In this document: piece after piece, positions 1 to 23,893 of the stretch
Layout of the letters: each line of letters opens with the position of its first letter
Numbering within the stretch: position 1 is the first letter of the stretch
Assembly: GCA_011364905.1 (NCBI GenBank)
Contig: RDNZ01000042.1
Coordinates: 1 to 23,893 of the forward strand
Direction: 5' to 3'
DNA length: 23,893 nucleotides
Source: Candidatus Thorarchaeota archaeon
Lineage (GTDB): Archaea > Asgardarchaeota > Thorarchaeia > Thorarchaeales > Thorarchaeaceae
Program-made: the position numbers and the translations under genes
Notes under the pieces: generated by a model
The model's database searches: none
Seen by the model: the letters and a program-made list of their open reading frames with translations, nothing else
What the model was told of the DNA's origin: nothing

Positions 1-45
1 CCGGAAACAACAGCGCTCAAGAAAGCCCTTGAAAATTATGAATGA
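1..45 (+). CDS. 3' end of an upstream CDS (partial, ...PETTALKKALENYE*), product unknown
   Basis: Frame 1 is open from base 1 to TGA at 43-45, directly followed by the SD-like GTGA and the ATG of the next gene. Confidence 0.5.
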   Translation, partial: PETTALKKALENYE

Positions 46-54
46 AGTGATAGT

Positions 55-507
55 ATGGATAATGAAAGAATGAGGAAATTCATGGCAGAGGCAATAGATG
101 AAGCCAAGAAAGGTCTTGCAGATGGTGGGGTTCCCATTGGCTCGGTTCTTGTAATCGATGACAAGATTGTTGGGAGGGGCCATAACCAACGTATACAGAA
201 AGGTAGCGCGGTCCTTCATGCAGAGATGGACTGTCTGGAAAATGCGGGGAGGCTGACTGCAAAGGACTACAAAAGGTCGGTACTGTTTTCGACCCTCTCG
301 CCATGTGATATGTGCAGCGGAGCAGTGCTTCTCTACGGCATTCCAAAAGTCATTGTGGGTGAGAATAAGACATTCCAAGGACCTGAACAGTACGTTCGTA
401 GCAGAGGGGTCGAAGTAGTGGTTCTGGATGACCCTGAGTGTATCAGGATGATGGAGAAGTTCATCAAAGAGAATCCAATCCTTTGGAACGAGGATATTGG
501 CGAATAA
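55..507 (+). CDS. Cytosine/nucleoside deaminase (CDA fold, yeast Fcy1-like)
   Basis: HAE and PCDMC zinc-binding motifs; GGVPIGSVL and GRGHN; C-terminal WNEDIGE as in Fcy1-type cytosine deaminases. Confidence 0.9.
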   Translation: MDNERMRKFMAEAIDEAKKGLADGGVPIGSVLVIDDKIVGRGHNQRIQKGSAVLHAEMDCLENAGRLTAKDYKRSVLFSTLSPCDMCSGAVLLYGIPKVIVGENKTFQGPEQYVRSRGVEVVVLDDPECIRMMEKFIKENPILWNEDIGE

Positions 508-533
508 TTAGATCGATTATTGGAGATACGAGA

Positions 534-1523
534 GTGTCGAATAAGGAACTAAGGGAAAGGGCCAAGCAACTGGCCAGAGAGCATGGCTATCTCCAATACA
601 TGATTGAACGTTATATTTCGCTCTGGGGTGAAGAGGAAACACTGAAGTTCATTGAAGCGTGTGAACAGCCAATCAGAACCTCTATTCGAGTCAACACACT
701 GAAAATATCAATCACTACTATTCCAAATCGACTCAGGGACAAAGGAGTGGCCCTTGAGAGAATACCATGGTTGGATGAAGGATTCTATGCGGACTATGGT
801 GATTCATCTCCCGGTGCACTTCTTGAGCACATGCTTGGATTCTACTATATTCAAGGAGTCCCATCTATGACAGCTGTACATGTTCTGGATCCTCAACCGG
901 GTGAAACAGTTCTAGATTTAGCAGCAGCACCTGGAGGCAAGACGACTCACATTGCCCAGATAATGAAGAACACAGGAATGGTCGTTGCAGTTGAACAGGA
1001 CAGGCAGCGGATGACCAGCCTTCGGAGCAACATTATCCGTTGCGGTGCTACCAATACTCTCGTTCTCCGGGGAGATGCGAGAAAACTGGATCATCTACCC
1101 TTCAAACCTGACAGAATTCTACTTGATGCACCATGCTCAGGAGAAGGCCTGATCCCCTTAGATCCCTCAAGAAAGACCAGCAAGACCATGGCAGATATCA
1201 GATTCTGTGCCACAAGAGAAGATGAGATGCTGGAGGCTGCAGTCAATGCTCTCGCAGAGGGAGGAACAATGGTCTATTCAACATGTTCCATTGCTCCGGA
1301 GGAGAATGAGTACATCATAGATGACATCTTGAAACGGCATCCAGAAATGGAATTGGTGAGAATACCAACGGAGTTTGGCTCACCCGGATACTCTGAACCA
1401 TATGGCGTTCAGCTAAATAAGTCCTTAACGCTTGCTAGGAGGTTTCTACCACACCTCCATGGGACTGAGGGCTTTTTCATCTGCAAGATGATGAAGAGAA
1501 GGAGGACTTCAGATGGGGATTGA
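534..1523 (+). CDS. RsmB/NOL1/NOP2-family RNA cytosine-C5 methyltransferase
   Basis: DLAAAPGGKT, DAPCSG and YSTCS motifs with both catalytic Cys; TEGFFI near the C-terminus. Start moved from 438 to GTG 534 because of GGAG at 522-525 and to avoid overlapping the deaminase. Confidence 0.93.
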   Translation: MSNKELRERAKQLAREHGYLQYMIERYISLWGEEETLKFIEACEQPIRTSIRVNTLKISITTIPNRLRDKGVALERIPWLDEGFYADYGDSSPGALLEHMLGFYYIQGVPSMTAVHVLDPQPGETVLDLAAAPGGKTTHIAQIMKNTGMVVAVEQDRQRMTSLRSNIIRCGATNTLVLRGDARKLDHLPFKPDRILLDAPCSGEGLIPLDPSRKTSKTMADIRFCATREDEMLEAAVNALAEGGTMVYSTCSIAPEENEYIIDDILKRHPEMELVRIPTEFGSPGYSEPYGVQLNKSLTLARRFLPHLHGTEGFFICKMMKRRRTSDGD

Positions 1524-2055
1524 ACTTGTCGATCCTGTGGACTGGGACTCCATAACAGAGCAGATCGACATCGAATTTGGAGAGGGAACGACAAAGGCCC
1601 TTCTTGGTGATCGTGTGCCTGTCAAGATAGCCAAGGAAAAATCAATTATTTTCTATGCAATCCCAATGGATTGGATGACCAGACTGACTGAGGTTTCTGA
1701 AGAGCTTGACTTTCAGTTCATTGGAAAAGAGCTCGGGACTCTGGAAAAAGGACGGTTCAGACTGGGTCTACAGGTCTTGAGCGAACTGGCTAAAATCACT
1801 CACAGCTTCATTATCGTGTCAAAGAAAGCAGCTGAAGCATTTACCTATGGAAGGAGCATCATAAGAGAGTCTGTGCTAGAGCTAAATCCCTCACTTGTAA
1901 GGGGTCAGCGAGTGCTTGTACTCAATAAGAACAGAGAATGTCTGGGAATGGCGTCCCTATCAGTAGATGCAGCCAAGCTTTTACGCTTAGGCGGAGACCG
2001 ACTTGTTGCTAAGAACTTGGTAGACGTAGGTTGGTTCCTTAGACGCCTAGGCTAG
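1513..2055 (+). CDS. PUA-domain protein, NIP7-like ribosome biogenesis factor
   Basis: C-terminal PUA-like segment (AFTYGRSI...VLVLNKNRECLGMA...DVGWFLR); overlaps the NOP2-like gene, a common archaeal pairing. Confidence 0.8.
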   Translation: MGIELVDPVDWDSITEQIDIEFGEGTTKALLGDRVPVKIAKEKSIIFYAIPMDWMTRLTEVSEELDFQFIGKELGTLEKGRFRLGLQVLSELAKITHSFIIVSKKAAEAFTYGRSIIRESVLELNPSLVRGQRVLVLNKNRECLGMASLSVDAAKLLRLGGDRLVAKNLVDVGWFLRRLG

Positions 2056-2798
2056 ACGAACATGTCTGTTGAGCGGTCCGAGTCTTCGATTGATTTTCTC
2101 ATCTTTTCTAGACGCTCAATCTCTCGGGACTCCTCCAAGAGCTGTTCGACATTTGCCCCAACCCCGTAAATTTCATTTATTTTCTCAAGCATGGCCGCTG
2201 CAGAACGAGGATCTGGACGACCCCTGGTCGCGTAAGTGAGCAGACCAAGTGCTGGAGCATCAAGCATCTCAAGTTCTGCAAGAAACAATGCTAAAGGTCC
2301 TGCTACAAATAGGCCTTCCTCAAGAAGTGGAACTTTCCATTTATCAAGCATTTCTTTGTATGCAGTAGTAGGAACACATCGCATATCCTGTTCATCTTCT
2401 TTGAACGAGGCATCAAGACCACCAAGGAGGAGAGTTTCCTTGAACTTGTTTTCAATCACCCAGCTTGCAAGCTTGTCAATGAATCCCCATTGTTCAGATT
2501 GGTGAGGTTGAAATCGTGGTACAAGGAAGACCATCTTCTTCTTATCATACGAGTAGAGCTCAAATGGTAGTACAAGACGTCCACTCTCCATAGAAACGAA
2601 GAGCGGAAGCATATCACTTTTGATAAACCCAATGCGCTCAGCTTCCAGGGTTCGGGTCAGGTGAGCGGTACTCAGGAATCCTACTTCGCCCAGACCATGA
2701 AATCCACAGATGAATGTTGATCCAGGTTTGACCTTGAATTCCTTCTTCAGGATGATTTTAAACGATGAATCAGTGGTAGCTACGAATGCCATGACCAT
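2052..2798 (-). CDS. PAC2-family proteasome assembly chaperone homologue (PbaA/PbaB-like)
   Basis: GFHGLGEVG, LLLGG and PDPRSAA motifs; C-terminal DMFV (HbYX-like). Confidence 0.88.
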   Translation of the reverse strand: MVMAFVATTDSSFKIILKKEFKVKPGSTFICGFHGLGEVGFLSTAHLTRTLEAERIGFIKSDMLPLFVSMESGRLVLPFELYSYDKKKMVFLVPRFQPHQSEQWGFIDKLASWVIENKFKETLLLGGLDASFKEDEQDMRCVPTTAYKEMLDKWKVPLLEEGLFVAGPLALFLAELEMLDAPALGLLTYATRGRPDPRSAAAMLEKINEIYGVGANVEQLLEESREIERLEKMRKSIEDSDRSTDMFV

Positions 2799-3060
2799 TC
2801 AAACCTCAATTGAGAAACTGGTTTCAACCTCAAGCTAGGCTATATGATAGGCTTCTGAGGGATGCTTTTGAGGCTTTGTATGTGTCTAGATAAGATAGAC
2901 ATTCAATGGCTGATTTGATGCTCTCGAGCAAAAAGACAAAGTATAGACTGCTCATTTTTGGACCAGCTCAGCGGTATAGTGGCCAGCCACACACAAAACT
3001 AATAGGATAATATACTATATCCTCATATCATTGTATGCGCAATTGACGGAATGGGTCTAA

Positions 3061-5262
3061 TTGAGCACTCTAAGGGAATTAGAACTTCAACAGGTTGCCC
3101 CCCGTCTGTTGGAGTTGCTCAGAAGGCAAGGACTTGCCACACTAACTAGATTCCAGTCCGTGTCGGTACAACAGGAAATCATGAGAGGAAAGAGCCAGAT
3201 TCTTGTGACATATGATTATGATGAAGCCCACTTGGTGGCTGAGATTGCCCTTCTTAATCGAATTGCGTCAGATCATAGAGCAAGAGCCTTGGTCCTATGT
3301 CCAAATCCCCATCAGGCGGAGAAACGATTTCGTTCATTGAGTCAGAAATGTTACCGATTGGGTATTGAGGCATCTGAGATTATTCGTAGAAGGACCGCAA
3401 CAAGAGCGTCAGCAGGCTCTGGTAGGGTTATAGTTTCAACCTTTAGAGCTCTGGATATCGCTGCACGGGTGAATCCGGACATTCTGAATGGGGTTTCGTA
3501 CGTGCTTGTCGATCGACTTGACCTGATAGGACAGCCGGGGATAGGAGCACGTCTTGAAACAGTTCTTGTGACTCTATTGGGTCGAGCTGATATCCAATAT
3601 GTGGCAATCTGTCCGCCCCTTGATGATGTAGATGATCTAGGCACATGGCTGGATGCTGAAATTGTGAGAGATCCGAAACCGGATGTAAAACTGATTTGTA
3701 GTGTGAAGACCTTTGAAGATTCAGATGACTCTCTCTCTGGACTCACAGAGTTTGTAACCCATCGACAAGGGCAAGTGATGATTCTTTGTGCAAACATCCC
3801 CAGTTGTGAGGAGCTCGCGCTGCAACTCGCTGGAATAGAGAAGGGCAAGATGGCAATGGCCGTGGATCTCAAGTTGGCTCCGGAATACCGTGACGACCTT
3901 AGGCTGCTCTCACACGAAATCAAAGAAAAATACCTTCGATGCAAAACCACAGTCGATCTGGCAAAGGTGATACCGAAAGGGGTGGGATTTATTCATGAAG
4001 GAGTTGCAACCGTACAGAGAAGAACAGTTTCAGAGGCCTGGGAGGATGGGCTTCTGCCAATCCTGGTAATGCCCACACGTTTTGCTATTGCAAGTGGACT
4101 AAGAGCCACGGTTGTGTTCCTGATGGGCGTATTCATGCAGGAGTTCGGAGAGGAGACCTCTCAAGATGACGCAGTCGCCATGCTCTCAGAGTGGCAACTG
4201 AGCGATGTGCTTGAAGCAGCAGGAAGAAGGGGAATTGACAATGAGGCGTTTGGCATAGTTGTTGTTGACAATGAATCAGAAAGATTGCGAGTGATTGCTA
4301 AGTACTTTCAGAAGGACCCGAAGGGAAACCTACAGCCCAGACGCGGCGAAGTAGATACTATTATGGATGAAACAGAGAATATTCAGGATTTAGTGTTACA
4401 CCAACTTTGTGGAAACGAGGAGAGGGGAGAAGATCCATTCTCAGTGATTGATCGTACATTCTGGGGGAGCAGCAGCCTAGTGACAGATATTAGTCAGGCA
4501 GAACCTCAAGATAAACAGGCAGTTGAGAGACTGCTGACACTGCGTTCTACTCGGACCACCCTTCTAAGAGCCAAAGAGATCCCTGATAAAAGCGTGAAAC
4601 TCGTTTCTGTCAGACCAGACAAGATAGAGGGCCTTGTGCATAGTGGAAGCAGAGAGATCTGGCACTATACGACATTACGAGCCAAAGAAGGTGTTTCATG
4701 CTCTTGCGAGTCATGGAAATATCAAGGTATTAGAAGACACAGGCTCTGCAAACATCTGATAAAATTCTCAAGGTATGCCCTCAACGAGAGAGAAACCGAA
4801 CCCTACGCTGCAGGAGTGATAATGCAAGCACTTAGAGGGCTTGAAGTGTTTGATGAACTAGAGGCGGATCGACTCATAGTTCGCAATAAGGAGGAAACAC
4901 GCTGTACGGACCTTGGAAAGGATGTTGCATTTCTCGGCGTTCCGGTGAAAGATGCCAAGAGGGTGATGAAGGCTATTGCTGATGAGAAGAGCGATTTGAA
5001 GACGATTCTGAGGAATGTTGTGCTAGCCAAGACAACCATTCCAAAGGGAGTTGTAAATCGTGTCCTGAGTAAATTACCAGCAAAGAATATCGAAGAAATC
5101 GTCTGTGAGGAAGACATGCCAGGAATTGTGGAGAATTGTCTCGAGGAACTAGAGTATGTCAACTCAATCTTGTTGAAGCTTTTGGATTCCAAACATAGAG
5201 CAAGGACAGAGTGTGAGAAGCTCGAAGAGGATTTACTTTCAATTTTAGAGTCCATGAGGTAA
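3061..5262 (+). CDS. Hel308/Ski2-like SF2 helicase derivative, apparently ATPase-inactive, with an inserted SWIM zinc finger
   Basis: Hel308-like layout (LTRFQ Q-motif, GARLE, WLDA, GVGFIHEG, RTFW, CTDLG) with degenerate motifs I, II, III and VI; CSC-x13-CKH at 4699-4755; TTG start. Confidence 0.82.
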   Translation: MSTLRELELQQVAPRLLELLRRQGLATLTRFQSVSVQQEIMRGKSQILVTYDYDEAHLVAEIALLNRIASDHRARALVLCPNPHQAEKRFRSLSQKCYRLGIEASEIIRRRTATRASAGSGRVIVSTFRALDIAARVNPDILNGVSYVLVDRLDLIGQPGIGARLETVLVTLLGRADIQYVAICPPLDDVDDLGTWLDAEIVRDPKPDVKLICSVKTFEDSDDSLSGLTEFVTHRQGQVMILCANIPSCEELALQLAGIEKGKMAMAVDLKLAPEYRDDLRLLSHEIKEKYLRCKTTVDLAKVIPKGVGFIHEGVATVQRRTVSEAWEDGLLPILVMPTRFAIASGLRATVVFLMGVFMQEFGEETSQDDAVAMLSEWQLSDVLEAAGRRGIDNEAFGIVVVDNESERLRVIAKYFQKDPKGNLQPRRGEVDTIMDETENIQDLVLHQLCGNEERGEDPFSVIDRTFWGSSSLVTDISQAEPQDKQAVERLLTLRSTRTTLLRAKEIPDKSVKLVSVRPDKIEGLVHSGSREIWHYTTLRAKEGVSCSCESWKYQGIRRHRLCKHLIKFSRYALNERETEPYAAGVIMQALRGLEVFDELEADRLIVRNKEETRCTDLGKDVAFLGVPVKDAKRVMKAIADEKSDLKTILRNVVLAKTTIPKGVVNRVLSKLPAKNIEEIVCEEDMPGIVENCLEELEYVNSILLKLLDSKHRARTECEKLEEDLLSILESMR

Positions 5263-5332
5263 CATTTTTACGTCGGTAGACTCGTGGCGGCTCAGACCTT
5301 GAGCACTATGAGGCCTAACTGGTGATAGCCCA

Positions 5333-6478
5333 ATGAAGTTGTTTGAACATGAGGCAAAGGACATTTTTCGTGCCTTTAATCTGCCAACCCCTCCGGGAGG
5401 ACTCGCTAAGACTCCAAAAGAGGCAAGAGAACGTGCAGTTGAGGTTGGGAAACCTGTTGCAGTGAAAGCGATGGTACTTGCTGGTAAACGTGGAAAAGCA
5501 GGTGGCGTGAAGTTTGCAGACACACCACAGGAAGCGGAAAAGCGTGCTGAAGAAATTCTAAAAATGCGTATCAATGACCTTCCTGTAAGCGCCGTGTTGG
5601 TTGAAGAAAAGCTAAACGTGGAACAAGAGATCTACGCAGGAATTACAGTTGATAGAAATGAACGAAAGTATGTTGTGATTGGCAGTGCTTCAGGTGGAAT
5701 GTCAATCGAGGAACTCGCTGAGAAAAGCCCAGAAAAGATTGTCAAGATGTATGTCGATCCCAATCTTGGCTTCCAGCCTTACGAGGCTCGCCAGATGGCA
5801 ATATCCATGGGATTCAAAGGGAAAGCTATCAGTCAACTAGGAAGTTTCTTTCAGAAACTATGGAATATTGTCGAGGCCTACGATGTTGAACTCACAGAAA
5901 TCAATCCACTAATACTTACTAAGGAGGGCAAGTTCTTTGCTGCTGATGCGAGATTAAACATCGATGACAACTCACTTTTCAGACATAAGGCAATGATTGA
6001 GAAACTGAAACGCGAACCAGTTGAACAGAATGACCGCGAAAGAATGGCTACTGAGCATGACATGGCGTATGTAGAACTCGATGGAAACATTGCATGCATC
6101 TGCAATGGTGCAGGCCTCACAATGGCCACCCTTGATGCAGTATCGGTCTATGGGGGAGAAGCAAGTACCTTTCTCGACCTCGGGGGTGGCGCAGATGCTG
6201 AAAGAGTAGAGAAAGGCATTGAGATTGCCTTGATGTACCCAAAGGTGAAAGCCATTCTTGTTAACATCATGGGAGGTATCACAAGATGCGACGAAGTGGC
6301 AAAGGGAATACTAGCAGCACGAGATGAAGGTGAAATCACAACTCCAATGGTGATTCGAATGGTAGGAACCAACGAGGAAGAGGGTCAGGAGATTCTAAAG
6401 GAAGCTGGAATACCTTTCCTCAAGACGATGGAGGAGGCTGCCTCAAAGGTGGTTGAGCTTGTAAAGGAGGTTGCGTAG
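5333..6478 (+). CDS. sucC: Succinyl-CoA synthetase beta subunit
   Basis: MKLFEHEAK, GKRGKAGGV, EINPL, NGAGLTMATLD, FLDLGGGA, NIMGGITRCD, RMVGTN; SD GGTGA upstream. Confidence 0.96.
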   Translation: MKLFEHEAKDIFRAFNLPTPPGGLAKTPKEARERAVEVGKPVAVKAMVLAGKRGKAGGVKFADTPQEAEKRAEEILKMRINDLPVSAVLVEEKLNVEQEIYAGITVDRNERKYVVIGSASGGMSIEELAEKSPEKIVKMYVDPNLGFQPYEARQMAISMGFKGKAISQLGSFFQKLWNIVEAYDVELTEINPLILTKEGKFFAADARLNIDDNSLFRHKAMIEKLKREPVEQNDRERMATEHDMAYVELDGNIACICNGAGLTMATLDAVSVYGGEASTFLDLGGGADAERVEKGIEIALMYPKVKAILVNIMGGITRCDEVAKGILAARDEGEITTPMVIRMVGTNEEEGQEILKEAGIPFLKTMEEAASKVVELVKEVA

Positions 6479-7348
6479 ATGGCTGTTTTAGTCGATAAGG
6501 ACACAAGGGTTGTAGTGCAAGGAATCACTGGAACCCAGGGGAGATACCACACTGCTTCAATGCTAAAATACGGCACAAAGGTGGTCGCTGGAACTTCACC
6601 CGGTAAGTCGGGGCAGGAGGTCAATGGCGTACCTGTCTTTGATAGTATTTCTGAGGCGGTCAAGGCAGAGGATGCGACAGCCTCGATAATATTCATCCCA
6701 GCTCCATTTGCAGGTGACGCAGCACTAGAAGCAATTGCCGCAGGTCTCAATCCTGTTGTAGTGATTACAGAGCATGTGCCTGTGAAGGACGAGATTCGGA
6801 TGATTCACGCTGCAAAACAAAAAGGAATCACAGTGATCGGGCCCAATACTCCAGGAGTCATTGTGCCCGGGGCAAAACAGAAGGTTGGAATCATGCCCGG
6901 ACATGTCTTCTCTGATGGGAAAGTTGGACTGATGTCTCGGAGTGGAACACTCACCTATGAAATCGCGGCGGGTATGACGAATGCCGGCATAGGAATCTCA
7001 ACTGCTATTGGTCTAGGAGGCGATCCGTGCGTAGGGCTCACCACAATCGAAGGCGTAAAACTGTTCAAGGAAGACAAGAACACCAAAGCACTCGTGATTG
7101 TTGGCGAGATTGGTGGAGATGCAGAGGAGCGTGCTGCTACATACATCAGCAAGGAGTACGACCTTCCAGTTGTAGGATTCATAGCAGGCAGGACGGCTCC
7201 ACCTGGAAAAAGAATGGGACATGCTGGTGCCATAATAAGCGGGAGCGCAGGGACCGCAGCTGCAAAAATCAAGGCGCTAAATGATGCAGGAGTGGAGGTT
7301 GCAGAGAAGCCGAGTGATGTTGCTAGACTCTTAAAAGAATCTCTCTGA
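6479..7348 (+). CDS. sucD: Succinyl-CoA synthetase alpha subunit
   Basis: VQGITG, GPNTPG, SRSGTLTYE, GEIGG, and RMGHAGA containing the phosphorylated His. Confidence 0.97.
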   Translation: MAVLVDKDTRVVVQGITGTQGRYHTASMLKYGTKVVAGTSPGKSGQEVNGVPVFDSISEAVKAEDATASIIFIPAPFAGDAALEAIAAGLNPVVVITEHVPVKDEIRMIHAAKQKGITVIGPNTPGVIVPGAKQKVGIMPGHVFSDGKVGLMSRSGTLTYEIAAGMTNAGIGISTAIGLGGDPCVGLTTIEGVKLFKEDKNTKALVIVGEIGGDAEERAATYISKEYDLPVVGFIAGRTAPPGKRMGHAGAIISGSAGTAAAKIKALNDAGVEVAEKPSDVARLLKESL

Positions 7349-7370
7349 GTGGTTCCGAGAACCACTATTT
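7348..7370 (+). terminator. Hairpin after sucD, putative terminator or processing stem
   Basis: Perfect inverted repeat AGTGGTTC-CGA-GAACCACT (7348-7366) followed by ATTT. Confidence 0.5.
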
Positions 7371-7380
7371 GTGGAAAGAG

Positions 7381-7395
7381 CACAAGCTTTTAAAA
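7381..7395 (+). promoter_or_regulatory. Putative BRE/TATA promoter of the rpl40e-tRNA-Val-rpl38e unit
   Basis: TTTTAAAA at 7388-7395 preceded by CACAAGC, about 75 nt upstream of the rpl40e ATG. Confidence 0.55.
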
Positions 7396-7468
7396 CACAA
7401 CACAGCTGGAAAGCCGAGCGGACTGACTAGAATCTACTCTGTTCGCCTTATGATTGGAGGTCTTAGAG

Positions 7469-7627
7469 ATGCCAGTAGCTGACATCGAAAAACGTAGGCT
7501 AGCACAGCACTACCAACTGTACAAATCGGTTTGCCGATACTGTGGAGCTACTAATCCATTGAAGGCAAAGAAGTGCAGAAAGTGCAAGAATAAAGACCTC
7601 AGACCAAAGAGGCGTCAGAAGAAGTAG
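7469..7627 (+). CDS. rpl40e: 50S ribosomal protein eL40 (52 aa; not in the ORF track)
   Basis: Manual translation MPVADIEKRRLAQHYQLYKSVCRYCGATNPLKAKKCRKCKNKDLRPKRRQKK*; CxxC...CRKC...LRPK signature; SD GGAGGT upstream. Confidence 0.95.
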   Translation: MPVADIEKRRLAQHYQLYKSVCRYCGATNPLKAKKCRKCKNKDLRPKRRQKK

Positions 7628-7652
7628 TTCACAGATCGCATGGCCAATAATT

Positions 7653-7730
7653 GGGCCGGTGGTCTAGCCCGGTTATGACGTCGCCTTCACACGGCGAAGG
7701 TCACGAGTTCGAATCTCGTCCGGCCCACCA
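7653..7730 (+). tRNA. tRNA-Val(CAC), intronless, CCA encoded
   Basis: Acceptor stem GGGCCGG/CCGGCCC plus ACCA; anticodon stem TCGCC/GGCGA with loop TT-CAC-AC (anticodon 7688-7690); T arm ACGAG-TTCGAAT-CTCGT. Confidence 0.97.
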
Positions 7731-7758
7731 CTTAACAACGACTGAATGGTGCTTAGCA

Positions 7759-7974
7759 ATGCCAAAACAAATCTATGATACCGACAAATTCCTCGAAATG
7801 ACCGAGGATGCAGAGGAGTGCCGTGTCAAACGAAGCAAGGACCACGTGAAACTCAAGCTCCGGACTCGTAGCTACCTCTATACACTCATTGTTGAGCCCC
7901 AGAAAGCAGAAGAAATACTCCAACAGGTCAAGTGTCAAGTGATTGAAGCAAGACCCAGTGCTGAAGAGGATTAG
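7759..7974 (+). CDS. rpl38e: Ribosomal protein eL38 (71 aa)
   Basis: MPKQI...KF and KLKLRTRSYLYTL resemble the eL38 signature (KFKVRCSRYLYTL in eukaryotes). The track start at 7651 runs through the tRNA; the likely start is ATG 7759. Confidence 0.9.
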   Translation: MPKQIYDTDKFLEMTEDAEECRVKRSKDHVKLKLRTRSYLYTLIVEPQKAEEILQQVKCQVIEARPSAEED

Positions 7975-9236
7975 ATCTCGACTGATTCGTTTACTTCTGG
8001 AACATGGGCTACACGTTTCCGCTTCTCAAGTCGTTCAGCCAATGCATCGCATGATTCTGACTCGCCATGAATGCAGTAGAATTTCGGCTCGCCGGGGATC
8101 TTCAATAGCATATCCAACATACCCCTCGAGTCTGAGTGAGATGAAAGATGGTGTTGGCGAACTTCAGCTTTTACTTCGAAGAGTCGACCACTAACTGTGA
8201 CCTTACGTGACGCGAGCAATTCAGCCCCTGGAGTGCCAGGTATTTGGTAACTGACAAGAATAATGGAGTTCTTGGGGTCATCATGGACCATCTTGAAGTA
8301 TAGGTATGAGGCTCCTCCCTTGAGCATCCCAGCTGGAGAAATAATCACACCTCCTTTCTTGACAGCATTTGTGCGATCCCTGTTATCATGAATGACACGT
8401 ACCCGTTTCACTGCGCGTTGGAATGCTTGAGGGCTTTGGAGGTATTCTGGGTGCTTCACAAGAACCTCATCGACCCCTCTGGCCATTCCATCCAAATATA
8501 TGGGATATTTCTGTGGGAGCCCTTTCTTCTCAAGAATGCACATGATCTCCTGACTTCGGCCCACTGCAAAAGCCGGGATCAAGACTGTCCCACCTCGTTC
8601 CAGGGTTTCAATCACAGAGTCAATCAGACCTTCCTCAATCTCTTCTCGTTTAGGATTAATTCGCCGTGCATAGGTACTCTCAGTCACAACAATGTCGTGT
8701 TTTGGAAGGTTTTTCCTGGCCCCAGGATTCAGCTGGGACTCCGTGGCATTGAAATCTCCAGTAAACAGAATCCTTTTCCCATTTACCCTTACTGAAACCA
8801 TTGCACTTCCAGGAATGTGCCCTGCATTGAACAAGGTTGTCTCAAAGTGATGCCCCAGAGGAATTGTTTCCTCATATGCAGTGGCTTGGCATTGACGCTT
8901 GACAAGAGTAATGTCTTTACGCGTGAAAGGCAAAGGACCCCTTGAAATCTTATACATGTCGCGAAGTAATAGCAAACTCAAATCACGAGTAGCTGGAGTA
9001 CAGAATAACGATGCCTCGCTCTTGGCAAGGATTCGTGGTATACCTCCTGAATGGTCCAGATGGGCATGAGTAAGAGCGACTGCCTGCAGCTCATCGGTCG
9101 GAATCATGTCTGGAAATGATGGAGGTTCCGTGAACTTCACACCATAATCGACCAAGAAGCTCTCATCGCTATGTTCGATAAAGAACCCAGAACGTCCTAT
9201 CTCACGACAAGAACCAAGAAATGTTAGTTGTGACAT
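7971..9236 (-). CDS. Stand-alone MBL/beta-CASP ribonuclease without KH domains (aCPSF2-like)
   Basis: FLGSCREIGRS, THAHLDH, AGHIPGS, FTGDF, ESTY, PAFAVGRSQE, SSHSD, HGE. Confidence 0.9.
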   Translation of the reverse strand: MSQLTFLGSCREIGRSGFFIEHSDESFLVDYGVKFTEPPSFPDMIPTDELQAVALTHAHLDHSGGIPRILAKSEASLFCTPATRDLSLLLLRDMYKISRGPLPFTRKDITLVKRQCQATAYEETIPLGHHFETTLFNAGHIPGSAMVSVRVNGKRILFTGDFNATESQLNPGARKNLPKHDIVVTESTYARRINPKREEIEEGLIDSVIETLERGGTVLIPAFAVGRSQEIMCILEKKGLPQKYPIYLDGMARGVDEVLVKHPEYLQSPQAFQRAVKRVRVIHDNRDRTNAVKKGGVIISPAGMLKGGASYLYFKMVHDDPKNSIILVSYQIPGTPGAELLASRKVTVSGRLFEVKAEVRQHHLSSHSDSRGMLDMLLKIPGEPKFYCIHGESESCDALAERLEKRKRVAHVPEVNESVEI

Positions 9237-9426
9237 GAGTCGCTACTTCCTACGCCCGAGCCTGTATAGACTAAAGAAAAAGGTTTGGCATTAGGCTTGT
9301 TCACTTTTGATTAAGAAACAAAATAAATACTCGATTAGCTTGATTTAACTGAGAAACGAAATCTATATCAGACGAGGCCCACTTCACACCTGTGAATGGC
9401 CACAGTTGTAGGCGGAGAGACTTCGG

Positions 9427-9765
9427 GTGACGGAGGAAAACACTGACAAGAAGTCCAGCAGCAAGAAAGGTGGATCAGAAAAGCTGCAGGACAGCGACAG
9501 CATGGAATGCATCCTTGTTGGCAACAAGAATGTGATGTCTTATGTTCTAGCCTGTGTGACCTTGTTCAACAAGGGAGCAATGAAGGTTGTCATCAAGGCG
9601 AGAGGTAGACTAATCAGTCGAGCCGTGGATGTTGCTGAAATTACTCGTCACAGGTTTATATCCGACCTCACGGTGAAGAGCATAGAAATCGGTACTACAA
9701 CAGTCCAAACGGACAAAGGTAGCGACCTCAACGTGTCAACCATCGACATCACGTTGACAAAGTAG
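9427..9765 (+). CDS. albA: Alba DNA/RNA-binding protein with an N-terminal extension
   Basis: [31 protein letters not shown]; GTG start with upstream GGAG; alternative ATG at 9502. Confidence 0.93.
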
Positions 9766-9836
9766 TCACAATATCTTATGATTCTCGCCCGAAGAGCTGT
9801 CTTCACTGAGCCTTCGAGATTGGCGAGGATTGATAG

Positions 9837-10430
9837 ATGCGATTACCAGTATGTAACTTCGATCTTGAATCGGATATGTTATGCACAAGTTGTCAGGCAA
9901 AACTTGACCGTGGAGAGATTACAGCTTTTGACATAGATTTCAGCAAATGGTTGCTGGAAAAGGAGAAAGACCACCCAAATCTACAAGGTTTCACGCTCCT
10001 GAGAGCAACGAGAACAGAGAATCGTCTAATCCTTATCGTGAAGAAGAAGAGCAATGATCTTCTTCTTGCGGAAGAAGATATTATGGATGAGTTGCAGGAG
10101 AAATATGGAGAAGTAATGATTATTGAGGGCCCAGTCAAGCTAAGAACCATCATCAAGAAGTTCATCGCACCTGCAAGCGAAGTGGGCGTAAATAGTCTAT
10201 ACCTCCCAGATGGATCGAAAGAAAGTATAGTGATGCTTCGGGGAGAGGACAGGGAGAGAATCAAGTATAGCACAGATGAACTAAGAACAATAGTGTCCGC
10301 AATAGTAAGAGAGTCCGTTCTTTTTGAATATCAGGAGGACAAGTTAGAAACTAAAAAAGAAAAGGAAGTTTCGGACGAGTTTGACCAACGGATGGAAGAA
10401 ATGAGCCAGAGAAGGTCAAGGCGGAGGTAG
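9837..10430 (+). CDS. Archaeal NusA-like protein (NusA2 type: N-terminal Zn-knuckle plus KH-like domains), degenerate
   Basis: MRLPVC...LCTSCQAKLDRGEIT and APASEVGVNSLYLPDGS resemble the archaeal NusA-like family; lies next to alba. Confidence 0.78.
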   Translation: MRLPVCNFDLESDMLCTSCQAKLDRGEITAFDIDFSKWLLEKEKDHPNLQGFTLLRATRTENRLILIVKKKSNDLLLAEEDIMDELQEKYGEVMIIEGPVKLRTIIKKFIAPASEVGVNSLYLPDGSKESIVMLRGEDRERIKYSTDELRTIVSAIVRESVLFEYQEDKLETKKEKEVSDEFDQRMEEMSQRRSRRR

Positions 10431-10431
10431 G

Positions 10432-11769
10432 CTAGACTCGATTTATTGGATGGTTCTTCATAAGCTCCCGCATAACCACTGTTGCATAGGAGCCTTTCCT
10501 TAGAGAGAATCGAACCGACAGTCCATCATCAGTACAAGAAGCGACTAAATCTGAGAGTCTTATGGATGCTAAATGCAACCCCCCTGCGGAGTCCAATGGT
10601 TTGATCTTTGGATTTCTGAAGTCGGTCAATTCAATGTCTTCATCGTGCAATATGTTTCTCACATTATCAGACTGCTTGGTTTCAGGAAGTCGTGTTGAAT
10701 ATCCTAGAATTGGAAGGGCAAGACCATACTGGCTTGTTTCTACTTGGCGTTGACGCTCTTCAATGGTGGAGTCTGTCACATAAAGCCACATATCGCGACC
10801 TGAATGGGTTTCATCAAGTTTGATGAGAAAATCACCTTCCTGTGGAGTTTCTAAAGACATCCCCAATTTTGCACGCTTGCTTAGTAGACGATTGAAAAGG
10901 TACGACTGGTAAGCATGCACCTGAAGTGTCAGCACCCTCGGTGGCATCTTCAGCATGGCTCTTTGGAAGTCACCGGGATGCTTCAGGAGCTCATTCATAA
11001 CAGTCTTTTCATAGTCCATGTCTTCGGGAAAAGACTCAATCATCTTATCAGTGGGTACGAGAGATTCAGCTAGCTTTAGTCTGGTTTCAGTCAACTCTTC
11101 GGACTCATAGTCGCTTGTAGTCGTAAGCATTATTCGAATGGCCCCTTCGTAGTCCTGTTTAATGAGTGCCTTTCCAACAAGATGAGTGATTGGTCTTGTG
11201 ATTCCAAACCTTTGTACTCCAAAATAGTTCAACAGGTGTCTTCCTTGAAGCTGGTGTGCTCTCTCAAGGGCTGAATCGCAATCATCTGTGATATTTCTAA
11301 GAAGAATAGTAAACCTGTTGCCCCAAAGGTCGCCAATCTGGACTGGATGTCGCGAGTAGTGAATGTCGCGAATGCCTATCCTAGAGAGAACTAACGAGGA
11401 TAAGGAATCTGATGCTTTCGCAGGAATGCTCATACTTTGAGAAGTAATGGCACGCTTATCCTTGAGTCCTGCATAGGTCACCCAATTTCGCGACAGCTTG
11501 AGAGAAGACGCCAATATGTATGCAACATCCAAAGTTGACAGGCCCATTTTCTGTAGGGTAAACGTGACAAACCTATTGGGCTCTCCCTCAGGTGCATGTT
11601 CAGTTTCTTTGAACTCAGCCCAATCTTGGATGGTCAGTGCCTTCAAATCGGGTGCGATCTCTTCTACAACAAAATCCTCAAACCGGACCTTCAGTTTGCC
11701 TCCAATTCCCGGAAACTCTGTGGAGTACAGCTCCATGCCAAGAGACTTCTCAACAGGGGGAGTATCCAT
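10432..11769 (-). CDS. truD: tRNA pseudouridine(13) synthase TruD/Pus7
   Basis: EDFVVEE, AGLKDKRAITSQ (catalytic Asp), GNRFTI, NYFGVQRFG, AYQSYLFN, KGSYATV. Start ATG 11769, or TTG 11781. Confidence 0.95.
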   Translation of the reverse strand: MDTPPVEKSLGMELYSTEFPGIGGKLKVRFEDFVVEEIAPDLKALTIQDWAEFKETEHAPEGEPNRFVTFTLQKMGLSTLDVAYILASSLKLSRNWVTYAGLKDKRAITSQSMSIPAKASDSLSSLVLSRIGIRDIHYSRHPVQIGDLWGNRFTILLRNITDDCDSALERAHQLQGRHLLNYFGVQRFGITRPITHLVGKALIKQDYEGAIRIMLTTTSDYESEELTETRLKLAESLVPTDKMIESFPEDMDYEKTVMNELLKHPGDFQRAMLKMPPRVLTLQVHAYQSYLFNRLLSKRAKLGMSLETPQEGDFLIKLDETHSGRDMWLYVTDSTIEERQRQVETSQYGLALPILGYSTRLPETKQSDNVRNILHDEDIELTDFRNPKIKPLDSAGGLHLASIRLSDLVASCTDDGLSVRFSLRKGSYATVVMRELMKNHPINRV

Positions 11770-11782
11770 CGAATCTCTCAAC

Positions 11783-12151
11783 CTATAGGAGTTTTAATTC
11801 CCCCGTCACTTCATCGATGATTTCAGCCTTGGCGGGGCCGATACCAAGAACTGTGACAGTTCCGGGTGGAAGCTCGGTCATTCCAGCATCTCGAATGAGC
11901 GCGTTGGGTAGACTATGACTAATGGCATTGCGGCGCAGCTCAAGGAGCTCTTCTTCCGAGCTCACCTTAACTGCAACCTTCTTCTGACCTTCACGAAACC
12001 ATGCCTTCCATACATCTTGCTTGAGTACTCTTGTCTGTTCAGCTGAACTCACAGCTCCATGAGCCACCTGCACTGCGATTTTGCCTTTGCTCATATCAAG
12101 GTCTGTACGTACAGCAATCACCTGCTTATACTCAAAGGTTCTCTCAGCCAT
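11783..12151 (-). CDS. pth2: Peptidyl-tRNA hydrolase Pth2
   Basis: VRTDLDMSKGKIAVQVAHG, GQKKVAVK, DAGMTE, GIGP; start ATG 12151 has a GGAGG SD. Confidence 0.96.
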   Translation of the reverse strand: MAERTFEYKQVIAVRTDLDMSKGKIAVQVAHGAVSSAEQTRVLKQDVWKAWFREGQKKVAVKVSSEEELLELRRNAISHSLPNALIRDAGMTELPPGTVTVLGIGPAKAEIIDEVTGELKLL

Positions 12152-12242
12152 TGAATTTGCCTCCACACTGACTTGGGATTGAGGGGTCATCAGAGGGGAG
12201 AGTTAAAAACGTGACCAAAGCTCATTCAGTAGGGGTTTTCTC

Positions 12243-13436
12243 ATGGAATATGACGCTATCATTGTTGGTGCAGGACCGGCGGGTCTCCTTTCAGCCACAA
12301 GGATAGCAGAAGGTGGGGATAATGTCCTTGTGCTTGAGGAACATAAGAGGATTGGAGAACCAGATCACTGTGCAGGTCTCCTAAGTTCTTCAGGGTTGGA
12401 GTCTCTAAATCTAAAGCCTCCTGATGAAGCGGTCCAGAATCTGGTATCAGGAGCCCGAATCTTCGCTCCATCGGGAGATTCTATTCTCATCGAAAGAGGG
12501 CAACGTGAGGCTATTGTCATTGATAGAAAAAGGTTTGACCTTTGGCTCTCGGAAATTGCAAGAAAGAAAGGGGTAGACATTGCCACAGAGAGCAAAGTCA
12601 AAGAGATCGCCAGCTCAAAAGCAGAAACTCGCCTTATCAAAACGCCAGCGCAGACCTATGAAACCAAGGTCTGTCTGATAGCAGAGGGAGCTCGTTCAGT
12701 ACTCTCAAAGAGCGTAGGTTTTCCTATAGTTTCAAAGCATAGTAGACTTCCAGCCTATCAGTATGAGGTCAAAGGAGTTGATATCGAAGAGGATTTAGTC
12801 GAGATGTTCTATGGACGCCGGTATGCACCAGGATTCTTCGCATGGATTATTCCTCTTCGAGATGGAAAAGCACGAGTTGGCCTAGCCTCAAGAAGCAAAT
12901 CAAAAGTCAGACTTGATTCTGCCTTGAAACATCATCCCATAATCAGCGAACGCATGAAGGGAGCTGAAAAGGTACGAGGGTTGGGAGGTATTGTACTTGT
13001 AGGTAAACCTGTTTCTAGACTGTCATCTGACGGCCTTGTCATTGTTGGAGATACTGCAGGAATGGTGAAGGCCACCACAGGTGGTGGAATAATAATTGGA
13101 GGTCTGACAGCGCGAATAGCAGGAGAGTCAGTAGCTGGTGCTCTCCAGCAGGATGTTGTGACAGCCAAGACGCTTTCAAAATATGACAAGCTGTGCAAGT
13201 CAATGTATTACCGAGAACTCCAGACGATGTATTTAGCTCAAAAAGCCCTTACATCACTCACTGACAAAGGGTTAGACTCGGTTGTTCGGGATGCTCAGGA
13301 TATGGGGCTTCTTGAAACCGTACGAAAGGAAGGAGATATGGATCTTCAAGGAAAAGTCATTCGAAAGCTCCTCTCAAATCCGCGTACATTCTTGCTGGGA
13401 CTGAAGGCAATAAGGTACATCAACCCATTCCTCTAG
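12243..13436 (+). CDS. Geranylgeranyl reductase-family FAD oxidoreductase
   Basis: GAGPAG, PDHCAG, FFAWIIP, VGDTAG...TGGGI. Confidence 0.88.
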   Translation: MEYDAIIVGAGPAGLLSATRIAEGGDNVLVLEEHKRIGEPDHCAGLLSSSGLESLNLKPPDEAVQNLVSGARIFAPSGDSILIERGQREAIVIDRKRFDLWLSEIARKKGVDIATESKVKEIASSKAETRLIKTPAQTYETKVCLIAEGARSVLSKSVGFPIVSKHSRLPAYQYEVKGVDIEEDLVEMFYGRRYAPGFFAWIIPLRDGKARVGLASRSKSKVRLDSALKHHPIISERMKGAEKVRGLGGIVLVGKPVSRLSSDGLVIVGDTAGMVKATTGGGIIIGGLTARIAGESVAGALQQDVVTAKTLSKYDKLCKSMYYRELQTMYLAQKALTSLTDKGLDSVVRDAQDMGLLETVRKEGDMDLQGKVIRKLLSNPRTFLLGLKAIRYINPFL

Positions 13437-13480
13437 CTTTATGAAGCAAATGATTCAACGCCTAGGAGAGGTCAAGACAA

Positions 13481-14842
13481 GTGACAGCACCTATCCAAAG
13501 CAATCTCTTGGATACATCTATCAAGATGCTCGAGCAGTATACACTCTGTGATAGGTGCCTCGGTCGACAGTTTGCGTGGTTGAGTACCGACACATCAAAC
13601 AGCAATAGAGGATTTTCATTGAAATTGACCCTTTCGATGATGGCTGATGATGATTTGAAGTCGGGGGATCATGACAGAGGTGAGAGGGTAATTGGACTGT
13701 TGGCCAGTCATGGGCAATTCGGACCAGCACAGATTATTGCAGAAAAAAACGGGATTGACTACGATAAAGGTGGTAACTGCCATCTGTGTACAATAGAGGG
13801 GCAATCCGTTTTCAACAGGATTCAGGATATATCACAACGAGCTGTGGTATTGGCCAAGGAGGTGGAGTTTGACAATTTCCTAGTGGGAACCATTCCGGTC
13901 CCTATACTGGATGAGAGGCAAGACGAGATTAGAGCTAAGTTCTCGCTTTTGCATGCTGAGATTGTTAAATCAGACTTCAGTAGAGAACTAGGGAAAAGTA
14001 TCTATGAAGCCATAAAGAAAGATGTTGAGTTTGAACGACCGCATCTTGTGTTTCTCTATGATATGGTCAAAGACGAGTTGAAGATGCAGATCAATCCGGT
14101 CTTCATATATGGGCGCTATCAAAAGCTAGTTCGTGGAATTCCACAGAGTAGATGGGACTGCAAAGAGTGCAAAGGCAAGGGTTGTGAGGAATGCAATGGA
14201 ACAGGAAGACGATATCCTGATTCCATCTCAGAGTATGTTGGAACTGTCGCACAACAGTTCTTGAAGGGAACACGGTTCAAGTTCCACGCGGCTGGACGAG
14301 AGGATGTGGACGTTCTCATGCTTGGTGATGGTAGACCATTCGTTGTTGAGATTTCAGAGCCACAGATTAGGACTCCTGATTTGTTATCTCTAGAGAAACG
14401 GATTAACAAGGAATCCAAGAAACGTATCAAGGTCGGTCATCTCAAGATGTCAGACCGGGAACAATCTCAAAAACTGAAAGAAAACGCATCAAAAAACATC
14501 AAGGAGTACTCTGCTATGATTGTAACAGAAGACCCGACAGAGATCGATCAACTTCGGAGAGTTGAAGCTGAGTTATCAGGAAAGGAGATTGCGCAAAGGA
14601 CTCCTATTCGTGTTGCTCACAGGAGAAGCGACCTTGTACGAAAGAAGATGGTCTACGAGGTTAGGCTTAAGAAAAAGAAAAGCAACAGCATAGAAGCTTT
14701 CTTCAAAGTACAAGGCGGCACATATGTGAAGGAGTTAATCTCTGGAGATGATGGGCGGACAGAGCCTTCTATAGCTAGCATTCTTGGCGTATCCTGTGTA
14801 TGCAAAAAACTGGACGTGACAGCAGTTTATAGTAGCGTTTAG
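13481..14842 (+). CDS. pus10: tRNA pseudouridine(54/55) synthase Pus10
   Basis: LCDRCLGR, GRYQKLVRGIPQSRW, AGREDVDV (catalytic Asp), GRPF, QRTP, GGTYVKELISGD; upstream of rpl21e. Confidence 0.95.
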   Translation: MTAPIQSNLLDTSIKMLEQYTLCDRCLGRQFAWLSTDTSNSNRGFSLKLTLSMMADDDLKSGDHDRGERVIGLLASHGQFGPAQIIAEKNGIDYDKGGNCHLCTIEGQSVFNRIQDISQRAVVLAKEVEFDNFLVGTIPVPILDERQDEIRAKFSLLHAEIVKSDFSRELGKSIYEAIKKDVEFERPHLVFLYDMVKDELKMQINPVFIYGRYQKLVRGIPQSRWDCKECKGKGCEECNGTGRRYPDSISEYVGTVAQQFLKGTRFKFHAAGREDVDVLMLGDGRPFVVEISEPQIRTPDLLSLEKRINKESKKRIKVGHLKMSDREQSQKLKENASKNIKEYSAMIVTEDPTEIDQLRRVEAELSGKEIAQRTPIRVAHRRSDLVRKKMVYEVRLKKKKSNSIEAFFKVQGGTYVKELISGDDGRTEPSIASILGVSCVCKKLDVTAVYSSV

Positions 14843-14984
14843 CAAACGATAAGTACTAGATGCGATTCGCTCGTAGCTGTTGCGAAATCCTTAAGTGTTG
14901 ACCAAAGAGGTCATGCTGGACCTCGGGTGCAGGTTCTACTGAATTATTGCATTTCGAGGTATAATCCAAAGCAAGTGATGCCTT

Positions 14985-15281
14985 ATGGTAAAGAAGAGTC
15001 ATGGTTACAGAGCACGAACTCGTGCCTTGATGAGCAAAGACGTACGAGCAAAAGGACTAGGCTCTCCAAATAGGGTGTTGATTAACTATGAAGTAGGTCA
15101 ACGCGTGGATGTAGTGATCAATCCCGGTTTCCATAAAGGAATGCCGCACCGCAGGTATCACGGCAGAACTGGTATAGTGAAAGGCTTGAGAGGGCGAGCG
15201 GTAGTAGTCGATATTGGTCTGGGCGACGCCACTAAGACACTCATTATTAGACGCGAGCATCTCCAACCTAGTAGAGGTTGA
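14985..15281 (+). CDS. rpl21e: 50S ribosomal protein eL21
   Basis: SHGYRARTR, KGMPHRRYHGRTG, RREHL. Confidence 0.97.
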   Translation: MVKKSHGYRARTRALMSKDVRAKGLGSPNRVLINYEVGQRVDVVINPGFHKGMPHRRYHGRTGIVKGLRGRAVVVDIGLGDATKTLIIRREHLQPSRG

Positions 15282-15288
15282 TTGAAAA

Positions 15289-15624
15289 ATGCCAAAGGAG
15301 ATTATCAGTGAGGAAGAAGTGACTCTACCTCAGGTCAAGAAGCTTCTTGCCCAAAGATCCAAAGAAGGAGAACTATCGTTCCAGCAGTCAATCACCTTGG
15401 AGCATGCAAGTACCTTCTCAAAGATGGCTCCTGCAGTGGCTACAAAGCTTGTTGAGAAACTGATCAAGAATTATGAGATCACTCGAGCGCATGCAGTCCA
15501 AATTGTCAACATTGCTCCAATCACGATTGAGGAACTTAAGACAATCCTGGAAACCAAGTCTTCCAGTCTCACTGAAGAGCAGTTACTTGAGATTGTTGAT
15601 CTTGTAATAAAGAACAGAAGCTAG
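15289..15624 (+). CDS. rpoF: RNA polymerase subunit Rpo4 (F)
   Basis: ELSFQQSITLEHA, AVQIVNIAP...EELKTIL; conserved position rpl21e-rpoF-DUF655-rsmA. Confidence 0.9.
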   Translation: MPKEIISEEEVTLPQVKKLLAQRSKEGELSFQQSITLEHASTFSKMAPAVATKLVEKLIKNYEITRAHAVQIVNIAPITIEELKTILETKSSSLTEEQLLEIVDLVIKNRS

Positions 15625-15722
15625 TTTGAATGACGCAGGATGCTTCTTAGTCCAAATAGTTTTTATCCAATCAGAACTATTGCAATCATAATGTGCCCTA
15701 AAAGCGATAGGAGTGTTGAACA

Positions 15723-16337
15723 ATGGAAGGACCACAAAACAGGATGTTTGAGACACATGCGTATGTCCTGTCCGTCGTCCCTCCAAAAGAGTTCCTAAGG
15801 GATTCACGACCTCGCGGAGACACCATAGTACAGGGCATCGGCGAGTCTCATTTTACGCTACTAGAGATGATACCTCAGAAAGGATTCAAACCACGCCCTC
15901 AGGAACGACTCTCTATTCAACGCGATTCAGCAAACAAAATAGACCACGTCAAGAGAAGGATATTCTACGAGGACTTAGTACCTGAGAGCGTTGCAGAGCT
16001 TGCTCTTGTGATTGAAATCATTGTGACGAAGCACGAACACAAGTTTGTTCAGTTCTTTAATGAGGCTAGTCCGATAACAACGCGAATGCATTCACTCCAA
16101 CTTCTTCCTGGGGTGGGACAGACGCTCATGTGGGCAATCCTAGAAGAACGAAAGCGTGAGCCTTTCAAGAGCTTCAATGATATTGCAGCACGCACAAAAC
16201 TGCAAAATCCAAAAAAGGTCATCACAGCTCGTATTATTGACGAACTCAGAGAAGATGTCAAGAGGTGGCTTTTCGTGCGACCACCGAAACGCGACGAAGA
16301 CGAACGGGACCACAAAGACCGTCCACCAAGGCGCTAG
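15723..16337 (+). CDS. DUF655-family predicted nucleic-acid-binding protein (HhH)
   Basis: QGIGESHFTLLE, FFNEASPITTRMHSLQLLPGVG, PFKSF; conserved operon position. Confidence 0.9.
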   Translation: MEGPQNRMFETHAYVLSVVPPKEFLRDSRPRGDTIVQGIGESHFTLLEMIPQKGFKPRPQERLSIQRDSANKIDHVKRRIFYEDLVPESVAELALVIEIIVTKHEHKFVQFFNEASPITTRMHSLQLLPGVGQTLMWAILEERKREPFKSFNDIAARTKLQNPKKVITARIIDELREDVKRWLFVRPPKRDEDERDHKDRPPRR

Positions 16338-16353
16338 AACGAAAACAACGCTG

Positions 16354-17220
16354 GTGAGTGCTCTGGCAGACGATATTCGTAGGCTTCTTCAGAAATACAA
16401 TATCAGACCCAAGAAAAAACAGGGGCAGAGCTTTCTTAGTAGTCAGAATATTGCCAGGGATATAGTAGATCTCGCCGACCTATCTGACAAGGAGGATGTT
16501 TTGGAAATCGGAGGTGGCTTGGGTGTTTTGACGCAACATATCGCTGAAAAGGCTCATGCAGTGTTTGTCCTCGAGATAGATCCAAACTTGGTGAAAGCAC
16601 TACATGATTTGATGCAGAATTCCTCCAACGTCAAAATCATCGAGGGTGATGCGCTTTCTTTAGACCTGCCCGAAGTGAGTAAGATAATTGCCAATCTCCC
16701 ATACAGTATCTCCTCAGAGATTACCTTTCGGATACTCCGAGAGATAAAGTTTGAGCTTGCAATCCTGATGTATCAGAAGGAGTTCGCCTCAAGACTAGTT
16801 GCTAATCCAGGAACGTCTGAGTACTCTAGGCTAACAGTCAACGCGAGGTATTATGCTGAAGTTGAGAAAGCCTTTGATGTTCCTGCAGGTATGTTCTTTC
16901 CCGTTCCAGCGGTAGACTCTACTGTCGTTAGAATGGTTCGGAGAACAAGGGGCATATTCGCCAAAGACGATTCTGTGTTTCATTGGATGATTGGAGGAAT
17001 TTTCCCATATCCCAACAAAAGCCTACGAAATGCTCTACGTATATGGTTTCGCAATCTGGGACTTGATAAGGCCCTTCTTGAGGAGGTCTTAGAACGTTCT
17101 GAAGGGGTCTTGAGCGGTGATGATCATCTTCGCTCCATTGGTATAGATGAGCTGGTGTGCCTTGCAGACATACTCCTTGAACTAATGAAAGAGGGAAAAA
17201 TCATGGATTCAAGAGTGTGA
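16354..17220 (+). CDS. rsmA: 16S rRNA m6,2A dimethyltransferase RsmA/KsgA/Dim1
   Basis: GQSFL, LEIGGGLG, ANLPYSISS, MYQKEFA, YSRLTV, FFPVPAVDS. The track start at 16156 overlaps DUF655; the likely start is GTG 16354 or CTG 16363. Confidence 0.94.
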   Translation: MSALADDIRRLLQKYNIRPKKKQGQSFLSSQNIARDIVDLADLSDKEDVLEIGGGLGVLTQHIAEKAHAVFVLEIDPNLVKALHDLMQNSSNVKIIEGDALSLDLPEVSKIIANLPYSISSEITFRILREIKFELAILMYQKEFASRLVANPGTSEYSRLTVNARYYAEVEKAFDVPAGMFFPVPAVDSTVVRMVRRTRGIFAKDDSVFHWMIGGIFPYPNKSLRNALRIWFRNLGLDKALLEEVLERSEGVLSGDDHLRSIGIDELVCLADILLELMKEGKIMDSRV

Positions 17221-17837
17221 ACCCAGTGGATGATGACAGAACGAATCTCACGGTTTTTCCAGGAGTGTATCCGCCGTCCGAAGACACATACCTCTTGTTG
17301 GATGCCATGCAGGTTGGACCAGATGATGTGTTTCTGGAGGTTGGAAGCGGTGCGGGACTCATCACACTGACTGCTGCCAAGACTGCCAAGACTGTCGTAA
17401 GCATTGATATCTCATTTGATGCAGTCCGGAACACTAAGGAGAATCTGGAAAAGAATGGCCTGTATGATCACTGTCAAGTTATCGAATCAAATCTTTTGGA
17501 TGCCCTGTCTACTTCTTTCAAGTTCTCGCTCATGGTATTCAATCCCCCGTATCTGCCTCAGGATGATGAGAATACTGACTTTGATAGAGCTTTCATTGGA
17601 GGGCCTACAGGAGCCGAACTCACCCTGAGATTCATCAGACAAACAGTTGCCCACTTACTGCCCGCTGGGCGAATTCTAGTCGTGGTCTCGAGTCTTGCTG
17701 ATGTGGATATAATCCAAAAGACGATGACTGAGTGCGGTTTTGTTGTTGAGAAGGTTTCTGAGAGTTCTATGTTTTTTGAAAAGATACAAGTACTCGGAGG
17801 AGTCCTAAAAGAAGACCACAGGGAAACCGTTTTATGA
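17217..17837 (+). CDS. HemK2/Mtq2-like release factor glutamine methyltransferase
   Basis: VYPPSEDTYLL, LEVGSGAG, FNPPYLP; GTG start overlaps the rsmA TGA (GTGA). Confidence 0.9.
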   Translation: MNPVDDDRTNLTVFPGVYPPSEDTYLLLDAMQVGPDDVFLEVGSGAGLITLTAAKTAKTVVSIDISFDAVRNTKENLEKNGLYDHCQVIESNLLDALSTSFKFSLMVFNPPYLPQDDENTDFDRAFIGGPTGAELTLRFIRQTVAHLLPAGRILVVVSSLADVDIIQKTMTECGFVVEKVSESSMFFEKIQVLGGVLKEDHRETVL

Positions 17838-17891
17838 AACTCCGAACGAGGCGGTCAGAAGCGTTCTTGGAGTCTCGAGAGGGAACAAGAT

Positions 17892-18692
17892 ATGTCGAAG
17901 AAGAAATCGGTAAAGCCAAAGAAGAAACCAGCCAAGAAAGATGCGGCAAAAAAGACAACCAAAAAACCAGCAAAAGCTGAAACTGTTGTGGGCGAGAAGA
18001 GCCTGGTCTATGTTGACTATAGTGCCACCACAAAGGATGATGGAGTAGTATTTGACACAACTATGGAAGATGTGGCCAAAGAGTCTGGGATCTACAAGGA
18101 TGGCGACCGATACGAACCAATGTTGGTAGCGATTGGATGGAATTGGCTCCTTGCTGCCTTGGAACAGGAACTCATTGGTATGAAGGTGGGTGAGTCAAAG
18201 ACCGTTGCAATACCACCTGAGAAAGGTGCGGGTCTGAGAGACCCCAAGAAGGTCAAAATGATTGCTAAAACCAAGCTTGCAAAGCACAAGACCCGACCCA
18301 TCAAAGGAGAAAGGATAACCTTTGGCAACGAACGAGGCGTAATCACATCTGTTTTTGGGAGACAGGTCCGAGTTGACTTCAACAGTCCATTAGCTGGTCG
18401 AACACTTGAGTTCGATGTCACGCTTCGGAGCATAATCTCAAACCCAGAGGAGAAACTACGAGCCATCGTCAAAAGACGTATGCCTGGAATTCCCGATGAT
18501 GATTTCAAGCTCTCAATCACAAAGAAGACTGTCACGATAGAGATGCCAAAAGAGACCCGATATATCCAAGACGTCCAGTATGCCGAGATTGGTATTGCTG
18601 CAGACACTCTGAAAGTCTTTGATGATGCCAAAGAGGTCAAACTTGTCGTGACATTTGATAGGCCCAAGCCGCCCGAAGGGAACACGACATAG
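17892..18692 (+). CDS. Long-type archaeal FKBP peptidyl-prolyl isomerase (SlyD-like) with a Lys-rich N-tail
   Basis: VDY...VFDTT, YEP, GMKVGE, IPPEKGAG, VDFNSPLAGRTLEF, plus the archaeal C-terminal domain. Confidence 0.9.
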   Translation: MSKKKSVKPKKKPAKKDAAKKTTKKPAKAETVVGEKSLVYVDYSATTKDDGVVFDTTMEDVAKESGIYKDGDRYEPMLVAIGWNWLLAALEQELIGMKVGESKTVAIPPEKGAGLRDPKKVKMIAKTKLAKHKTRPIKGERITFGNERGVITSVFGRQVRVDFNSPLAGRTLEFDVTLRSIISNPEEKLRAIVKRRMPGIPDDDFKLSITKKTVTIEMPKETRYIQDVQYAEIGIAADTLKVFDDAKEVKLVVTFDRPKPPEGNTT

Positions 18693-18727
18693 TTTCCTGT
18701 ATGGTTCAGACGCGTGATGGTCACTGA

Positions 18728-18776
18728 GAAAACCTTAAAATGCCAAAAATAAGACGAGAACTCGTCACTAGTTCTC
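18728..18776 (+). promoter_or_regulatory. Putative psmB promoter with a palindrome near the expected TSS
   Basis: GAAAACCTTAAAA (BRE/TATA-like), then GACGAG-AA-CTCGTC at 18753-18766. Confidence 0.45.
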
Positions 18777-18808
18777 TAGAATTCATCTCCCACACGGAGC
18801 TTATTGAC

Positions 18809-19447
18809 ATGGAACCTAATAATCAACCCCCAGCCGAATTGAAAACGGGGACAACCACAATTGGTCTAGTTGCCAAGGACTGTGTTGTCCTAGCCAGCGA
18901 TCAGAGAGCCACCATGGGCTATCTAATTGCAAACAAGGAGGCTAAGAAGATCTACAAGATCACAGACCGTATTGGCGCAACAATAGCTGGTTCTGTGGCC
19001 GATGCTCAGTCAATAATGGATCTTCTCAGAGCTGAAGCCAAACTCTTTGAGATTCAAAGAGGACGACCCATGCGGGTTAAAGCCCTGACACGTCTTCTGA
19101 GCAATATTATGTTCCAAGGACGAGGACTCTATATGTTAGGGTCTCTAGTAGGAGGATTTGACGATGAAGGTCCTCAAGTCTTCTATACAGACTTTGTCGG
19201 TAGTGTGTTGCCAGACAAGTATGTTGCGAATGGTTCAGGCTCACCTGTAGCACTTGGTGTTTTAGAAGCCGGATACAAGGAGGAGCTGCCAAAGAAGAAA
19301 GCAATTGAACTGGCGGTAAGCGCCATTGCGGCGGCAATCGAAAGAGATGCTGCCACTGGGAACAACATACTCTGTAGTGTCATTGACAAGAGTGGATACC
19401 AAGAAGTCGATAAAGAGACCATCATGAAGATCTGGAAAGGCCAGTAG
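18809..19447 (+). CDS. psmB: Proteasome beta subunit
   Basis: Propeptide ending KTG/TTTIG (Thr1); Asp17, Lys33 and GSG present; start ATG 18809 with GGAG SD. Confidence 0.96.
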   Translation: MEPNNQPPAELKTGTTTIGLVAKDCVVLASDQRATMGYLIANKEAKKIYKITDRIGATIAGSVADAQSIMDLLRAEAKLFEIQRGRPMRVKALTRLLSNIMFQGRGLYMLGSLVGGFDDEGPQVFYTDFVGSVLPDKYVANGSGSPVALGVLEAGYKEELPKKKAIELAVSAIAAAIERDAATGNNILCSVIDKSGYQEVDKETIMKIWKGQ

Positions 19448-19567
19448 TGACAGTATTTGTTGAAAATCTGGCGATATGATTTCGTCTAGGCCTGCCCAGT
19501 ACAGGTGTACTAGGTCAGACCAAGGCCGTTAGGGGAATTGATAGGCCAAGGATTGTGATGACTATCC

Positions 19568-21490
19568 ATGCAACCCAGTGAGGAACAACAACAAGAAGAG
19601 TATGTTGATATTCGCGATGTCATAAAGAAAGCATTGCCTCGCTCTGCAGCAATAAGCTCAGTTGAGTATGAAGGTCCAGAAGTGGCTATCTATTCAAAAG
19701 CGCCCAAGATTCTGCTTGATGATGGCGACAAGATTAAGGCCTTAGCTCGAAAAATGAGAAAGCGAATAGTAGTCAGATCTGCACCAGAGGTCAGACTGAC
19801 TCATGAAGAAACTGAGAAAGCAGTTCGAGAACTTGTTCCGAAAGAGGCTGAGATTACTTCAATTGACTTTGATATCTCAAGAGGAGAAGTTATAATTGAG
19901 GCACAAAAACCGGGTTTGGTGATAGGTCGTAGTGGTACCACTCTCAGGGAGATTACAAGACAGACTTTTTGGCGACCCAATGTGATGCGGACACCTCCGA
20001 TTGAGAGTAAACTCATCAAGCAGATTCGATACATCATCCAATCTGAAGCGGCTACTCGAAACAAGTCTTTCAGAGAGATTGGACGGCGAATTCATAGACC
20101 TATGCTGATGAACAATGGCTGGATCCGTCTTACAGCCATGGGCGGGTTCAGAGAGGTGGGCAGAGAATGCATGTTCTTGCAGACCTCCGAGAGCAATATC
20201 CTGATTGAGTGTGGAGTGAACGTCGGTGCTCCATCCAAGGCATTCCCACGGCTTGATATGCCAGAGTTCAATGTTGACAATCTAGACGCAGTGGTGATAA
20301 CTCATGCACACTTGGACCATTGTGGGATGGTACCCTTTCTCTTCAAGTACGGCTATCGCGGGCCTGTATACATGACTCATCCGACACTCAATCTCGCCAC
20401 GCTTCTCCAACTTGATTATCTTGATGTTGCTGAAAGAGAAGGTAAACTAAGACCATACAGAGACCGTGATGTGAAGGAGTCAATTCTACACACCATCCCT
20501 CTAAACTATGGAGAGGTGACAGACATAGCGCCAGATGTGAGGCTTACACTTCATAATGCGGGTCATATCCTTGGATCAGCAATTGTCCACTTTCACATAG
20601 GCGATGGGCAGTACAATATGGCGTACACTGGGGACTTCAAATTCGGACGAACTAGGCTCCTTGAGCCCGCAACTTTTACCTTCCCACGACTCGAAACACT
20701 GATCATTGAGAGCACCTACGGACACCCAACAGACAAAATGCCACCTAGACAGGAGGTGGAACGTAAGTTTGCTTCTATTATTAAGCGAACGCTGGAGCGT
20801 GGCGGCAAGGTGTTGATTCCTGTTCTTGCGGTGGGCCGAGCTCAAGAAATCATGCTTGTCATCGAAGACCTTGTTTCAAAAGGAAGAATCCCAAAGGTGC
20901 CCGTCTATATTGAGGGGATGATTGCACAGGCAACTGCGATTCATACTACTCATCCAGAAGCCCTTTCCAAGAAGATTCGTGAAATGATATTTCATCAAGG
21001 AGTGAATCCATTCCTATCAGATATATTCGTGCAGGTAGACAATCCTGATCAGCGTGAGGAGATAGTAGAAGCAGAGCCATGCATAATCATGGCTACATCA
21101 GGAATGCTCGCGGGAGGCCCTAGTGTCGATTACCTAAGACTCCTAGCACCTGATGAAAAGAACATGCTCTGTTTTGTCAGCTATCAAGGTGAGGGAACGA
21201 TGGGCAGACGCATCCAGAAGGGATGGAAGGAAGTGAATATGAGAAACCGAGAGGGGCAGACTACTGTTGTTCCTGTGAATATGGAAGTGGCCACTGTAGA
21301 AGGTTTCTCAGGACATTCTGATAGAAAACAGATTCTGAATTTTGTAAAGAGGGTGAGTCCAGTTCCTGAGCGGATTCTAGTAGCTCACGGAGAGGCAAGT
21401 AAAACAATAGGACTCGCATCAACAATCCATAAGGCGTTGAATATAGAAACAAGAGCACCTATGGTGACTGAAACTGTGAAGCTAAAATAG
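19568..21490 (+). CDS. fttA: aCPSF1/FttA: KH-domain beta-CASP ribonuclease and transcription termination factor
   Basis: N-terminal KH domains (EGPE, KPGLVIGRSG); THAHLDH, AGHILGS, YTGDF, ESTYG, GFSGHSD, HGE; follows psmB as is typical in archaea. Confidence 0.96.
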   Translation: MQPSEEQQQEEYVDIRDVIKKALPRSAAISSVEYEGPEVAIYSKAPKILLDDGDKIKALARKMRKRIVVRSAPEVRLTHEETEKAVRELVPKEAEITSIDFDISRGEVIIEAQKPGLVIGRSGTTLREITRQTFWRPNVMRTPPIESKLIKQIRYIIQSEAATRNKSFREIGRRIHRPMLMNNGWIRLTAMGGFREVGRECMFLQTSESNILIECGVNVGAPSKAFPRLDMPEFNVDNLDAVVITHAHLDHCGMVPFLFKYGYRGPVYMTHPTLNLATLLQLDYLDVAEREGKLRPYRDRDVKESILHTIPLNYGEVTDIAPDVRLTLHNAGHILGSAIVHFHIGDGQYNMAYTGDFKFGRTRLLEPATFTFPRLETLIIESTYGHPTDKMPPRQEVERKFASIIKRTLERGGKVLIPVLAVGRAQEIMLVIEDLVSKGRIPKVPVYIEGMIAQATAIHTTHPEALSKKIREMIFHQGVNPFLSDIFVQVDNPDQREEIVEAEPCIIMATSGMLAGGPSVDYLRLLAPDEKNMLCFVSYQGEGTMGRRIQKGWKEVNMRNREGQTTVVPVNMEVATVEGFSGHSDRKQILNFVKRVSPVPERILVAHGEASKTIGLASTIHKALNIETRAPMVTETVKLK

Positions 21491-21493
21491 CCT

Positions 21494-21892
21494 CTAGAAG
21501 CTCACAAACGATGGTGTGACAATCATACATTCATCATTAACAAGTGCAATCTCAGCCTGATACCCGCGGGTTTCTCCACGGATTCGCTCAATTATACGTT
21601 TCAGCTCAAGGTGAGTCTGGTCATTCCCGTCATTGAGACGTGAGATATCAAGGAGGACAATATTCCCGTCTCTTATTGCATCCACAATCTCTGGGACATC
21701 AGCAAGGGACTCTAGCTTTCTGGTCCTTATGAATATCTGTTCTAATTCTGCAAGACGTTTGATATCATGCTGTGGATCTGTCTTTTTCGATTCAGAAACT
21801 GGGGCAAAGAGACCGAGACTCGGGAGTGACCGTTTGGCGGTTGGTTCCTCGGATGAATCGGTTCGTTTGATACGACTAAATAGGGACCTCAC
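21494..21892 (-). CDS. sepF: Cell division protein SepF (archaeal type)
   Basis: IVDAIRDGNIVLLDI...MIVTP core; amphipathic N-terminus MRSLFSRIKR. GTG 21892 lies 5 nt after GGTGA, whereas the track start 21901 falls inside the SD. Confidence 0.85.
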   Translation of the reverse strand: MRSLFSRIKRTDSSEEPTAKRSLPSLGLFAPVSESKKTDPQHDIKRLAELEQIFIRTRKLESLADVPEIVDAIRDGNIVLLDISRLNDGNDQTHLELKRIIERIRGETRGYQAEIALVNDECMIVTPSFVSF

Positions 21893-22002
21893 GGTAATCA
21901 CCTTTGTTCATGAATATGGATTACAGTTCGAAGAAAAGACCGAGTATTATAATTGAGTGTCAACCTTTATCACAGCTGTAACGCAAAAAGTCGGTGATTG
22001 TA

Positions 22003-23893
22003 ATGCCTGCGGCAAGGAAGGAGGATGACGACCTCGCAAATCTGAGAGAACAACTCAAATCTCTCAGCAATCGATATGCCATCGAGATTCTACAAGTATT
22101 GAGCCCTCGAGCAGGTGAGTTTGTGCCTACGCTTGGATGGGATAACATAGTGGAGGGTATGTTAGCCCTAGGTGGCATAAAGAAACCTTCATCCAGACCC
22201 AAAGGAGAGAGAACTGGGGACCAAATAGAGTATGAGTCCCTTCGGCAAAGCCTGATGTCCGGAGGAACCATCTATGAAACAATGAATAAACTCATTCGCT
22301 CTGGATTTGTTATTTCAACTGGAGACAAAGGGCGAAAACAGAGAGGATTCATGATCACGCATGATGGAAGGCTTGCGTTAGTAGCCATTGGAAAACTGAG
22401 CGGCCCTATCGGAACAAGAACAGATGTTCAGAGAGCAGCTAAGATTCTCTTGAAGCATAAGAATTTCGTGAGCTTGCTTCCGGCTCAAGACAAGTTTGTA
22501 CAGGAGATTGGAGATGTAGAAGGTAATCTGGTGATACAGATGCCTCCCGGATCTGGAAAGACGTTTCTCGCAATGATAATCATCCTGCTAAGACTCCAGA
22601 AAGGAGTCAGATGTCTCTATCTCAGTCCCTATACATCTCTAAGTAGACAAATCGTTGAAGAATATGGTACACTTCTCAAGGAATTGGGATACTCCGTCGT
22701 TCGGCACGACGGGCTTAGTAAAGCCACAGACTCCGACCTTGAAACAGGCAATCTGATTATAGCAATGTACGAAACATTTTCCTCTGCAATCTTGGAGAAG
22801 AAGAAATGGACTGAGAATTTGGGACTTGCAGTCGTAGATGAACTCACCGAACTTGATTCCAGTGCAGCCAATGATCCACAGTCTCTAGGAACTGATCGTA
22901 GTACGAGGTTGGATTGCATCATTACCCTCTTGAAGGAGCATTCACAGATAGTAACACTCTCTTCGCGTTTTGGAGAAACTGAAGAGGTTGCTAATTGGCT
23001 CAACGCACAAGTGTTCAGACCAAGCGTTCGTCTTGTGCCTGATGAGTTCATTGTGAGTAAGGTCGATGACAAGTTCGAGATAGTAAGTAGTGATAGAACC
23101 CAACGTGCAAGCTCAACTAGGAAGGACGTACTTGATGCAGTGATGGACCACCTTGAAGACTATCAAAACAAGTCAATACTAATTGTTGTCGGCTCTCGAT
23201 ACCGGTCTCAGAATGTGGCCAGGCGCTTAGCAAGGAACTACACAAGAGAAGTCCCACCAGATGTGGTGGATAGAATCATAGGTCTTGGAGAGAGACTCCC
23301 TTTGAACCATAGGCTCGCAGATGTGCTAGAGTTTGGAACTGCATTTCATCATTCAGGATTAGATGCTGGTGTTCGCGAGCGACTAGAAAAGGAGATCAGA
23401 AACAGGACAATTAGAACTGTTGTATCAACAACTGGAATCACACAAGGGATTAGTTTTCCATTTGACTGTGTGATAATACTCCTCAACCAGAACCTCTACT
23501 ACCTTGAAACAAGGGCACGATATCTTCAGGTTGCTGGTAGAATTGGTGAGAATCATTTAGCTCAATTCGGAGGGAGAGTCTACCTTGTCTTTGAGGGACC
23601 CTACAGTACCATGCCGGACTCGCTCGTGATGGAGGAGAAACTACTCCATGGACCTCTCAAGCCTCTTTGTCCTGGCATTGTTTACCCAAGTCTAGCTATT
23701 AGCATAATCACAAGGCGCGCTGTTAATGGAAGGAAATTCACACGGGACCAACTAGAGTCCAACTTCCTTGATTTTGTAAATGCCACTTTCAGAGGAACAA
23801 TAGACAATGACTATAGTTCAGGAATGAGGAGATTCTTCAAGACGCTTTTCAGTTGGCTCGTGAAACAAAACGTGTTCGTGGGAGCAGAGAATG
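22003..23893 (+). CDS. wHTH-fused Hel308/Ski2-like SF2 helicase (3' partial, at least 630 aa; not in the ORF track)
   Basis: Manual translation is open from ATG 22003 (GGTGA SD at 21993-21997) to the window end: LLPAQ, MPPGSGKT, YLSPYTSL, VVDELT, TLSSR, NWLNA, AFHHSGL, STTGITQGISFP, QVAGRIGE. Confidence 0.88.
   Translation, partial: MPAARKEDDDLANLREQLKSLSNRYAIEILQVLSPRAGEFVPTLGWDNIVEGMLALGGIKKPSSRPKGERTGDQIEYESLRQSLMSGGTIYETMNKLIRSGFVISTGDKGRKQRGFMITHDGRLALVAIGKLSGPIGTRTDVQRAAKILLKHKNFVSLLPAQDKFVQEIGDVEGNLVIQMPPGSGKTFLAMIIILLRLQKGVRCLYLSPYTSLSRQIVEEYGTLLKELGYSVVRHDGLSKATDSDLETGNLIIAMYETFSSAILEKKKWTENLGLAVVDELTELDSSAANDPQSLGTDRSTRLDCIITLLKEHSQIVTLSSRFGETEEVANWLNAQVFRPSVRLVPDEFIVSKVDDKFEIVSSDRTQRASSTRKDVLDAVMDHLEDYQNKSILIVVGSRYRSQNVARRLARNYTREVPPDVVDRIIGLGERLPLNHRLADVLEFGTAFHHSGLDAGVRERLEKEIRNRTIRTVVSTTGITQGISFPFDCVIILLNQNLYYLETRARYLQVAGRIGENHLAQFGGRVYLVFEGPYSTMPDSLVMEEKLLHGPLKPLCPGIVYPSLAISIITRRAVNGRKFTRDQLESNFLDFVNATFRGTIDNDYSSGMRRFFKTLFSWLVKQNVFVGAEN

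Follow-up and report, generated by a model that had tools for sequence, protein, structure and literature searches.

What becomes of a helicase when its motor is lost but its gene is kept? The question is raised by a Thorarchaeota (Asgard) gene located at 3061..5262 on the forward strand of the 23,893-nucleotide stretch of DNA analysed here (the window), which codes for a full-length look-alike of the Ski2-like SF2 DNA helicase Hel308 in which the residues for ATP binding and hydrolysis have been lost. Given that these ATP-handling residues are gone and yet the gene is under strong selection in nearly all genomes of its family, the product is probably a motor-less binding adaptor.

The coding sequence is complete (733 aa plus stop) and begins with a TTG codon shared by all 9 orthologues from the same genus. 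To describe the protein we used an AF2 model built from a 131-sequence alignment (pLDDT 87.9, pTM 0.82) instead of the single-sequence one (pLDDT 34.7). The model retains the four-domain ring of Hel308, i.e. RecA1, RecA2, winged helix and ratchet. RecA-like domain 1 (residues 1-205, 3061..3675, forward strand as for all features below) is modelled with pLDDT of about 90+, aligns with Hjm/Hel308 and keeps Q32 of the Q-motif, while RecA-like domain 2 (residues 206-430, 3676..4350) carries altered motifs IV, IVa and V. Both the alignment and the model place the first part of the winged-helix domain, with RTFW at its end, at residues 431-471 (4351..4473); its second part, LEADRLI...CTDLG (residues 596-628, 4846..4944), shares L600, T616 and G619 with Hel308. 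Between the two lies an insertion of about 125 aa (residues 472-595, 4474..4845), where canonical Hel308 has a gap, and the 159 model residues that do not align to Hjm approximate the size of this insertion plus loops. The chain ends in a ratchet-type helical domain 4 (residues 629-733, 4945..5259). The helix-hairpin-helix domain 5 of Hel308/Hjm is missing, as the aligned part of Hjm stops at residue 658 (residues 1-658 out of 720) and the protein has no HHH_5 match; such a match was present in five long relatives. Compared with Hel308/Hjm (PDB 2zj2, 2va8, 2p6r; NF040935), the query lacks the ATPase motifs and domain 5 and carries the inserted segment, and its NF040935 score is 71.1 bits against a curated family cut-off of 1200.

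The motor motifs are replaced throughout. Former motif I (Walker A; residues 50-57, 3208..3231) reads TYDYDEAH, with Glu-Ala-His/Tyr in place of the P-loop Gly-Lys-Thr, and across 117 orthologues it follows the pattern T[YH]DY[DNGE]EA[YHF], E55 and A56 being invariant at the positions of the invariant G and K of active relatives. Former motif II (Walker B; residues 151-154, 3511..3522) reads DRLD in 110/117 orthologues, the catalytic Glu having become Arg, and former motif III (residues 184-186, 3610..3618) has CPP instead of SAT ([CST]PP in 112/117). The QxxGRAGR of Hel308 motif VI has turned into DVLEAAGRR (residues 382-390, 4204..4230), which retains G388 and R389 and lacks both the Gln and the first Arg. 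In RecA2, motif IVa changes from FHHAGL to FIHEGV and motif V from TxTLAAGxNxPA to TRFAIASGLRA; among nucleic-acid-contact residues, R246 of motif IV is replaced by I, and T338 and N346 of motif V by P and G. With several contact residues changed, canonical strand binding across RecA2 is not assured. No close orthologue with an intact Walker A or B was found. The earlier note had described a Hel308 fold without ATPase residues, and the AF2 model, the Hjm alignment and the motif comparison all agree with that description.

Judged from these replacements, the protein would have lost canonical ATP binding and hydrolysis. One might still picture an NTPase or translocase that works through non-canonical residues, since D151, G388, R389 and Q32 are retained and the substituted positions show strong conservation. 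We consider this very improbable, given what has gone from the P-loop, Walker B and motifs III and VI; to our knowledge, no SF2 enzyme works without the P-loop, the Walker B Glu, motif III and the motif VI residues.

Loss of all catalytic motifs is also what would be expected of a gene in decay, a recent pseudogene whose frame has so far stayed open. The distribution and evolution of the gene rule this out, and we regard it as practically impossible. Full-length orthologues with no internal stops (46–100% identity) were found in 83 of the 86 genomes of the GTDB family, spanning 16 genera, whereas the best match outside the family has only 25% identity. Computed on same-genus genomes, leaving out a 97%-identical metagenomic copy (P0002), dN/dS was 0.04–0.09 for pairs with unsaturated dS and 0.045–0.10 per domain (RecA1 0.09, RecA2 0.08, winged-helix insertion 0.07), and the degenerate motifs hardly vary. 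In conservation the dead copy equals or exceeds the intact paralogue encoded in the same genome (described below): in comparison with genome G339 the identities are 81% and 56%, respectively, and with G313 both are 54%. The frame, which the earlier note had already described as uninterrupted, proved to be so family-wide, and no frameshifted close orthologue turned up. The motor-dead state was fixed, under strong purifying selection, before the 16 genera of this Thorarchaeota family diverged.

The inserted segment follows the order linker, two helices, four-strand sheet and SWIM helices, and the model is confident in its centre (pLDDT 83–94 across residues 500-560). It carries a SWIM zinc-finger signature of the CxCxnCxH type with n = 13, C547-x-C549-x13-C563-x-H565 (4699..4755), that is present in 115/117 orthologues and whose Cys/His residues are invariant in 41/41 members of the wider SWIM-bearing family. 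The SWIM core has a dN/dS of 0.045, and its loop, WKYQGIRRHRLCKH, is near-invariant and strongly basic. The query scores 16.7 bits with PF04434, below the Pfam gathering cut-off of 19.6, and the same profile detects 9/41 relatives at E <= 0.01 (best E 2e-6). A profile of the insert gave no match to PDB sequences at E <= 10, and searching the ESM Atlas with the insert by itself yielded nothing usable. The position of the module inside the winged helix, between RTFW and LEADRLI...CTDLG, stands as first proposed. A winged helix interrupted by an accessory module has a precedent in Mtr4 and Ski2, where the winged-helix domain of the Ski2-like core carries the arch/KOW insertion (PMC10946056), although the fold differs.

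The earlier note had described the insertion in this one protein, to which it is not confined. It turned out to be ancestral to a large clade of Hel308-like Ski2-type helicases found across Asgard archaea, in all members of which the alignment puts the SWIM module at the same winged-helix site, and most of which keep GKT, DExH/Q, SAT and QxxGRAGRP. The named members belong to Thor-, Loki- (Promethearchaeum syntrophicum), Heimdall-, Hermod-, Odin-, Hod-, Baldr-, Jord- and Ranarchaeia, and are annotated merely as 'DEAD/DEAH box helicase' (e.g. QEE16306.1 of P. syntrophicum). The SWIM family is monophyletic with respect to canonical Hel308 (SH-aLRT 100 in both a 52-row and a 23-row tree), which forms a separate clade co-occurring in these genomes, and both trees put the query inside the SWIM clade and apart from canonical Hel308. 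It has the same domain order, SWIM site and invariant CxC...CxH as the intact Asgard SWIM helicases, with which it shares 20–25% identity, differing in that most of them have intact ATPase motifs. The pseudo-helicase is a non-catalytic member of this Asgard-specific SWIM-Hel308-like clade, and we are highly confident of its identity as a selected, motor-dead protein of this kind. The clade does not figure in the classification that has been published for the Ski2-like helicases of archaea (PMC10946056), and a literature search for SWIM-bearing Hel308-like or Ski2-like helicases in archaea, Asgard included, retrieved no description of the architecture or the family. This agrees with the earlier note, whose author knew of no characterised protein built in this way; by sequence, the clade appears to be an undescribed Asgard family.

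Within the clade, the nearest relatives of the query in both trees are Hod-, Odin- and Ranarchaeial SWIM copies (P0131, P0134, P0135, P0138 and P0143), which share with it the 13-residue SWIM spacer and a signature C-x-C-E-x-W-[KR]-[FY]...LCKH. Their own motor motifs are deviant at motif II (DETY, EECD, DDAQ), motif III (SSN, SAN, SGK) and motif VI (GRAGN, SRAGK), and P0143 lacks Walker A; unlike the query, most still have GK[ST]. In the one Hod-type and the one Odin-type genome that were checked, this was the single SWIM copy, and the neighbours of the Hod- and Odin-type copies were unrelated metabolic genes that gave no functional lead. The dead copy does not appear to stem from a recent duplication of the intact paralogue of its own genome, but groups with these Hod/Odin-type copies whose motifs are partly eroded. 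A recent duplication of the intact Thorarchaeota copy within the family was rejected, with caveats, by an AU test on the 23-row set (p 0.013) together with the SWIM spacer character.

The intact SWIM paralogue (G000:C25:118836-121013) lies in a tight cluster with genes for RadA, XPD, a 783 aa protein and a 560 aa protein that flank the helicase, an AAA protein (218 aa), a RadB-like protein (239 aa) and FEN1/XPG. The cluster recurs in G313 and, in part, in G311 and G117, and in several lineages the SWIM-bearing clade is encoded together with RadA, RadA paralogues, XPD and FEN1. The dead copy sits elsewhere, in a family-wide syntenic block (RsmB, PUA, PAC2, dead copy, sucC, sucD) whose order was identical in 12 of 12 sampled genomes from 11 of the 16 genera, and which holds RNA-modification and proteasome genes and not a repair cluster. 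None of the cluster genes occurs near the dead copy, and none of the neighbour genes in the window occurs near the SWIM helicases of other lineages.

Could the dead copy then serve an active Hel308-like helicase in trans, be it the SWIM paralogue or canonical Hel308, regulating or anchoring it as the C-terminal cassette of Brr2 does the N-terminal one? Such a partnership is unlikely. The genes of the dead copy and the intact paralogue are unlinked, and the paralogue was detected in 57/86 family genomes, the dead copy in 83/86; among 23 high-quality genomes with the dead copy, 3 lack the paralogue. These figures argue against an obligate pair or heterodimer. Moreover, the inactive Brr2 cassette keeps its P-loop and still binds nucleotide, while the query has none. 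The analogy with Brr2 drawn at the outset is therefore a loose one. Other differences are that the cassettes of Brr2 are fused in one chain, whereas the query, unlike the inactive C-terminal cassette of Brr2/ASCC3, is a separate single-cassette gene, and that Brr2 has Sec63 units (HhH and FN3) and no SWIM, while the query has no Sec63 or FN3 Pfam match. A helicase at 21994, given as 22003 when it was first suggested as a partner, has no link to the pseudo-helicase beyond the shared 24-kb window, and the intact SWIM paralogue would be a closer candidate.

The gene surroundings bear on a possible ATP-free RNA-binding factor acting, like other Ski2-like proteins, in ribosome biogenesis or RNA surveillance. 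The neighbours include RsmB, a Nip7-like PUA protein, TruD, Pus10 and KsgA, as well as two beta-CASP nucleases (among them FttA) and a NusA-like protein, and the constancy of the gene order could be taken in the same sense. However, the genes directly beside it encode PAC2 and succinyl-CoA synthetase, and since the entire block is syntenic across the family, adjacency says little about the pseudo-helicase; its own context offers no link in particular, or at most points faintly to RNA. Of the relatives that have been characterised, the closest (Hel308/Hjm, POLQ) work on DNA, and the genes of the intact SWIM relatives lie together with those for RadA, XPD and FEN1. A function in RNA is rather improbable in our view. 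The earlier note had left the choice between repair and RNA surveillance, of which the gene context of the active relatives favours recombination or repair and makes RNA surveillance the less favoured.

Our preferred reading remains a pseudo-helicase that would act as an ATP-independent binding adaptor built around its SWIM module. In such an adaptor the basic SWIM loop and a fixed RecA cleft could offer docking surfaces for nucleic acid, a protein partner or both. Acidic residues of the former ATP cleft (D52, E55) would now pair with arginines, new or retained (R152, R389), and this may lock the cleft in one conformation. The most likely pathway would be DNA recombination or repair, favoured because intact members of the clade occur in clusters with RadA, RadA paralogues, XPD and FEN1, and because in the Shu2/SWS1 family it is the SWIM domain that docks Rad51 paralogues. 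In Shu2/SWS1 (ZSWIM7) a CxCxnCxH SWIM module is likewise set on a beta-sheet plus helices and docks RecA-fold Rad51 paralogues, the SWIM domain of Shu2 contacting the Rad51 paralogue Shu1 (PMC5727457). The parallel extends to the intact relatives of the query, whose genes lie beside those for RadA and RadB-like proteins, while Shu2 and SWS1 differ in being small stand-alone proteins. Taken as a whole, the statement that this is a motor-dead SWIM-Hel308-like member of the Asgard clade, acting as an ATP-independent binding adaptor, probably in recombination or repair, has in our judgement slightly better than even chances; the adaptor role in recombination or repair, taken separately, is proposed only tentatively.

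Most of the known pseudo-enzymes with a helicase fold are eukaryotic, such as the second cassette of Brr2. The gene described here is a clean prokaryotic case, fixed for as long as its Asgard family has existed, and its intact sister family allows the dead copy to be compared with active relatives, within one genome in at least two sampled family genomes, including this one. The SWIM-bearing Hel308-like clade itself, which runs through most Asgard lineages and includes the cultured P. syntrophicum, may matter more than the dead copy. A bolder and rather speculative extension is that the SWIM module of this Asgard branch docks RadA-type recombinase paralogues, as a prokaryotic counterpart of the pairing of Shu2/SWS1 with Rad51 paralogues, and that one Thorarchaeota lineage turned its copy into a pure, motor-less recombination regulator. 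The Thorarchaeota dead copy would then be analogous to the inactive Brr2/ASCC3 cassette, but free-standing, and if the SWIM module does contact RecA-fold paralogues as in the Shu complex, the family would bear on the origin of eukaryotic recombination control.

The pseudo-helicase gene (positions 3061–5262 of the window, + strand) starts with TTG and stays open through 733 codons. The TTG at 3061–3063 is common to nine of nine same-genus orthologues (L047–L054 are among the loci examined), and a TATA-like AT-rich stretch, ataatatactata, lies about 45–55 nt 5' of the start, inside the 262-bp divergent intergenic region between the gene and PAC2. Hel308-type models match the product weakly and within residues 10–420 only: NCBIfam NF040935 scores 71 bits (cut-off 1200), PDB 2zj2 (Hjm) gives an E of 1e-17, and Pfam DEAD and SWIM are each under the gathering score. 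The motif readings of the earlier note (TYDYDEA, DRLD, CPP, DVLEAAGR) held when we aligned the protein with intact relatives. Motif I is TYDYDEA where these have P-S/T-x-S-G-K-T, motif II DRLD (DExH/Q), motif III CPP (SAT), motif IVa FIHEGV (FHHAGL), motif V TRFAIASGLRAT (TxTLAAGxNxPAR) and motif VI DVLEAAGRR (QxLGRAGRP). Retained are the Q-motif glutamine Q32, P81 of motif Ia, T127 of motif Ic, D151, G388 and R389, while several strand-contacting residues of RecA2 are altered.

In the same alignment, canonical Hel308 lacks equivalents of residues 472–595 (about 125); its gap opens right after the first winged-helix helix (...TFW) and closes right before the L..L...gLI...T.LG element. The placement of the SWIM finger inside the winged helix, first read from the sequence, stands. 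In an AF2 model from a 131-sequence alignment (pLDDT 87.9, pTM 0.82) the insert starts with a linker and two helices, continues with a four-strand sheet and finishes with three helices. The signature C547-x-C549-x13-C563-x-H565 (4699–4755, + strand) has its CxC pair closing a strand and its CxH pair opening a helix, matching SWIM expectation. Of the 41 family members, 9 match PF04434 (E down to 2e-6) and all 41 keep the four ligands unchanged; the SWIM loop is near-invariant and very basic (K553, R558, R559, H560, R561, K564). These data show that the protein has a Hel308 fold and a SWIM module but lacks the canonical residues for ATP binding and catalysis.

Motif loss and SWIM ligands alike are conserved among orthologues. 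When 400 genomes of the phylum were searched in six frames, a full-length orthologue (46–100% identity, >700 bits) turned up in 82 of the 85 further genomes in the window's GTDB family, with each of the 16 genera represented; elsewhere the best match was at most 25% identical. None of the orthologue matches in this search has an internal stop; a few are fragments ending at contig ends. Nei-Gojobori dN/dS is 0.04–0.09 for same-genus pairs with unsaturated dS, and by domain it runs from 0.045 (SWIM core) up to 0.10. Across 117 orthologues motif I reads T[YH]DY[DNGE]EA[YHF], DRLD is found in 110 and [CST]PP in 112; the residues of the former ATP site are themselves under selection. The SWIM CCCH ligands are present in 115, surrounded by invariant runs such as KIEGLV..GSRE.WHY and GVSCSCESWKYQGIR.HRLCKH. 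The two exceptions, P0058 and P0088, lie on 21,173-bp contigs, apparently of one Thorarchaeota MAG, and have in common a deletion of 36 residues in which the CxC half of the finger is lost; this may be genuine variation or an error of assembly. Decay of the gene is excluded, and these data show a pseudo-helicase fixed under purifying selection within a single Asgard family.

The dead copy is not alone in having the SWIM insertion, which characterises a wider family. An exhaustive HMMER search returned many proteins of 700–990 aa, 20–25% identical to the query, with GK[ST] intact and CxC...CxH at the same site; named members come from Hod-/Promethearchaeota, Odinarchaeia, Ranarchaeia, Baldrarchaeia, Jordarchaeum, Heimdallarchaeota, Hermodarchaeia and Promethearchaeum syntrophicum (QEE16306.1). 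In trees they are monophyletic and apart from canonical Hel308 (SH-aLRT 100), which is also found in all four Asgard genomes searched for one. Within this clade the dead copies sit on a very long stem (2.2–2.7 changes per site) and group with Hod-, Odin- and Ranarchaeial copies, not with the intact copy of Thorarchaeota (SH-aLRT 88 in a 52-row tree, 98 in a 23-row tree). Constraining the dead and intact copies of Thorarchaeota to one group lowers the log-likelihood by 37.4 units (AU p 0.013), in a test that involves long branches and a group chosen with the tree already in view. The SWIM spacer, an independent character, points the same way: dead and Hod/Odin copies have in common a 13-residue SWIM spacer and C-x-C-E-x-W-[KR]-[FY]...L-C-K-H (one copy, f31 of genome G310, has the same spacer and W-K-F but ends L-C-E-H), whereas in intact Thor copies the spacer is 10 residues long and unlike in sequence.

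Five Hod/Odin/Ran copies (P0131, P0134, P0135, P0138, P0143) are already deviant in motifs II (DETY/EECD/DDAQ), III (SSN/SAN/SGK) and VI (GRAGN/SRAGK), and P0143, an Odinarchaeial protein of 593 aa, has lost Walker A too. Erosion of the ATPase site is therefore a tendency of this sub-branch, one that happened more than once, with the Thor dead copy as its end point. In two genomes checked, one Hod-type and one Odin-type (L015, L017), a partly eroded copy is the sole SWIM-Hel308-like protein. Thorarchaeota may have inherited two old paralogues or gained the second copy by transfer.

The intact paralogue of the window's genome (726 aa; APTGSGKT, DEVQ, SAT, QMLGRAGRP, CSC-x10-CMH) is encoded at 6834–9014 of L044 (− strand), within a tightly packed cluster on the same strand (C25, 112000–128500; L044 1898–16250). 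The cluster holds RadA (356 aa), an XPD-like helicase (645 aa), an unknown 783-aa protein, the SWIM helicase, an unknown 560-aa protein, an AAA-like 218-aa protein, a RadB-like 239-aa protein and a FEN1/XPG nuclease, with start/stop overlaps between several genes. Another genus of the family (G313) keeps this cluster, and two further Asgard families (G311, G117) keep part of it; neighbours of the Hod- and Odin-type copies are unrelated metabolic genes. Of the 86 family genomes, 57 yielded the intact paralogue and 83 the dead copy. The intact one was detected in 20 of 23 high-quality genomes and is patchy within genera (e.g. 7/17 and 2/7), which suggests a region that is more variable or harder to assemble. 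The dead copy is conserved equally or more, at 81% identity to G339 (intact paralogue 56%) and 54% to G313 (54%). Because of the gene company of intact relatives, and because the SWIM domain of Shu2 docks a Rad51 paralogue (PMC5727457), DNA recombination or repair is the most likely pathway, weakly so for the dead copy itself. Of the earlier suggestion of repair or RNA surveillance, the first part is favoured by this cluster and the second survives as a rival.

That rival, an RNA-pathway factor, has a counterpart in the housekeeping block around the gene (438–21490), where many genes serve RNA modification, RNA processing or the proteasome: RsmB-like, a Nip7-like PUA protein, PAC2, sucC/sucD, a 421-aa beta-CASP nuclease, a NusA-like protein, TruD, geranylgeranyl reductase, Pus10, KsgA/RsmA, FKBP, proteasome beta and FttA (aCPSF1). 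The pseudo-helicase is flanked by divergent PAC2 and by sucC-sucD, and the order RsmB/PUA/PAC2/pseudo-helicase/sucC/sucD recurs in 12 of 12 sampled genomes (11 of 16 genera); since the whole block is syntenic, this neighbourhood says little about what this gene does. Under a second rival the protein would partner an active helicase in trans. The window has a second helicase gene at 21994–23892 (+ strand), running off its end, whose DEAD/ResIII core is intact (Pfam E 2e-18); we found no evidence linking it to the pseudo-helicase. It matches Hel308 models weakly (105–130 bits), and its N-terminus is extended by about 150 aa.

We infer instead that the pseudo-helicase works without ATP, as a binding adaptor. 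One surface suggested to be in use is the basic SWIM loop; the other is the former ATP cleft, with invariant acidic D52 and E55 and arginines R152 and R389, new or retained. Judging from sequence, D52/E55 could pair with R152/R389 and so keep both RecA domains in a single state. A further rival reading makes the protein a non-canonical NTPase. Given the changes in RecA2, nucleic-acid binding, if any, may use RecA1, the winged helix/SWIM and the ratchet. Full-text searches found no paper on a SWIM plus Hel308-like architecture, and we found no characterised protein with it, just as the earlier note knew of none; a published survey of archaeal Ski2-like helicases describes Hel308-, ASH- and Brr2-type groups with the SWIM group unmentioned (PMC10946056), and database records read "hypothetical protein" or "DEAD/DEAH box helicase". 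The protein is a pseudo-enzyme derivative of a Ski2-like helicase bearing a known zinc module and, with its mechanism inferred, makes a clean, testable case.
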